Source: an uncultured SAR116 cluster alpha proteobacterium (GTDB lineage Bacteria > Pseudomonadota > Alphaproteobacteria > Puniceispirillales > Marisalimonadaceae). Taken from it: a stretch of DNA of 64,000 nucleotides. The position numbers and the translations under genes were made by a program. Under the pieces are notes generated by a model, which was given only the letters and a program-made list of their open reading frames with translations, was not told where the DNA came from and made no database searches. Below, in pieces: positions 1 to 64,000 of the stretch (the stretch's first letter is position 1; each line of letters begins with the position of its first letter). The stretch lies in NCBI GenBank assembly GCA_902615025.1, contig CACMNV010000004.1:9242-73241 (forward strand), read 5' to 3'.

Positions 1-1112
1 TCACCAATTGCTAACAAAGGCGCATCTCTATAATATCTTTCGATATTATATTCTGGCGAATATCCGAAACCTCCATGAATTCTCATAGCTTCAGTTGAAT
101 TAAATAAAGCTGTTTCTGTAGCATATAGTTTTGCCATTCCAGCTTGCAAATCAGATCTTTGTCCACTGTCATATGCTATAGCCGCTTGTTCTGTTAGTAA
201 TCTTGAGGCTTCTAATCTAGTTGCCATTTCTGCTAACTTAATTTGAATTGATTGGTGATTTGAAATTGGTTTTCCAAATGTTTTTCTAATTTTAGAATAT
301 TCTATAGAATCATCCAATGCGGCCTTTGCAAGTCCAACCCCTCTTGCTGCAACATTGATTCTTCCTAATTCTAAACCTGATAATATTTGCTGCAGACCTC
401 TGCCTTCTTCAGTACCGATTAAATTTTCTAATGGTATTTCAACATCTTTAAATTGAACTTCTCCTGTATCAATACCTCTATAGCCTAGTTTCTTTAGTTT
501 TCTTGGAATGTAACCTTGATCTTTATGAACTAATAATAAACTCATTCCTTTATGAGGTGGTGAAATTTCATTATTCGTCTTAACCAATACTGCTAAAACA
601 TCTCCTTGGACTGAATTTGTTATCCATGTTTTAGTCCCATTAATTTTATACTTCGTATTATCTTTAGTTGCTTTTGTTTTTATTGATTGTAAATCTGTTC
701 CACAATCTGGTTCTGTTAAAGCAATACCTCCTCTTAATTCTCCTGTTGCAAATTTAGGCAGATAAAAATTTTTCATTTCATCGGTGCCAAACTTTTCTAC
801 AGCAGCACACATAATTAAATGAGAATTAAAAATACCAGATACTGACATCCAAACAGATGAAACATTTTCTACAATTTTAGAATAAGTAACAGCAGATAAA
901 CCTAATCCACCATAATCTTCAGATATAGTTGCTCCAAAAAGACCCAGTTCAGCCATTTTGTCAGCTATGTCTTGAGGATATTTATCCTCAGATTCAAATT
1001 CTTTAACATAAGGTTTAACATCTTTTTCTAAAAACTTATCTATGCTACTAAGAATAAGTTTATCATTTTCAGAAGTGTCCAAATTTATTTTTGCTAGTTT
1101 CTGATCGTCCAT
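1..1112 (-). CDS. acyl-CoA dehydrogenase (partial; C-terminal end runs off the left edge)
   Basis: Absent from the ORF track because there is no stop in the window. Manual minus-strand translation from ATG 1112-1110 gives MDDQKLAKINLDTSENDKLILSSIDKFLEKDVKPYVKEFESEDKYPQDIADKMAELGLFGATISEDYGGLGLS...GGIALTEPDCGTDLQSIKTKA...INGTKTWITN. The frame stays open to position 3 (...RYYRDAPLLAIG). These are typical ACAD motifs. Confidence 0.85.
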   Translation of the reverse strand, partial: MDDQKLAKINLDTSENDKLILSSIDKFLEKDVKPYVKEFESEDKYPQDIADKMAELGLFGATISEDYGGLGLSAVTYSKIVENVSSVWMSVSGIFNSHLIMCAAVEKFGTDEMKNFYLPKFATGELRGGIALTEPDCGTDLQSIKTKATKDNTKYKINGTKTWITNSVQGDVLAVLVKTNNEISPPHKGMSLLLVHKDQGYIPRKLKKLGYRGIDTGEVQFKDVEIPLENLIGTEEGRGLQQILSGLELGRINVAARGVGLAKAALDDSIEYSKIRKTFGKPISNHQSIQIKLAEMATRLEASRLLTEQAAIAYDSGQRSDLQAGMAKLYATETALFNSTEAMRIHGGFGYSPEYNIERYYRDAPLLAIG

Positions 1113-1132
1113 TTAGTTTCTCTCTTTCTTAT

Positions 1133-2515
1133 TTAATTACTTAACTCAAATAATGAATCTATGCTGTTCGCATTATCTAGTTTAAGCATAAAATTTTTAA
1201 GTTCATCAGATTTTTCTGTTTTTAAGTATGGTTCTACAAGACCGTCAAATTTCTCAATAAACTCATCTTGGGTCATAAAATTTTCTGGATCCCCTTTTGG
1301 AATTTTTACAAATCTTTCATGCTCTTTACCATTAACTTTAATTTTAACATTCGCACTCATATATTCTGGGCAACATTCTTCAGCCTTTTTGTCGTGAGCA
1401 GTTTTTATTCTTTTACATAAAGATAGAGTTTCATTATCAGTTAAACTATTTTTATAATCATCCCATACAAAACTTCCGTTTTTTGCAGCTATAGCTGCAC
1501 AAAAAGGCATTGAAAATTGTCCATCAACTATATTTTTAGGATTTCTTTTTTCTTCTAAAGGAACACCGATAATATTTAATGCTGTATTTGATAATCCAAT
1601 TTCAACATCTTCTAGCTCTTTAAAATTAAAACCTATTTCTTCTTTAAGTTCTAACAATCCGTCTATTGCTGCATGACTGTATCTACATGATGGGTAGGGC
1701 TTTACACCTAAATTAAGAGTTTCAAAATTTTCACCTAAAGCATTTAAGGCTTTTTTAGAATCTCCACCAGAAACAAAAGAATTTAAATATCCCCATTTAC
1801 CCTCAAAAGCTTGTTGTGGACCTTTAAAACCCTCTAAAGCTAAAACAGCACATTTTAATCCATTTTGGGCAGCTTGACCAACATGTGATCTTTTTGTCCA
1901 AGATCCATCGTTTAAAAATTCCATTGAACCCGATGACTGACTTAAGGCAATACCAAAGGCTGAAATAAATTGATTTTTATTTAATCCTAAAATATGACCA
2001 GTTGCTGCAACAGCCCCAAAAATACCACAAGTGGCAGTTGGATGAAATCCTCTATTATAATGCTTAGATGCTCCACCTGCCAACCCAAGTCTTATTTGAA
2101 TTTCATAACCTATAACACAAGCTGTAATTAATTGTTGTCCTGAACAGTTTTTCATTTGTGCAGCTGAAAGAGCAGCAGATAAAATTGGTGCACTTGAATG
2201 AAGAGAAGCTTCAGCATGAGTATCATCAAAATCTAGAGAGTGTGCTAAAGTACCATTAATTAAAGCAGCAGCAGACGGTGCATAATTATTTTTATCTGAA
2301 AAAACTTTACAATTACCATTATCCAAATCTAATGTTTGAATTGCTTTTATCAAACTTTCTGTTGATTCAGCATCATGCCTTGCTCTGATAATTATTCCAA
2401 CAGTATCTAAAATAAGTAGCTTAGTTCTTTCAACTACATCTTTAGGTAATTTTTCAAATTTAATGTTTTCACAAAATTCAGCTAATTTTTCTGTTAATTT
2501 TTCCATATCTCTCAA
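1133..2515 (-). CDS. MmgE/PrpD (2-methylcitrate dehydratase) family protein, paralog 1
   Basis: 460 aa, full-length PrpD-family layout (AHSLDFDDTH, GFHPTATCGIFGA, KPYPSCRYSH). Lies 20 nt upstream of the ACAD gene on the same strand. Confidence 0.85.
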   Translation of the reverse strand: MRDMEKLTEKLAEFCENIKFEKLPKDVVERTKLLILDTVGIIIRARHDAESTESLIKAIQTLDLDNGNCKVFSDKNNYAPSAAALINGTLAHSLDFDDTHAEASLHSSAPILSAALSAAQMKNCSGQQLITACVIGYEIQIRLGLAGGASKHYNRGFHPTATCGIFGAVAATGHILGLNKNQFISAFGIALSQSSGSMEFLNDGSWTKRSHVGQAAQNGLKCAVLALEGFKGPQQAFEGKWGYLNSFVSGGDSKKALNALGENFETLNLGVKPYPSCRYSHAAIDGLLELKEEIGFNFKELEDVEIGLSNTALNIIGVPLEEKRNPKNIVDGQFSMPFCAAIAAKNGSFVWDDYKNSLTDNETLSLCKRIKTAHDKKAEECCPEYMSANVKIKVNGKEHERFVKIPKGDPENFMTQDEFIEKFDGLVEPYLKTEKSDELKNFMLKLDNANSIDSLFELSN

Positions 2516-2587
2516 CTTGTATTTATTTCAGTTAAGTTATAATGTTATTATTTATTAATTTTTTTTCAATTTATTTAATTTTTTTTT

Positions 2588-3865
2588 ATGACAGAACCAT
2601 TTGAATTAACTGCTACAAAAGCTCTTGAATTAATTGATAAAAATAAACTTTCATATTTAGAATGGATTGAAAGTTGTTTAGAAAGAATAAAAACAAGAGA
2701 ACCTTTTATTAAAGCCTTTTCCTACATTGATTATACGAGACCAATCGAATTAGCAAAAAAATGTGATCAAATAAAAAAGAAAAATTTTGGAATACCATTT
2801 GCTGCAAAAGACATTATTGATATTGAGGGTATGCCGACACAGATGGGCACACCTTTTTATTCAGAAAATATACCAAAAAGAGATGCTGGAAGTGTCGCAA
2901 TCGCTAAACACTATGGCTGTATTCCTATTGGCAAGACAGTGACAACTGAACTGGGTCACAGACACCCTGGCCCAACTGTTAATCCTCATAATTATGAACA
3001 TACCCCAGGTGGATCTAGCTCTGGTTCAGCTGCAGCAGTAGCAGAAAACATGGTACCTATTGCTTTTGGAACCCAAACAACTGGTTCTGTTATAAGACCT
3101 GCAGCTTATTGTGGAGTTATAGGCTATAAGCCAACTTATGGAGATTTTGATAAATCAGGAATTTTACCAAACTCTCCATCTATAGATACTTTAGGTCTTA
3201 TGGCTAGATCGATAGAAGATATACTTAGTATGAGAAATATTTTGATAGAAGAAGAATGTTTATTAAATGAAAATTTAAATATTAATGATATTAGGTTTGC
3301 GTTCGTTAAAACTCCTTACTGGGATAAAATAGATGACGACTCTAAAGTAAATCTAGAAAATTTTATTTCTAATCTGATAGAATTGAACGTTAATGTAGAA
3401 GAAATATATTTAAATAATTTAATTTTAAAGTCTAGTGAAATACATAAAAAAATAAGTGGATTTGAATTTAAAAGATCTATTTCCGCCGAACGTTTTCACC
3501 ACTATAATGAACTAAGTGATATCCTAAGAAATGGAAGGCTTAGTGACGGTGAAAATATGTCATTAAGTGATTACCATTATTTATTTGATCATCTTGAAAA
3601 ACATAAACATATGATTAATGACAAGATATCTTCTTATGACTGTATAATATCACCAAGTGCTCTAGGTGAAGCACTAAGTGGTTTAGAATATACAGGCTCA
3701 CCAGTGTTAAATACGACTTGGACTTTATTAGGATTACCATCAATAACACTACCAATGTTTAAAAGCAAAAATAATTTACCAATAGGTTGTCAATTTATTG
3801 CAAAGAAGGCTGAAGATAATAAACTTTTAAGTATTTCAAAAAAAATACTCTTAGAATTTAGCTAG
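2588..3865 (+). CDS. amidase-signature family amidase
   Basis: 425 aa. Has FAAKDIID (catalytic Lys context) and the GGSSSGSAAAVA Ser-cisSer-Lys signature. Divergent from PrpD paralog 1. Confidence 0.85.
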   Translation: MTEPFELTATKALELIDKNKLSYLEWIESCLERIKTREPFIKAFSYIDYTRPIELAKKCDQIKKKNFGIPFAAKDIIDIEGMPTQMGTPFYSENIPKRDAGSVAIAKHYGCIPIGKTVTTELGHRHPGPTVNPHNYEHTPGGSSSGSAAAVAENMVPIAFGTQTTGSVIRPAAYCGVIGYKPTYGDFDKSGILPNSPSIDTLGLMARSIEDILSMRNILIEEECLLNENLNINDIRFAFVKTPYWDKIDDDSKVNLENFISNLIELNVNVEEIYLNNLILKSSEIHKKISGFEFKRSISAERFHHYNELSDILRNGRLSDGENMSLSDYHYLFDHLEKHKHMINDKISSYDCIISPSALGEALSGLEYTGSPVLNTTWTLLGLPSITLPMFKSKNNLPIGCQFIAKKAEDNKLLSISKKILLEFS

Positions 3866-5145
3866 CCAAAGTGAGAAGTTATTAATAATGAAGGTAAAGT
3901 AAGAGCTAAAGCAGGAAATAAAAGTACTATTATTAAAACAACTGTATCTGATATACAAAATGGGAATGAACCCCTAATCACAGTCGTTACAGGTAATTTT
4001 GTGACTCCACTTACAGCAAATAAATTAAGTCCAACAGGTGGAATTACACTTCCGATTTCTATACATAAAGCTGTTAAAATTCCAAGGTGAACAGGATCAA
4101 CTCCAAGTGCTAATGCAACGGGGAAATAAATAGGTACTGTTAAAACTAAAATTGCAACACCTGTTAAAAACATAGATAAAAATAGCAAAGAACCCATTAA
4201 AGCAAACAAAAATCCAAGCCTTGATAAACCTAACGTACCAGCCCATTCAGCTATCATCTGAGGCCATCCCATATTAGCAAGATAAAACTGGAATATGCCT
4301 ACACATCCTAACAAAAAGAAAACTACAGCTGTTAAATTCATAGTCCTTACTGTCGTTGGCATTAATTCTTTTAAAAAAGTCTTTCTTTTAAAAACCAGAC
4401 CATAAAATAATGCGTAACTGGCAGCAGCGGCACCTGCTTCTGTTGGAGTAAATACTCCTCCATAAAGTCCACCTAAAATAATAACTGGCATCAACAAAGC
4501 TGGCCAAGCATCTTTAAATGAAATCCAAACCTCGCATAAGTCAAATTTTCCTCGAGGTAATTTTATAAATAGTGAAACGCTAATGATTATAACTGCATCA
4601 CTTATTGCTAACATTATGCCAGGCACAATGCCTGCAAAAAATAAATCAATAATTGATATCTCTGTTATAACACCGAACAAAATAAGAGTGATGCTTGGTG
4701 GTATTAATAAAGCTATCCCGCCAGCTGAGGCAATTACACCAGCTGCCATCCATTTGGGATAACCTCTTTTTACAAGCTCCGGATATGCAATAACACTCAT
4801 TGCTGCAGCCATAGCTGTTGAAGAACCTGATATTGCCCCAAATAAAACTGCTGCTAAAAGAGTTGCATATGCGAAACCACCTGGAACCCAGCCAACTAAA
4901 GAATCAGCAAATCTAAACAAACCTGCAACAAGGCCTGTTCTTTCCATTAAAAAACCAGCATAAATAAAAAAAGGTATTGCTACTAAAGTATATTTAGTTA
5001 GAAAGCTAAAAAAAGCTTCGAATAGAGTACTGTAAGTAAGAAAATCATCAAATAGTACACCAATTGCAGTAGCACCAGCTAATGAAATTCCAATAGGAAC
5101 TCCAGCAAATAAAAGCATGAATAACGTACTACCTAAACTCCACAT
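3862..5145 (-). CDS. TRAP transporter large permease (DctM family)
   Basis: 427 aa polytopic membrane protein with DctM-like segments (FGAISGSSTA, LLIPPSI). Follows DctQ and DctP genes. Confidence 0.9.
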   Translation of the reverse strand: MWSLGSTLFMLLFAGVPIGISLAGATAIGVLFDDFLTYSTLFEAFFSFLTKYTLVAIPFFIYAGFLMERTGLVAGLFRFADSLVGWVPGGFAYATLLAAVLFGAISGSSTAMAAAMSVIAYPELVKRGYPKWMAAGVIASAGGIALLIPPSITLILFGVITEISIIDLFFAGIVPGIMLAISDAVIIISVSLFIKLPRGKFDLCEVWISFKDAWPALLMPVIILGGLYGGVFTPTEAGAAAASYALFYGLVFKRKTFLKELMPTTVRTMNLTAVVFFLLGCVGIFQFYLANMGWPQMIAEWAGTLGLSRLGFLFALMGSLLFLSMFLTGVAILVLTVPIYFPVALALGVDPVHLGILTALCIEIGSVIPPVGLNLFAVSGVTKLPVTTVIRGSFPFCISDTVVLIIVLLFPALALTLPSLLITSHFG

Positions 5146-5158
5146 AACAATTATCTAT

Positions 5159-5710
5159 CTAAACATCCGTTGATAATTCAACTTTTTCAGTGAAATGATC
5201 ACCCTTAATATAACTATGAATATCTTCAATTATTTGTAAAAAAGCCACGAGTGACATTAAACCTAAGCCTATTGCTAAACAAGTATGAAACGGCCACATA
5301 TAAAAAAATAAACTTTCTGACAATTCACTTATTTTAATTGAATAGTGTATAGTAGATATAGCTGTATAAGTTAATGAAGCACAAAAAATACAAACTGTAG
5401 TTGAAACAAAGATTTTAGCAAATCCAATTAATTTGAAAAACTTGTAAGCACTCAACAATTGAAGTACAGCACTCATGACTAAATGCCCTCTTTTAATTTG
5501 TGTTACACAAATGAAAAAAGCAACTGAACACATTGTAGCATAGATAACTGCATCCTGACCCCACTCAAATACAACACCCAAAATATATCTTCTAAAAATT
5601 TCAGCTAAAGCGAATAAGGTTACACCTATCATCAACAGAGCTGACAAAGTCCCTAGGATCTTTTCGATCCAGTGCTTAATCAATTCAGAAATTTGATAAA
5701 ATATTTTCAT
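5159..5710 (-). CDS. TRAP transporter small permease (DctQ family)
   Basis: 183 aa with four predicted TM helices. Positioned between the binding-protein and DctM genes. Confidence 0.75.
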   Translation of the reverse strand: MKIFYQISELIKHWIEKILGTLSALLMIGVTLFALAEIFRRYILGVVFEWGQDAVIYATMCSVAFFICVTQIKRGHLVMSAVLQLLSAYKFFKLIGFAKIFVSTTVCIFCASLTYTAISTIHYSIKISELSESLFFYMWPFHTCLAIGLGLMSLVAFLQIIEDIHSYIKGDHFTEKVELSTDV

Positions 5711-5756
5711 GCTAATTTAAAAAAGGCCTAAATAAAATTTAGGCCTTTTGATAAAG

Positions 5757-6926
5757 TTACTTACGTGACTTCTTTTTAAATAAAGCTGTTCCTTTTGCAT
5801 ATTTAGCAAAGTCTGCAGCAAAAGCAGTACAATCAGTCTTTTCTAATGGATCTGATCCTAATGGATTTGCTTTAACTAAAGCCGCAGCCTCTGATGTAAA
5901 TTGGTCCACCATTTTATCACCAGTTCCATCAACTTTTGTTTTAATCCAGTTATTTGTAGCACCACCTTCAGCCTTTTGTAAAACACCAGCTTCTGATGGG
6001 TTCATTACGTAAATACCAGGCTTAGACTTATCTGTTACTTTATACTTATCAACAAGTCTCTTATCATTACAAAAGTTTATTGCCTTTTGATATGGAATAA
6101 AGTCATTAACAATAATGTCAGCTAATGCTTTTTGTTGAGCTTTAGATAGTGTTGACCACCATTTGTTTGAAGCACCAATCCAATAGTAATCACCGACGAT
6201 ACCGTTGATGCCAGCTACAGTAAAATATGGAGCTTGCTCTTTTGTTGCGTTAAATCCACCTAAACTTGTTAATAATCCATCAATTACTCCAGTTTGAAGT
6301 GCTGGTGGAACATCTCCAAATGACATTGTAGTTGGATTAGCACCTAATGATCCAAGTAATGCATTTTCAGCAGGTCCCATACTTCTGATTTTTTTACCTT
6401 TGAAGTCAGCTGGAACAAGCATTCTACTTTTAACAGCTCCAGCACCCATATACATACTTAAGTGACCAGAACCAAATATTGTAATTCCATGTTTATCATT
6501 AAATACCTTCTTTAACTGAGCAAAAGTTTTTGTACCATCTAGTCCATTGATAGCACCAGGAGTAGTTAATTTACCAGCTCCTACAATTGTATTTGCTAAA
6601 GGCTCAACTGAAGAAGTTTTACCAAACTGTCCAGTCATCATTTCTAAATTACCTTTTGTTAAGGCCTGTGTACCTTTTGGTACATTATAAAGTGATTTAG
6701 CCCAGTAAATTTGTACTTTACTTCCTGGAATTTTCTTTTCAACTTGCTCTGCAAAAAACATTTCTGCAATAGCTGCAGGATGTGGCGGACCAGAGTGGTC
6801 TGATGCCCATCTCATTTTAATTGGTTCAACTTTACCGTGTCCATCTGCGATAGCATTTGTTGAACCTAATGAAAATAAAGCTGCAATTGTAGCAACTGCT
6901 GTCATTAATTTCTTATCTAATCTCAT
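5757..6926 (-). CDS. TRAP transporter substrate-binding protein (DctP family, C-terminally extended)
   Basis: 389 aa with a signal peptide (..LGSTNAIA). DctP-like core including the carboxylate-binding Arg context KKIRSMGP. Strong SD (GGAGGAAAATTC-ATG). About 50 aa longer than a typical DctP. Confidence 0.75.
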   Translation of the reverse strand: MRLDKKLMTAVATIAALFSLGSTNAIADGHGKVEPIKMRWASDHSGPPHPAAIAEMFFAEQVEKKIPGSKVQIYWAKSLYNVPKGTQALTKGNLEMMTGQFGKTSSVEPLANTIVGAGKLTTPGAINGLDGTKTFAQLKKVFNDKHGITIFGSGHLSMYMGAGAVKSRMLVPADFKGKKIRSMGPAENALLGSLGANPTTMSFGDVPPALQTGVIDGLLTSLGGFNATKEQAPYFTVAGINGIVGDYYWIGASNKWWSTLSKAQQKALADIIVNDFIPYQKAINFCNDKRLVDKYKVTDKSKPGIYVMNPSEAGVLQKAEGGATNNWIKTKVDGTGDKMVDQFTSEAAALVKANPLGSDPLEKTDCTAFAADFAKYAKGTALFKKKSRK

Positions 6927-7047
6927 GAATTTTCCTCCGAAACATAGATTTTGTTAAATAATTATTTAGACACTAAACATATAATACTATGTAATCAAAG
7001 GTTTTTTAGTTCATATGTTATATAAAAAATTAATAAAATAAATTGAA

Positions 7048-8250
7048 CTATATAATATCTTTATTTTTCAATAAGTTAATGTCTTCAATTGAGTAGCCTA
7101 ACTTAGTAAATATCTCTTCATTATGTTCACCTAATTCAGGTGCTGTTTTGTCAACATGATTTTCAGTGTCGAATCTTATTGGTGTTTTTAGTAAGCTTAT
7201 GTTTTTTTTATTTTTAGTCGTTATAGTTTCAATGTTATTTCTTTCTTTAACAAATTCATTTTGAAGTGAAGACTTAACATCTAAGATTGGTGCAGCTGGT
7301 ACATTACCTGCAAAAATTTTTAGCCATTCTGACGTAGACTTTTTACTTAATTCTTTATCTAAAATTTCTGTTATTTGACTTCTATTCTCCTGTCTCAGTT
7401 TAAAATTTAAAAACCTTTTATCTTCTCCCAAGTCTTTTCTATCTATATATTCACAAAGAATAGGCCAAAAACTCTCTTTATTGCACATTAAATAAATCCA
7501 ACCATCAGAAGTTTTATACAGTTGACATGGAACTAAAACGGGATGAGCAGATCTATCTAATCTTTCTGGTTCGTAATCTGAATTTAATGCCCAGGCAGCT
7601 ACATAACTTTGATTAAACATGGCTGTATCAAAAAGACTTACATCAATATCTCTTCCAATTCCTGTATCTCTTGCGGATAAAACACCACTCACTAAACTAA
7701 ATGCCATAGTTAATCCTGCCATGTAATCTACAATAGACAGACCAAATCTTGCCGGAGGAGCATCAGGTTCACCAGTCAATGAAAAGTACCCTGCCTCAGC
7801 TTGCATTAAATAATCATATCCTGGCCAATTCTTTCTTGGCCCTTCTCTACCATATGCAGAACAATGAGCTGCAACAATTTTTTTATTATATTGTTTTAAT
7901 TGGTCAAATGTAATTCCTAACTTTTCAGGAACATCACCTCTAAGATTATTGCAAACTGCATCACTTGTTTTTACTAACTTACCTAAAATTTCCTTCCCTT
8001 CACCAGATAAAATATTAAGAGTTATACTTTTTTTATTTCTGTTTAATGCTTGAAAGAAGATACTTGATGCTGAATTTCTTTCTTCATCAATGAAATAAGG
8101 ACCAAGTGCTCTTAAGTAGTCTCCATCCGTTCCCGCAGGTTCTATTTTTATTACCTCTGCACCTAAATCCGATAAATACTGAGAACCAAATGGACCCGCA
8201 CCATATTGCTCAAATGCTAAAACTTTTAATCCCTCTAGAGGCAAGCTCAT
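7048..8250 (-). CDS. family III CoA-transferase (CaiB/BaiF/Ict-like)
   Basis: 400 aa. N-terminus LEGLKVLAFEQYGAGPFGSQYLSDLGAEVIKIEP is the canonical family III signature. Confidence 0.9.
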   Translation of the reverse strand: MSLPLEGLKVLAFEQYGAGPFGSQYLSDLGAEVIKIEPAGTDGDYLRALGPYFIDEERNSASSIFFQALNRNKKSITLNILSGEGKEILGKLVKTSDAVCNNLRGDVPEKLGITFDQLKQYNKKIVAAHCSAYGREGPRKNWPGYDYLMQAEAGYFSLTGEPDAPPARFGLSIVDYMAGLTMAFSLVSGVLSARDTGIGRDIDVSLFDTAMFNQSYVAAWALNSDYEPERLDRSAHPVLVPCQLYKTSDGWIYLMCNKESFWPILCEYIDRKDLGEDKRFLNFKLRQENRSQITEILDKELSKKSTSEWLKIFAGNVPAAPILDVKSSLQNEFVKERNNIETITTKNKKNISLLKTPIRFDTENHVDKTAPELGEHNEEIFTKLGYSIEDINLLKNKDII

Positions 8251-8267
8251 TTTTTAAAACTTTCTAA

Positions 8268-8801
8268 TTATTTTGTATTTGAAATAATTTCATCAACAAC
8301 ACTATGACCTCTTTTAGCAACTAAAAAAGATCTTACCATATCCATCACAATCAAATTATCTTGATTTTTTCCAATATGTCTAACTCTTACTATTCCTTGG
8401 GTTGGTCTTGATTTAGACTCTCTTTTATCAAGTACCTCTGTTTCAGAATATAGAGTATCTCCAACAAATACTGGTGCGGGTAATTTTATTTCTTCCCAAC
8501 CTAAATTTGCTATTGCTTTCTGGCTAGTACCACTCACGCACATGCCTGTAACCAGTGATAAGGTAAATGCAGAATTTACAAGATAACGTTTGAATTCTGT
8601 TTTAGACGCATAATTAGTATCAAAATGCACAGGATGTGTGTTCATTGTTAAATTTGTAAACCAAATATTATCTGTTTCTGTAATGGTTCGACCTGGCCAA
8701 TGTTCGTAAATGTCACCTACATTGAAATCTTCAAAATATCTGCCTGGATCTTCTCGATATCTATTAGGCCCAACCTTTTTTATTCCAAATAACTCACTCA
8801 T
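8268..8801 (-). CDS. MaoC-like (R)-specific enoyl-CoA hydratase, single hot-dog domain
   Basis: 177 aa with a hot-dog fold pattern (NTHPVHFD...). Zero-nt junction with the upstream lyase gene. Confidence 0.8.
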   Translation of the reverse strand: MSELFGIKKVGPNRYREDPGRYFEDFNVGDIYEHWPGRTITETDNIWFTNLTMNTHPVHFDTNYASKTEFKRYLVNSAFTLSLVTGMCVSGTSQKAIANLGWEEIKLPAPVFVGDTLYSETEVLDKRESKSRPTQGIVRVRHIGKNQDNLIVMDMVRSFLVAKRGHSVVDEIISNTK

Positions 8802-9614
8802 TTAAACCTCTCTCTCAATAATGGACTTAGCTCTTGCCAAAACAGGAGCATCAACCATTTTACCTTCAAAATTAAAAGCGCCAGTACCTGCAGTTTCAGA
8901 TGCTTTTAAAACTCCTTTTGCCCAAATCAATTCTTCATCAGTTGGATTATATGCTCGATGGATAGGTTCAATTTGATCTGGATGAATTGCAAATTTTCCT
9001 TTAAAACCCATTGATTTAATTAGCTTAGTTTCATTAAAACATCCTTCCGCATCACGAAAATCCAACCAAACCCCATCCAAAGCAATAGTGTTGTATAGAG
9101 CTGAGGCATTAACTATTTTACCTCTTGAATAAGCTAGCGAATCTACACTCATATCTCCACCTGTCATAGCTGTAAAGTCAGCAGAACCAAAACCTATTCC
9201 TGAAAAGTTTATACCTTCAACATTCCAAAATTCGATATTAGCAATTCCTTTAGGTGTCTCAATTTGTGGTAGAACTAAAATGTTTGTTCCTAAATCATTT
9301 AAAAAAGATTTACACTCTTTAGCATCTTCAATTTTTGGTATGGCAATAGAATAAGGAAGATTTGGACAATTCTTCAACATTTTAATGTCATCATGATAAT
9401 CATTCGAATCTAAACCATTTATCCTCAGTAAAAATTTCTCTGGTTGATTATTAAAATTGTTTTTTGAAAATTCGATGAAATTTTTACGCCCAAAATCTTT
9501 CTTATCTTTGGCAAGTCCGTCTTCTAAATCAAAAATGACTTTGTCAGAATTTGATGCCAAGGCTTTTGGAACTCTCTCGATTTTATCCAATGGTAAAAAT
9601 AAAATACTCCTCAT
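8802..9614 (-). CDS. HpcH/CitE-like acyl-CoA lyase (citramalyl-/malyl-CoA lyase type)
   Basis: 270 aa. MRSILFLPLDK...SDKVIFDLEDGLA matches the CitE/HpcH N-terminal motif. Confidence 0.85.
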   Translation of the reverse strand: MRSILFLPLDKIERVPKALASNSDKVIFDLEDGLAKDKKDFGRKNFIEFSKNNFNNQPEKFLLRINGLDSNDYHDDIKMLKNCPNLPYSIAIPKIEDAKECKSFLNDLGTNILVLPQIETPKGIANIEFWNVEGINFSGIGFGSADFTAMTGGDMSVDSLAYSRGKIVNASALYNTIALDGVWLDFRDAEGCFNETKLIKSMGFKGKFAIHPDQIEPIHRAYNPTDEELIWAKGVLKASETAGTGAFNFEGKMVDAPVLARAKSIIEREV

Positions 9615-9636
9615 AATTGACTGCTCATTAATTCCT

Positions 9637-10956
9637 TTATTTTAAAAGATTGATAATGTCTTTCGCTCGATTTTTTTCAGGACTTTTAAAAAGATCAAAT
9701 ATTTCATTGGATAGTTTATCAGATAATAAAGAAGAAGATTTAGTTAAAATCTTTTTCTGTAATAATTCATTTTCAATTTTATTATTCAAGTCATGACTGT
9801 TTTTATATATTTCACTACCATCTTTTAATTCAATTAAAGCTTCAGTATTAGTCATTTTATCATTTGGAATGACTTCAACTTTATCACGTGTTTCAACAAT
9901 TTTTTCATTAAAGCAAATTTCATCATTATAACTATCTAGCCTTCCTGTATCAACACCGTGAAGAGACATTGCGGCGGTTAACTTATATGAAAACTTTGCC
10001 TCTAATCCTGTTTTCGGGCTATCAATATTACAAACTTGCAACCAAGAAGGTTGTGTTTGAATTGAAATTTTTTCAATTGAATCTGGATTAAAATTATTTT
10101 TTGTTTTCAATTCGTCCAATGCCTCAAGAAAAGCATGCAAACCATGACAACAAGCATGAAATTTATATTTAATTTCAGGGAATAAAAAATCTTGCCCTAA
10201 AACATTAATTGCTGCCTCAGGCATAGTTTCGTCCCATGCATGTGTCTTCAAAAAACCTTGATTACATTCAATCCCGTTTTCACAACTAACAAAACCTAAC
10301 TTTGACAATTTAGCAGCCTCAATTCCATTTGATGCAGCAATGCCAGCATGAAATGGTTTGCCCATTGTACCAAATTGTGACTTTAAACCTGATGCTCTTG
10401 TTGAAACTATACCAAGTGCATTTTCTATTTGTTTAGCATCTAATTTCAGTAATTTCGATGCAACTAAAGTTGCACCAAAAGCCCCACTGGTAGCTGTTTG
10501 ATGAAAACCTTTGTTATAATGTGAGTAACCAAGGATATGACCTAACCTAGTGGAAATTTCTACACCACACATATAAGCCAACATTATTTCATCAATCGAT
10601 GAGCCTAATTCTTCGCCAAGTGCTAATGCAGTAGGAAAAGCACTAGCCGTTGGATGTCCAGTAAATAAAAAATGAGTGTCGTCATAATCTAGGGCATGAC
10701 CAATAGTTCCATTTACAAAAGCTGCTGATTTAGCTGAAACTTCTTTTCCATTTGAAATTAATCTTGATAGACCTTTAGTTTGTTCTTCATCGATTAATTT
10801 AGTTACAATTTTTGATACTGGCTCTTCTTTTGCTGCATATGCAACACCACACCAATCGATCATTGACATCTTTGAAAAAAATATCATTTCATCATTAAAA
10901 TTTTGTAAGGTAGCCTGTAATACGAAATTACTAAAAATTTTTGTTAAATCTGTCAT
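9637..10956 (-). CDS. MmgE/PrpD family protein, paralog 2
   Basis: 439 aa (GHALDYDDTH, GFHQTATSGAFGA). Embedded in the CoA-ester operon. Confidence 0.85.
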   Translation of the reverse strand: MTDLTKIFSNFVLQATLQNFNDEMIFFSKMSMIDWCGVAYAAKEEPVSKIVTKLIDEEQTKGLSRLISNGKEVSAKSAAFVNGTIGHALDYDDTHFLFTGHPTASAFPTALALGEELGSSIDEIMLAYMCGVEISTRLGHILGYSHYNKGFHQTATSGAFGATLVASKLLKLDAKQIENALGIVSTRASGLKSQFGTMGKPFHAGIAASNGIEAAKLSKLGFVSCENGIECNQGFLKTHAWDETMPEAAINVLGQDFLFPEIKYKFHACCHGLHAFLEALDELKTKNNFNPDSIEKISIQTQPSWLQVCNIDSPKTGLEAKFSYKLTAAMSLHGVDTGRLDSYNDEICFNEKIVETRDKVEVIPNDKMTNTEALIELKDGSEIYKNSHDLNNKIENELLQKKILTKSSSLLSDKLSNEIFDLFKSPEKNRAKDIINLLK

Positions 10957-10967
10957 CTTTTACTCCA

Positions 10968-11819
10968 TTAAAACTTTGCTTCTGCTCTCATAGTCACACC
11001 AAATTCTTTTGTTGCACCCCAACAGCTTACTGAACCATCATCCATTTTATCTACACCAACCATATACTCACTATCTGCAAAAACAGGTGCCATGACTTTA
11101 TGAGTGAATGACTTTACTGGCTTACCCATCAATTTTTCAGCAGCTCTTAATAAATAAGTTGCCTGAAGTGGTCCATGTACAATTAAGCCAGGGTAATTTT
11201 CTTCATTAACTGTGTATGGATGATCATAATGAATTCTATGCCCAACAAATCCAATTGCGGAATATCTAAATAATATAGTTGGATGCATAAAAATTTTTTC
11301 GCTTAAATCTGCTTTCTCAGGTATGTCTTTTGAATAACCTGAGCCACCTCCAGACTTTGAAATATCTCTGTAAACAATATTGTGTTTTTCATTAATAGTT
11401 ACTTCATCATTGACTAAGAAATTATATTCTGCTGTTACAAAACATAAAAGACCAGTTCGTCCTTCTTTAACTTGAATGTCAGCTACAGTTGATTGTTTAA
11501 TAACTTTGTCACCTACTCTGATTGGTTTTAAGACTTTAATTTCACTTCCTGCCCACATTCTTCTTGGCAAAGGAACAGGAGGTAAAAATTCACCTAATGC
11601 TGGATGAGAATCTACACCAAGTTCATCATTTTTAACTAAATTCCACCCTAACATCCAATGTAATCCAGAAGTGACTGGATCTCCATCCTTAGGATTTCCT
11701 ATATCCATATTTAGCGTTGCTCTATATCTTTGTTCAACAATTGGTGTTACATAGTCGGTAACATTATCTATTTTTCCGATCCATTTTCTTAAATGATCAA
11801 TATCAACTTTTGTAGACAT
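10968..11819 (-). CDS. two-domain hot-dog hydratase (itaconyl-CoA / mesaconyl-C4-CoA hydratase family, Ich/Meh-like)
   Basis: 283 aa. RRMWAGSEI in the N-terminal half and GHRIHYDHPYT...GLIVHGPL in the C-terminal half, as I recall for the Ich/Meh/HTD2-type family. First gene of the minus-strand operon. Confidence 0.7.
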   Translation of the reverse strand: MSTKVDIDHLRKWIGKIDNVTDYVTPIVEQRYRATLNMDIGNPKDGDPVTSGLHWMLGWNLVKNDELGVDSHPALGEFLPPVPLPRRMWAGSEIKVLKPIRVGDKVIKQSTVADIQVKEGRTGLLCFVTAEYNFLVNDEVTINEKHNIVYRDISKSGGGSGYSKDIPEKADLSEKIFMHPTILFRYSAIGFVGHRIHYDHPYTVNEENYPGLIVHGPLQATYLLRAAEKLMGKPVKSFTHKVMAPVFADSEYMVGVDKMDDGSVSCWGATKEFGVTMRAEAKF

Positions 11820-12015
11820 AATAATTAAGCCCTATAATTTTAATTAGTGAATTAAAATGATTCTATTAATTAAATCCCAGATTTTGCATTAGATAAAGTT
11901 AAAAATGTAAAAAATAACAAGATTTTAATTTTACTATTTAAAAAAGTATTATTTAATAGAAAATTGATAAAAAAAACTTGAATCTAATTATAAATAATAT
12001 CTTTAGGAGATTTTT

Positions 12016-13563
12016 TTGAACGGTGCAGATACTCTAGTAGGGACATTATTAGAAGGTAATGTTGATGTGTGTTTTACAAACCCAGGAACCTCTGAAATGC
12101 ACTTCGTTGCTGCATTAGATAATTATAAAAATATGAGAAGCATTTTATGTTTGTTTGAAGGTTGCGCAACTGGAGCTGCAGATGGATATTATAGAATGAA
12201 AAGATCAGCGGCTTCGACTTTATTACATTTAGGACCAGGATTAGCAAATGGATTAGCAAATTTACATAATGCAAAAAAAGCTAATTCTGGAATTGTTAAT
12301 ATAGTAGGTGAACATGCTCTTGATCATATAAAGTTAAATGCTCCGTTAACCTCTGACATAGAGGGTATAGCGAGACCTGTTTCAAGTTGGATAAAAACTA
12401 GCAAATCATCTAAAGAAATAGGAATGGATGCAGCAGAAGCTATAAAAGCAGCCAATAAAAAACCTGGAGAAATTGCAACACTAATATTACCTGGTGATAC
12501 TGCGTGGAATGAGGGATCAAAAATTGAAGAGGTAATACTACATAATAATACAAAAAAAGTTCCTACAGATTTAATTAAAGAAGCAATATCAGAAATACAA
12601 AAAGCCAATAACCCATTAATACTAGTAGGAGGGCCTGCATTAGAAGAAAATAATCTTGTTAAATTAGCTTTAATAGCAGAAAAGCTTGGATGTGAATTAA
12701 AAACAGACTGGTTTAATGCACGACTAGACAAAGGAGCAGGAAGGATAAATTCAATAAGAATCCCATATGTAGTTGATAAAGCAGTTGAAGCCTTAAAAAA
12801 TTTTGACACTATTGTTAATATCTGTGCCAGACAACCTGTCGCCTTTTTTGCTTATCCTAATAAACCGGGAATTTTAACCCAAGACAAAACAAATTTTATA
12901 GAATTAGCTGAATTATCTGATGATATAAGATCTTTAATCAATGAATTTTCAGATCTTGCAAATGTTACTTCTAAAAACCCTAAAACAATATCAGAATTTA
13001 ATCCACCAGAAATACCTCAAGGTCCAATTAATACAACTTCTCTAGGCATGGCCCTAGGAGCTTTAATGCCAGAGAACGCAATTGTAGTTGATGAGTCAGT
13101 GACAACTGGCAGAGAGTTTTTTTATCAAACTGCAGGTTCTCATCCTCACACATGGTTAAACAATTGTGGAGGATCTATTGGATTTGGTATGCCTGTAGCG
13201 ATTGGCGCGGCAATAGCTTGTCCAAACCAGAAAGTCATTTCTCTTGAAGGTGATGGTAGCGCTATGTATACCGTCCAATCTTTATGGACAATGGCAAGAG
13301 AGAATTTAGATATTGTTATTTTAATTTTTGCTAACCAAAGTTACAAAATTTTGCAAGGAGAATTAAAGAATGTTGGTGTAACAAATCCAGGGAAATCTGC
13401 CATTGAAATGTTGTCACTTAAAAACCCAGAATTAGATTGGACTTCAATATCTAAAGGAATGGGTGTAGATGCAGTTAAAGTAGAAAATATAGAGGATTTA
13501 GTTAAATATTTTAAATATGGAATAAAAGAAAATGGTCCATTTTTAATTGAGGTTTTGATCTAA
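12016..13563 (+). CDS. thiamine-diphosphate-dependent enzyme (acetolactate synthase large-subunit-like / decarboxylase-lyase family)
   Basis: 515 aa. N-terminal PYR domain (GADTLVGTLLEGNVDVCFTNPGTSEMHF) and C-terminal ThDP motif GDGSAMYTVQSLWT...N. TTG start preceded by AGGAGA with a 5-nt spacer. Confidence 0.85.
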   Translation: MNGADTLVGTLLEGNVDVCFTNPGTSEMHFVAALDNYKNMRSILCLFEGCATGAADGYYRMKRSAASTLLHLGPGLANGLANLHNAKKANSGIVNIVGEHALDHIKLNAPLTSDIEGIARPVSSWIKTSKSSKEIGMDAAEAIKAANKKPGEIATLILPGDTAWNEGSKIEEVILHNNTKKVPTDLIKEAISEIQKANNPLILVGGPALEENNLVKLALIAEKLGCELKTDWFNARLDKGAGRINSIRIPYVVDKAVEALKNFDTIVNICARQPVAFFAYPNKPGILTQDKTNFIELAELSDDIRSLINEFSDLANVTSKNPKTISEFNPPEIPQGPINTTSLGMALGALMPENAIVVDESVTTGREFFYQTAGSHPHTWLNNCGGSIGFGMPVAIGAAIACPNQKVISLEGDGSAMYTVQSLWTMARENLDIVILIFANQSYKILQGELKNVGVTNPGKSAIEMLSLKNPELDWTSISKGMGVDAVKVENIEDLVKYFKYGIKENGPFLIEVLI

Positions 13564-13587
13564 TAGATAAATTATTAATATGATTAA

Positions 13588-13941
13588 ATGCCTATTTTAA
13601 AATTATACAAAGATAAAAATATAGATTGTAAAATGGACCTGGTTTCAATTGAGGATTATCTAATCAAAATGATGAATACAGAATTTAACGCTAGGCTTGA
13701 AAATTGCCAAATAATTTGGATAGCCACAGAAATATTAAAATCTGAGTACAAAATTTATGGTGAATTACTTTTACGTAAAAATGAGAACCGTACAAACTTA
13801 ATAAAAAATAATTTTTTAAATAAAATTGGTAAAAAATTATCAAAAAGTTTTTCTACAAATATTAGGTTAAGATCATTTTCAATTAAAGATGAATTAATTA
13901 ATGCGGCACAGATTAAATTAGGGGAAGATGATGACGGATAA
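13588..13941 (+). CDS. hypothetical protein, possible tautomerase-superfamily member (N-terminal Met-Pro)
   Basis: 117 aa beginning MPILKLY. Its end overlaps the next gene by 14 nt (coupled). The fold assignment is inference only. Confidence 0.5.
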   Translation: MPILKLYKDKNIDCKMDLVSIEDYLIKMMNTEFNARLENCQIIWIATEILKSEYKIYGELLLRKNENRTNLIKNNFLNKIGKKLSKSFSTNIRLRSFSIKDELINAAQIKLGEDDDG

Positions 13942-14737
13942 AAACATTGTACTTTGTGAAATAGATAGTAGAGGAATTGCAAATATTCATTTAAACAGAC
14001 CTCATAAAAATAATGCTTACAATGGGGAAATGATTGAGAGATTACTTGAAGTTTTTGAAGGTCTAAGTTCTCATAAATCTCTAAAAGCTATAGTAATAAG
14101 AGGTAATGGAAAACATTTTCAAGCTGGAGCAGATTTAGAATGGTTAAAGGAAATTGGAAAATTAACAAAAGATGAAAATTTCATAGTATCTAAAAAAACT
14201 GCTTTAGCGATAAAAGGTCTAACAGAATTTCCTAGACCCGTAATTTCTATAGTTCATGGTGGTTGCTTTGGTGGTGGAACAGGAATTGTAGCTGCATCTG
14301 ATATTGTAATAGCAGAAACGAAATCAATTTTTTCAATATCGGAAACTCGTTGGGGTGTAATGGCAGGCATAATAATACCTCAACTAAATAAATCCATTGG
14401 AGTTAGAAATGTCAGAAGATATGCAGTTTCTTCTGAGAGATTTAATGCAGATGAAGCCAAAAGAATTGGTTTAGTGCATGAAGTTTTAGATGAACAATTT
14501 ATTGAAGAAAAGTTAGAATCTATTTTAGATCACATTTTATTATGTGGTCCAGAGGCAATTTACCAAACAAAAATGAGAGCTTTAAAAGAAGCAAGCTTGA
14601 TTTTAACCGATAAGGAATTTAATGAATTGGTTGAAGAACATTCACTAAAAAGGATGAGCAATGAGGCTTTTGAAGGTCTAAATAGTTTTTCTGAAAAAAG
14701 AAATCCTTCTTGGTATCCAAAAATAAAGGATAATTGA
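13928..14737 (+). CDS. enoyl-CoA hydratase/isomerase (crotonase) family protein
   Basis: 269 aa. Crotonase oxyanion-hole regions (FQAGADL..., GGCFGGGTGIVAASD) and a methylglutaconyl-CoA-hydratase-like length. Confidence 0.85.
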   Translation: MMTDKNIVLCEIDSRGIANIHLNRPHKNNAYNGEMIERLLEVFEGLSSHKSLKAIVIRGNGKHFQAGADLEWLKEIGKLTKDENFIVSKKTALAIKGLTEFPRPVISIVHGGCFGGGTGIVAASDIVIAETKSIFSISETRWGVMAGIIIPQLNKSIGVRNVRRYAVSSERFNADEAKRIGLVHEVLDEQFIEEKLESILDHILLCGPEAIYQTKMRALKEASLILTDKEFNELVEEHSLKRMSNEAFEGLNSFSEKRNPSWYPKIKDN

Positions 14738-14738
14738 T

Positions 14739-16088
14739 ATGTCATCATTAGTTATTAATTCAAAAATCTGGGGTGAAATGTTTGGTACCAGAGAAATGTC
14801 AGAAATTTTTTCAGATAAAAACACTATACAATATTACCTCGATGTTGAAGCTGCACTTGCTCGAGTTCAATCAAGATTAGGGATAATTCCTAAAACCTGT
14901 GGTTTAGAAATTTCAAAAGTTGCAAAAACAGATTGGATTGACTGGGAATTATTAGAAAAAAGAACTTCTATTGTAGGGTATCCAATTTTACCATTAGTTG
15001 AACAATTAAGCTTAAAAGTAAAAAAGAATTTCGGGCAATATTGCCATTGGGGAGCAACAACACAAGATATAATGGACACAGCTGATGTTTTACAAATTAG
15101 AGATGCTTTATCAATCTTATTATCTGATTTAGTTGGAATTAAAAAAGTTTTAAAAAAACTTGTAAAAAAGTACATCAACACACCAATGTCTGGAAGAACT
15201 CATTTACAGCATGCTTTACCTACTTCTTTTGGCTATAAATGTAGCACATGGTTATCTGGTATTGAGAGACATATTGATAGAATTAAAGAAATAAAAGAGA
15301 GATTATTTTACGTTTCTTTTTTTGGAGCTGCAGGAACTCTTGCCTCTTTAGGAGAGAAAAATGGGCTAAGGACAAAGAACGGACTTGCTAAAGAATTAAA
15401 ATTAAAATCTCCAGATGTGAGTTGGCATTCGATTAGAGATAATTTTTGTGAGTTATCATCTTGGATTTCTCTAGTTAGCGCATCATTAGGTAAAATTGCT
15501 TATGATGTTATGCTAATGATGCAAACTGAAGTACAAGAGGTTAATGAGCCTTTTATTCATGGTAGGGGTTCATCTTCTACTATGCCACAAAAAAGAAATC
15601 CAATTTCATCTGAAGTGATTCTAGCTTGTTCTAAACTTTTAAGAGAACATCACTCTGCTATGCTTGATAGTATGGTATTAGATCATGAAAGAGCTACTGG
15701 TCAATGGCATTTGGAGTGGTACACATTACCTAAAATGTTTATAATTGCCTCTTCTTCATTTCGATGCTCAAGAGAATTATTAGAAGGAATCCAAGTTGAT
15801 AAAAAGAAAATGATAAATAATTTAAATCATACTAACGGACTAATTTTAGCCGAATCTGTAATGATGAAAATTGCTCCAAAACTTGGAAGACAAATAGCTC
15901 ACGATCTAGTATATGATTGCTGTAGAAAATCAATAACTAATAACATGAGTTTACTTGAAACACTAATAATGGATGAAAAAATATCTAAAAATTTTAGAAG
16001 AGAAGAAATAGAATTTTGTTTAAATCCTAAGAATTATTTAGGTGCTGCACCCAGAATGGCAGAAGAACTTTTAAAAAATGTCAAATGA
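14739..16088 (+). CDS. class II fumarase/aspartase-superfamily lyase, 3-carboxy-cis,cis-muconate cycloisomerase (PcaB)-like / adenylosuccinate-lyase-like
   Basis: 449 aa. Has the superfamily signature GSSSTMPQKRNP and WGATTQD, HLQHALP segments. Confidence 0.8.
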   Translation: MSSLVINSKIWGEMFGTREMSEIFSDKNTIQYYLDVEAALARVQSRLGIIPKTCGLEISKVAKTDWIDWELLEKRTSIVGYPILPLVEQLSLKVKKNFGQYCHWGATTQDIMDTADVLQIRDALSILLSDLVGIKKVLKKLVKKYINTPMSGRTHLQHALPTSFGYKCSTWLSGIERHIDRIKEIKERLFYVSFFGAAGTLASLGEKNGLRTKNGLAKELKLKSPDVSWHSIRDNFCELSSWISLVSASLGKIAYDVMLMMQTEVQEVNEPFIHGRGSSSTMPQKRNPISSEVILACSKLLREHHSAMLDSMVLDHERATGQWHLEWYTLPKMFIIASSSFRCSRELLEGIQVDKKKMINNLNHTNGLILAESVMMKIAPKLGRQIAHDLVYDCCRKSITNNMSLLETLIMDEKISKNFRREEIEFCLNPKNYLGAAPRMAEELLKNVK

Positions 16089-16510
16089 AAAACTCTTTAA
16101 ACAAAAATGATTTTTATAATTTTTTAAGTGAGACTTTTCCTCAAGTTTCAAATCTTTTTAAAATAAGAAATTTAACTCCAGGAAATGTATCCTTAGAAAT
16201 GAGTATCAACTATGAACACTTAAGACCAGGTAATACTATATCTGGACCTACAATGTTTCTTTTAGCAGATGTGAGTTTTTATTTATCAATTTTATCTAAA
16301 GTAGGACTTGAGAGCTTAGCAGTTACAACTAATTGTTCAATTGATTTTTTAAGAAAACCATCTGAAAAAAATTTATATAGTCAAAATAGAATTTTAAAAA
16401 TTGGCAAATCTTTATGTGTGGGAGATGTTTTGATATATTCCGTTGATTTGAAAGATCCTGTAGCTCATGCATCATTAACATATTCTATTCCTCCCAAAAA
16501 ATCTTTTTAA
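16085..16510 (+). CDS. PaaI/hot-dog family acyl-CoA thioesterase
   Basis: 141 aa of PaaI-like size and pattern (GNTISGPTMFLLADV). ATGA overlap with the upstream gene. Confidence 0.7.
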   Translation: MKNSLNKNDFYNFLSETFPQVSNLFKIRNLTPGNVSLEMSINYEHLRPGNTISGPTMFLLADVSFYLSILSKVGLESLAVTTNCSIDFLRKPSEKNLYSQNRILKIGKSLCVGDVLIYSVDLKDPVAHASLTYSIPPKKSF

Positions 16511-16559
16511 TGAACAAAAATTCTGTTACGTTTTATTAAATTAAATATTGGAGATTTAG

Positions 16560-17369
16560 ATGAGCTTTGTGAAAACAGAAACAAATGGTCAGATTTTTGT
16601 AATCAGATTAAATAGACCTGAAAGATTAAATGCGCTTAGCACTGTTATTAGAGAGGGAATGGCTGAAGCTTTTACCAAGTTTCATAATGATAATAATTTA
16701 GAAGTTGCTATTTTAACTGGTACTGGAAGAGGTTTTTGCGCAGGCGAAGACATGAAAGAATCGTTAGATAGAGGAATTGCTGGGTCTCCAAAAGAGATGG
16801 TTAAAAAAGATTTAACAAACCCTTTTCAAGATGGGATTTTACAAAAACCTGTAATAGCAGCAGTAAATGGTTTTGCAATGGGAGGAGGTTTCATGCTTGT
16901 TGAAAGATGCGACTTAAGAATTGCAGTGAAAGAAGCTATTTTTGAAATGTCTGAAGCAAAAAGATGGTTGTTAGGAGGATATAATCACGGTCACTATGGT
17001 AACTTACCACATCCCGTAGCTACTGAAATGGCTTTTGGTTACAGAATAAATGCAGAAAGAATGTATCAAGTAGGTTTTGTTAATAGGCTAGTTGACCAAG
17101 AAAATTTAATGGAAAAAGCGCATTCAATGGCAAAGCATCTTCTTTCACTTCCACCAGCCTCAAGAGTTAATACTTTGTACATGATGAAACATATGGCACC
17201 TAAACTACCTTCAAATATAACACATTTAGCAGAAAAACTTCACCTTCATGGCGATACCGAAGATCGAATGGAAAGTAGAAGAGCTTTCGCTGAAAAAAGA
17301 GAACCAAATTATAAAGGATGGTTAAACCCAGATGACAGATACAATATGCCAAAGTTAGAAGAAGAATAA
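16560..17369 (+). CDS. enoyl-CoA hydratase/isomerase (crotonase) family protein
   Basis: 269 aa (RPERLNAL, GRGFCAGEDM, NGFAMGGGFMLVERCD). Confidence 0.85.
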   Translation: MSFVKTETNGQIFVIRLNRPERLNALSTVIREGMAEAFTKFHNDNNLEVAILTGTGRGFCAGEDMKESLDRGIAGSPKEMVKKDLTNPFQDGILQKPVIAAVNGFAMGGGFMLVERCDLRIAVKEAIFEMSEAKRWLLGGYNHGHYGNLPHPVATEMAFGYRINAERMYQVGFVNRLVDQENLMEKAHSMAKHLLSLPPASRVNTLYMMKHMAPKLPSNITHLAEKLHLHGDTEDRMESRRAFAEKREPNYKGWLNPDDRYNMPKLEEE

Positions 17370-17382
17370 AATAGGTCGTAAA

Positions 17383-18594
17383 ATGAATGCAATTAATGGA
17401 GCTTTATCAGGATTAAAAATAGTGGCTTGTTCTACAGCCCAAGCTGGAACTGTGCCATACATGCTCATGGCAGATTTAGGGGCAGATGTAATAAAGATTG
17501 AAACACCTGTCAAAGGAGATAATAACCGTAAATCAGGTTATTTATTTGGAGAAACTAGTTCTTTTTTTGAAACAAACAATCGTGGTGTTAAGAGTTTAAC
17601 TTTAAATCTTAAATCTGAAAAAGGTCAAAAAATTTTACATAAACTTGTAAAAGAAGCCGATATCTTTGGACAAAATTTTAGACCAGGTGTAGCAAAAAAA
17701 CTTAATTTTGATTATGAAACACTAGAAAAAATTAACCCTAAAATCATTTATGCATCTGTTTCAGCCTATGGTCCTGACGCGCCAGATGGTCATTTGCCAG
17801 GCACTGATGCTGTCGGACAGGCACTAAGCGGAATTGCAGAAGCTTATTCTATACCAGGGAACAATTTGAGAACTGGAGTTGCGTCTGTAGCTGACGAAAC
17901 CTGTGCAATTTTAACTTTTGGAGGAATACTTGCCGCATATATTAATGCGCAAAAAACAGGTAAGGGCCAAAAACTAGAAACTTCACTAGTTGGAAGCGCA
18001 TTCAGATTACAGGGCTGGACTATGACAACTTCCATGTGGAGTAATAAACCTCCAATTACTGGCGCAAGGATAAACGGAACAAGAGAACGTCCTGGTATTG
18101 CTGCGTGTTTTAATGACAAAAATGGCAAACCTTTTGCTCTTCAGTTAGAACCTAACAGTTGGTTAGATGCTATGAATGTTTTAGGCTTCAAAGACAATTT
18201 AGAAAAAGATGGTCTATTAGATTTAGGGTTGGCATTTGAATCAGAAGATAAAAAAACCGAGATCTTAGATAAACTAGCAGAGCTCTTTTCAACTAACGAA
18301 AGAGATCACTGGATTTCAATATTAAGAAAAGCTGACAAGATTTCAACCCATGTAAATACAATGTTGGAAGCTTCATTTGATCCAAATATAGTAAATAATA
18401 ATTATGTAACTGAAGTTTGGTATCCTGAATTAAACAAAAATTTAAAAGTACATGGAACTCCTTGGAAGTTTTCTAAAACTCCAGCAAATATTAAAAGAGC
18501 TCCTAAACTTGGTGAACACAATTCAGAAATTCTTAAAAATTTAGGATATACAGATGATGAAATTGAAAATTTAACAAACGAAAAAATTATTTAA
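17383..18594 (+). CDS. family III CoA-transferase
   Basis: 403 aa. LSGLKIVACSTAQAGTVPYMLMADLGADVIKIETP is the family III signature. Confidence 0.9.
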   Translation: MNAINGALSGLKIVACSTAQAGTVPYMLMADLGADVIKIETPVKGDNNRKSGYLFGETSSFFETNNRGVKSLTLNLKSEKGQKILHKLVKEADIFGQNFRPGVAKKLNFDYETLEKINPKIIYASVSAYGPDAPDGHLPGTDAVGQALSGIAEAYSIPGNNLRTGVASVADETCAILTFGGILAAYINAQKTGKGQKLETSLVGSAFRLQGWTMTTSMWSNKPPITGARINGTRERPGIAACFNDKNGKPFALQLEPNSWLDAMNVLGFKDNLEKDGLLDLGLAFESEDKKTEILDKLAELFSTNERDHWISILRKADKISTHVNTMLEASFDPNIVNNNYVTEVWYPELNKNLKVHGTPWKFSKTPANIKRAPKLGEHNSEILKNLGYTDDEIENLTNEKII

Positions 18595-19117
18595 TTTCTT
18601 CAAGCTCTTTTATAAACTTTTTAAAATTATCTACATAATGCTTAGATGATCTAGTCATATCTTTTATCATTTCTGGACTTAATTCTCTTACTGCTTTTGC
18701 TGGAGAGCCAATAATTAACATACCATCAGGAAATTCTTTGTTTTCAGTAACTAAAGCTCCTGCGCCAACAAGACAATTATTTCCGATTTTTGCATTGTTA
18801 AGTATAGTTGCTCCCATTCCTACCAAAGAATTATTTCCAATAGTACAACCGTGAATTATTGCATTATGGCCTATAGTACAATTATTTCCAATTGTTACAG
18901 GAGTATTTGGATCAACATGAATAATTGTATTTTCTTGAATATTAGTTTCATCTCCTATTTTGATGAGATCATTATCACCTCTTAAAACCGAACCAAACCA
19001 AATTCCAACATCCTGACCTAGAATAACATTACCTATGACATGCGCATCTGGTGCCACCCAATAAGAACCTTCAGAAGGTAATTGAGGCTCTTTTTTTCCT
19101 AAATTGTAAATCGGCAT
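18587..19117 (-). CDS. gamma-carbonic-anhydrase-like / left-handed beta-helix (PaaY/CaiE/YrdA family) protein
   Basis: Hexapeptide repeats throughout (IGNNCTIGHNAIIHGCTIGNNSLVGMGA). I prefer ATG at 19117, preceded by GGAGAAAAA, over the track start at 19180. The homologous region begins at MPIYNLG. Confidence 0.85.
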   Translation of the reverse strand: MPIYNLGKKEPQLPSEGSYWVAPDAHVIGNVILGQDVGIWFGSVLRGDNDLIKIGDETNIQENTIIHVDPNTPVTIGNNCTIGHNAIIHGCTIGNNSLVGMGATILNNAKIGNNCLVGAGALVTENKEFPDGMLIIGSPAKAVRELSPEMIKDMTRSSKHYVDNFKKFIKELEEIK

Positions 19118-19281
19118 TTTTTCTCCCTGATAATTGTTTTTAATACTAATCATTAATTCATTAATCAATTCGATCAACAAGGATAATTATTGTCAAGAAA
19201 AGAAAATATTTTACGCTACAATTGTATTATTTTTAATATAAATCCAAATGTGTTTTTTTTTCTAATTGTTACTAAAATAAT

Positions 19282-20451
19282 TTAAAAAGGTAATCCAACG
19301 TAATTTTCGGCAAATGATTTTTGAGCGACTTCTGAATTTTCTAAATATTCAATTTCAGTCTCTTGCATTTTTTGGTCAAAATCAGACTGATTGGGAAATT
19401 TATGAAAAGTTACTGTCATCCACCAACTAAATCTAATGGCTTTCCAAACTCTATTTAATGCTCGTTTTGAATATTTAGATAACACCACTTTATTTTTTTC
19501 TTGGTAATATTCCTCTAGGGTCTCAACTAAATAGTTTACATCTGAAAAAGCTAAATTTAATCCCTTCGCACCTGTAGGTGGAACTATATGAGCAGCATCT
19601 CCAACTAAAAATAGATTTCCATAACTCATTGGTTCAACCACAAATGATCTTAAAGGAGCTAGTGACTTCTCTATAGATGGACCTGTTACGAGATTTTCTA
19701 AAGATTCTTCTGGTAATCTTTTTTTTATTTCATTCCAGAAACGATCATCACTCCATTCATTAGTTTTTTCATCAATTGAAGTTTGGATATAATATCTACT
19801 TAAATTTTCATTCCGCATAGAAGCCAGAGCAAAACCTGTTTTATGGTTTGCATAAATTAATTCTTCGCTTATTGGAGGTGTTTCAGATAAAATTCCTAAC
19901 CATGCAAAAGGGTAGACTCTCTCAAAGGTTTTAATTTTTTCTTTAGGAATTGTATTTCTTGAAACACCATGAAATCCATCACAACCTATTATGAAATCCG
20001 CATTAATTTTTGTTTCTTTATCAACGATCTTGCATGTGACGTATGGGCTACTTGTTTCAATTTCATGAATTTTTACATCTTTAACTGAATTAAAAACTTT
20101 ACCATTTTTTTTTTCTCTTAACTCATATAGATCTTTTGTCACTTCTGTTTGACCATAAACAGTGATTTTTTGATTAATCAATTTTTTAAAATCCATTCTA
20201 AATCCACGATTTTTTAAAGACAAAAAAATGCCATCATGAGAAAAACCTTCTTCCTTTATCCTTTTGAAAATTCCTGCCTTTTTAAGTAATTTTATGGTTC
20301 CTTCTTCTAAAACACCTGCTCTTATTCTGGATAAAACATGTTCTTTGGTGTGTTTTTCCAATACTAAACAATCAATATTAATATCACTTAAAAGTTGCGA
20401 CAATAGTAATCCTGAAGGCCCTCCTCCAATGATAAGAACTTGAGTTCTCAT
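19282..20451 (-). CDS. pobA: 4-hydroxybenzoate 3-monooxygenase
   Basis: 389 aa, colinear with Pseudomonas PobA along the whole length as I recall it (MRTQVLIIGGGPSGLLL, RIRAGVLE, VYGQTEVT, CDGFHG, ERVYPF.WLG, LIYANH, LRSFVVEPM, GDAAHIVPPTGAKGLNLA, ENYVGLP). Confidence 0.95.
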   Translation of the reverse strand: MRTQVLIIGGGPSGLLLSQLLSDINIDCLVLEKHTKEHVLSRIRAGVLEEGTIKLLKKAGIFKRIKEEGFSHDGIFLSLKNRGFRMDFKKLINQKITVYGQTEVTKDLYELREKKNGKVFNSVKDVKIHEIETSSPYVTCKIVDKETKINADFIIGCDGFHGVSRNTIPKEKIKTFERVYPFAWLGILSETPPISEELIYANHKTGFALASMRNENLSRYYIQTSIDEKTNEWSDDRFWNEIKKRLPEESLENLVTGPSIEKSLAPLRSFVVEPMSYGNLFLVGDAAHIVPPTGAKGLNLAFSDVNYLVETLEEYYQEKNKVVLSKYSKRALNRVWKAIRFSWWMTVTFHKFPNQSDFDQKMQETEIEYLENSEVAQKSFAENYVGLPF

Positions 20452-20573
20452 AAAAATATCCAGTGAATCTTATTTTTTAATAACAAAAACATATATAAGA
20501 ATTATCATAAATGAATGTTTTATTAAAAATCAAATTGAATTAAAAAATTAATTTTAAATCTTTGTTACGTTTG

Positions 20574-21893
20574 TTAATAAAAAGCCCATAACATTATTAG
20601 AGTAATACTTGGGAAAGAAAATAATAGTATTATTCTGATTATATCACTTAACAAAAAGGGTATAACGCCTTTAAAAGTATCAATTATAGGTACATCCTTA
20701 GCCATTTTATTAATTATAAATACATTCAGTCCAACAGGTGGAGTTATTAAACCAACTTCAACAACAACTAGAGTTAATATTCCAAACCAAATTGCTGTTT
20801 CTTCTGGAGATAATCCAAAATCAAGTGACATCACTAAAGGAAAAAAAACTGGGATTGTTAACAATATCATTGCTAAACTATCCATTAAACATCCTAAGAA
20901 CAGATATAAAATCATAATACATGCGACAACTATTAAAGGTTCTAAATTATTTTCTTTTGAAAATTCAGTTAATAAATTTGGAAGCTGAGTTAAAGCAATA
21001 AAAGAATTAAAAAATTCTGCACCTAATAAAACAAAAAATATCATTCCTGTTGTAACTGCTGTACTTTCAATAACCTCAATAAATGACTTTATATTAAATG
21101 ATTTATTTGTAATGGCTATAATACCGGTTCCTGCAGCACCAATTGCAGCACCTTCAGTAGGTGTAAAAAAACCCATGTAAATTCCACCAATCATGACAAC
21201 AAAGATCAAGATTATATGCCAAATATTTTTAAATAAATACATACGGTCTTTCCAAGTAACTCTATCTTTAATTGGTCCAGAATTTTGGTTTAATCTGACA
21301 TATAAACTAATTGCAACTACATAACCTAAGGCAGCAAGTAAACCAGGTATGAAAGCGCATAAAAACATTTTAGCTATGTTTTGTTCAGTCAGAATAGAAT
21401 AGATTATTAATATAACTGAAGGAGGAATTAAAATGCCTAGAGTTCCCCCCGCAGCTAATGCACCAGTACTTAGCGCTCCTGAATAGCCTAATCTTCTTAA
21501 TTCTGGCAAGGCTACTTTTCCCATGGTTGCTGCAGTTGCCAATGATGATCCACAAATTGCGCCAAATCCAGCACATGCTCCAACGGCAGCCATAGCAACG
21601 CCCCCTTTTCTATGTCCTAAACATGCACCGGCAAACTTAAACAATGCTTCACTCATACCAGCTTTAGATGCGAAATTTCCCATAAGTAAAAAAAGTGGAA
21701 TAACTGAAAGAGAGTAATTTGAAAATAAATGCCATGCACTTGTTTTAGCCAGAGACATAATAGGAAGCCAACCTGTAATTAAAATTGTACCAGTACATCC
21801 AACTAATAACATGGCTAAACCAATAGGAACTCTGAATGCTAAAAGTGAAAATAGAATTGGGAAAGCTAGAATACCAAGAATATATTTGTCCAT
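20574..21893 (-). CDS. TRAP transporter large permease (DctM family)
   Basis: 439 aa polytopic protein with DctM-like motifs (GAICGSSLATAATMG, ILIPPSV). Confidence 0.9.
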   Translation of the reverse strand: MDKYILGILAFPILFSLLAFRVPIGLAMLLVGCTGTILITGWLPIMSLAKTSAWHLFSNYSLSVIPLFLLMGNFASKAGMSEALFKFAGACLGHRKGGVAMAAVGACAGFGAICGSSLATAATMGKVALPELRRLGYSGALSTGALAAGGTLGILIPPSVILIIYSILTEQNIAKMFLCAFIPGLLAALGYVVAISLYVRLNQNSGPIKDRVTWKDRMYLFKNIWHIILIFVVMIGGIYMGFFTPTEGAAIGAAGTGIIAITNKSFNIKSFIEVIESTAVTTGMIFFVLLGAEFFNSFIALTQLPNLLTEFSKENNLEPLIVVACIMILYLFLGCLMDSLAMILLTIPVFFPLVMSLDFGLSPEETAIWFGILTLVVVEVGLITPPVGLNVFIINKMAKDVPIIDTFKGVIPFLLSDIIRIILLFSFPSITLIMLWAFY

Positions 21894-21895
21894 GA

Positions 21896-22426
21896 TTAAC
21901 TTCTCGATAGAACTAATTCATGATAAAATGTGTATAAACAGCATGCAGATAATAATCCAAATGAAAATGACACTGGCAAAAAGGGTATCCAAATTGGAAA
22001 TTGTAGTAACATAGTTTCTTCTTGATAATTATACATGTCTCTTGCTCCGAAAAACATCCTCCAAGTAAAGAACAAGGCTATAAGTCCATAAATAACTGAG
22101 CTAATACAATCTAAAAAAGCAATTTTTTTGAAATTTAATTTTGCAGTTATGAAATCTACAATAACATTACCTTTTTTTAAATGGCATAAAGGTAAAAAGG
22201 AAGATATCGCAATTGCACTACCAATTTCAACCAATTCAAAATCACCCACTAGAGGATTTAAGAGTATAATTCTACTTAATATTGAAATAAAGTTAATTAA
22301 AATAACAATGACAAGAATTATACCTCCTAAAATAGCCAAGATATAAGCTAAATCATATAAAAAACGACCAAATTTATCATTTGGTCGTTCTGTAAGTTCA
22401 TCAATAGGATTATTTGATGAACTCAT
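21896..22426 (-). CDS. TRAP transporter small permease (DctQ family)
   Basis: 176 aa with four TM segments. Lies between the DctP and DctM genes with 2-4 nt gaps. Confidence 0.75.
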   Translation of the reverse strand: MSSSNNPIDELTERPNDKFGRFLYDLAYILAILGGIILVIVILINFISILSRIILLNPLVGDFELVEIGSAIAISSFLPLCHLKKGNVIVDFITAKLNFKKIAFLDCISSVIYGLIALFFTWRMFFGARDMYNYQEETMLLQFPIWIPFLPVSFSFGLLSACCLYTFYHELVLSRS

Positions 22427-22430
22427 TTAA

Positions 22431-23459
22431 TTATAGTGATTTTTCATATTTTGAAATTAAGCTTTTTGCTGTATCTAAAAGTTTTTGAGCGTCTAAACCT
22501 TTTTTATTAGTACTCTTAATCCAATCTTCAGTTACTTTTTTTCCAGCAGCTTTCATTTTAGCTAGTTCTTCACCTTGTAAAGTAAAAAACTGTCCGCCAG
22601 CATTTACAGCTAATTTTCTTGCAGGAACTTCAAAGCCGTCCCAAAGTTTACCTGCCTCTTTTGCTAAAGATAAACCCGAATTATTGTCAATAACCTTTTT
22701 TTGTGATGGTGATAAACTCTCATACTTTGCTTTATTCATTATGAATAAAAAAGGTGTTGTATATAAACCTCTATTACCTGCAACATTAGTATGTGCTTTT
22801 GTTAATTCTTGCAATTTAAATGAAGGCATAATTTCCCAAGGCACAACCATTCCATCAATTACTCCTTTTGACAATGACGGGGCAACTTTTGGAACTGGCA
22901 TCCCGACTGGAGTGGCACCCATACTTTTAAGCATAGTTGTAATTACTCTTGTAGGACCTCTCATCTTCATCCCTTGAAAATCACCAATAGACTTAATCAG
23001 CTTATTTTTTGTATGTATCATACCAGGAGCGTGCACATGAACTGTTAAGATTTTATAATCTTTTAGATCTTCTGCTCCTATGGTTTCTACATACTCCTGA
23101 ACCGCTTGTGATGTTATTACTGATTTTGTTGGCAAAAATGGTAATTCAAAAGCTTCAAGTCTTGGAAATCTTCCTGGTGTATAACCCGCAACTGTCCAAA
23201 CTATGTCTACTACCCCTTCTCTAACTTGATCAACTAGCTGGGGTGGCTTTCCTCCAAGTTGCATAGAATAATACATCTCGGTTATAATTTCACCATTTGA
23301 TTCTTTTTTTACTTTTTCTGCCCACGGCAAAACAAATTTTGCATTAGAGTTAGCTGGTGCAGGAACAAATGTATGAAATTTCAAAGTTACCTTATCAGCT
23401 AGTGCAGAAAATGAAAAAAAAGTTAATGATAAAATAATCATTTTTATAAGCATTTTCAT
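22431..23459 (-). CDS. TRAP transporter substrate-binding protein (DctP family)
   Basis: 342 aa with a signal peptide (..FSALA/DK). DctP core with MKMRGPT (conserved Arg). Confidence 0.85.
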   Translation of the reverse strand: MKMLIKMIILSLTFFSFSALADKVTLKFHTFVPAPANSNAKFVLPWAEKVKKESNGEIITEMYYSMQLGGKPPQLVDQVREGVVDIVWTVAGYTPGRFPRLEAFELPFLPTKSVITSQAVQEYVETIGAEDLKDYKILTVHVHAPGMIHTKNKLIKSIGDFQGMKMRGPTRVITTMLKSMGATPVGMPVPKVAPSLSKGVIDGMVVPWEIMPSFKLQELTKAHTNVAGNRGLYTTPFLFIMNKAKYESLSPSQKKVIDNNSGLSLAKEAGKLWDGFEVPARKLAVNAGGQFFTLQGEELAKMKAAGKKVTEDWIKSTNKKGLDAQKLLDTAKSLISKYEKSL

Positions 23460-23571
23460 TGTTTCCTCCTAAATTGAGAAAATTAAATCACAAAAAAAAA
23501 TAAGTTTCTAATATAAATTTAAAAAATTGATTTTAAGAAATCGATTGATAAAATTTAATTAGGTAATTTAT

Positions 23572-24549
23572 ATGGCAATAAAAGCTCTTTCATATTTAGG
23601 TGTTACATCAGAAAAAATCCAAGATTGGTCAGATTATGCAACAAAAAATCTTGGCATGCAGGAAATTGATAAAACAAAAAACTCTTTAATGCTAAGAATG
23701 GATGATCAAAAACAAAGGTTTTCCATTTCGAATGATGGTGGTGAGGGTTTATCATTTTTAGGGTGGGAAGTAGAAAACAAAAGTGACTTAGATAATTTTG
23801 CATCAATATTAGATCAAAATAATGTAAAAGTCTTTAGAGGACAAAAGTTTCTTTGTGATAAAAGATTCGTTGAAGATTTACTTTATTTTAAAGATCCTGC
23901 TGGAAATCAAATTGAATTAATATTTAATCCATTTAAAACTGATGAAGAGTTTAAACCTGGAAGAGCAATATCTGGCTTCAAAACTGGAATTTGTGGTTTA
24001 GGTCACGCCGTATTGCATACTGACAATATAGAACCACTCGTAAAATTTTATCGGGATTTATTGGGTTTTAAAGTGAGTGATTTTAGTTTTGAACCTATTA
24101 GACTTCACTTTTTTCATGTCAATGAAAGACATCATAGTTTTGCGCTTGTTGAAACAGGTAAAGTTGGTTTTCATCATTTTATGGTAGAATACAATAATTT
24201 GGATGATGTTGGACAGGGCTATGATCTTCTTCAATTTGAAAGCAATAAAATTGCATATACCTTGGGTAGACACACTAATGACTATATGACATCATTTTAT
24301 TCATATTCACCGTCAGGATTTTTTGTAGAAAATGGTTGGGGAGGAAGACACATTGATCCAAACACGTGGAAACCAGAATTGACTAATGTTGGACCTAGTT
24401 TTTGGGGACATGAAAGACTTCATCTTCCAAAAGACCAAAGACTAAAATTTAGAGATAAAAGGATGGAAATAGCAGCTAATGGAATTCAAGCGCCTTTGAT
24501 AATTGATTGTCCATGGCTTTATCAAAATCAATCCAAAAAAGATGCATAA
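23572..24549 (+). CDS. type I extradiol ring-cleavage dioxygenase (BphC/HsaC-like, two-domain VOC fold)
   Basis: 325 aa. Candidate 2-His-1-carboxylate ligands sit in GLGHAVLH, FHHFMVE and GFFVENGWG, with about 30 aa of C-terminal extension. Confidence 0.8.
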   Translation: MAIKALSYLGVTSEKIQDWSDYATKNLGMQEIDKTKNSLMLRMDDQKQRFSISNDGGEGLSFLGWEVENKSDLDNFASILDQNNVKVFRGQKFLCDKRFVEDLLYFKDPAGNQIELIFNPFKTDEEFKPGRAISGFKTGICGLGHAVLHTDNIEPLVKFYRDLLGFKVSDFSFEPIRLHFFHVNERHHSFALVETGKVGFHHFMVEYNNLDDVGQGYDLLQFESNKIAYTLGRHTNDYMTSFYSYSPSGFFVENGWGGRHIDPNTWKPELTNVGPSFWGHERLHLPKDQRLKFRDKRMEIAANGIQAPLIIDCPWLYQNQSKKDA

Positions 24550-26005
24550 TACTAAATGTAATGTTTTAATTGTTGGTTTTGGTCCGACTGGATCAGTGCT
24601 TGCTAATTTATTGTCAAAGTACAATATCACTATCCATATTTTAGAAAAAGAAAACGAAATTTATAATTTACCTAGAGCTGTTCATTTTGATGATGAAATT
24701 ATGAGAACATTTAAGAGTATCGGTATTTTTAAAAAATTTTTAAAAAAAACTATTATCAACAAGGGAACAAAATTTGTTGATGAATTTGATAATCTAATTT
24801 TAGATTGGCCGAGACCGAAAAAAATTACAGAAAATGGTTTTTACCCAAGTTATAGATTTCATCAGCCAGATCTTGAAAAAATTTTAAGAAAAAACTTAAT
24901 TAAAAATAAAAAAGTTAAAATTAGTTATAATTCTGAGTTGTTAGAAATATCAGAAAAAGGTGATTTTATTTCTGCAAAATATTTAGATAAAGTCAGTAAT
25001 TCTTTTCAAATAATTAATGCAGATTATGTTGTAGGATGTGATGGAGCTAACTCTTTAGTTAAAGAATATATTAGTCAAGAAGTAATAGATTTTGGTTTTC
25101 AAGAAAAATGGGCAGTTATTGATTTAATTATGAAACAAAATAAAAATAACTTACCTGACAGAACTATACAATATTGCAGTAAAAAAACTCCTGCAACTTA
25201 CTGTAGAAATGTTGGCAGAAGAAGAAGATGGGAATTTTCTTTAGATAAAAATTCAGTAGATAAAGAAATTTTAAATGATGATAAAATTTGGCATTTTTTA
25301 TCTAAATGGATTACTCCAGAAGATGCAATCATAGAAAGAAAAACAATTTATACTTTTAAGTCTTTGATTGCAAAAAAATGGAGAAAAGGAAGAGTATTCA
25401 TTGCTGGAGATGCTGCTCATTTGTCACCTCCATTTATGGGTCAAGGAATGTGTTCTGGAATTAGAGACGTGTCAAATCTATTTTGGAAAATAGCTTATAG
25501 CTGTAATTTTGGACATAAAGAAAAGCTTTTAAACACTTATGAGAGTGAGAGATTAAAAAATGTAAAAGAATATATCATAACCACAATTAATATGGGAAGA
25601 TTGTTAAATTCAATTGGTGAAACAAATGTTTCTAATACGGTAAAAGAAGAAAAAGATGGATCTAAAAAAATGACTTCTATAAAACCACCTCTAGGTCCTG
25701 GATTAGGAAATAATAAAGATAAATTGAGAGGAAAAATTTTTCCTTATATAAATTTACAAAATTCAAACGTTTCAAATTTTGACTCGGAATTTGAAACAGA
25801 GTTAGTTTTGCTATCAAAACAAAACGTAGATAATAAAAAAATCAAGCATATAAATGTAAACAAATATGAAGAAGTAATGAAAGTTTTCAACAGACTAAAT
25901 ATTAGTGCTTTGATTTTAAGACCTGATAGATTTATTTTAAGTTCATTAAATGATAATTCAAAAATAAATGATTTTATCGAAAAATCGACATTGCAATTTG
26001 GTTGA
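24542..26005 (+). CDS. FAD-dependent aromatic hydroxylase (MhpA-like class A flavoprotein monooxygenase)
   Basis: Contains VLIVGFGPTGSVLANLL...LPRAVHFDDEIMRTF, DG.NS and GDAAHLSPPFMGQGMCSGIRD. I prefer ATG 24542, which overlaps the upstream stop as ATGCATAA, over the track start at 24503. Confidence 0.85.
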   Translation: MHNTKCNVLIVGFGPTGSVLANLLSKYNITIHILEKENEIYNLPRAVHFDDEIMRTFKSIGIFKKFLKKTIINKGTKFVDEFDNLILDWPRPKKITENGFYPSYRFHQPDLEKILRKNLIKNKKVKISYNSELLEISEKGDFISAKYLDKVSNSFQIINADYVVGCDGANSLVKEYISQEVIDFGFQEKWAVIDLIMKQNKNNLPDRTIQYCSKKTPATYCRNVGRRRRWEFSLDKNSVDKEILNDDKIWHFLSKWITPEDAIIERKTIYTFKSLIAKKWRKGRVFIAGDAAHLSPPFMGQGMCSGIRDVSNLFWKIAYSCNFGHKEKLLNTYESERLKNVKEYIITTINMGRLLNSIGETNVSNTVKEEKDGSKKMTSIKPPLGPGLGNNKDKLRGKIFPYINLQNSNVSNFDSEFETELVLLSKQNVDNKKIKHINVNKYEEVMKVFNRLNISALILRPDRFILSSLNDNSKINDFIEKSTLQFG

Positions 26006-26853
26006 AAATTATGAAATTAAGTGTATTGCAAGCAGGTTTTAATTTAGATCATATTGCTCTTGAAAGTCCTGATCCAAATGAGTTGTCAAAATTTTATAAA
26101 AATTTCATTATGATGGAACATGTTGAGAAAAAGAATCAGGAAATAATTTGCGAAGGAAAAAATAGAAAAGTCATATTAATCAAAGGAAAAAAAAACAAGC
26201 TTTCTTATGCAGGGTTTTCGTGCAGAAATAGAAAAAATCTTGAACAATTTAAAAACTTTATAATTGCAAATAAAGTCCCATTTTCAAAATTTGTAAATAA
26301 TCACCTAGAAAAAGGGGCTTTCTCAATAATTGACCCTGATAAAAATATAATATCCTTCGGAATTCGAAAAAAAACAAAAATTGCATTTAAAAATAAATTT
26401 TGTATGCCTTTACAACATTTAACTTTTTCTAGTAGAGATGTTGAACAATTTGAGCATTTTTATTGTAACATGTTAGGTTTTAAAACTACAGACAGAGTTA
26501 TTCATAAGAATAGAAGTTTAGCTACAATTTTTTTAACTTCAAATCACGAACACCACACTATAGCCTGTTTTAAATCTAATAAAATTGGTATTGATCACCA
26601 TTCATATGAAGTTAGTCAATGGGAAAATATTAAAATTTTGTGTGATTATTTTTCACAAAATAATATTAAAATAATATGGGGACCCGGAAGACATGGTCCT
26701 GGAAATAATTTGTTTATATTTATTGAAGATTTGGACAAAAATTGGTTAGAATTTTCTGCAGAATTAGAAATAATTCATGATAGAAAAGTAAATGAATGGC
26801 CACAATCTGAAAAAACTTTAAATTTATGGGGCAAAGGAATATTAAGGTCTTAA
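26002..26853 (+). CDS. second two-domain VOC/extradiol dioxygenase-like protein
   Basis: 283 aa. Candidate ligands in LQHLTFSS, IDHHSYEV and WLEFSAE. The start is either TTG 26002 (overlapping the upstream stop) or ATG 26011. Confidence 0.7.
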   Translation: MKIMKLSVLQAGFNLDHIALESPDPNELSKFYKNFIMMEHVEKKNQEIICEGKNRKVILIKGKKNKLSYAGFSCRNRKNLEQFKNFIIANKVPFSKFVNNHLEKGAFSIIDPDKNIISFGIRKKTKIAFKNKFCMPLQHLTFSSRDVEQFEHFYCNMLGFKTTDRVIHKNRSLATIFLTSNHEHHTIACFKSNKIGIDHHSYEVSQWENIKILCDYFSQNNIKIIWGPGRHGPGNNLFIFIEDLDKNWLEFSAELEIIHDRKVNEWPQSEKTLNLWGKGILRS

Positions 26854-26897
26854 TGTGAAGTTAAATACATTTTTAAACAATAATTTAGGAGAATTTT

Positions 26898-27749
26898 TTG
26901 GAATTTATTCAACATGATGCACCACTATCTGGAAGAATAAAAGATATTAATTTAAATGATTTTATATCAAATCAAACAAAAACAAAAATTATAAAATTTG
27001 TTGACGATAATTTAGTGGTACTTATTAAAAATCAATTCATAAATGACTATAAGCTTAAAGAATTTAGTAATTTTTTTGGACAGTTAGACCCACCAGGACC
27101 AAATCCTTACGGTATTAATTTTTTGCCAGAACATCCTGAAATTAATGTAATATCAAACGTTAAAACTTCGAAGGGAATTCCTATTGGAAACCTTGGGGAT
27201 GGCGAAGCAACATGGCACGCAGATATGACTTATCTTAAAAAACCTCCAAAATACGGAATACTCTATGCAGTTGAGGTGCCTAAAAATCAAGGAAATACTC
27301 ATTTTGCAAACATGTATAAAGCCTATGAAAAACTGCCACATAATTTAAAAAAAATTATTGATGATAAAATAATTATACACGATAGCTCTCATAATAGTGC
27401 AGGAATGCTAAGAAAAGGTTTTAAAAAAGTTAGTAGGCCAGATTTAACACCAGGGGCACGTCATCCTGCAGTTATAACTAATCCACAAAATAATAAGAAA
27501 AGACTTTTTTTAGGAAGAAGGCCTAATGCTTACATCTTAGGGTTAAAAATAAATGAGAGTGAGAAATTGTTGAATGATATTTGGTATTATGCGACAAATG
27601 AAGAAGTTACCTGGACTCAAAATTGGGAAGTTGGAGATTTGTTAATTTGGAAAAACTTATATGTTCTTCATAAAAGAGATGCATTTGATCCAAATTCAAG
27701 AAGAATTATGCATAGAACTCAAATTAAAGGAAATGACAATTTAAATTAA
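26898..27749 (+). CDS. TauD/TfdA-family Fe(II)/2-oxoglutarate-dependent dioxygenase
   Basis: 283 aa. HxD facial-triad context ATWHADMTY, distal HKRD/HRT region. TTG start with AGGAGA and a 5-nt spacer. Confidence 0.85.
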   Translation: MEFIQHDAPLSGRIKDINLNDFISNQTKTKIIKFVDDNLVVLIKNQFINDYKLKEFSNFFGQLDPPGPNPYGINFLPEHPEINVISNVKTSKGIPIGNLGDGEATWHADMTYLKKPPKYGILYAVEVPKNQGNTHFANMYKAYEKLPHNLKKIIDDKIIIHDSSHNSAGMLRKGFKKVSRPDLTPGARHPAVITNPQNNKKRLFLGRRPNAYILGLKINESEKLLNDIWYYATNEEVTWTQNWEVGDLLIWKNLYVLHKRDAFDPNSRRIMHRTQIKGNDNLN

Positions 27750-27835
27750 GATAGCAAATAAATTAAAAAAAAGTTGTTGTTCCAAAAGTATCTAAATGTA
27801 AAGATTACTTAATTAAAATATAAACGGAGGATTTT

Positions 27836-28825
27836 GTGGCATTAATTTTACAAAAATTTAAATTATTTGTTATTGGATTTTTTAGCTCAATAGCACTTAT
27901 TTCATTATCTTTTTTATTTGGATTTTCAGCTAACGCAGACGAATATCCAAATAAACCAATTGAGATAGTTATTCATGCTAAGTATGGAGGTGGAACTGAT
28001 ACAACCGCCAGAATGGCATCAATAAGATCAAGAAGAATTTTAAAAACAGATATTAGAATAGTTTCAAAAAGAGGTGGAGCAGGAGCAAAAGCTCAAAATT
28101 ATGTGCTTACAAGACCTGCTGATGGTTATACTGTAATGGCCCTCACACAAACTCATCTATATACTATGGCTAGAGGTAAGTCTAACATGAAAATTGATGA
28201 TATAGTTGGAGTAGCTAGAGCTATGGACGATCCAACTTTTATTACTGTGTCTGGGAAAAGTAAATATAAAACATTAGACGACGTAATTAATGCATCAAAA
28301 AAAGCTCCTTTAAACTGGGGTGTAGCAAATATTGGTGGAACTGAACATATAGGTCTTGTTCAATTTGCAAAAGAAGCTGGCATAAAAGTTAAAGTAGTAC
28401 CTTTTGGTTCTGGAGCACAAATGGTTCAAGCTTTAATGGCTGGCAAAATTGATGCTACTTTACCTAATGTAAGTGAAGCCACAAACCAAGTTGCAGATGG
28501 GACTTTTAGAGCATTAGTTGTTTTAGCCGAAAAAAGATTAAAAGATTATCCTAATGTTCCTTCTTCATACGAATTAGGCATTAAAGCTAAATGTTCTACA
28601 ACAAGAGGATATGCTGTGTTAGCTTCAACTCCAAAACCAATTATAGAGAAAATTTCAAAGGGATTGGTTAAAGCAATGAAACATAAAGTATTTGCTAACT
28701 ATTTAGCTAGTGCAGGTTTAACTGTAGAAGGAAGTGTTGCAGGTACAACAGTTTGGGACAAACATCTTAAAGAAGAATTTAAGGTGGCTCAAAGTGCATT
28801 AAAAGATTTAGGATTATTGAAATAA
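27836..28825 (+). CDS. tctC: tripartite tricarboxylate transporter substrate-binding protein (TctC/Bug family)
   Basis: 329 aa. Signal peptide, then the YPNKPIEIVI Bug-family start. GTG start with a GGAGGA SD. Confidence 0.85.
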   Translation: MALILQKFKLFVIGFFSSIALISLSFLFGFSANADEYPNKPIEIVIHAKYGGGTDTTARMASIRSRRILKTDIRIVSKRGGAGAKAQNYVLTRPADGYTVMALTQTHLYTMARGKSNMKIDDIVGVARAMDDPTFITVSGKSKYKTLDDVINASKKAPLNWGVANIGGTEHIGLVQFAKEAGIKVKVVPFGSGAQMVQALMAGKIDATLPNVSEATNQVADGTFRALVVLAEKRLKDYPNVPSSYELGIKAKCSTTRGYAVLASTPKPIIEKISKGLVKAMKHKVFANYLASAGLTVEGSVAGTTVWDKHLKEEFKVAQSALKDLGLLK

Positions 28826-28837
28826 TTTAATTCATTA

Positions 28838-29335
28838 ATGAATAATTCTTTTAAAAATTTATTTAATAAAACTGATACTATCATAGCAATCATAATATTT
28901 GCTATGATAGTATTTTTATGGAATGCTGCAGACAACTTTGATAGCGTTTCAGATTTGTTTGCGCAAAACATTCCACCTCAATTGTTTCCTCAAATTTTAT
29001 TAATCACAATTGGTTTGTTAACATTATTAATACCTTTTGAACATATTTTACTAAAAAAGTCTGGCAAAGATATCGACTCAGGTAGGAAGAAAAAAATTAA
29101 TTTTGCAACTTACGGTACGATGGCTATTTTATTAACGATAATTGTTTTTTCAGAATTTTTAGGAGCTTATGTTACAATTTTTTTGGCATGTTTTGTTCTT
29201 CCACTTTTCTGGGGAGAAAAGAATCTTAAATTATTGATACCTTATGTAATTTTATTTCCACTATTTATTATATTGATATTCAATATTTTACTAGGTGTTT
29301 ATTTTGAACCAGGTATCTTAGAAGGCTATTTATAA
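28838..29335 (+). CDS. tctB: tripartite tricarboxylate transporter small membrane protein (TctB family)
   Basis: 165 aa with four TM segments. Positioned between the tctC and tctA homologs. Confidence 0.65.
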   Translation: MNNSFKNLFNKTDTIIAIIIFAMIVFLWNAADNFDSVSDLFAQNIPPQLFPQILLITIGLLTLLIPFEHILLKKSGKDIDSGRKKKINFATYGTMAILLTIIVFSEFLGAYVTIFLACFVLPLFWGEKNLKLLIPYVILFPLFIILIFNILLGVYFEPGILEGYL

Positions 29336-29347
29336 TTAGGACTATTT

Positions 29348-30820
29348 ATGGAAGATATAGTTAAAGGTTTATCCTTAATTTTAGAGTTTGAAAATATAAT
29401 TCTAATTTTAGGTGGAGTATTAATTGGAGTTTTAGTAGGAGCTCTGCCTGGTTTAAGCTCACCAATGGCTATAGCTTTATTAATACCATTTACTATAACA
29501 TTGGATCCCGTAGCCGCTATTGCAATGATGGCTGCTTTATATTGTGCAGGTACTTTTGGTGGATCAATTACCGCTATATTAATTAATGCACCTGGTGCGC
29601 CACCTGCAGTTGCCACAGCTCTTGATGGGTATCCAATGGCAAAAAACGGAGAGCCTGGAAGAGCACTAGGACTTGCTGCTGTTTCTAGCGTCTTAGGTGG
29701 TATATTTAGTTTGATAGTATTTATTTTTGCTGCACCATTGCTAGCACAAGTAGCACTTGAATTTGGTCCCCAAGAATACTTCGGTTTAGCTATTTTTGCA
29801 TTGTCTATGCTTGCAACAATGAGCGGCAAATCTTCCATAAGAAACCTAATCTCAGGTTGTGTAGGGGTATTAATTGGTACAATTGGTATTCATTTAACAA
29901 CTGGAGTAGAAAGATTTACTTTTGATGTGCCAGAGTTAGAAGAAGGTATAAGTTTTGTTCCTGTTTTAATTGGTTTATTTGCAGTAAGCGAATTGTTTAA
30001 ACAATCTGAAACTTTAAACTCGGTTGTTGATAGAATTCATGCTAAGGCCTTAAGACTGCCAACAATTGCAGAATTAAAAAAATTAAAATATACAATTTTA
30101 AGATCCTCAGGTATAGGAACGTTTATCGGAATACTTCCTGCGGAAGGATCTACAGTAGCTGCAATTATGGGTTATAATGAAGCCAGAAGATGGTCCAAAA
30201 ATAAAGACCAATTTGGAAAAGGTTCGCCTGAAGGTATTGTTGGGCCAGAAGCCGCGAATAATTCTGCTGCTGGTGGCGCAATGGTACCAACATTGGCCTT
30301 AGGAATTCCTGGAAGTGGGTCTACAGCTCTAATTCTTGCAGCTCTAATAATGCATGGATTTCGCCCTGGGCCTTATTTGATAAATGAAACTCCAGAATTC
30401 GTTTATGCTATTTTTGGTGCAATGTTAATTGCAAATTTTGGTTTCCTTATTATTGGCTTGATTGGAGCTAAGTTTTTTTCACTGGTAGCATTTATACCTA
30501 AAAAGCTTTTATGGCCGGCTGTTTTTATATTTGCCATGATTGGTTCTTATTCATTTAGTTCTTCAATGTTTGATGTTTGGGTAATGTTAACATTTGGCGT
30601 GATTGGATATTTTATGAGTAGACACGGGTTTTCTGCTGCTCCATTAGTGATGGGTTTAATTCTTGGAAAATTAGTTGAAGAAAGTTTTTCTCAATCAATG
30701 ATAATTCATGATAATAATTTCTTTGCATTGCTAGACAAGCCAATAGTAGTTTTCTTTTTCATACTAACTTTCTTAAGTTTAACAACTCCTCTTTGGACAA
30801 AAGTTTTTAAGAAAAATTAA
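29348..30820 (+). CDS. tctA: tripartite tricarboxylate transporter large permease (TctA family)
   Basis: 490 aa polytopic protein with TctA-like segments (GALPGLS, ILINAPGAPPAVATALDGYPMA, GILPAEGSTVAA). Confidence 0.9.
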   Translation: MEDIVKGLSLILEFENIILILGGVLIGVLVGALPGLSSPMAIALLIPFTITLDPVAAIAMMAALYCAGTFGGSITAILINAPGAPPAVATALDGYPMAKNGEPGRALGLAAVSSVLGGIFSLIVFIFAAPLLAQVALEFGPQEYFGLAIFALSMLATMSGKSSIRNLISGCVGVLIGTIGIHLTTGVERFTFDVPELEEGISFVPVLIGLFAVSELFKQSETLNSVVDRIHAKALRLPTIAELKKLKYTILRSSGIGTFIGILPAEGSTVAAIMGYNEARRWSKNKDQFGKGSPEGIVGPEAANNSAAGGAMVPTLALGIPGSGSTALILAALIMHGFRPGPYLINETPEFVYAIFGAMLIANFGFLIIGLIGAKFFSLVAFIPKKLLWPAVFIFAMIGSYSFSSSMFDVWVMLTFGVIGYFMSRHGFSAAPLVMGLILGKLVEESFSQSMIIHDNNFFALLDKPIVVFFFILTFLSLTTPLWTKVFKKN

Positions 30821-32191
30821 ATGTCCAATAAATTTGATGATCTTGGAAATGCTGAAAATTTTTCTACGTGGTGTTTTAATTTAGAATATAAAGAAATCCC
30901 AAATGAAGTTATTGATAAAATAAAATTAATATTCATGGATAGCTTAGGTTTAATCTTTGCAAGCAGAAATGAGGATTACATTAAAGCGATGAAACAATCT
31001 TTTACTGATAGGGGTAATTGTACTGTTCCTGGACATTTAGAAAAATTATGCCCATCAGATGCAATTGTGTTAAATGGTACTGCAATACATGGAGAAGATT
31101 TTGATGATACTTTTGAAGGAACACCTGTTCATGTAGGTTCGGTAATGTGTTCTTCATTATTAACTGCAGCAGAATACTATAAATTAAAACCAAAAGAAAT
31201 TTTGAAAGGTTTAGCAGTAGGTTCTGAATTAATGTGTAGACTTGCTTTGGTATCACCTATGGCAATACATAAACAAGGATTCCATCCAACTGCAATACTT
31301 GGTGCATTTGGAGCATCTATTGGCATTTCAAAAATATTAAAAAATAGTGTATTACAAACAACCTCATCCCTAGGAATAGTTGGGAGCATGGCTTCAGGTA
31401 TTATTGAATATCTAGCTGAAGGCACCTGGACAAAAAGATTACATCCAGGTTGGGCTGGTGCTTCAGGTTGGAAATCTGCTCACCTAGGAAAAAATAATTT
31501 TAAAGGTCCTAGAACTGTTTTCGAGGGAAAAAACGGTATTTTTAATTCTTTCGCTGATAGTAAGATAATTCCTGACTTTAAAAAATTAACTGATGATTTA
31601 GGATCATATTGGCATACAAATAACCTTGCTATAAAACCTTTCGCATGTGGAACAATGACACAACCATTTATTGACTGTGCAATCAAGGCTAGAGAAAAAA
31701 TAAATGATTTAAACGAAATTAAATCAATTATATGTAAAGTAGGAGAAGGAACTGTTCATAGATTATGGGAGCCTTTATCAGAAAAAATGAAACCTACGAC
31801 CCCATATAGTGCAAAATTCTCAGTACCTTTCTGTATTGCTGTAGGCCTTTATTTTGGTAAAGCAGGACTCTTAGAATTTACAGAAGAGCAAATAAAAAAT
31901 CGTGAAATTTTAAATATTTGTTCAAAAATTTCTTATGAAATTGACCCACAAAATGAGTATCCAAAAAATTATAGTGGTGAAATTAATATTATTCTTAAAA
32001 ATTCTCAAGTTATTCAAGAAACCCAACCTGGTTTACGAGGAGGAAAATTATTTCCCCTAGATGAAAAAGAGGTTGAAGAAAAATTTTTTAATAACTTAAA
32101 ATTTGGTAATCTTTCTTCAAGAGAAGTTAATAATGTAAAAAAATTTTTTGCAACTTTCTTTAATGAGCCAGATTTTTCCTTATTACACTAA
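30821..32191 (+). CDS. MmgE/PrpD family protein, paralog 3
   Basis: 456 aa (HGEDFDDTF, GFHPTAILGAFGA, KPFACGTMTQ). Its start abuts the tctA stop with a 0-nt gap. Confidence 0.85.
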   Translation: MSNKFDDLGNAENFSTWCFNLEYKEIPNEVIDKIKLIFMDSLGLIFASRNEDYIKAMKQSFTDRGNCTVPGHLEKLCPSDAIVLNGTAIHGEDFDDTFEGTPVHVGSVMCSSLLTAAEYYKLKPKEILKGLAVGSELMCRLALVSPMAIHKQGFHPTAILGAFGASIGISKILKNSVLQTTSSLGIVGSMASGIIEYLAEGTWTKRLHPGWAGASGWKSAHLGKNNFKGPRTVFEGKNGIFNSFADSKIIPDFKKLTDDLGSYWHTNNLAIKPFACGTMTQPFIDCAIKAREKINDLNEIKSIICKVGEGTVHRLWEPLSEKMKPTTPYSAKFSVPFCIAVGLYFGKAGLLEFTEEQIKNREILNICSKISYEIDPQNEYPKNYSGEINIILKNSQVIQETQPGLRGGKLFPLDEKEVEEKFFNNLKFGNLSSREVNNVKKFFATFFNEPDFSLLH

Positions 32192-33198
32192 ATTTCTTTA
32201 TTACAAAAATCACCAAATAACATTGCTTTGAATTTTGGTCCTTTCTCAAAAAAGTTTCCCCTATTAACTACCCATTTTACATGGTCTTTATAATTTGGAT
32301 CTGAATTAATTTTTATTCCCCATAGACCTTCAGCCTCATTAGGAATTGCAGAATATCTTACATCAATTATTAGATCTTTGTCTTTGTCATACCCAAGGTA
32401 CTCTTGTGAAAACCAGCTAAACCTTAAAATATCATTGAATTGCTTACTATCTTTATTTAAATTTTTATAATGAATATTAGTATCAAATTTTTCAATAGTT
32501 TCTCCAAAGCAAAACTTTGTCTTTCCAATCAGATTTACAGAATCTACATAATATTTACCCTCATATAAATATACTATTTTCCACAAAAAAAGATTTCCCA
32601 AACTCGGTTTAACAGTAATTTTTTTAAAGTCGTGATTTCTGTATTTAGCAAGATTTTTTGCTTCTTTTAAGGCTACTGAACTTTGAAAAAACCCAAATCC
32701 CAAATACAAAAAAATCCAAATAAAGCTGATCATATTTAAGAACTTTTTTTTCAAAATAACAGCTAAAATCATTAAGATTAAAATCGGTACAGTCAAAAGA
32801 GGATCAATTATTGAAATACTATTCCAAGCAAATCGATAATCTGAAAATGGCCAAAATAACTGAGTTCCATAACTCGTGCATGCATCTAGTAAAGCATGGG
32901 TAGAATATCCAACAAAAGCAAAAATGTAGTTTTCAAAAAAAGTTACATATTTTTTAACAAAATTATAAGTAAATAAAGTAACAATTAGTGCTCCAAAAGG
33001 TATAAATATAAAAGAATGAGTGAATTGTCTGTGATATTCTAAACTTAGCAATGGATCATAAGAAGATTTAATAAATACATCAAGATCTGGAGCTAACCCA
33101 CTTATAATTCCAATGACTGTTGCAACAGTTAATTTTTTTTTAGATGAAAAAAACTGTGATAATAGTCCACCAAAAGTACCTTGAGATATTGGATCCAT
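32188..33198 (-). CDS. membrane-bound metal-dependent hydrolase (YdjM/DUF457-like) with extra C-terminal domain
   Basis: 336 aa. N-terminal half has DPISQGTFG...APDLD...HRQFTHS motifs and TM helices. Confidence 0.65.
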   Translation of the reverse strand: MDPISQGTFGGLLSQFFSSKKKLTVATVIGIISGLAPDLDVFIKSSYDPLLSLEYHRQFTHSFIFIPFGALIVTLFTYNFVKKYVTFFENYIFAFVGYSTHALLDACTSYGTQLFWPFSDYRFAWNSISIIDPLLTVPILILMILAVILKKKFLNMISFIWIFLYLGFGFFQSSVALKEAKNLAKYRNHDFKKITVKPSLGNLFLWKIVYLYEGKYYVDSVNLIGKTKFCFGETIEKFDTNIHYKNLNKDSKQFNDILRFSWFSQEYLGYDKDKDLIIDVRYSAIPNEAEGLWGIKINSDPNYKDHVKWVVNRGNFFEKGPKFKAMLFGDFCNKEI

Positions 33199-33275
33199 AC
33201 AATTATATTTTTGTTATTAAATTATTGACGATATCTATTCTTATACACTACCTTATATAAAGGTACAGTAGTAAA

Positions 33276-34877
33276 ATGTCTAAAATTTCTTATGATGCAA
33301 TTATAATTGGAGCAGGCTTTTCAGGTTTATATCAACTTTATAAGTTGAGAGATAAATTGAAACTAAACTGTAGAGTATTAGAAAAAGGTTCTGGCATAGG
33401 TGGAACATGGTACTGGAACAGATACCCAGGTGCCAGATGTGACACTGAAAGCCACGCTTATACCTATTTTTTTTCTGAAGAAATTTTCAAGGAATGGGAA
33501 TGGAGCGAACGCTATCCAGGCCATGCGGAAATTCGTAAATATTTAAACTACGTTTCCAACAAATATTCATTAAAAGATGATATTCAACTTGATACTGAAG
33601 TAATTTCAGCGACATTTGACGAGGAAAATAATTCATGGATTTTAAAAACAAAGAATGATGAAATATTTAAATGTAAATTTTTAATTACGGCAGTTGGATG
33701 TATTTCAACAACAAACATTCCAAACATAAAAGGTTTAAATAAGTTTAATGGGAATTATTACCATACTGGGAATTGGCCTAAAAACGATGTAGATTTTTCT
33801 GGCAAACGGGTTGGTCAAATCGGTACTGGATCAACTGGAATTCAAGCTGCACCTGTAATTGCTGAAAAGGCAAAATACCTGACAGTTTTTCAAAGAACTC
33901 CTAACTTTAGTGTGCCTGCCAGAAATAAACCTCTTTCAAAAGAATTCAAAGAGTATGTTAAAAATAATTATGATGAACTAAAGTCAATTGTAAAAGAGAC
34001 ACCTAATGGACATGCTTTTCGGATTAGTAAAAAACTTACTTTTGATGTTCCCAAAAAAGAAAGAGAAAAAAAATATGAGGAATTTTGGGAAAAAGGGGGA
34101 CTGCAATTTAGAGGTGTTTTTAAAGATATAATTACAAACAAAAAAGCTAATGACTCTGCATCAAATTTTTTAAAGAAAAAAATTAGTCAAGTTGTTAAAA
34201 ATAGAGAGTTTGCAAAAATATTAACAAACTTTGATCACCCATATGGATGCAAAAGACCTCCAATAGATACCAACTATTTTGAAACCTATAATAAAGATAA
34301 TGTTCATCTAGTTGATATTAAAAATGATCCTATAATTGAAATAGATAAAAAAGGCATTAAAACAAAAAATAATTATTTTAAATTAGATACGATTGTTTTT
34401 GCAACTGGTTATGATGCAATGACAGGTACACTTATAAATTTAAATATAACTGGCGAGAATAATTTAAATTTAAAAGATTATTGGAATGAAGGTCCAAAAA
34501 CTTACCTAGGATTACAAATACCAGGCTTCCCAAACATGTTTACCATCACTGGACCAGGAAGTCCTTCAGTATTAACAAATATGCCAACTGCAATTGAACA
34601 ACATGTTGAATGGGTAACAGATTGTATATCATACATGATTGAAAATAATTTCAATAAAGTCTCTACATCTGAAAAAAATTCACTTGAATGGGGAAAGCAA
34701 GTTAAAGAAGCTGCAGATAAAACATTGCTTCCTACTGTTAAACATTCGTGGTATTTGGGAGCTAATATTCCAAATAAGCCTCGAGTGTTTATGCCTTATG
34801 CTGGTGGACTACCTACTTATACAAAAATTTGTGAAAATGTAAAAAACAATAACTACGAAGGCTTTGCCTTTAGTTGA
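33276..34877 (+). CDS. type I Baeyer-Villiger monooxygenase (cyclohexanone/phenylacetone monooxygenase-like)
   Basis: 533 aa. Has GAGFSGL (FAD), the BVMO fingerprint FNGNYYHTGNWP (FxGxxxHxxxWP) and GTGSTG (NADPH). Confidence 0.9.
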   Translation: MSKISYDAIIIGAGFSGLYQLYKLRDKLKLNCRVLEKGSGIGGTWYWNRYPGARCDTESHAYTYFFSEEIFKEWEWSERYPGHAEIRKYLNYVSNKYSLKDDIQLDTEVISATFDEENNSWILKTKNDEIFKCKFLITAVGCISTTNIPNIKGLNKFNGNYYHTGNWPKNDVDFSGKRVGQIGTGSTGIQAAPVIAEKAKYLTVFQRTPNFSVPARNKPLSKEFKEYVKNNYDELKSIVKETPNGHAFRISKKLTFDVPKKEREKKYEEFWEKGGLQFRGVFKDIITNKKANDSASNFLKKKISQVVKNREFAKILTNFDHPYGCKRPPIDTNYFETYNKDNVHLVDIKNDPIIEIDKKGIKTKNNYFKLDTIVFATGYDAMTGTLINLNITGENNLNLKDYWNEGPKTYLGLQIPGFPNMFTITGPGSPSVLTNMPTAIEQHVEWVTDCISYMIENNFNKVSTSEKNSLEWGKQVKEAADKTLLPTVKHSWYLGANIPNKPRVFMPYAGGLPTYTKICENVKNNNYEGFAFS

Positions 34878-34878
34878 T

Positions 34879-35352
34879 TTAATCATTTGCTATATTATTG
34901 ATTTCAGAAATTTTTTTTCTGAGGTTTGTTATTCTATTCGACAACTCACCACCAACCTTTGAGTCCCCTTTTAAAGATGATAATAATTCAGATACTTCAT
35001 TAGCAAGTTGATTAATTTTACTATTAGCGTCCATTAAACGAACCTGAGTTTTTCTAATCAAAGCATTTAAAACAACATCATTTTTCTTTAATTTTACAAA
35101 ATAATCTTTTGGAATAATGCTTGCGACAACTTTTTGGGAACAAGCTTTAGCTGTAACTGTTCTCTTAGTTCCTAAAAGCAAAGAAGTTTCTCCGAAAACT
35201 TCGCCTACTCCTAATCTGTTTAACTGAAATTTATCTTTTGTTTCTATATTTACATAACCTTCTAATATCAAATAAGCTTCCTCAGGAATATTTCCAATTT
35301 CATAAATTAATTCTCCTGGGTTCCAAATTATTGAATTGTCATTTCTTTGCAT
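34879..35352 (-). CDS. stand-alone cyclic-nucleotide-binding domain protein with coiled-coil tail (no HTH)
   Basis: 157 aa. Phosphate-binding cassette FGETSLLLGTKRTVTAKA. The C-terminal ~50 aa look heptad/coiled-coil-like, and no DNA-binding domain is visible. Confidence 0.8.
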   Translation of the reverse strand: MQRNDNSIIWNPGELIYEIGNIPEEAYLILEGYVNIETKDKFQLNRLGVGEVFGETSLLLGTKRTVTAKACSQKVVASIIPKDYFVKLKKNDVVLNALIRKTQVRLMDANSKINQLANEVSELLSSLKGDSKVGGELSNRITNLRKKISEINNIAND

Positions 35353-35364
35353 AATTTTTTTTGT

Positions 35365-35481
35365 CTATCCCAAAGGAGGCATCCAAAAGACATATCCCCA
35401 AAAAACTACGTAACAGAAAAAAAGAAAATATGCGAAAAGGCCCATTGGCTTATTATCTTTTGTTCTTTCATTTTCTTCCAA
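35365..35481 (-). CDS. candidate small membrane protein (38 aa), unannotated
   Basis: Manual translation gives (TTG)MEENERTKDNKPMGLFAYFLFFCYVVFWGYVFWMPPLG*. AAGGAGA lies just upstream (short spacing), and an internal ATG (MGLFAY...) is an alternative start. It fills most of an otherwise 196-nt spacer between pcaG and the cNMP-binding gene. Confidence 0.3.
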   Translation of the reverse strand: MEENERTKDNKPMGLFAYFLFFCYVVFWGYVFWMPPLG

Positions 35482-35548
35482 TGTCTCCTTTATGTAGGAT
35501 TGGTAGTGTCGAATAATCAAGTTTGACCTAGGCATAATCAATTATAAC

Positions 35549-36121
35549 TTAAAATTCAAAAAAAATCGTCTCTTTTTTGCCTTGAAGATAAATATTAAAA
35601 ATAAAATTTTTTTTATCTTCCGTGTAAGGAATTAAAGTGTTTAATCTATCTTCAATTTTTATATTATTTAACACTAAATCATTTTTTAAATCATTTTCCA
35701 GAAAATACATGCGAGTAATTAATGGCCTGTTCATTCCTCTTGCCACAATCCAAAATGTAATATAAGAAGCAGAAAGAGATCCATCTGTATTAATTTTATT
35801 TCCTGGCCGAATAGTTTTAAGTTGATACTCTCCAGTTTTAAGGTCTGTGACTATTCTTGCGAATCCTTGATTACTTGAATAGTTTCCATTTACGTCACAT
35901 TGCCATGTTTCTATCATCGCATCTATTATTGGTTCGTTATTCCCATCATATATTTTTCCTTTAATATTTATGGCTTCGTTATCGGAAATATCTTGGAAAG
36001 GTATCAGACCCAATTCACTCTTAAAAATATTGATCCCTGTTATTCTAGGAGTACATCCAATATGTAAGAAAGGACCAGCAGTTTGAGAAGGTGTATCTAT
36101 CAACTTTTTAGGTTCATTCAT
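35549..36121 (-). CDS. pcaG: protocatechuate 3,4-dioxygenase alpha subunit
   Basis: TPSQTAGPFLHIG near the N-terminus and a C-terminal ...ETIFFEF, colinear with Pseudomonas PcaG. I prefer ATG 36121 (MNEPKKLIDTPSQT), 4 nt after the pcaH stop, over the track start at 36151 inside pcaH. Confidence 0.9.
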   Translation of the reverse strand: MNEPKKLIDTPSQTAGPFLHIGCTPRITGINIFKSELGLIPFQDISDNEAINIKGKIYDGNNEPIIDAMIETWQCDVNGNYSSNQGFARIVTDLKTGEYQLKTIRPGNKINTDGSLSASYITFWIVARGMNRPLITRMYFLENDLKNDLVLNNIKIEDRLNTLIPYTEDKKNFIFNIYLQGKKETIFFEF

Positions 36122-36125
36122 AATA

Positions 36126-36827
36126 TTACAAGCCTTCTCTTTTGTTTTCAAAGAAAGTTTGTTCTTTACCTCTCAAGACTATATCAAATCTATAACCAAG
36201 AATTTTTTCATTTTCAGTTTTTGAAAGGTCTAATCTTCCAATAAGTAATTTTCTAGCATTAATATCAGGTATAGAATTAACCATGGGACAAGATTTGATT
36301 AATGGATCACCTTCAAAATACATTTGAGTAATTAGTCTTTGGAGAAACATTGACCCAAACAAAGAAAAATGAATGTGTCTTGGTCTCCATTCAGTACCTC
36401 TATTTGGATAAGGATAAGCACCAGGTTCAATCGTTTTAAATATATAATATCCGTCTGAAGAGGTTATAAATCTTCCACAACCTCCAAAGTTCTCATCTAA
36501 CTTTATATTACTAGGATCATTTTGATGTCTATATTTTCCTCCTGCATTTGCTTGCCAAATTTCAATCAAAACATTTTTTAAATTATTTCCATTTTCATCT
36601 TTAACAAATCCATGTACAAATATTTCTTGCCCTAAAGGTTTTTCTCCAATTTTAGAAAAATTTAAAGTAAGATCATTGTCATTTTTATTTATAATTTTTT
36701 CACTAAAAAGTGGTCCTGACATTTCTGAACTAGAAGAATTTATCCATAAAGGCTCCTTGTTTGGTGATCTGGAGATACTTGATTTGTAGTCATGAAATTT
36801 TCTAAGAGGCTGATGTTTTTTAATCAT
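36126..36827 (-). CDS. pcaH: protocatechuate 3,4-dioxygenase beta subunit
   Basis: 233 aa. WRPRHIHFSLFG, ITQMYFEGDPLI..CP and YRFDIVLRG...FFEN match PcaH. Confidence 0.95.
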   Translation of the reverse strand: MIKKHQPLRKFHDYKSSISRSPNKEPLWINSSSSEMSGPLFSEKIINKNDNDLTLNFSKIGEKPLGQEIFVHGFVKDENGNNLKNVLIEIWQANAGGKYRHQNDPSNIKLDENFGGCGRFITSSDGYYIFKTIEPGAYPYPNRGTEWRPRHIHFSLFGSMFLQRLITQMYFEGDPLIKSCPMVNSIPDINARKLLIGRLDLSKTENEKILGYRFDIVLRGKEQTFFENKREGL

Positions 36828-36834
36828 ATTTTAA

Positions 36835-37254
36835 TCAATTTATTATTTTATAATATAAAATTATAATACAAACAAATATTTGTAAAATATTGATTATTAC
36901 TGAAAATCTGTGAAGTCTTTCAAATTTAACTTTTGATAAATCGTTAGATTTAGTTATTTCATCCTTAGCTTTATTAATAAGTGGGGTTAGATATTGTCTT
37001 GAAAAAACAAAACCAAGAAAAATCAAACTGAAACTAAAAATAATTATAAAATCTTTTTCTAATGCTGAAACAAATATCCCAATTAAAGTAATTATTATAC
37101 CAAACAAATAATATTTAGGGAAAAAAGACCTTAAAAAAATGCTAGATTGTTTTTCATTAAAATTTTTAAAAACACTAGGGGCTACAACAATAGGAAAAAA
37201 TATCATAAACCCTAAAATCATTCCTGTAATCAAAATAATCAAATAAACCTCCAA
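36835..37254 (-). CDS. DUF4149-like small integral membrane protein
   Basis: 139 aa with four TM segments. Lies 7 nt upstream of pcaH on the same strand. The family call rests on size and topology only. Confidence 0.5.
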   Translation of the reverse strand: MEVYLIILITGMILGFMIFFPIVVAPSVFKNFNEKQSSIFLRSFFPKYYLFGIIITLIGIFVSALEKDFIIIFSFSLIFLGFVFSRQYLTPLINKAKDEITKSNDLSKVKFERLHRFSVIINILQIFVCIIILYYKIIN

Positions 37255-37300
37255 AAAAAACTTTTAAAGTTAAGCATATTATTATTTAATATTTCATATT

Positions 37301-37837
37301 ATGACTGAAAATTATGATGTCCAAGTTTTAATTGATGAATTAAAAATAAAAAATAGAATAAAAGAACTTAGTAGTGAAATAAATAAATTTTATACAACAA
37401 CAACTAAACTTTTAGTAGTTGGACTTTTACGAGGATCTTTTGTTTTTATTGCTGACTTAGCAAGAGAAATTAATGTACCAGTAGAAATAGATTTTATGAC
37501 AGTTTCAAGCTATGGAAATTCTATGGTAAGTTCTCATAACGTTCGTATACTGAGTGATTTAAACACAGATATTAAAAATACCGATGTTCTGCTTGTAGAA
37601 GATATTATAGATACTGGCCATACTCTTAACCAGGTAATTAAAATGTTAAATGAAAGAGAGCCAAAATCCCTAGAAGTTTGTTGCCTTTTAAATAAATCAT
37701 CAAGACGAGAAACGGATATAAATGTCAACTGGGTAGGTTTTGATATACCTGATGAGTTTGTAGTTGGCTATGGAATTGATTATGCACAAAATAATAGAAA
37801 TTTACCCTATATTGGAAAAGTAGTTCAACCAAATTAA
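37301..37837 (+). CDS. hpt: hypoxanthine(-guanine) phosphoribosyltransferase
   Basis: 178 aa. [30 protein letters not shown] and the PRPP motif [14 protein letters not shown]. Confidence 0.9.
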
Positions 37838-38160
37838 ATCAAGCTATCTTCAATCCATTTCAAATATTCTTTATTTCCATCAATAATGGGTATTTTTAAA
37901 ATACATGGAACTTCATAAGAATGTTTTTCTTTAATTAGTTTCTTAAGTAAAGGATACTTACTTGAATTAGTTTTTAAAATTAAAAGAGTTTCATCATCAT
38001 TTTGAAGTTTTTTATTCCATTTATAAACAGATTTCATTTTGGGAAAAATATTACCACAAGCTGCAAGATTTTTTTCTACAGCAAAATTTGCTAGAGTAAG
38101 AGCCTCATCTTCATTTTTAGTTGTGATGTAGGCAAGGAAAAAATTTGTGGTTATAGACAT
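37834..38160 (-). CDS. cutA: divalent-cation tolerance protein CutA
   Basis: 108 aa with the CutA1 pattern ([15 protein letters not shown]...DETLLILKT...HSYEVP). Confidence 0.85.
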
Positions 38161-38161
38161 C

Positions 38162-39292
38162 TTATTCCCACGGTTTAATAACTACTTTAATTGCGCCATC
38201 AATTCTTTCCTTTGCATATTTTAAAGCAGTTGGTAATTCGTTCATTTTAAATGTATGCGTGTGAACAATTTTAGCATTAAATCTTTTTTGTTTCATAAAA
38301 GCCATTGCTCTGTGCGTTGCACTTTTACCTTCACCTCTTATGCCATACATATAAATATTATTTATTACTATGTGGGGAATATTAACTTTTATTGGATCAT
38401 GGGGGAAAGATGCCAAACAAATCTTTCCGCCTCTATTTGTCATCATTATTGCATCATTTAAAGCTTTTTCTGTTCCAGCACATTCAACAACATAATCCAC
38501 ACCTAAATATCCAACCAAAGATTTAACCGAATTAACAATATCATTTTCTTCATTTACATTTAAAACAAAATCAGCTCCAAGTTTTTTTCCTATTTCAAGT
38601 CTATCGTTTCTTGTGCCGATTAATATAACTGGATCTGCACCAAGCGCTTTTGCTACTGCCACTCCTAACAACCCTATAGGACCAGGGCCGATTACAACAA
38701 GACTTTCACCTGCTACTAGACCACCTAATTCAGTTAAACCATACATTGTTGTACCTGCTGTTACAACGAGTGTTGCTTCTTCATCAGTCATATCATCAGG
38801 TACTTTGATTAGCGTATTGATATGATTAATTGCATATTGTTTAAATCCACCATCAGAAGTAAACCCATTTGCTCTATGACCTTTATTTTTTTTTCCATAA
38901 TTAAGTCCATAATTATGACATGATGTATACATCCCCATTCTACATCTTTTACATTGTCCACATCCTGAATGTATTTCTACTGTAACCCTATCTCCTATTT
39001 TAAACTCGTCAACTGAAGGACCAAGTGCAACAACTGTACCCATATATTCATGGCCTGGAGTAAACTCTTTATTAAAGGGCTTCTCTCCTTCAATCAATGC
39101 TGGAGGACCATAACTTATAACATCCAAATCTGTAGCACATATAGCAACTGCATTTATTTTTAACAAAACTTCTGAGTAGCTGGGAGTGGGTATTGTTTTT
39201 GTTTTTAATTCCAGCTCATTTGGACTTTTTAAAACCCAAGCTTTCATTTCTTTTGGTAATGAATATTTTTTTGAAATTTTTATATCATCCAT
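38162..39292 (-). CDS. zinc-dependent medium-chain alcohol/polyol dehydrogenase
   Basis: 376 aa. GHEYMGTVVALG, structural-Zn Cys cluster CGQCKRCRMGMYTSC, Rossmann GPGPIGLLG. Confidence 0.85.
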   Translation of the reverse strand: MDDIKISKKYSLPKEMKAWVLKSPNELELKTKTIPTPSYSEVLLKINAVAICATDLDVISYGPPALIEGEKPFNKEFTPGHEYMGTVVALGPSVDEFKIGDRVTVEIHSGCGQCKRCRMGMYTSCHNYGLNYGKKNKGHRANGFTSDGGFKQYAINHINTLIKVPDDMTDEEATLVVTAGTTMYGLTELGGLVAGESLVVIGPGPIGLLGVAVAKALGADPVILIGTRNDRLEIGKKLGADFVLNVNEENDIVNSVKSLVGYLGVDYVVECAGTEKALNDAIMMTNRGGKICLASFPHDPIKVNIPHIVINNIYMYGIRGEGKSATHRAMAFMKQKRFNAKIVHTHTFKMNELPTALKYAKERIDGAIKVVIKPWE

Positions 39293-39330
39293 ATTATTTA
39301 AATATTATATGAGTTTTGAAAACTTAAAAA

Positions 39331-39380
39331 GTTTTTTATAAAACTAGTGGACACATTTGGTGTCCACTATAATTTTTTTT
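39331..39380. terminator. bidirectional-looking intrinsic terminator hairpin
   Basis: Perfect 10-bp stem TAGTGGACAC (39345-39354) / GTGTCCACTA (39360-39369) with a 5-nt loop. T8 run on the plus side (39373-39380). On the minus strand it is followed by GTTTTAT. It sits downstream of the minus-strand DapA-family gene. Confidence 0.5.
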
Positions 39381-39408
39381 GGAGGATTTCGTTATATTTT
39401 AAATACGA

Positions 39409-40341
39409 CTATTTATTATTTTTGTTTAATAACTCTTTTTGTAAATTTAAAATATTATCAATATGAAATTCTGCTTCATATCTCTGAACTTCATCAAATT
39501 CTTGAATATTACCTCTACATACATCTGTAGAATATATTTCTTCAGCAACTCTTAACATTTTATAAAACTTAATTGATATGTCTATATGCTGATGCGCAAA
39601 AGAAATAGCTGGTAAAATTCTATAAAAAAGCTTTCTTGCCTCTTTTTCTTTGTTATTTATCATCAAATTATAAACAGAATTATAAATTGTTTCCATGGTG
39701 GACGGTATAAATCCATGAACGCCTCTTCTCATAGCCTCTATAAAACCAGTTGCAGCCCATCCTCCAGTAAGATGTAATTTATTTTTTGTTAAATTAATAA
39801 TATTTGAATATTTTTTTCCTGAATTTACAACTTCTACTTTTAAGGATTTAAAATTTGAAACCTCATTCATTAGATTTTGAATTATTGCATCTGAAAGACC
39901 ATATCCATCCCAAGACAAATCTTGTATCATCAAATGCGATGGTCCAATTTCATTTATTTTTTTATAAAAGACAATTAAATCACCTTCATCTAAATTGAGT
40001 GGAGCTTGAATTAAAACCCATTTAATTTTTTTTTGTCTCGCAAGATCAACTAATGAATAAATTTCTTCTATTTTTGGGGAACTACATCCAAAAATAATTG
40101 GAATTATATTTCTGTTAATATCTAATACAAATTCCATCATTTCCGATTTTTCATTAAATGTTAAATTTTGAGTTTCACCTGCAACAGCTGACAAAAGCAT
40201 ACCAGCACAATTCGTATCTATCGTATGTAAGACTGACTTTTCAAGGCTCTTATAATCTATAGACTTATTAATTTTAAAAGGTGTATGTAAACTAGGTATA
40301 ATTCCATTTAACTCACTAATAGGGGAGAGTTTGGAATTCAT
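39409..40341 (-). CDS. DapA/dihydrodipicolinate-synthase-family class I aldolase
   Basis: 310 aa with a DHDPS-family-like N-terminal half (GIIPSLHTPF, GMLLSAVAGE). The specific substrate is unknown. Confidence 0.65.
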   Translation of the reverse strand: MNSKLSPISELNGIIPSLHTPFKINKSIDYKSLEKSVLHTIDTNCAGMLLSAVAGETQNLTFNEKSEMMEFVLDINRNIIPIIFGCSSPKIEEIYSLVDLARQKKIKWVLIQAPLNLDEGDLIVFYKKINEIGPSHLMIQDLSWDGYGLSDAIIQNLMNEVSNFKSLKVEVVNSGKKYSNIINLTKNKLHLTGGWAATGFIEAMRRGVHGFIPSTMETIYNSVYNLMINNKEKEARKLFYRILPAISFAHQHIDISIKFYKMLRVAEEIYSTDVCRGNIQEFDEVQRYEAEFHIDNILNLQKELLNKNNK

Positions 40342-40667
40342 CCTATTTTTGTGCCATTTTCAACATTTGGATTAACTCCAAGCAATTTAACCTCTTTATC
40401 TGTAATTGCCCCTAAAATTAAGACTTCAGATAAAACACCAGCAATATTTTTTTGTGGGAAATTAGTTACAGCTATAATTTTTCTATTTAATAATTCATTT
40501 TTTGAATAGTTTGTAATTTGAGCAGATGATTTTTTTATTCCATCTTTTTCTCCAAAATCTATATCTATTACATAAGCTGGCTTCCTTGCTTTTTTGTTTT
40601 CTTTAACATCAACGATTGTTCCAACTTGAATATTAAATTTAATGAAATTTTCAAAATTAATTTCCAT
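40338..40667 (-). CDS. tRNA-binding domain protein (CsaA-like)
   Basis: 109 aa. F..F.IQVGTIVDV...KPAYVIDIDFGE..IKKSSAQIT is a CsaA/EMAP-II-like OB fold pattern. Confidence 0.8.
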   Translation of the reverse strand: MEINFENFIKFNIQVGTIVDVKENKKARKPAYVIDIDFGEKDGIKKSSAQITNYSKNELLNRKIIAVTNFPQKNIAGVLSEVLILGAITDKEVKLLGVNPNVENGTKIG

Positions 40668-41018
40668 TTAACTTTTTAAAACTTTACTTTTTAAAGTCTT
40701 TTGATCAGACATCTTAATAACTTTTGATGAATTTAAATACCCACCTTCATCTATTTTTAAGGATCTATAAAGCAAGTCACCTTCAACTTTCCCAGTCGAC
40801 ATGATATGTAATTTTTCAGCAGATATATCAGCTTTAATTTTCCCTTCTACGATAATTTCTTGAGCAGTAATATTCCCAATAAAGGATGCATTTTCACTAA
40901 CAATAAGTTTATCAATTTTTATTGTTCCTATAAAAGTTCCACTTAAAGTTAAATCACCTGATCCAAAGTAGTTTCCTTCAAAATTATCCTCAAATCTAAT
41001 TTTCGAATCATATTTCAT
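40668..41018 (-). CDS. bactofilin-family (DUF583) polymer-forming protein
   Basis: 116 aa with a repetitive beta-helix pattern (G.F.G.I....L.V...A.F.G.I.A.EI.VEGK..). Confidence 0.7.
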   Translation of the reverse strand: MKYDSKIRFEDNFEGNYFGSGDLTLSGTFIGTIKIDKLIVSENASFIGNITAQEIIVEGKIKADISAEKLHIMSTGKVEGDLLYRSLKIDEGGYLNSSKVIKMSDQKTLKSKVLKS

Positions 41019-41049
41019 ATTTTTTTACTAATAATATCATTTACTTTAT

Positions 41050-41068
41050 AATTTATAAATTGACATAA
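41050..41068. repeat. 19-nt repeat copy 1 (AATTTATAAATTGACATAA), contains the 12-bp perfect palindrome AATTTATAAATT
   Basis: Identical to 41254-41272. Lies 31 nt from the bactofilin start (minus strand) and 16 nt before a 44-codon ORF (plus strand). Confidence 0.6.
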
Positions 41069-41084
41069 AGTGTTATAATATATC

Positions 41085-41219
41085 ATGTTTATTACAATAA
41101 TAAATAAATTAAAATTTTCTTTTTTTATTTTCCTAATAATATCAATAATTATATCACTACCCATTATTGCCAAAAATAATCAGCTACTTCAAAATGTTTT
41201 ATCTTTCTGTGGCTTTTAA
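41085..41219 (+). CDS. candidate small membrane protein (44 aa), unannotated
   Basis: ATG..TAA ORF MFITIINKLKFSFFIFLIISIIISLPIIAKNNQLLQNVLSFCGF with one TM helix. Sits between the two repeat copies upstream of the SCO1 gene. Confidence 0.3.
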   Translation: MFITIINKLKFSFFIFLIISIIISLPIIAKNNQLLQNVLSFCGF

Positions 41220-41253
41220 AAAATCTTTTTTTTCAATCTAATAATTATATTTC

Positions 41254-41272
41254 AATTTATAAATTGACATAA
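41254..41272. repeat. 19-nt repeat copy 2 (AATTTATAAATTGACATAA)
   Basis: Identical to 41050-41068. Lies 28 nt upstream of the SCO1 TTG start. Confidence 0.6.
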
Positions 41273-41300
41273 CTTAGCATATAATTATTTTAGAAAAACA

Positions 41301-41912
41301 TTGAATAATGATTTAACAATGAACATAAAAAGACAACTAATAATTCCATGTACTTTAATTGGTCTGTTAATTTTAATACCTATTTATTCTGTCGTGGTAA
41401 ATTATTTTAAGTCAGCTTCAACTTTATCATTAAAATCAACTTTAACAGAAGTGAATCTCTTTTCACATCTTGGAAAAATAGTTGATATCAAAGATTTTAA
41501 AAATACACCTACTTTGCTTTTTTTTGGATTTACTCATTGTCCTGAAGTTTGCCCTACAACTCTGTCTAATTTGTTGAATAATATTGAATTACTAGAGAAA
41601 AATAAAAAAAATTATAGAGTTTTATTTGTAACTTTAGACCCAGAAAGAGATACTATTAATAATTTAAACGATTATCTACAAAACTTTAATTCATCTGTGA
41701 TTGGTTTAACTGGTGAATTAAATGAAATAAATAAATTTGCTAAAAATTGGAATATTTATTGGGAGAAAGTTTCTGAAGGAGATGACTATACAATTAATCA
41801 CACAGCAACAGTATTTATGATTAATAAAAATGGAAATTTTGCTGGAACAATAGCCTGGGGAGAAAGTGATAAATCCATAAAATTAAAACTTAAAAAACTT
41901 TTTAATCTGTAA
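41301..41912 (+). CDS. SCO1/SenC copper chaperone (thioredoxin fold)
   Basis: 203 aa. LLFFGFTHCPEVCP (CxxxC copper site) and the conserved His context TINHTA. The start is either TTG 41301 or ATG 41319. Confidence 0.9.
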   Translation: MNNDLTMNIKRQLIIPCTLIGLLILIPIYSVVVNYFKSASTLSLKSTLTEVNLFSHLGKIVDIKDFKNTPTLLFFGFTHCPEVCPTTLSNLLNNIELLEKNKKNYRVLFVTLDPERDTINNLNDYLQNFNSSVIGLTGELNEINKFAKNWNIYWEKVSEGDDYTINHTATVFMINKNGNFAGTIAWGESDKSIKLKLKKLFNL

Positions 41913-42654
41913 TTCTATAACCAAATGATCTGATAATTTTTTTAGTATCATTAGACTTTAAAAAATTAAAAAATAACTTTGCCTTATTATTATTTTTTGC
42001 ATTTTCTAAAAGAATAACATCTTGTTTAATTGGTGAATAAAGATTTTGCGGTATTTCTTTAAAATATCCTAATTCATATTTTTTAAGTTTAAGCTTATCT
42101 GAATTAGAAATGATACCTAAATCAACATTACCTGAATAAATAAATGATGAAACTTGGTTAATATTTGAAGCAAGAATTATCTTATTTTCAAATAGAGACA
42201 ACATACCTAAACTTTCTAAAACCTGCTTAGAAGCACGCCCATATGGTGAAAATTTAGGATTAGCTATAACAATTTTATTTGATAATCTTTTTAAAAGTAT
42301 ATTTTCAAATTTAATTTGGTATTCTATTTTTGTTTTGGAAAAAATTATAAGACTTCCAATAGCATAAGTGAATTTAGAAACTTTAATTTTTTTATTATCT
42401 GGTATCTTTTGAATTGTTGACCGATCTGCAGATAAAAATATATCAATTGGTGCTTTATTTAAAATTTGAGCAAAAAGTTTAGCTGTTGATCCCGTAGATA
42501 TTTTAAAAGATGTTTTATTGTTTTTTAAAAATTCTTTTTTTATTAGATTTAATGGTCCTATAAAATTTGATGCAACGGCAACATGAATTTTTTCGTATCC
42601 ATAAGAATTAAAGCTATAAAAAAGAAAAAAAATAAAAAGAATGAATTTTATCAT
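41902..42654 (-). CDS. ModA-like molybdate/tungstate-type periplasmic binding protein (no modBC nearby)
   Basis: 250 aa with a signal peptide. ModA-like VAVASNF...STGSTAKLFAQI..APIDIFLSAD. Confidence 0.7.
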   Translation of the reverse strand: MIKFILFIFFLFYSFNSYGYEKIHVAVASNFIGPLNLIKKEFLKNNKTSFKISTGSTAKLFAQILNKAPIDIFLSADRSTIQKIPDNKKIKVSKFTYAIGSLIIFSKTKIEYQIKFENILLKRLSNKIVIANPKFSPYGRASKQVLESLGMLSLFENKIILASNINQVSSFIYSGNVDLGIISNSDKLKLKKYELGYFKEIPQNLYSPIKQDVILLENAKNNNKAKLFFNFLKSNDTKKIIRSFGYRITD

Positions 42655-42975
42655 TTATTTAAATTTTAAATCTAAATCCTGCAACCCTTTTGAAACTTCA
42701 AGTTCACAACCTCCTTCAAATCTAGTAACTTGACCACCCATTTCTTTTATTTGATCCCAAAACTTATTTGATTTTGTTGTCCTTACCTCTTCCATTTCTT
42801 TCTTTGTTCTAAAAACATGAAATATTTCTACTTGATTTTCTGTCCTATCTACAAAACATCTTAACATTAGACCGTTATTTTGAAATAAATCATTACTCCA
42901 ATCTTTTAAAGCAAGGATAATTGCTTTTTTCGCTAATTCATTTTGTACTTTAATTGTTACATTTACTGCATACAT
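42655..42975 (-). CDS. hypothetical protein, possibly ABM (dimeric alpha/beta barrel monooxygenase-like) fold
   Basis: 106 aa. The size and hydrophobic pattern are compatible with an ABM domain. Weak call. Confidence 0.4.
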   Translation of the reverse strand: MYAVNVTIKVQNELAKKAIILALKDWSNDLFQNNGLMLRCFVDRTENQVEIFHVFRTKKEMEEVRTTKSNKFWDQIKEMGGQVTRFEGGCELEVSKGLQDLDLKFK

Positions 42976-42995
42976 AAATCCCTCTAAAACCTGAA

Positions 42996-43769
42996 TTAAA
43001 ATTTAATCTCATCATTTATTTTTATAATACCCTTGTTTAAAACTTTTCCATAAACGCCTAGATCATAATGGCCATAGATTTTTTGAAGTTGATTGGGTAT
43101 ATTTAAATCTCTTAAGCCAGTATTTGGATTAACATTAGTAGCAGCGCACCTTTTAGTTTTTCTAAATATTTCAAATTTAACACCTCCAATGGTAATAATT
43201 TTTCCTAACCAATTAAATTCTTCCCAAGCTTTTATTCCTGAAAAAATTACATTACCTCTAAATCTAATGTAGTTGACTTCTTGTTTTATCTTTACCTCAA
43301 AATCATTTACAGTATTCAGATTTATAAATGATAAGGCTTTGTCAGGTATATCTGAAAATGAGTGTTTATTATCATTTTTAACATCAGATTTATCTGTAAC
43401 TAATCTTGGTTTTTTGTTTATATTAATGTTAAGAAAATTTGCTAAGCATAAATTTAATTTTTTTATATCATTATTATTGTTTAAGAAACCATTGAAAATT
43501 TCTTTATCTTTGTAAATCAATTTTAAAAAATTAGTTTTTAAATTGATTTGAGGCTGTAATAAAGAGAGTTTCTCTTCCTTAACTAGCGCAAGAAAATTTG
43601 TTTTTTTCATATAAATTAAAGATTTTTCACAAATGTCATTTTCAAATTTTGCAAAAGCATATTTCCTATCACCTGAGATTGTTGAACCTGGATAAAGGTT
43701 TGCTGTATTCATGAATTCCCCATTAAGACCTTTTATAGGATATCGGACGATATATTTAACAAATGTCAT
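42996..43769 (-). CDS. MOSC domain protein (MOSC_N beta-barrel + MOSC)
   Basis: 257 aa. N-terminus YPIKGLNG...GDRKYAF, C-terminal region with the conserved Cys context KRCAATNVNP. Confidence 0.8.
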   Translation of the reverse strand: MTFVKYIVRYPIKGLNGEFMNTANLYPGSTISGDRKYAFAKFENDICEKSLIYMKKTNFLALVKEEKLSLLQPQINLKTNFLKLIYKDKEIFNGFLNNNNDIKKLNLCLANFLNININKKPRLVTDKSDVKNDNKHSFSDIPDKALSFINLNTVNDFEVKIKQEVNYIRFRGNVIFSGIKAWEEFNWLGKIITIGGVKFEIFRKTKRCAATNVNPNTGLRDLNIPNQLQKIYGHYDLGVYGKVLNKGIIKINDEIKF

Positions 43770-43834
43770 AGTTTATAATAATTGATCTAAATAAAATATA
43801 AATATATTTAAGTAATATAATTTAGAGTAAATGA

Positions 43835-45334
43835 TTATTTCTTATTACTAGATTTTAGCTTTTTAAGTACCTCCGACAATAATTTAATAGCAGAATCATT
43901 ATCTTCAATTTCTGTCTTATCTAAAGATAAAGATAAGCCAGGTATATTTTTTTCAAATAAATTTTTATTAAAATCCAAAAAGCCAGATACTTCATAAGTT
44001 TGAACGGGATAAGAGATTCCCTTAACATTTATTGATTTTTTTTTCTTACAAGCAATTTTATTTCTGACAAGAAGATACGTATCCTCAGATAAAAGAATTT
44101 TATTTACTTCTGAACTAGTTTCAAGTCTAGATGCTAAATTCACTCCATTTCCTATAATTGTATAATCTAGTCTATCTTCTGAACCAAAATTACCAACCGT
44201 ACATACGCCTGTGTGTATACCAATTCTAGCATTTAGTGGTTTTGCCAATCCCTTTTTTCTCCAAGTGCTTCTTAAGCTATCTAATTTTTCTAGCATTTCA
44301 ATTGCCATAGATACACAGGATATGGCATCTTCTTGTTTTCCTTTTGTTTTTGGGTCGCCAAAAAATACTAAAATTGCATCTCCAATAAATTTATCTATTG
44401 TCCCACCCCATTTTATTGCGATATTAGACATTTCTGTTAAATATTGTGTTAACAATTCTGTTAATACTTCAGGTTCTAATCTTTCTGTAAGTTCAGTAAA
44501 ACCTTGTAAATCAGAGAAAAAAACACTTAAGTGCTTTCTCTTGGTTTGAACCTTAACATCTAGTTTACCAGAAAAAATAGATTCATACACTTGTGGAGAA
44601 AAATACTTAGCCAACTTCTGTGAAAGTTCACGCAATTCAGAAGTTCTCTCTTCAACTTTTTTTTCAAGATTTAAGTTTAAATTTTCTAACTGAAGGTGAG
44701 CATTATTCAATTCACTCAATCTTTTTTGTTCTAATTGATAGAGTCTAGCATTTTGCAATGCATTAGCTGTTTGATTAGCTAAAATTCCAATCAAAATCTC
44801 GTCATCTTTATCAAATATGTTTAATTTCACACTTTCAACTGAAAATACTCCCACTAACTCATCATCTATAAGCATTGGGATAGCTACTTGACTTTCAGCA
44901 TTTTTAAGGCCGGGTAACTCAACTTCATCTTGCAATTTTTTATTATCTGAAACACTAACCTGTTTTCGAATAGCTTGCATATAACTTCTCTGCATACCTA
45001 AATTTGCCATTCTCATTAATTTTTTCTTTTGAGCTACAATACCAATTACGCCAATACCAAAATTGACCTTGGCACCTATACCTTTATTTTCGTAACCATA
45101 CGTCTCTAATACATTAAGACATTTTTTATCCTCGGAAACTAGAAGTATCATGGAGTGCTTAAAACCAAAATATTCATCCATTAAAGAGAGCATGGTTGAA
45201 GCTATAACAGAAAGATTTAGTGATTTGTTTATTTGACCTGAAATTTGTTTAATTATCTCAACTTCTTTGGTTCTTCTTTCCAAAAGACTCATAATTTTTT
45301 TGGTTTCTATTTCAGAATGATTTTGCTTATTCAT
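43835..45334 (-). CDS. GAF-domain class III adenylate/guanylate cyclase
   Basis: 499 aa. N-terminal GAF-like region, a coiled-coil linker, and a cyclase core LSVFFSDLQGFTELTE...GGTIDKFIGDAILVFFG...IGIHTGVCTVGNFG. Confidence 0.9.
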   Translation of the reverse strand: MNKQNHSEIETKKIMSLLERRTKEVEIIKQISGQINKSLNLSVIASTMLSLMDEYFGFKHSMILLVSEDKKCLNVLETYGYENKGIGAKVNFGIGVIGIVAQKKKLMRMANLGMQRSYMQAIRKQVSVSDNKKLQDEVELPGLKNAESQVAIPMLIDDELVGVFSVESVKLNIFDKDDEILIGILANQTANALQNARLYQLEQKRLSELNNAHLQLENLNLNLEKKVEERTSELRELSQKLAKYFSPQVYESIFSGKLDVKVQTKRKHLSVFFSDLQGFTELTERLEPEVLTELLTQYLTEMSNIAIKWGGTIDKFIGDAILVFFGDPKTKGKQEDAISCVSMAIEMLEKLDSLRSTWRKKGLAKPLNARIGIHTGVCTVGNFGSEDRLDYTIIGNGVNLASRLETSSEVNKILLSEDTYLLVRNKIACKKKKSINVKGISYPVQTYEVSGFLDFNKNLFEKNIPGLSLSLDKTEIEDNDSAIKLLSEVLKKLKSSNKK

Positions 45335-45385
45335 TTTAAATTATTTATTTAAAAGAGATTTAGAGCCATTTTTTTTAAAATGATA

Positions 45386-45769
45386 CTAATCTGTAATTGA
45401 AAGAACTTCGTAAACGTCAGCTGCTTGCAACTTAAAAATTCCAGTCATCCCAGTCATAGAAGCAATTGCTTGTAATTTCATATCCATCTCCTCAAATAAA
45501 TCACCTTCGGTTTCAGCATGATCAAATTTCAGTTCTAAATTATATTGTTTTAAAGTTGATGGGTCTGAAATTGTTGCATAGGCATAAGGGTTTTCAGATA
45601 TATTTCTTTTTGTTTTATTGAAAAATTGAAATGATAGTGCAACATGTTTTTCATCTACATACCATATTTGAGAGATAACTGTTGTGTTTGGTTCACCATC
45701 TTTTGAACAACTAGTTATCCAACTCGGGAACATGCCCTGAAGAGAAGGCAAATGTTTTTCCTTTATCAT
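45386..45769 (-). CDS. pyridoxamine-5'-phosphate-oxidase-like (split-barrel FMN-binding) family protein
   Basis: 127 aa. The call rests on size and beta-barrel-like pattern only. Confidence 0.5.
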   Translation of the reverse strand: MIKEKHLPSLQGMFPSWITSCSKDGEPNTTVISQIWYVDEKHVALSFQFFNKTKRNISENPYAYATISDPSTLKQYNLELKFDHAETEGDLFEEMDMKLQAIASMTGMTGIFKLQAADVYEVLSITD

Positions 45770-45778
45770 AGTTTTAAT

Positions 45779-46237
45779 TTATTCTCCAATTTCTTTTCCA
45801 GCATCTGGACCTGGAGTTTGTATAAAAACTTTATCAACTTTAAATTTTATACCTATATCTGGTATTATTCCGTATTTAGATAAAGCTCCTTCTTTAGACA
45901 TCCCTATGCTTGTAATTGTATCTATAATTTTATTTCTGTAAATATTTGAGGCTTCTAAATCATCTCTTGATATATTGATTACTTCTAAAAATTGGCCTTT
46001 GAAATTGTAAGCCTCATGAGTTACCATTCCTACAAAAAAACTTATCCTTCCGGACTCATTAAGAAATTTTAAAACCTCTTTAGCTTCATCATTCCTTACA
46101 TAACAAGTTATTGTTGAATTTTTACTGTCAACATTTACGCCCAGTGTGTCAACATGACGAGTTTTATTATTATTAGACGCAACTCCAAAATGACCAAATC
46201 CATTTTTTAATGCACTTAATGTTAAATCAGGTATCAA
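45779..46237 (-). CDS. hypothetical protein, possibly split-barrel flavin-binding fold
   Basis: 152 aa ORF with tight spacing in the minus-strand gene run. The functional call is weak. Confidence 0.4.
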   Translation of the reverse strand: MIPDLTLSALKNGFGHFGVASNNNKTRHVDTLGVNVDSKNSTITCYVRNDEAKEVLKFLNESGRISFFVGMVTHEAYNFKGQFLEVINISRDDLEASNIYRNKIIDTITSIGMSKEGALSKYGIIPDIGIKFKVDKVFIQTPGPDAGKEIGE

Positions 46238-46252
46238 AATTATATCACCAAA

Positions 46253-46675
46253 TTAACTAGTTACTTTGAAAAGAACTTCTGGATTTGTCATAGTTTTAAT
46301 TTCCAAAACATTACCATTTGGATCTTCAACAAAGAAAGTTTCTTGTTCAAATTCAGTGCCTTTAAATCTCCTGTATGGTTTATCTAAATAATCAATATCA
46401 CTAGCTTCAATTCTTTTTTTAACATTTTGAAAAATGTCTTCATCAAGATGTACTCCAAAATGTGGAACACAAACTTCTCCCATATCGACATGATGTCTTT
46501 CTCTATTCTGTCTAGTTTCCGTTTGATGAAGAGTTAGTTCATTTCCCCAAAAATCAACGTCGATCCAATGACCCTCTTCTTGATTTCCCGTTTTACATCC
46601 TAAAATGTCTTTGTAAAATTTTAAAGCTGTAGGGATATCTCCTGCAGGCACTGCCAAATGAAAAGTGTTAGCCAT
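46253..46675 (-). CDS. VOC (glyoxalase/bleomycin-resistance/dioxygenase) family protein
   Basis: 140 aa. FHLAVP..D...A..FY.D.LG N-terminal VOC motif and a C-terminal FVEDPNGNVLE. Confidence 0.7.
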   Translation of the reverse strand: MANTFHLAVPAGDIPTALKFYKDILGCKTGNQEEGHWIDVDFWGNELTLHQTETRQNRERHHVDMGEVCVPHFGVHLDEDIFQNVKKRIEASDIDYLDKPYRRFKGTEFEQETFFVEDPNGNVLEIKTMTNPEVLFKVTS

Positions 46676-46707
46676 AATATAACTCCATTTATTTTATATA
46701 TATACTA

Positions 46708-47130
46708 TTATAATTCTTTTAATAATTTCTTAAATATTTTTTTTGATTTTCCATAAAGTTTAACTTTTTTTATTTTTTCAAGATTACTTTTATCTCCACC
46801 AACAACTACAATTCCAATCATGCCCATAGCCTTATGTGGAGTACATTGATAAAGATATATGCCAGGTTTTTTAAATTCATATTCTGCTTTTTTATTTATT
46901 TTAGTTTTAAACTTCTTTACACCTTTTGGCATTCCAATGAATTCAACATTGTGACCTTTAGAAACATGTTTCCAAATAATTTTGTCATTTAAATCAAGCT
47001 TAGCTACTTTTATAGAATAAACCATTTTCTCTTTGCCAAGTTTATTCAACATATCTATTTCAATAGTTTTTCCGTAACTAATTGATGAATAGAATAATAT
47101 AAATATTATAAAAATTAATTTTTTGAACAT
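46708..47130 (-). CDS. pseudoazurin (type 1 blue copper protein)
   Basis: 140 aa with a signal peptide. IEIDMLNK...KGHNVE...GIYLYQCTPHKAMGMIGIVVVG is colinear with Alcaligenes/Paracoccus pseudoazurins, including the Cys-x2-His-x4-Met ligand loop. Confidence 0.9.
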   Translation of the reverse strand: MFKKLIFIIFILFYSSISYGKTIEIDMLNKLGKEKMVYSIKVAKLDLNDKIIWKHVSKGHNVEFIGMPKGVKKFKTKINKKAEYEFKKPGIYLYQCTPHKAMGMIGIVVVGGDKSNLEKIKKVKLYGKSKKIFKKLLKEL

Positions 47131-47174
47131 AGATCTACCTTCCGTTTATGATATTATAATTAATTATTAAATGT

Positions 47175-48428
47175 TTAATTAAAAGACCTATAATTTTTTA
47201 GTAATGGGTTTTTTTGGCCAAGTATTAAAAAAGAAAAGATTAATAAAATAATTACAAAACACATACCAATCCTATGATCATTAAAAATAAGTATTAAAAA
47301 ACCATAAGCTAAGGGACCCAAAAAACTTGTTATTTTTCCAGAAAAAATAGCAAAGCCAAAGAATTGGCCACCTTTTTTTGAAGGGATTAGATCACTTATT
47401 AATACTCTGCTTGAAGATTGAAGTGGACCAATAAAGAGACCTAAAAAAAAACTTACTATCCAAAAATATATTTCATTTTTAATTAAAATTAAAAATACAC
47501 CAAAAACAATTAAAGATATTATACAACATTGAATCACTCTAAATGAAGAAATAATCCTATCATAAAAACCACCAATAATAGCGCCTAGTGCTGCAGATAA
47601 GTTTATTAAAATTGCAAAATACAAAATTTGTTTTGTAGAGAAATCAAATACATTTGACGCATAAATACCCCCAAATGCAAATAATGTAGCCAGAGCATCA
47701 AAATAAAATAGTCTTGATAAAAAGAATCTTAAAATCAATTTCTCATTAAATATAAATATGCAACCTTGTTTTATATACTGAAATGTACTTTTGTTTGTTT
47801 TATTTTTTTCAGGTTCTGAAGTAAAAATAAATAGTGGTATTGCAAAAACCATCATCCATATTGAAATAAATAACATACATGCTCTTATATTTTCACCATT
47901 TTCTTTTGTTAAACCAAAGATCAATTTTTCAGGAAAAATAAATAAAACTAAACATAATAATAAAGATATAATTCCAGCTGCATATCCAGCTCCCCAAGAA
48001 AAACCGGATAAAATTCCATAATTTTTTTTAGTTGTTGAGCTTGATAGAAGTGAATTATATAAAACAAATACAACTTCCATTGTAAAAATACTTATACAAG
48101 AAAATATACTTGCAAATACTAAATATTCTATACCAGGTTTTGCAAACCATAATAGCATGGTTGAAAATCCTCCTAGCATTGTAAGAAAGAATAAAATTAA
48201 TTTTCTTTTTCTTTTCTTGTCAGCATAACTTCCTAAAATTGGTCCCATAAATGCTGTCATTATTGCTGCAATTGCAATTATAACTCCCCATAAAAAGGAT
48301 CCATTTTTAACAGCGATTTTTTCAACAAAATAAACTGAAAAAATAAAAGTGGTATGAATAGTTGTAATTGGTGATGTAGCCCAATCATACAAAATAAAAG
48401 CTAATGAATTTTTGTTTAAACTAACCAT
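47175..48428 (-). CDS. MFS transporter (UMF1/Atg22-like family)
   Basis: 417 aa with about 12 TM segments. The N-terminal YDWA..P motif is typical of the UMF1 family. Confidence 0.75.
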   Translation of the reverse strand: MVSLNKNSLAFILYDWATSPITTIHTTFIFSVYFVEKIAVKNGSFLWGVIIAIAAIMTAFMGPILGSYADKKRKRKLILFFLTMLGGFSTMLLWFAKPGIEYLVFASIFSCISIFTMEVVFVLYNSLLSSSTTKKNYGILSGFSWGAGYAAGIISLLLCLVLFIFPEKLIFGLTKENGENIRACMLFISIWMMVFAIPLFIFTSEPEKNKTNKSTFQYIKQGCIFIFNEKLILRFFLSRLFYFDALATLFAFGGIYASNVFDFSTKQILYFAILINLSAALGAIIGGFYDRIISSFRVIQCCIISLIVFGVFLILIKNEIYFWIVSFFLGLFIGPLQSSSRVLISDLIPSKKGGQFFGFAIFSGKITSFLGPLAYGFLILIFNDHRIGMCFVIILLIFSFLILGQKNPLLKNYRSFN

Positions 48429-48747
48429 TAAGGTAATGAATATTGGTTAAAATTAAAAATATTATCATAGTAAGTAAAATAGTTGTCATTACATTTTTAA
48501 ATAAGATAGATATTAATATTGCTAAAAATCCACAAATAATTTCAAAATTAACATTTTGAATCAAATCATCATTTTTATCAAAAAATAGAGCTTGAACAAT
48601 GATAGGAGTTAAAACAACTATTGGTATTAAATTAATTACCTTTAAATATAGTTCTGAACCTTTAAATTTAATTAATCCCGAAAGTGGGATAAACCTAATT
48701 AAAAAAGTTAGAACTCCACACAAAAATATTAAATACCATACACTCAT
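48421..48747 (-). CDS. azlD: AzlD-family branched-chain amino acid transport protein
   Basis: 108 aa small hydrophobic protein overlapping the azlC-like gene by 4 nt. Confidence 0.7.
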   Translation of the reverse strand: MSVWYLIFLCGVLTFLIRFIPLSGLIKFKGSELYLKVINLIPIVVLTPIIVQALFFDKNDDLIQNVNFEIICGFLAILISILFKNVMTTILLTMIIFLILTNIHYLNG

Positions 48748-49433
48748 TGTGAATTATCTTTTTCAATGAAAGGTAAGGAAATTAACAAGCTTAATAGAGC
48801 AGAAAAGATAATCCATAATTCAAAATCTAATTTGTAAAATAAAATAGCTAAGATACCAGAAGCTAAACATGCAATTATTTCATACTTTAGTTTTATCATT
48901 GGTGTAATTATCGCTATAAAACTCAATGGTATTATAAATGCTAAATCAATATTTTCAGGAATTAGTTGCCCAAAAAAAATACCAAATAACGTTGAAATTT
49001 GCCAAGTTAAAAATAATGTCAAACCAGATCCTAAAAGATGATAGTGCATAAATTTTTTATTTTTATTTGTTGCAAAGTATTTAATTGAAACAGCGTAAGC
49101 TTCGTCTGTTAAAAGATAGGACAATATTATTCTCCATTTTAAAGAAAGTTCTTTTAAATATTCATTAATTGATATGCCATAAAGCAAATGTCTCAAGTTA
49201 ATTGAAATTATTGAAGTAATTAAAGAAAAAGGGGATACTAATAAATAAAACTGTGCAAAAACAATTTGGCTAGCTCCAGCAAAAATAATTGAAGACATTA
49301 AAAAAGCTTGTAATACAGATAAACCGCTTTCAATAGCTAATATTCCATATATTAATCCAAATGGGAATACTCCTATTTGCAATGGTAATTCTTGGATGAC
49401 ACCTGATTTAAAATGTTCTAATTTTGTTTCCAT
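48744..49433 (-). CDS. azlC: AzlC-family branched-chain amino acid permease component
   Basis: 229 aa with AzlC-like segments (FAGASQ.V, LRH.LYG, LTDEAYA). Confidence 0.8.
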   Translation of the reverse strand: METKLEHFKSGVIQELPLQIGVFPFGLIYGILAIESGLSVLQAFLMSSIIFAGASQIVFAQFYLLVSPFSLITSIISINLRHLLYGISINEYLKELSLKWRIILSYLLTDEAYAVSIKYFATNKNKKFMHYHLLGSGLTLFLTWQISTLFGIFFGQLIPENIDLAFIIPLSFIAIITPMIKLKYEIIACLASGILAILFYKLDFELWIIFSALLSLLISLPFIEKDNSQ

Positions 49434-49485
49434 TTAACTTAAAGATTAGTTTAAATTTTCTTATAGATATTTTATATATTAAAGT

Positions 49486-50172
49486 ATGACAAATTCTAAA
49501 ACTATTTTAATTACTGGTTCTAATAGAGGTATAGGTCTTGAATTAGTTAAAGAAAGTTTGACTAAAAATTTTTCTGTTGTCGGAACATTTAGAAATAAAA
49601 ATAATGCTAAAGAACTTTTAAAATTAAAATCTAATAATCTCAAACTTTTTGAAATGGATGTCGTTAAAGAAAATTCTATTTTAAATGTGTCAAATAATAT
49701 TGATTATACAATTGATTATTTGATATGTAATGCTGGCATAAATAATGGCTATGGAGGTATTTTTGATCAAGATCATAGTTATGAGAAAATGTTAGAAGTA
49801 TTGAACGTAAATGTATTAGGTTGTATTTTGACAATTAAGCATTTTACTAGAAATTTAAGAAAAAATGCCAAAATAATATTGATTTCATCAATTATGAGTG
49901 TTCAAAAACATAGTGGCTCTAATGCTCTTATTTATAGAGCATCTAAAGCGGCAGTTAACAATATAATGGTTTCGATTTCACAAGAGTTTAAATCAAAATA
50001 CATAACCGTGTCATCTTTTCATCCAGGTTGGGTTAGAACTGATATGGGAGGACCAAATGCAACACTTTCAGCTAAAGAGAGTGCATCATCATTAATAAAG
50101 AGTTTTGAAAAGTTAACATTTGAAGATACTGGAAAATTCTTTAATTATGATGGAAACGAAATAAATTTTTAA
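49486..50172 (+). CDS. short-chain dehydrogenase/reductase (C-factor-like SDR)
   Basis: 228 aa. TGSNRGIGL cofactor motif, NAGI, YRASKAA catalytic motif. Confidence 0.85.
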   Translation: MTNSKTILITGSNRGIGLELVKESLTKNFSVVGTFRNKNNAKELLKLKSNNLKLFEMDVVKENSILNVSNNIDYTIDYLICNAGINNGYGGIFDQDHSYEKMLEVLNVNVLGCILTIKHFTRNLRKNAKIILISSIMSVQKHSGSNALIYRASKAAVNNIMVSISQEFKSKYITVSSFHPGWVRTDMGGPNATLSAKESASSLIKSFEKLTFEDTGKFFNYDGNEINF

Positions 50173-50185
50173 AAAAGGAGATAAT

Positions 50186-50476
50186 ATGCCAAAAGGTTAT
50201 TTTTTAAGTGCACATAGAAGTCCAGCAGATCCTGAAAAAAGGGCTGCATATTTAGAATTGGCTGGTCCAGCAATGTTAAAAGCTGGAGGAAAAGTTTTAG
50301 CTAGCACCAGTGATATTGTTGCTCATGAAAAAGGAATTTCTCAACAAACGGTTTTAGTTGAATTTGAAACATTTGAGAAAGCAGTTGCAGCATACGAAAG
50401 TGAAGATTATCAAAAAGCATTAAAAGCATTAGATAATGGAGCAGATAGAGAAATTAGAATTTTTGCTGGTGTTTAA
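50186..50476 (+). CDS. DUF1330 family protein
   Basis: 96 aa. MPKGYFLSAH...DPEK...Y...A......GGKVLA is typical of DUF1330. Confidence 0.75.
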   Translation: MPKGYFLSAHRSPADPEKRAAYLELAGPAMLKAGGKVLASTSDIVAHEKGISQQTVLVEFETFEKAVAAYESEDYQKALKALDNGADREIRIFAGV

Positions 50477-50480
50477 ATAA

Positions 50481-51326
50481 ATGGAAGTAAAATATAGTTT
50501 TTTTGAATATGATCAAAATAAGCTATATTATGGTATAGTTGGGGAGGGTTTTCCAGTTTTATTACTACATGGTTGGCCACAAACTTCTTTCATGTGGAGA
50601 CACCTTTATCCATATTTAGTAAAAAATAGATTCAAAGTAATTATGCCAGATTTACCTGGCCTTGGAAAATCATCTGCTCCTAAATCTTTCGATAAAAAAA
50701 CCATAGCTTCATATATTCAAGTCTTTGTGCACGATTTTCTCGGATTAGATAAAATTTTTATTATTGGTCATGATTGGGGAGGGCCAATTTCTTTCTCTTA
50801 TGCGCAAACATGTCAAAATAAGGTTAAAAAAATTGTACTAATTGATGTTCCAATACCAGGAGATGGAAGTGCTGATTTTTCCGAAAATAGATGGCACCAT
50901 CAATTTCATAAAATTATCGACTTACCTGAAGAACTTACAATAGACAGAGAAGAGATTTATTTAAATTATTTTTATAATAATTGGAGTGGAAAAAATTTTG
51001 TTATGGACAGAGATGCCCAAAAAAAATATTTAGATGCATACTCAAACAAAAATGCTATGAAATCAGGATTTGAATATTATAGAGCTTTACCACAGGATAT
51101 TAAAGACAATCTTAAGTTTTTAAAAAAAGGCAAATTGAAAATACCTTTTCTTGGAATTGCAGGAGGAGAAGGTTATGGAAGGGGCATTAAAATCATTTTA
51201 AAATCTTTGAAAAGAGTGACAAATAATTACGAAGGTTATGAAATCTCTAATTGTGGACATTGGGTTGCTGAAGAGGAGCCGGAGTTAATATCAAAATATA
51301 TTATAAAGTTCTTCAATAAAAAATAA
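50481..51326 (+). CDS. alpha/beta hydrolase with Asp nucleophile (epoxide hydrolase / haloacid-haloalkane dehalogenase-like)
   Basis: 281 aa. HGWPQTSFMWRH oxyanion region, GHDWGG nucleophile elbow (Asp rather than Ser), C-terminal GHW. Confidence 0.85.
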   Translation: MEVKYSFFEYDQNKLYYGIVGEGFPVLLLHGWPQTSFMWRHLYPYLVKNRFKVIMPDLPGLGKSSAPKSFDKKTIASYIQVFVHDFLGLDKIFIIGHDWGGPISFSYAQTCQNKVKKIVLIDVPIPGDGSADFSENRWHHQFHKIIDLPEELTIDREEIYLNYFYNNWSGKNFVMDRDAQKKYLDAYSNKNAMKSGFEYYRALPQDIKDNLKFLKKGKLKIPFLGIAGGEGYGRGIKIILKSLKRVTNNYEGYEISNCGHWVAEEEPELISKYIIKFFNKK

Positions 51327-51333
51327 AAAATTC

Positions 51334-52380
51334 ATGACCTCTCTTTTTTACAAAATACTTTACTACGGTCTGTTATTTATTGTTACTTATTTACTATTCG
51401 TATATCCGTCAGAAGTTATAGAATTATTAATATTAAATGGAGAAATTTTTAATTTAAAATCACTATTAACTACCCTGTTTATAAATTTACTGATCTTAAT
51501 ATACTTTAGAACATTTAACACAAACAAGCTTTTAAAATTATTTGTCAATGAAGGAATAGGTATTGGATTTGTAAGTTTTTGGATAACAAGCTTATCGCTT
51601 ATTTTTTCATTTTTAATAACACAATATCACACCGAAATTGGATATGCCTCTATTTTTTTGATTATTTTAATTACTATTCACGCATATTCAAATGGCGCAA
51701 AAATCAATTTAAAATTTTTAACTTTTAATTCTGACTTAGTTAAAAATAAATCCAAAATTATCTTTATGAGTGATTTGCATCTTGGAACTAATTCAACAAA
51801 ACATCTAAAAAAAATTTTAGATAAAATTAGTAAAATTGACTTTGATTTTATTTTGATTGGGGGTGATTTAATTGATTCAAGTCAATTTAAATTATCTGAT
51901 TTAGAAATTTTTAAAAAAATCAAAAAACCAATTTTATTTTGTACTGGAAATCATGATTATTATATTAGAGGATCTAAAGATAAATTAAATCAGTTAACTA
52001 AATATAATATTACTTATTTAAATAATCGTTCTAAACTAATTAAAAATTTTAATATTATTGGTATCAATGATAATCAATCAATCGAAGAACAGAAAAATGT
52101 TGCACTTAGATATTTTGATAAAAATAGATTTAATATTTATTTAACTCATAAACCTTCACTCTTTAATATACTAAGTTTATCTGGATTAGTTTTGTCTGGA
52201 CATACACATAATGGTCAAATATTTCCATTTAATTTAATTGTGAAAATGAAATTTCCTCATGTTTATGGATTTTTTAAAAAAGAGAATACAGATCTTTATG
52301 TTTCTTCAGGATCAGGTTGTTGGGGACCAAGAATGAGATTAGGTTCTAATAATGAAATTATTATATTAGAATTTATGTAA
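51334..52380 (+). CDS. membrane-anchored metallophosphoesterase (YkuE-like)
   Basis: 348 aa. N-terminal TM helices, then SDLHLG, GGDLID, GNHD and GHTHNGQ motifs. Confidence 0.8.
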   Translation: MTSLFYKILYYGLLFIVTYLLFVYPSEVIELLILNGEIFNLKSLLTTLFINLLILIYFRTFNTNKLLKLFVNEGIGIGFVSFWITSLSLIFSFLITQYHTEIGYASIFLIILITIHAYSNGAKINLKFLTFNSDLVKNKSKIIFMSDLHLGTNSTKHLKKILDKISKIDFDFILIGGDLIDSSQFKLSDLEIFKKIKKPILFCTGNHDYYIRGSKDKLNQLTKYNITYLNNRSKLIKNFNIIGINDNQSIEEQKNVALRYFDKNRFNIYLTHKPSLFNILSLSGLVLSGHTHNGQIFPFNLIVKMKFPHVYGFFKKENTDLYVSSGSGCWGPRMRLGSNNEIIILEFM

Positions 52381-53341
52381 AGTATTTATTAATCAAAGTT
52401 TTTGAACATTCTATTCCTGATAAAAATGCATCCTCAACTCTCTGTCCATTTACATAATAGTCTCCACCTAACATAGGTGGGCACCAATCACCAGCAATAC
52501 CAAGAGGCATTACTTTTGAAATTTTACTATGCTCTAATGGGAAGTAATTTTTAACTTTTGCATATCTCCATCTATGTATATTTTTATAAGTTATATCATC
52601 ATTTTTAACTTTATAAATTTTAGTAAATTCGCTTATTATTTTATCTAAGACAAATTCTTTATTTTTTTCTAAATGATCAAGTGAGAACTTTTCATTTGCA
52701 TGTATAGTTATACAATTATCACTTAATGAATTTTTAATTTTATTATTTTCAGAAATAATCCAACTGAAAATACTGTTTTTGTCAATTTCAAAATACTTTA
52801 AGTTTATGTCTTTTATAGATATCATTGCACACCAACAAGGAAAATATGTGACATTTTCAATTAATTTATAAATTTGGCTATCTAAGTTTTTTATTAATTC
52901 AGCAGTTTGAGATGAGGGAGCTGTAATTATTAACCCATCTGCAGTAAATTTTTTGTTATTGGTATTAATAGTAAAGGTATCACTATACTCAATACTTTCA
53001 ACAAGAGTTTCTTGATATATTTCTAAATTTTTTGAAAACCAATATGAAAATTCTCTCATATCTGGATTTCCAATAAATCTGTCTTTTTTTGAGAGTGTAT
53101 TCCAATTTATTAATACATTATCCTTAACTCCAAGTTGGCATATTTTTTTAAATTCGTTCGATTTAGCTGTAAAAAATTGAGCACCATGATTAAAAATAAA
53201 TTCTTTATTTTTTCTTGTACTAATTCTTCCTCCGGGATATTTTCCTTTGTCTAGAACAGTTATATAGAAATTTTTAGAATTAAAATGCTTTGCTGCAGCT
53301 AAGCCTGCAATACCACTTCCTATTACAACTATTTTTTTCAT
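52373..53341 (-). CDS. FAD/NAD(P)-binding oxidoreductase (renalase/amine-oxidase-like)
   Basis: 322 aa. KIVVIGSGIAGLAAA...DKGKYPGGR dinucleotide-binding motif. Confidence 0.75.
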   Translation of the reverse strand: MKKIVVIGSGIAGLAAAKHFNSKNFYITVLDKGKYPGGRISTRKNKEFIFNHGAQFFTAKSNEFKKICQLGVKDNVLINWNTLSKKDRFIGNPDMREFSYWFSKNLEIYQETLVESIEYSDTFTINTNNKKFTADGLIITAPSSQTAELIKNLDSQIYKLIENVTYFPCWCAMISIKDINLKYFEIDKNSIFSWIISENNKIKNSLSDNCITIHANEKFSLDHLEKNKEFVLDKIISEFTKIYKVKNDDITYKNIHRWRYAKVKNYFPLEHSKISKVMPLGIAGDWCPPMLGGDYYVNGQRVEDAFLSGIECSKTLINKYFT

Positions 53342-53345
53342 AATT

Positions 53346-54080
53346 TTAAAATAAAAGTCTCAGCGCTAGTAAAAATAAAATTGTTTCAAAAATAACCTTA
53401 AATGTTTTCTCATCAATTTTGAATAATAAAATTTGACCTACCCTGCTACCTAATATTGTACTAGGTATCATTAATAAAATTAAAGTTAAATATTCATAAA
53501 AATTAAATCCTATAAACATAAATCCAATAATTTTAATTAGGTTTCCTATAAAACCAAAAAAACCTAAAGTACCTACTATTTCCTCTTTTTTAGTTAAATT
53601 ATTTCTAATTATTATAGCCAAAATTGGTGCTATAACGCCGACTAACATATTCATAACTCCTGTAAAAAAACCTAGGACATAATAAAAATTTTCAGGAATT
53701 CTAACTTTTTTATTTTTCTTAATATTTTGAAATACTATTGTTGAAATAATGAATGCACCAATTAAAAACTTAATTTTTTGTGAATCTAAATTTTGAAAAA
53801 TTGTTAATCCTAAATAAACTCCAAATGGTATAAACATACAAAAAGGAATTATTAATTTCCAAACTAAATACTCTCTAAATAAAAATACCCTTGCTACATT
53901 TGAAGTTAACTGGACCGTACCATGAATTGGTATTGCCACTAATGGATTTATAAACTGAAGCATGTAAGCTAATAAAATTGTACCACCACCAGCGCCTGCA
54001 AGAGATGTGATCATCGCTGTAAAAAAACTTACGATTATAATAGAAATGGTAATTAAATAATTATCAAGTATGACATCCAT
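53346..54080 (-). CDS. TauE/SafE-family anion (sulfite/sulfonate) exporter-like membrane protein
   Basis: 244 aa with 7-8 TM segments and an internal-duplication pattern typical of TauE/SafE. Confidence 0.7.
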   Translation of the reverse strand: MDVILDNYLITISIIIVSFFTAMITSLAGAGGGTILLAYMLQFINPLVAIPIHGTVQLTSNVARVFLFREYLVWKLIIPFCMFIPFGVYLGLTIFQNLDSQKIKFLIGAFIISTIVFQNIKKNKKVRIPENFYYVLGFFTGVMNMLVGVIAPILAIIIRNNLTKKEEIVGTLGFFGFIGNLIKIIGFMFIGFNFYEYLTLILLMIPSTILGSRVGQILLFKIDEKTFKVIFETILFLLALRLLF

Positions 54081-54174
54081 AAATTAGTTTTTTTTGAGCT
54101 GAAATTCTAAAAATTGCATTGTTTGCGCCATAACCATCATAACTTTTATTTCGTTGAACAAATTCTAAAAAAAA

Positions 54175-55872
54175 TCAATTATTTATTAATGTTGTATAAA
54201 TTTGGAAAAAAGAGCCATCACTGTCTTCATCATAAAGTATATTATTTTCTTTTATTTTTTTTAAAATATTTGTTTCTAAACCAAACTTAGCGTCAATATA
54301 ATCATAGTAATTGTCAGATATTTTTAGAGTTTTTAAACCTAGATCATTAAATTTTTTTGATAATTTAAAAATATCATTTGTACGCAAAGCTATATGTTGA
54401 ATATTTGATATATGTTTTTTTTTCCTTAACTGGCTAGTCAAAGTTTCATCATTTTCAGCTGAATTTATTACTATCTTAAATGTTTTAGATTTATTCTCTA
54501 TTACATGGCTTTTTGTAATTCCACCTGGATCAATTATATCAGTATTTGAAATTTTTTTACATTCAAATAAGGACTTATAAAACAATACAGATGATAATAA
54601 AGTTGAATGTTCTACAGATATAGCAATATGATCAAACTCTAAATTTGAATTTTGACTATCTTGGTCTAAAAAATTGAAATCATTCTGCCAATTTTTATTA
54701 TCAATTAAAAAAATATATTGCCCATTTTCTTCTATCAAGTTCATTTTAAATTTATTGTTGAGATAAAAATCTTTTACATTGTTTACTTTTAATGCCTTGC
54801 ATCTTTTGAGTGTTGATTGAACATTATCTACCACAAGTCCAAAAGCATAAGGGTTGAATTCTCCTAAATTTTCATCTGGAACTATTTCTGAATTAATTAT
54901 AAATTTTACATTTCCCAATATATATAAAGTAATTTTTTTTGTTTTGTGAAGACCTGCTTTAATGAAACCAAGACTCTTCAGTAATTTTTGAATAATATTT
55001 AGATCTTCTTTTTTAACAGAAAACTCTATAAATTCTATTTTTTCAATTTTTGCTCTTTCTACAATTTCATTTTTTTTTGATAAATTAATAAGAGATCTAT
55101 AACCATCCTTTGTTATTAAGTCTCTATTATCTTTTCTAAATTGATCGTTAAAGATTTCCAGTGAAATCCAACTATCGTACCCAGTATCATAAAGTTTTTC
55201 CATAAATTCTGATACTTTAAGATCCCCTTGACCAGGCATATTTCGGAAATGTCTACTCCAAAACAAAAGATCCATATTATATTTTGGTGCATCAGCAATT
55301 TGAACAATAAATATTTTTTCCTTTGGAATTGAAGTAAACGTATCAAGATTTATACCTTTAGATAAGGTATGAAAGGAGTCTAAAATTATACCAACATGTT
55401 TGTGATTTGCTCTTCTTACAATTTCCCATGCGTCTCTATGATCCGATATATATTTTCCACAAGCTAAAGCCTCGTATCCTATAAAAATATCTCTTACTTT
55501 TGCTATTTCACCTAAGTCATTGAAATCATCAGCCGCTCTGTCAATCCCTCCTAAGGCCAAGTTAGATGTGTTTGAACATATCAAAATAGTTTTTGCTCCT
55601 AGCTCATTCATGACATCAAACTTCTTCTTTGCTCGATCAAATGCCCTAGATCTGTATGGCTCGGTCATCCCCTCAAAATCTCTGAATGGCTGAAACAATG
55701 AAATTTCTAATCCATAATCATACACCATTTTTTTAATTTCTTTTGGCTTGAGATCATGAACTAAAAAATCATTTTCAAAAATTTCTACACCTTTAAATCC
55801 CATATTAGAAATAGATTTCAATTTTTGATCTAAAGATCCATTAATTGATACTGTTGCTATAGACGTTTTAAT
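54175..55872 (-). CDS. quiC: 3-dehydroshikimate dehydratase, QsuB/QuiC1 type (xylose-isomerase-like TIM barrel fused to an HPPD-like VOC domain)
   Basis: LFQPFRDFEG, YEALA.GK, IFIVQIADAP and SLEIFND.FRK are colinear with QsuB as I recall it. The C-terminal half is VOC/HPPD-like (DHIA...IQHIAL). The N-terminus is extended 17 codons beyond the track start to an ATT codon (see findings): (I/M)KTSIATVSINGSLDQKLKSISNMGFKGVEIFEND. Confidence 0.9.
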   Translation of the reverse strand: MKTSIATVSINGSLDQKLKSISNMGFKGVEIFENDFLVHDLKPKEIKKMVYDYGLEISLFQPFRDFEGMTEPYRSRAFDRAKKKFDVMNELGAKTILICSNTSNLALGGIDRAADDFNDLGEIAKVRDIFIGYEALACGKYISDHRDAWEIVRRANHKHVGIILDSFHTLSKGINLDTFTSIPKEKIFIVQIADAPKYNMDLLFWSRHFRNMPGQGDLKVSEFMEKLYDTGYDSWISLEIFNDQFRKDNRDLITKDGYRSLINLSKKNEIVERAKIEKIEFIEFSVKKEDLNIIQKLLKSLGFIKAGLHKTKKITLYILGNVKFIINSEIVPDENLGEFNPYAFGLVVDNVQSTLKRCKALKVNNVKDFYLNNKFKMNLIEENGQYIFLIDNKNWQNDFNFLDQDSQNSNLEFDHIAISVEHSTLLSSVLFYKSLFECKKISNTDIIDPGGITKSHVIENKSKTFKIVINSAENDETLTSQLRKKKHISNIQHIALRTNDIFKLSKKFNDLGLKTLKISDNYYDYIDAKFGLETNILKKIKENNILYDEDSDGSFFQIYTTLINN

Positions 55873-56908
55873 CCTTTAACTCCACTAGTTTTTTTGTTTT
55901 TGATGAAAGTTTAATAGCTTCAATTACCTTGATTGTTTCGTTTGCTATTGATGCGGTAATAATTGGTTTTTCTTTTTTTTCTATTACCTTACAGAAATGT
56001 TCGATTTGATTCACTAAAGGATCTGAAAATTTGTATGGATAATTCGTTCCAGAAATAGGTGAAAACCAATGACCATTTTTTGTATGTTGCCATAATTTCA
56101 AATTTGGTAGAGACATTGAAGCTTTCGTTCCACCAATCAAATAACTTGATTCTTCGGTCGAAGGATAAATTTCGTTTTCTCTAGCAGTTAATTCCCAACT
56201 CCAGGGTGAAACAACACTGTCAGAAGTCAGAAACGTAGCTATTATTCCATTTTTAAATTCCAAAACAGCCCCTGATACGTCTTCGTTATCAAAACCTCTT
56301 AAAGAATTTTGTGATATGGAAAAAACCTTAGCAATTTTTCCAAACAAAAAATTCATCAAATCAAGATCATGAATGAGATTAACAAAGATAGGTCCTGCAC
56401 CATCATTTTTTTTCCAATTAGCTTCTTTAAAATAATTATTAGGTTTGAACATTTGACAATTGATATTAACAGTTCTTACTTTCCCTAGGAAATTATTATC
56501 TATTAACTCTTTAGCTTTGTGCATTATAGAGTTATGCCTTCTATGATGACCAACTAATATTTGAACATTCATTCTTTTTGCTTCAGATATTAATTTATCA
56601 GTATCAATAGAACGAATTGTGATAGGCTTTTCTATTAAAACTGTACATTTATGTTTTATAACTTCTATCCCATCTTTAAAATGAGATGAGTTTGGAGTGG
56701 CTATAATTACGCCATCAATTGTTTCTGATTTAAACATATCTTTAATAGAAGAATAAAAATTGGCATTAACTTTATCTCCTATTGAATTTTTTTTTAAATC
56801 AACAACTGCTTTAAGTTTAGCTTTATTAGTTTTACTTATAGCGTCAATGTGTTTTAAGCCCATAACGCCAATACCAACGACTGCTAATTTAATTTTTCTA
56901 TTTTTCAT
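55868..56908 (-). CDS. Gfo/Idh/MocA-family NAD(P)-dependent oxidoreductase
   Basis: 346 aa. N-terminal Rossmann IKLAVVGIGVMG, EKP motif (VLIEKPI), C-terminal alpha/beta domain. Confidence 0.85.
   Translation of the reverse strand: MKNRKIKLAVVGIGVMGLKHIDAISKTNKAKLKAVVDLKKNSIGDKVNANFYSSIKDMFKSETIDGVIIATPNSSHFKDGIEVIKHKCTVLIEKPITIRSIDTDKLISEAKRMNVQILVGHHRRHNSIMHKAKELIDNNFLGKVRTVNINCQMFKPNNYFKEANWKKNDGAGPIFVNLIHDLDLMNFLFGKIAKVFSISQNSLRGFDNEDVSGAVLEFKNGIIATFLTSDSVVSPWSWELTARENEIYPSTEESSYLIGGTKASMSLPNLKLWQHTKNGHWFSPISGTNYPYKFSDPLVNQIEHFCKVIEKKEKPIITASIANETIKVIEAIKLSSKTKKLVELKD
55870..55883 (-). promoter_or_regulatory. SD (GGAG) + 7-nt spacer + ATT initiation codon of the dehydratase gene, overlapping the upstream stop codon
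   Basis: The minus strand reads GGAG TTAAAGG ATT AAA ACG. GAT TAA of the upstream gene overlaps ATT by one nt. An in-frame TAA lies two codons upstream of the ATT. Confidence 0.65.
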
Positions 56909-56909
56909 A

Positions 56910-56950
56910 AATATATGTTATTTTTAATAATATATGATATAACATATATT
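56910..56950. promoter_or_regulatory. candidate GntR-type operator: 12-bp perfect inverted repeat AATATATGTTAT-N17-ATAACATATATT
   Basis: Read directly in the 68-bp divergent spacer between the oxidoreductase/quiC operon and the GntR gene. The arms carry symmetric GT / AC positions. Confidence 0.4.
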
Positions 56951-56976
56951 AAAAAAACTATCGAATCTATAAGTTT

Positions 56977-57636
56977 ATGGAAAATATTCACTTATCAGTC
57001 ACAGAAAATATTTTTGAAAAAATTAAATATGATATCGTTTTAGGAGTCCTAAAGCCTAATCAAAAACTTAAATTAAATTTATTACAAAAAGAATATAATG
57101 TTTCAATCTCAATTCTAAGAGAAGTACTTAATCGTCTGTGTGGTGATGGTTTCATAATATATAAAGTTCAAAAAGGTTTTTTTGTTTCTCCTATATCAAA
57201 AGAAGATCTTCATGAAATAGCAAATTTAAGAATTATTTTAGAGACACATGCTCTTGAAATCTCAATAAAAAATAAAGACTATGAATGGGAGGCTGAATTA
57301 TTAGGTGCTTATCATAAATTAAACCATGCTGAAAATGAATTAGAAAAAAATAATTTAAATGCAAAATCACTCTGGACAAAATATGATGCTGAATTTCATC
57401 AAATGTTAATTAAAAAATGTAACTCTAAAAATTTAATTAAGATACACGGCGTAATATTTGATAAATATCACAGATATCAACTTTTAGTTTTAAACTATAG
57501 AGGCAAGGAATCAATTAAAGAACACAAAAATCTTTTAGATTGCGCTTTAATAGATGATTTTCAAAAAGCTCAAAAAATACTAAAAGATCATATTAAGAAA
57601 GGTGTAGATCACGCTTCTTCAAATTTATCAATTTAA
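56977..57636 (+). CDS. GntR-family transcriptional regulator (FadR/FCD subfamily)
   Basis: 219 aa. N-terminal wHTH (L.PNQKL....L...YNVS.S.LREVL.RL..DGFI), C-terminal all-helical FCD-like domain. Confidence 0.9.
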   Translation: MENIHLSVTENIFEKIKYDIVLGVLKPNQKLKLNLLQKEYNVSISILREVLNRLCGDGFIIYKVQKGFFVSPISKEDLHEIANLRIILETHALEISIKNKDYEWEAELLGAYHKLNHAENELEKNNLNAKSLWTKYDAEFHQMLIKKCNSKNLIKIHGVIFDKYHRYQLLVLNYRGKESIKEHKNLLDCALIDDFQKAQKILKDHIKKGVDHASSNLSI

Positions 57637-57758
57637 TAAGTATTAGTTTAAATGATAAAAAAGTACTTTCTATAAAAATCACAAATTGGTCACATTCATT
57701 TCTAAATTTTGTCATAATCTAAGATTAAGTAATATTATTCATAAATCCTCCCAAAATT

Positions 57759-57786
57759 AGCATTAGTTTTTAAATAAACTAATGCT
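57759..57786. terminator. hairpin between convergent genes (possible bidirectional terminator)
   Basis: 11-bp perfect stem AGCATTAGTTT (57759-57769) / AAACTAATGCT (57776-57786) with a 6-nt loop. The flanking U-tracts are weak. Confidence 0.35.
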
Positions 57787-57794
57787 TATGAATT

Positions 57795-58898
57795 TTAGCT
57801 AAAATTACTTATCTTTGCTTCGATTAAACCATATTCTGTTTTTACAAAGTAATTATTTGAATTATCAATCGATATGTCTTTTTCGTAAGCTATCATAAAT
57901 CCCATATTTTTTTTGAATTTTGGAGAAAATATTACTGAAGTAATTTCACCAATTTCCTTTTTTTCATAATAACATTTAGGCTTACTTTTAATGTTTAGAC
58001 CACTTTCTCCAAAAAAAACGCGATATATGTTTCGTTTTTCTTTATTTTTAATATAATTACTTAAAGCAACTTTACCTACAAAGTTATAAGACATATCAAT
58101 TGAACAGTATTTTCCTAGAGAACAATCAAAAGGTGTGTCTTTAGAAGTCATATCATTTCCATAACTTAATAAAGAGTTTTCAACTCTTTCAATCATATTT
58201 GGACAACCAGCATTTATATTAAATGGTTTACCCTCTTTCATTACATAGTCCCAGAAATCACAAGCAATTTTTGCATCATCAAAAAGAAATTCAAATCCTC
58301 CTTGCTTACTATATCCCGTTTTAGAAACTAGAACTCGAGTATTCTTAAAATCAAAAAAATCAAAGCTGAAAAATGGTAAAGAAAGAAATTTCTTATCAAT
58401 TAACTCTTCAGTTAATTTGATAGCCTTGGGACCTTGCAACGCTAATGTATAAATATTTTTGTTTTTTACTTTAACATTGAAATTCAAATTAACTAACAAA
58501 CCACTAAACCACATGAACATGTCAGAGTCTGAAATTGATACCCAAATAGTTTCTTCGTCTATAGAGTATACTAAAGTATCATTTAATAAACCTCCACTAA
58601 AGTTAGTCATAGGTGTGTAATAGCATTTAAATTTATCAATTATTTCAAAATTTCGACAAGATACATAACGAAGAAAATTTAATGCATCAGATCCTTTGAT
58701 CTCTATTATTTTTTGACAAGATACATCCCACATTTGAACATGGTTGATAAGATGATAGTAATCTTCTTCATAACTATTAAATATTGTAGGCAAAAGTGTC
58801 TTGTTATATATTGTATATGATGATACTCCAGCAAGAGCATTCCTTGATGTAAATGGAGTAGAGTCAATTCTATTGGATTGAGTTAATTTGTAATCCAT
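57795..58898 (-). CDS. GcvT-family tetrahydrofolate-dependent aminomethyltransferase/demethylase (DmdA-like size and N-terminus)
   Basis: 367 aa. STPFTSRN...YTIYNKTLLPTIF...EDYYHLINHVQMWDVSCQKIIEIKG and ...SKTGYSKQGGFEF fit the GcvT fold and resemble DMSP demethylase as I remember it. Confidence 0.8.
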   Translation of the reverse strand: MDYKLTQSNRIDSTPFTSRNALAGVSSYTIYNKTLLPTIFNSYEEDYYHLINHVQMWDVSCQKIIEIKGSDALNFLRYVSCRNFEIIDKFKCYYTPMTNFSGGLLNDTLVYSIDEETIWVSISDSDMFMWFSGLLVNLNFNVKVKNKNIYTLALQGPKAIKLTEELIDKKFLSLPFFSFDFFDFKNTRVLVSKTGYSKQGGFEFLFDDAKIACDFWDYVMKEGKPFNINAGCPNMIERVENSLLSYGNDMTSKDTPFDCSLGKYCSIDMSYNFVGKVALSNYIKNKEKRNIYRVFFGESGLNIKSKPKCYYEKKEIGEITSVIFSPKFKKNMGFMIAYEKDISIDNSNNYFVKTEYGLIEAKISNFS

Positions 58899-58925
58899 AT
58901 ACAGAAAATATAAAAGGAATAAGAT

Positions 58926-59822
58926 TTGATCAACAACAATTTTGAAAAAAAATTAAAAAGTAAAGAGTTTGTATTTACAGCTGAGACATCACCTCCTGAT
59001 TCAACAGTTAGATCTGAAGTAACTGATAGAGTTCTATGTCTCAAGGATCTAGCAGATGCAATAAATGTAACAGATGGTGCAAGTGCAAAATCACACCTTT
59101 CTTCACTTGTGGTTTCATCTATAATAAAAGATATTGAAATTGAGCCAATTCTTCAATTAACAACACGAGATAGAAACAGAATAGCCATTCAATCAGATTT
59201 ACTTGGAGCCTGGACATTAAATATACAAAATATTTTATGTATTTATGGAGATCAAGTAGAAACAGGTGATCAACCAGAAACAAAAGAAGTTCGTGACCTA
59301 GATACTTTAGGAGTTATAAATACTGCAAATTATTTCAAAAAAGAAAAAAAATTTCCATCTGGTAGATCTATAAAATCAGCACCTGAGTTTTTTATAGGTG
59401 GTGCAGATACTCCATTTGAAATAGATGAAAAATTTGATTGTGGAAATTTAATTAAAAAAATTGAACAAGGAGTTAATTTTTTTCAAACTCAGTATGCTTT
59501 TGATGCTCAAATTCTAAAAAAATATATGGATAGATTGAAAAAATTTAATATTACTAAAAAGGCCTATTACCTTGTTGGATTAGGAGTCATCAAGTCTGCA
59601 AAAAGTGCTAAATGGATGAATAAAAATCTTTATGGTATTAACATTCCAAATTCAATAATTCAAAGATTAGAAGATTCTACAAATGAAAGTAAAGAAGGAA
59701 TTAAAATTTGTATAGAACTAATAGAAAAATATCAAGAAATTGAAGGTGTTCATGGAATTCATTTGATGGGTTATCATCAAGAAGAACAAATTGCGGAAGT
59801 AATATCACATTTTAAAAAATAG
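58926..59822 (+). CDS. metF: methylenetetrahydrofolate reductase family protein
   Basis: 298 aa. TAETSPP, NVTDGA, QLTTRDRNRIAIQSDLLGA, IYGD and FQTQYAFD align with MTHFR beta-strand ends. TTG start. Confidence 0.8.
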   Translation: MINNNFEKKLKSKEFVFTAETSPPDSTVRSEVTDRVLCLKDLADAINVTDGASAKSHLSSLVVSSIIKDIEIEPILQLTTRDRNRIAIQSDLLGAWTLNIQNILCIYGDQVETGDQPETKEVRDLDTLGVINTANYFKKEKKFPSGRSIKSAPEFFIGGADTPFEIDEKFDCGNLIKKIEQGVNFFQTQYAFDAQILKKYMDRLKKFNITKKAYYLVGLGVIKSAKSAKWMNKNLYGINIPNSIIQRLEDSTNESKEGIKICIELIEKYQEIEGVHGIHLMGYHQEEQIAEVISHFKK

Positions 59823-59830
59823 AGGTTTTT

Positions 59831-60880
59831 ATGACTAATTTACAAAAAATAAGAGAACTTCAAGGTAAAGTTATGAAAGACATAGCTGCAGGAGCTCTTA
59901 TACCAGTAATGATGATTGGAGATGAGTTAAATCTATTTGAAAAGTTATATAAACTTGGCCCAATATCTTCTGAAGATTTTTCAAAAAAAATTGAAATGGA
60001 TCATAGGTATATTAGAGAATGGTTATTAGCTATAAGTGCCTCTAAATATATCAACTACAATTCGAAAGAACAAAAATTTTATATGACTGAAGAACAATTT
60101 TCAGTTCTTGCTGATGAAGAAAGTTCATCTTTGATGATTGGTGGTTTTGAAAATTTAGTAGGAGCCGTTCATAATTATAAGATTATAAAAGACAATTTTA
60201 AAAATGGACACGGAACTGAATGGGGATCACTCCACCCATGTTGCTTATCTGGATCTGCTCGATTTTTTAAACCAGCCTATTCAATTTTTTTAATTAAAAA
60301 GTGGCTTCCAAGTATTGATAATGCAGTTGAAATTCTAAGTAATGGTGGAAGCTTCGCTGATGTAGGATGTGGTTACGGACACTCAACTGAAATAATTGCA
60401 AAAGAATTTCCAAAGTCAAAGGTGGTAGGTATAGACCCTCACGAACCATCTATTCGAGAAGCAAACAAAAATTCTGCCTCTAAAGGACTTAATAATTTAA
60501 CATATCAAGTTGCTTCAGGAGAAAATTATCAAGGTAAGTTTGATATCATTTCTTTTTTTGATTGTCTTCATGATATGGGTGATCCAGTTAGCGCCATAAA
60601 ATATGCAAAGTCAAAACTAAATACTAATGGAACTTTAATGCTTGTAGAGCCCTATGCGGATGACGAAGTTTCAAATAATTTCAATTTAGTAGGTCAGATG
60701 TATTATTCATTTTCTACTATTGCTTGTGTTCCTGCGTCAAAATCTCAAAAAGTTGGTTTAGCATTAGGAGCTCAAGCAGGTGCAAAAAAACTTTCTAAAA
60801 TTTTAAAAAAAGGTGGCTTTAACCATATAAAAGTAACTTATAAAACAGCAACGAATATGGTTATTCAAGCTAAAGTTTAA
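59831..60880 (+). CDS. class I SAM-dependent methyltransferase with N-terminal winged-helix dimerisation domain
   Basis: 349 aa. SAM motif I FADVGCGYGHST, motif post-I VGIDPH, FFDCLHDMGDP. Confidence 0.85.
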   Translation: MTNLQKIRELQGKVMKDIAAGALIPVMMIGDELNLFEKLYKLGPISSEDFSKKIEMDHRYIREWLLAISASKYINYNSKEQKFYMTEEQFSVLADEESSSLMIGGFENLVGAVHNYKIIKDNFKNGHGTEWGSLHPCCLSGSARFFKPAYSIFLIKKWLPSIDNAVEILSNGGSFADVGCGYGHSTEIIAKEFPKSKVVGIDPHEPSIREANKNSASKGLNNLTYQVASGENYQGKFDIISFFDCLHDMGDPVSAIKYAKSKLNTNGTLMLVEPYADDEVSNNFNLVGQMYYSFSTIACVPASKSQKVGLALGAQAGAKKLSKILKKGGFNHIKVTYKTATNMVIQAKV

Positions 60881-60894
60881 TAATCTCACCACAT

Positions 60895-61545
60895 ATGTTA
60901 AAAAAAGAAAAAGTTAATTTTATTTCGGAAGAACTAAATAAATTATACCCTAAAACACCTACTCCTCTTACACACCAAAATAAGTTTGAATTGTTGATAG
61001 CAGTTCTATTAAGTGCACAGTGTACTGATGAAAGGGTTAATAAAATCAGTCCAATTTTATTTAAAGTTGCCAATAATCCTTTTGAAATGGAAAAAATATC
61101 TAAAGAGAAAATCTACAGTATCATTAAACCTTGCGGTTTAGGGCCACAAAAATCAAAAGCCATTTCAGAATTGTCTAAAATTTTAGTCAAAGAGTTTAAT
61201 GGTAATGTCCCAAGAACTTTTAAAGAATTAGAAAAATTGCCTGGTGTAGGTCATAAGACTGCCAGTGTTGTAATGTCTCAAGGATTTGGATTTCCTGCTT
61301 TTCCAGTAGACACGCATATTCATAGATTGGCTCAGAGATGGGGTTTAACCAATGGTCGTAGTGTTAATCAAACAGAAAAAGATTTAAAAAGGCTATTCCC
61401 AAAAGAATGTTGGAATAAATTACATCTTCAAATTATTTTTTATGGTAGAGAGTATTGCACTGCTAGAGGATGCCTGGGCATTAAATGTAATATATGTAAG
61501 ACATTGTATCCCAAAAGAATTAAACCCATAAAAACAAAAAAATAA
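60895..61545 (+). CDS. nth: endonuclease III (HhH-GPD DNA glycosylase/AP lyase)
   Basis: 216 aa. LIAVLLSAQCTDERVN, the HhH-GPD element LPGVGHKTASVVM...VDTHIHR, and a C-terminal four-Cys cluster. Confidence 0.9.
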   Translation: MLKKEKVNFISEELNKLYPKTPTPLTHQNKFELLIAVLLSAQCTDERVNKISPILFKVANNPFEMEKISKEKIYSIIKPCGLGPQKSKAISELSKILVKEFNGNVPRTFKELEKLPGVGHKTASVVMSQGFGFPAFPVDTHIHRLAQRWGLTNGRSVNQTEKDLKRLFPKECWNKLHLQIIFYGREYCTARGCLGIKCNICKTLYPKRIKPIKTKK

Positions 61546-61549
61546 ATTG

Positions 61550-62596
61550 CTAAAAAGTTAATGCGTAGTTTTTATAAACTAAACTTATTTCTTCCATAAC
61601 TTCATCACTTAAATCAACATCCAAGCCCTTTATTACAACATCTAATTGTTCATCTGTTGTTGCGCCAAATATAACAGACCCCATAAAAGGTCTTTTTGTA
61701 CAAAAAGCCAAAGCCAAATGTACTGGATGAATATCAAACTTTTTTGAAATTTTTATATACTCTTGAACAGCTTTCATAGCATTTATGTTAACTCTATCTC
61801 CAATTGTTGAAACTCTTGTTATTCTTGAATCAGTTGGCATTTCGTCATTTAGATACTTACCAGTTAACAGACCTCCAGCTAATGGAGAATAAGCCAACAA
61901 AGGTATATTTTCATAATAAGACATTTCATTCATATCAGTATCATATAACCTGCATAATAAACTGTATTCATTTTGAATTGAAGCAACTGGAAAATTATTG
62001 AATTTTTTTACTGCATTAACATATTTTGTTACTCCCCAACATGTTTCATTTGAAAGGCCAAAAGCTCTAATCTTACCCTCTGATTTAAAATCATGCAGTG
62101 TTTCTACAATCTCTAAGATATCATTTTCAACTTCATTTTTATTACTATCAGACGGGTTATAATTCCAATTTTTTCGAAAGTGATAAGAACCTCGATTAGG
62201 CCAATGAAGTTGATAGAGATCGATATAATCGGTCTGAAGTCTTTTTAAACTAGCCTCTAATGCAATTTTTAAACTTTTCCTATTTATTGGACCTCCATCT
62301 CTAATGAATGTATCTCCATTACCAATAATTTTAGTGGCTAATATTAACTTATTTCTTAAGGTTGGATTCTTTTTAATCCAAGTCCCAATAATTTGTTCAG
62401 TTTTACCTGCAGTCTCTGCAAGGCGTGGACAGGTTGAATACATTTCTGCTGTATCAAAAAAATTTATTCCTGAATCATAAGCTTTATCCATTTGCAAATG
62501 AGCATCCATCTCACCAGTTTGCTCTCCATATGTCATTGTTCCTAAGCAATAATTTGAAACTTTTAAATCACTTTTACCTAAAAAATTATATTTCAT
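61550..62596 (-). CDS. aldo/keto reductase (Tas-like)
   Basis: 348 aa. LGKSDLKVSNYCLGTMTYG, FDTAEMY, YIDLYQLHWP, GLSNE. Confidence 0.9.
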   Translation of the reverse strand: MKYNFLGKSDLKVSNYCLGTMTYGEQTGEMDAHLQMDKAYDSGINFFDTAEMYSTCPRLAETAGKTEQIIGTWIKKNPTLRNKLILATKIIGNGDTFIRDGGPINRKSLKIALEASLKRLQTDYIDLYQLHWPNRGSYHFRKNWNYNPSDSNKNEVENDILEIVETLHDFKSEGKIRAFGLSNETCWGVTKYVNAVKKFNNFPVASIQNEYSLLCRLYDTDMNEMSYYENIPLLAYSPLAGGLLTGKYLNDEMPTDSRITRVSTIGDRVNINAMKAVQEYIKISKKFDIHPVHLALAFCTKRPFMGSVIFGATTDEQLDVVIKGLDVDLSDEVMEEISLVYKNYALTF

Positions 62597-62620
62597 GTTT
62601 TACTCTTATTAAAATCATTA

Positions 62621-62713
62621 TTATTTCTTATAAAATTTTCTCTTTAATACTCTGTATAAATAAATGCATAGAATCCCTATGATCAAATACAAATATTTCA
62701 AATATTCTTCCAT
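62621..62713 (-). CDS. candidate small membrane protein (30 aa), unannotated
   Basis: ATG..TAA ORF MEEYLKYLYLIIGILCIYLYRVLKRKFYKK (one TM helix plus a basic tail). It starts 5 nt after the EamA stop and ends 24 nt before the AKR start, so it fills the 122-nt spacer. Confidence 0.3.
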   Translation of the reverse strand: MEEYLKYLYLIIGILCIYLYRVLKRKFYKK

Positions 62714-62718
62714 ATCAA

Positions 62719-63609
62719 TTAATTCAAATTTGATTTTTCATTGAAATTTTTAACAACTTTTTCTCTCCAAAAAGTATATAAACCTGAAGATACAACAATC
62801 ATAACACCAAGTAAAATAAAGATATCTAATCTTTCAGAAAATATAAAAACTCCAATAATCGCAGAAAACACTAGTTGAAGATATGAGTATGGTTGTATTA
62901 AAGATGCTTCAACTAATTCTAATATTTTAACCATTAAAAAGTGAGATATTGCACTTAAGGTACACATAATAAAAACTAAGACATAGAAATCTTTTGAAAT
63001 AATATCTCCAAAAAAAACAATCATAAATAGCATAGTTATACTTCCGCCAAGACCTGTCCAAAAAAAACTTGTGATGGCACTATCTTGTCTTGAAGCATAC
63101 TTAGTTAATATCAAATAAAATGCAAACATGGACGCACCTATAAACGCAAAAATTGAACCTATTGAAAAAATGTTAAACCCTGGTCTTAATATAATTAGTA
63201 CTCCAACAAAACCAAAAGCTATTGCACTCCAACGCCTCCAACCAAATTTTTCTCCTAAAAATGGTACTGAAAGGCCAGCAACAATAAGGGGATAACACGC
63301 TATTACTGCATGTGTTTCAACAAGACCTATAAGTGCAAAAGTATAAACAACAATACAATTGTTAAGTGACAAAATCAATCCACGAGCAAATTGTAAAAAT
63401 GGTTGTTTTGTATAGGCAATTTCATAAAATCTTTTTTTTGAAAAAATCCAATATGAAAATATAAAAACTAAAATGAACCAATACCTAAAGGCAACCAAAG
63501 AAATTACGTTATTATTTTCTGCTAAATATTTTGACACCCCATCCATGCAAGAAAAAAGAAAAGTAGTCAATATCATAAGTGATATTCCAGTATTGGTATA
63601 ATTTTTCAT
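62719..63609 (-). CDS. DMT-superfamily (EamA-like) transporter
   Basis: 296 aa with 10 TM segments in two EamA-like repeats. Confidence 0.85.
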   Translation of the reverse strand: MKNYTNTGISLMILTTFLFSCMDGVSKYLAENNNVISLVAFRYWFILVFIFSYWIFSKKRFYEIAYTKQPFLQFARGLILSLNNCIVVYTFALIGLVETHAVIACYPLIVAGLSVPFLGEKFGWRRWSAIAFGFVGVLIILRPGFNIFSIGSIFAFIGASMFAFYLILTKYASRQDSAITSFFWTGLGGSITMLFMIVFFGDIISKDFYVLVFIMCTLSAISHFLMVKILELVEASLIQPYSYLQLVFSAIIGVFIFSERLDIFILLGVMIVVSSGLYTFWREKVVKNFNEKSNLN

Positions 63610-63692
63610 TTTATTCTTATAACAGTTAAGTAAAATTATGATATGGATTTAATCAATTTGATTTTAAAAAATTAAAGATTTAAATAATTAAG

Positions 63693-64000
63693 TTAACTTA
63701 AAGTTGATATCAATTGATAAGCACCTATTTCTGCTTCACTAAAAATACTTTTTGCATCGTCCATTAAAAATACTGCATCATTTCCATTAGTGAATTCTAA
63801 ATATAAACAATTAGAAAACTTTTTGTCCTTACCTCTCAAGCTTTCTTCTTTAGATATTTGAAAATCTTTAATTTCTTTAGATTCCCAAATTTCGGAATAT
63901 ACTTGATTAATATTTTTAATGTTTTTTTGAAAATTAATTAAATTTTCAACTTCAATTTTATCTCTTATAGCAATAATTAAACAAAATGCTCCCCTTAGAC
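63693..64000 (-). CDS. hypothetical protein (partial; N-terminus beyond the right edge)
   Basis: Manual minus-strand translation, open from the window edge to TAA at 63695-63693: ...LRGAFCLIIAIRDKIEVENLINFQKNIKNINQVYSEIWESKEIKDFQISKEESLRGKDKKFSNCLYLEFTNGNDAVFLMDDAKSIFSEAEIGAYQLISTLS*. I do not recognise the family. Confidence 0.4.
   Translation of the reverse strand, partial: LRGAFCLIIAIRDKIEVENLINFQKNIKNINQVYSEIWESKEIKDFQISKEESLRGKDKKFSNCLYLEFTNGNDAVFLMDDAKSIFSEAEIGAYQLISTLS

What the first reader, a model, noticed from the sequence alone, without database searches (positions are those of the whole stretch)
55868..55885. 3-dehydroshikimate dehydratase can only initiate at an ATT codon that overlaps the upstream gene's stop
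The ORF track starts this gene at TTG 55821 (MKSISNMGFKGVEIFEND). The same frame stays open 17 codons further upstream and encodes IKTSIATVSINGSLDQKL. This is colinear, residue for residue, with the N-terminus of QsuB/QuiC-type enzymes as I recall them (M-R-T-S-I-A-T-V-C-L-S-G-T-L-A-E-K-L ... G-F-D-G-V-E-I-F-E). That segment forms the first beta-strand of the TIM barrel, so it should not be dispensable.

The upstream frame reads TAA AGG ATT AAA ACG. An in-frame stop lies two codons before the ATT, and no ATG, GTG or TTG occurs before the conserved TSIATVS segment. ATT (55872-55870) aligns exactly with Met1 of the homologues. A GGAG lies 7 nt upstream. The ATT shares one nucleotide with the TAA of the Gfo/Idh/MocA gene (GATTAAA). 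ATT initiation is rare in bacteria (infC is the classic case) and often implies IF3-sensitive, low or regulated translation.
Basis: seen in the sequence. Interest (0 to 1): 0.62.

Follow-up and report, generated by a model that had tools for sequence, protein, structure and literature searches.

The report
Conserved ATT start overlapping upstream stop
A sugar-acid dehydratase gene in a group of uncultured marine bacteria has no normal start codon and almost certainly starts at the rare codon ATT, so every database copy is annotated about 20 residues too short.

Summary
The QuiC1/QsuB-type 3-dehydroshikimate dehydratase gene (minus strand, 55872..54175) has no ATG, GTG or TTG before its conserved N-terminus. 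The frame reads TAA AGG ATT AAA ACG TCT ATA GCA. The last T of ATT (55870) is the first base of the upstream Gfo/Idh/MocA stop codon TAA.

- About 150 homologues start at this exact codon (MKTSIATVS): ATG in nearly all, GTG in three.
- Ten independent relatives (86-98% identity) all keep ATT.
- Across them the gene has dN/dS of about 0.12, and the 23-codon extension is equally constrained.
- Neither downstream start is conserved: TTG is TTA in one relative and ATG is ATA in another.
- Either downstream start would remove strand beta1 and part or all of helix alpha1 of the TIM barrel.
- An outgroup with the same gene pair reads TAA-A-ATG at the same columns. The G-to-T change that turned ATG into ATT therefore also created the upstream gene's present stop.
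- RNA contigs span the junction.

How initiation works (reinitiation or de novo, IF3 sensitivity) is inferred, not shown. This is a new member of a known kind, of moderate interest. Separately, the window's own copy carries a premature TGA and four private changes at invariant residues.

The parts
55870..55872 (-). ATT, the proposed initiation codon (AUU, read as fMet) of the dehydratase gene.
   Evidence: It aligns with Met1 (ATG or GTG) of about 150 homologues and with the ATG of outgroup L088 in a gapless DNA alignment. It is invariant in 11 clade loci and in metagenome and metatranscriptome contigs.
55868..55870 (-). TAA stop codon of the upstream Gfo/Idh/MocA oxidoreductase gene. Its first T is the third base of ATT.
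   Evidence: ORF 55868..56908, sequence GATTAAA. In outgroup L088 the stop lies two codons earlier and this triplet reads TGA-A inside ATGAAA.
55880..55883 (-). GGAG, a Shine-Dalgarno-like motif 7 nt upstream of ATT, inside the last codons of the upstream gene (GTG GAG = Val-Glu).
   Evidence: It is conserved in all 11 clade loci. The same TGGAGTT plus 7-nt spacing precedes the ATG of ORF 46253..46675, and about 15 of 68 window ORFs have such a core. The outgroup has GTT GAG (TGAG) here.
55876..55878 (-). In-frame stop codon (TAA) two codons upstream of ATT. It closes the dehydratase frame.
   Evidence: It is TAA or TGA in every clade locus.
55822..55872 (-). The 17 codons that start-codon-based ORF calling leaves out (IKTSIATVSINGSLDQK). 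They encode strand beta1 and the first part of helix alpha1 of the TIM barrel.
   Evidence: Model: E2-7, H14-24, E28-32. In codons 1-17, 6 of the 8 variable sites are at third codon positions. For codons 1-23, L081 vs L001 gives sd = 7 and nd = 3 on S = 16.3 and N = 52.7.
55819..55821 (-). TTG, the start used by the mechanical ORF list. It is not conserved.
   Evidence: It is TTA in L001.
55801..55803 (-). ATG (MGFKG...), the start that public gene callers use for this clade. It is not conserved.
   Evidence: It is ATA in L084. 30 of 33 clade database proteins start here and 3 start at the TTG.
54175..55872 (-). QuiC1/QsuB-type two-domain 3-dehydroshikimate dehydratase CDS as it stands in this window: 565 codons plus a premature TGA.
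   Evidence: Pfam AP_endonuc_2 plus Glyoxalase_5. PDB 5hmq at E = 5.9e-107. NCBIfam QuiC 436 bits.
54175..54177 (-). Premature TGA, private to this genome (TCA = Ser in all 10 relatives).
54064..54174 (-). The remaining 36 codons and the normal stop of the ancestral CDS, still in frame after the premature TGA. It overlaps the TauE start by 17 nt.
   Evidence: Relatives are open for 602 codons. The segment holds the family-conserved FFEFVQR...GYG...FRI..AQ motif.
55868..56908 (-). Upstream Gfo/Idh/MocA NAD-dependent oxidoreductase gene (346 aa), co-transcribed with the dehydratase gene and overlapping it by 5 nt.
   Evidence: Pfam. Best NCBIfam match is IolG-like, below cutoff. RNA contigs span the junction. 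No terminator-like site lies between the genes.

Best explanation
**What it is.** The dehydratase gene is translated from AUU (ATT 55872-55870), read by initiator tRNA as fMet. The product starts MKTSIATVS..., like all its homologues.

**How it arose.** ATT descends from an ancestral ATG. An outgroup with the same gene pair has ...GAG TTA TAA A ATG AAA. In this clade the old upstream stop was lost. The G-to-T change in ATG turned GAT GAA into GAT TAA, which gave the upstream oxidoreductase gene its present stop. The two genes now overlap by 5 nt (ATTAA). Every stop codon begins with T and every canonical start ends in G, so this overlap cannot hold a canonical start. Reverting to ATG would destroy the upstream stop.

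**How it most likely works (inferred, not shown).** The two genes sit on one mRNA. Ribosomes arrive in one of two ways: by terminating at UAA, or de novo through the conserved GGAG 7 nt upstream. They then start at the adjacent AUU. This should be several-fold to about 100-fold less efficient than at AUG, and sensitive to IF3. The result would be less dehydratase than oxidoreductase.

**Shown here:** homology of ATT to Met1, its fixation in the clade, purifying selection on the extension, co-transcription, and the absence of any conserved canonical alternative.

**Inferred:** the initiating event itself, coupling to upstream translation, and any regulatory meaning.
For: 1. About 150 homologues start at this exact codon, with ATG in nearly all and GTG in 3. 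All 86 next-closest database proteins (54-57% identity) begin MKTSIATVSING.
2. Eleven clade loci from independent SAGs, MAGs and metagenomes all have ATT. Each has a stop two codons upstream and no canonical start before SIATVS.
3. The gene is under strong purifying selection across the clade: dN/dS 0.11-0.15 at dS up to 0.45. The 23-codon extension behaves the same way (L081 vs L001: sd = 7, nd = 3, S = 16.3, N = 52.7). Six of the 8 variable sites in codons 1-17 are at third positions.
4. Neither downstream start is conserved. TTG is TTA in L001 and ATG is ATA in L084.
5. In the model, residues 2-7 form beta1 and 14-24 form alpha1. Counting ATT as residue 1 puts the QsuB active-site residues at their published numbers: R64, L97, E134, L136, D165, H168, Q191, S206, R210, E239 (PMC7442255).
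6. A gapless DNA alignment with outgroup L088 (same gene pair; 54% identity for the dehydratase and 55% for the oxidoreductase) places its ATG on the clade's ATT. It places the outgroup's TAA on the clade's AAG/AAA/ACT codon.
7. GGAG with a 7-nt spacer is conserved, and similar motifs precede other genes in the window.
8. Metatranscriptome contigs from 3 runs cross the junction without any change at 55868-55885. There is no terminator-like site and no significant RNA structure there.
9. Precedent: AUU starts infC and pcnB in E. coli. In reporters it gives 1-2% of AUG (10.1101/063800) or 6-8 times less than AUG (PMC3592434). At the infC-type UAA GGU AUU junction, expression was read as roughly half reinitiation and half de novo initiation.
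Against: - There is no direct evidence of the protein's N-terminus or of initiating ribosomes. The organisms are uncultured.
- AUU is a poor start in E. coli, so a functional enzyme would be made at low level unless this lineage is more permissive.
- The conservation of the triplet itself is only weakly informative. Its T is fixed by the upstream stop, and its AT are positions 2-3 of the upstream gene's last codon.
- The evolutionary scenario rests on a single outgroup locus.
- Metatranscriptome contigs can contain DNA and drop rare variants.
- The copy in this window carries a premature stop and four private changes at invariant residues. In this genome the gene may no longer be fully functional.
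Confidence: 0.77

Rival explanations
1. Translation starts at the downstream TTG (55821) or ATG (55803), as public annotation has it. The enzyme then works without its first 17-23 residues.
For: These are the only canonical start codons. All 33 clade proteins in the database are called this way.
Against: - TTG is TTA in L001 and ATG is ATA in L084, so neither start is available across the whole clade.
- The upstream 17-23 codons evolve under the same coding constraint as the rest of the gene.
- They encode beta1 and alpha1 of the barrel.
- None of about 150 homologues starts there.
- No SD-like motif precedes the TTG.
Confidence: 0.08
2. Translation starts at another non-canonical codon in the short open stretch: ACG (codon 3) or ATA (codon 5).
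For: Both are near-cognate codons, are in frame and are conserved.
Against: - They are conserved as Thr and Ile of the family motif K-T-S-I-A, so their conservation says nothing about initiation.
- GGAG would lie 13 or 19 nt away, outside the usual SD spacing.
- ATT is the codon that aligns with Met1, and with the outgroup's ATG.
Confidence: 0.07
3. A programmed +1 frameshift near the end of the upstream gene makes an oxidoreductase-dehydratase fusion, so no start codon is needed.
For: The dehydratase frame is +1 relative to the upstream frame, and a stop codon sits at the junction, as at the prfB shift site.
Against: - The shift would have to occur within the last two upstream codons, because the dehydratase frame has a stop just before them.
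- Those codons differ between lineages (AAG GAT, AAA GAT, ACT TAT) and none is slippery.
- No homologue among 120 listed hits is longer than 614 aa, so no fused form is known.
- The outgroup has a plain TAA-A-ATG junction.
Confidence: 0.03
4. The missing start marks a dead gene (a pseudogene across the clade), or it is a sequencing or assembly error.
For: The window's own copy has a premature TGA and four private changes at invariant sites.
Against: - Ten other assemblies have an intact 602-codon frame with ATT.
- dN/dS is 0.11-0.15 over dS up to 0.45.
- ATT is seen in 4 metagenomes and 3 metatranscriptomes.
- The damage is private to this genome and arose later than ATT.
Confidence: 0.03

Closest known systems
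infC (IF3) and pcnB of Escherichia coli, the confirmed AUU-initiated bacterial genes
   Same: Both have AUU at the position where orthologues have a canonical start. Both have an SD at normal spacing. infC also lies directly behind the stop of the preceding gene (UAA GGU AUU) and is expressed partly by reinitiation (PMC3592434; 10.1101/063800).
   Different: Here the gene encodes a catabolic enzyme, not a translation or RNA-metabolism factor. There is no evident autoregulatory logic. The AUU physically overlaps the upstream stop (a 5-nt gene overlap) instead of following it by 3 nt. Nothing has been tested experimentally.
Overlapping stop/start gene pairs (ATGA, TAATG/TGATG) with translational coupling by termination-reinitiation
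   Same: Co-oriented, co-transcribed genes whose stop and start codons share bases. An SD sits inside the upstream gene's end (PMC6728339 and PMC10666635, listed; PMC3592434).
   Different: The common overlaps are 4 nt and 1 nt and use ATG or GTG. This one is 5 nt: the start's third base is the stop's first base. It therefore requires a start codon ending in T and cannot be canonical.
QuiC1 (Pseudomonas putida, PDB 5hmq) and QsuB (Corynebacterium glutamicum), two-domain 3-dehydroshikimate dehydratases
   Same: Same architecture (xylose-isomerase-like TIM barrel plus HPPD-like domain), alignment over the full length, and all ten listed active-site residues present at the same numbers.
   Different: - The score against NCBIfam's QuiC equivalog model is 436 bits, below the 1200-bit cutoff.
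- The genomic context is different (Gfo/Idh/MocA, TauE, amine oxidase), and no pca genes were seen nearby.
- The substrate has not been verified.
- The start is ATT, and this window's copy lacks the last 37 residues.

Membership tests
AUU-initiated bacterial genes (infC/pcnB kind) | ATT at the codon homologous to the initiator Met of orthologues | tested here: met
   About 150 homologues have ATG or GTG at this codon. A gapless DNA alignment with outgroup L088 puts its ATG on the ATT.
AUU-initiated bacterial genes (infC/pcnB kind) | No canonical in-frame start that could give the conserved N-terminus | tested here: met
   A stop lies two codons upstream. The first canonical start is codon 18 in the window, and neither downstream start is conserved in the clade.
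AUU-initiated bacterial genes (infC/pcnB kind) | ATT conserved among relatives in which the gene is under purifying selection | tested here: met
   11 of 11 clade loci have ATT. dN/dS is 0.11-0.15.
AUU-initiated bacterial genes (infC/pcnB kind) | Experimentally determined N-terminus or mapped initiating ribosomes at the AUU | not testable with these tools
   The lineage is uncultured, and no proteomic or ribosome-profiling data were available here.
AUU-initiated bacterial genes (infC/pcnB kind) | Expression responds to IF3 level | not testable with these tools
   This is known for infC and for non-canonical starts in E. coli (PMC2268962). It is only an inference here.
Translationally coupled overlapping gene pair (termination-reinitiation) | Co-oriented genes with overlapping or nearly adjacent stop and start codons | tested here: met
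   The 5-nt overlap ATTAA. The outgroup has a 1-nt gap, TAA-A-ATG.
Translationally coupled overlapping gene pair (termination-reinitiation) | Both genes on one transcript | tested here: met
   Metatranscriptome contigs from 3 runs span 55685-56039, and no terminator-like site was found. Caveats: these are contigs, the depth is low, and DNA carry-over is possible.
Translationally coupled overlapping gene pair (termination-reinitiation) | Downstream translation depends on upstream translation | not testable with these tools
   This needs a reporter carrying a premature stop in the upstream gene.
QuiC1/QsuB two-domain 3-dehydroshikimate dehydratase | N-terminal xylose-isomerase-like TIM barrel fused to a C-terminal HPPD-like domain | tested here: met
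   Pfam PF01261 (E = 4.6e-40) and PF14696. 5hmq aligns over residues 3-561 at E = 5.9e-107.
QuiC1/QsuB two-domain 3-dehydroshikimate dehydratase | Active-site residues R64, L97, E134, L136, D165, H168, Q191, S206, R210, E239 | tested here: met
   All ten are invariant columns at these numbers when ATT is counted as residue 1. The residue list comes from PMC7442255.
QuiC1/QsuB two-domain 3-dehydroshikimate dehydratase | Score at or above the NCBIfam equivalog cutoff for QuiC (NF042435) | tested here: not met
   436 bits against a cutoff of 1200. NCBI gives relatives only a generic domain name. The gene is therefore filed as QuiC1-like by architecture, not as a proven QuiC equivalog.
QuiC1/QsuB two-domain 3-dehydroshikimate dehydratase | Converts 3-dehydroshikimate to protocatechuate | not testable with these tools
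   This requires an enzyme assay.

The most novel reading that the evidence does not exclude
The ATTAA overlap could be an obligate coupling device. AUU would be too weak to be used by free 30S subunits under IF3 proofreading. It would then be read essentially only by ribosomes that have just terminated on the overlapping UAA, held in place by the nearby GGAG. Dehydratase synthesis would be a fixed, small fraction of oxidoreductase synthesis, with no independent expression. If so, 5-nt overlaps (ATT plus a stop) would be a general, overlooked class of gene junction in AT-rich streamlined genomes, systematically mis-annotated because gene callers do not allow ATT.
Probability: 0.15. Interest if true: 0.6.

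Novelty: new member of a known kind. Interest (0 to 1): 0.4.

Why it matters
**For annotation.** Every public copy of this protein from the clade is called 17-23 residues short. That is 33 cluster representatives in a database of 5.8 billion proteins. The calls lack the first strand and part or all of the first helix of the catalytic barrel. Anyone expressing the annotated ORF would probably get a misfolded protein.

**For translation biology.**
- It adds a natural, population-wide, selection-supported AUU start to a very short list of such genes.
- It has an unusually clear origin: one G-to-T change both weakened a start codon and created the neighbouring gene's stop.
- Since then the start's third base has been held by the upstream stop that it forms.
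- It shows that a 5-nt stop/start overlap exists in nature, although no canonical start codon can form one.

It does not change any principle.

Tried and rejected
- **Sequencing error or RNA editing.** Rejected: 10 other assemblies, 4 metagenomes and 3 metatranscriptomes all show ATT.
- **Frameshift fusion.** Rejected: there is no conserved slippery site and no fused homologue.
- **Structured RNA at the junction.** Not supported: MFE -6 kcal/mol, z = 0.33. There were no Rfam hits in the window.
- **Internal promoter or terminator between the genes.** Promoter-like hits are at chance level (24 found against 21.4 expected) and there are no terminators.
- **Narrow read-laying at the premature TGA (54110-54250).** Almost nothing was placed, so this was uninformative. 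No public run holds this exact genome; the best run holds 47% of the sampled words. A sequencing error at the TGA in this one assembly therefore cannot be excluded.
- **Other ATT-plus-stop overlaps between long ORFs in the window.** The only other one is at 14733, and a normal ATG follows two codons later. This is not a general feature of the window.
- **Paper on reinitiation at non-canonical codons (PMC4648390).** It turned out to be about Xenopus oocytes and is not relevant.
- **Intermediates between 57% and 86% identity.** None were found in the protein database or the contig collections.
Full report
**1. The observation**

On the minus strand the region reads ...AAA AAA CTA GTG GAG TTA AAG GAT TAA in the frame of a 346-aa Gfo/Idh/MocA oxidoreductase (ORF 55868..56908). 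One base out of phase it reads TAG TGG AGT TAA AGG ATT AAA ACG TCT ATA GCA ACA GTA TCA ATT AAT GGA TCT TTA GAT CAA AAA TTG AAA....

- ATT is at 55872-55870.
- The upstream gene's TAA is at 55870-55868, so the two codons share T 55870 and the genes overlap by 5 nt.
- The dehydratase frame is closed by TAA two codons before ATT.
- The first ATG, GTG or TTG is the TTG at 55821 (codon 18).
- GGAG lies at 55883-55880, 7 nt before ATT.

**2. What the gene is**

- The product has a xylose-isomerase-like TIM barrel (PF01261, E = 4.6e-40) followed by an HPPD-like domain (PF14696).
- It aligns over residues 3-561 with PDB 5hmq at E = 5.9e-107. From my own knowledge, 5hmq is P. putida QuiC1; the entry is deposited as '4-hydroxyphenylpyruvate dioxygenase'.
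- The best NCBIfam model is '3-dehydroshikimate dehydratase QuiC'. At 436 bits it falls below the equivalog cutoff of 1200.
- The ten active-site residues listed for QuiC1/QsuB (PMC7442255) are all invariant columns in an alignment with 19 homologues. They fall at their published numbers only when ATT is counted as residue 1.

I therefore treat the gene as a QuiC1-like dehydratase by architecture and active site. Its substrate has not been verified.

**3. The upstream stretch is coding, and ATT is the homologue of Met1**

- I fetched 161 related loci from genome and metagenome collections. About 150 of them read M-K/R-T-S-I-A-T-V at exactly this place. The start is ATG in nearly all and GTG in three. 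In one locus (L020) a GTG sits one codon earlier, followed by ATA.
- The 86 next-closest database proteins (54-57% identity, SAR116-type) all begin MKTSIATVSING.
- An AlphaFold model (mean pLDDT 75) puts residues 2-7 in strand beta1, 14-24 in helix alpha1 and 28-32 in beta2. A start at the TTG (residue 18) or the ATG (residue 24) would therefore delete beta1 and part or all of alpha1.

**4. ATT is fixed in a clade in which the gene is clearly functional**

- Ten further loci at 86-98% protein identity all have ATT. They are L001, L081-L085 and L162-L165, and include three single-cell or MAG assemblies from NCBI, a Mediterranean MAG and several metagenome contigs.
- Each has a stop (TAA or TGA) two codons upstream and no canonical start before SIATVS.
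- Pairwise dN/dS for the whole gene is 0.11-0.15, with dS up to 0.45.
- In the first 23 codons, L081 vs L001 gives 7 synonymous and 3 non-synonymous differences on 16.3 and 52.7 sites. That is the same constraint as in the rest of the gene.
- In codons 1-17, six of the eight variable sites are third positions. By my calculation this has a binomial p of about 0.02.
- Neither downstream start is universal. TTG is TTA in L001 and ATG is ATA in L084.
- All 33 clade proteins in the large protein database are called from one of those two starts, so all are truncated.
- Metagenome contigs from four runs and metatranscriptome contigs from three runs show no variant at 55870-55872. They do show two coexisting haplotypes of the preceding codon, AGG and CTT.

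**5. Origin**

One more distant locus, L088, has the same gene pair. Its dehydratase is 54% identical and its oxidoreductase 55% identical. Its junction reads ...GTT GAG TTA TAA A ATG AAA ACT....

The DNA aligns with the clade without gaps:
- The outgroup's ATG lies on the clade's ATT.
- The outgroup's stop TAA lies on the clade's AAG/AAA/ACT codon.

In the clade the oxidoreductase is therefore two codons longer (K-D or T-Y). It ends at a TAA whose T is the mutated third base of the old ATG.

Stop codons begin with T and canonical starts end with G, so a 5-nt overlap of this kind cannot contain a canonical start. Reverting ATT to ATG would remove the upstream stop, and the next stop in that frame is nine codons on (read).

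The outgroup has GTT GAG where the clade has GTG GAG. This synonymous change turns TGAG into GGAG. It may be compensatory strengthening of the SD, but that rests on a single outgroup.

**6. Mechanism**

*Shown:* the two genes are contiguous on RNA contigs. No terminator-like site or significant RNA structure lies at the junction. SD-like GGAG/AGGA cores precede about 15 of 68 ORFs in the window. One of them has the same TGGAGTT plus 7-nt arrangement before an ATG.

*Inferred from E. coli work:*
- AUU is used by infC and pcnB.
- In reporters AUU gives 1-2% of AUG (10.1101/063800) or 6-8 times less than AUG (PMC3592434).
- At the infC-type junction UAA GGU AUU, about half of expression is attributed to reinitiation and half to de novo initiation.
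- IF3 discriminates against non-canonical starts and also restrains reinitiation, less so when an SD is present (PMC2268962).

The most likely reading is therefore SD-assisted initiation at AUU. Part of it would come from ribosomes terminating on the overlapping UAA. The dehydratase would be made at a lower level than the oxidoreductase. Whether this low level is adaptive, or simply tolerated after a locked-in mutation, cannot be decided here.

**7. Rivals**

- *Start at TTG or ATG.* This is contradicted by the non-conservation of both codons and by the constraint on, and structure of, the extension.
- *Start at ACG (codon 3) or ATA (codon 5).* This cannot be excluded by sequence. It is disfavoured by the SD spacing and by the alignment with Met1.
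- *A +1 frameshift fusion.* It lacks a conserved slippery site, since the last two upstream codons differ between lineages. It also has no fused homologue; the longest hit is 614 aa.
- *Pseudogene or sequencing error.* This is excluded for the clade as a whole.

**8. This genome's copy is damaged**

Compared with all ten relatives, the window has private changes P70T, E119D, W138C and D525Y. All four lie at residues invariant across nine distant homologues. It also has TCA to TGA at codon 566 (54177-54175). That cuts off 37 residues containing a motif conserved across the family.

- Seven of the window-derived changes in this gene are non-synonymous, against two in the oxidoreductase gene and none in the two downstream genes.
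- Metagenome contigs carry the conserved base at four of these sites.
- The isolated N-terminal domain of QsuB keeps its activity in vitro but performs worse in vivo (PMC7442255). The window's copy may therefore be impaired rather than dead.
- No public run holds this exact genome, so an assembly error at the TGA cannot be excluded.

This damage is private to this one genome, whereas ATT is shared by the whole clade, so it arose later than ATT and is independent of it.

**9. Verdict**

This is a new, well-documented member of a known and rare kind: an AUU-initiated bacterial gene. It has an unusual 5-nt stop/start overlap and a clear mutational origin. Interest is moderate. It matters most for annotation and as a natural test case for non-canonical initiation at coupled genes.

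Noticed in passing
window 54175-54177 (also 55665, 55516, 55459, 54300): The window's dehydratase copy has a premature in-frame TGA, where all 10 relatives have TCA (Ser). The stop removes the last 37 conserved residues. The copy also has four private substitutions (P70T, E119D, W138C, D525Y) at residues invariant across the family. It is either a recently impaired or decaying gene in this genome, or errors in this one assembly.
   Followed up: partly
L088 1480-1510: A more distant marine relative has the same oxidoreductase-dehydratase pair with a canonical junction, TAA-A-ATG. It serves as the outgroup showing how the ATTAA overlap arose. In the SAR116 genome L003 the dehydratase gene instead stands alone behind a divergent gene.
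   Followed up: yes
window 57795-59822: Next to the GntR regulator lie a GCV_T-family aminomethyltransferase-like gene and a methylenetetrahydrofolate reductase gene. This pairing resembles tetrahydrofolate-dependent aryl O-demethylase systems (LigM/MetF type), which also yield protocatechuate. The resemblance is from memory and was not tested. No protocatechuate ring-cleavage genes were seen among the neighbours scanned.
   Followed up: no
window 54064-54080: In intact relatives the 3' end of the dehydratase gene overlaps the start of the next gene (TauE-family membrane protein) by 17 nt. The whole row of genes (oxidoreductase, dehydratase, TauE, amine oxidase) is tightly packed on one strand.
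   Followed up: partly
window 55873-55877, in metagenome runs X1, X2 and X4: Two haplotypes of the junction (AAG G-ATT and ACT T-ATT, matching the window-like and L001-like lineages) coexist in the same seawater samples. Both keep ATTAA.
   Followed up: partly
L020 about 2995-3010 (Rhizobium helianthi): This is the only distant homologue without ATG or GTG at the Met1 position. It reads GTG ATA AAA ACC, so the start appears to have moved one codon upstream. It is a second, independent loss of the ancestral ATG in this family.
   Followed up: no
window 14733-14741: This is the only other ATT+stop 5-nt overlap between long ORFs in the window (ATTGA). An ATG follows two codons later with its own SD, so it is an ordinary junction.
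   Followed up: yes
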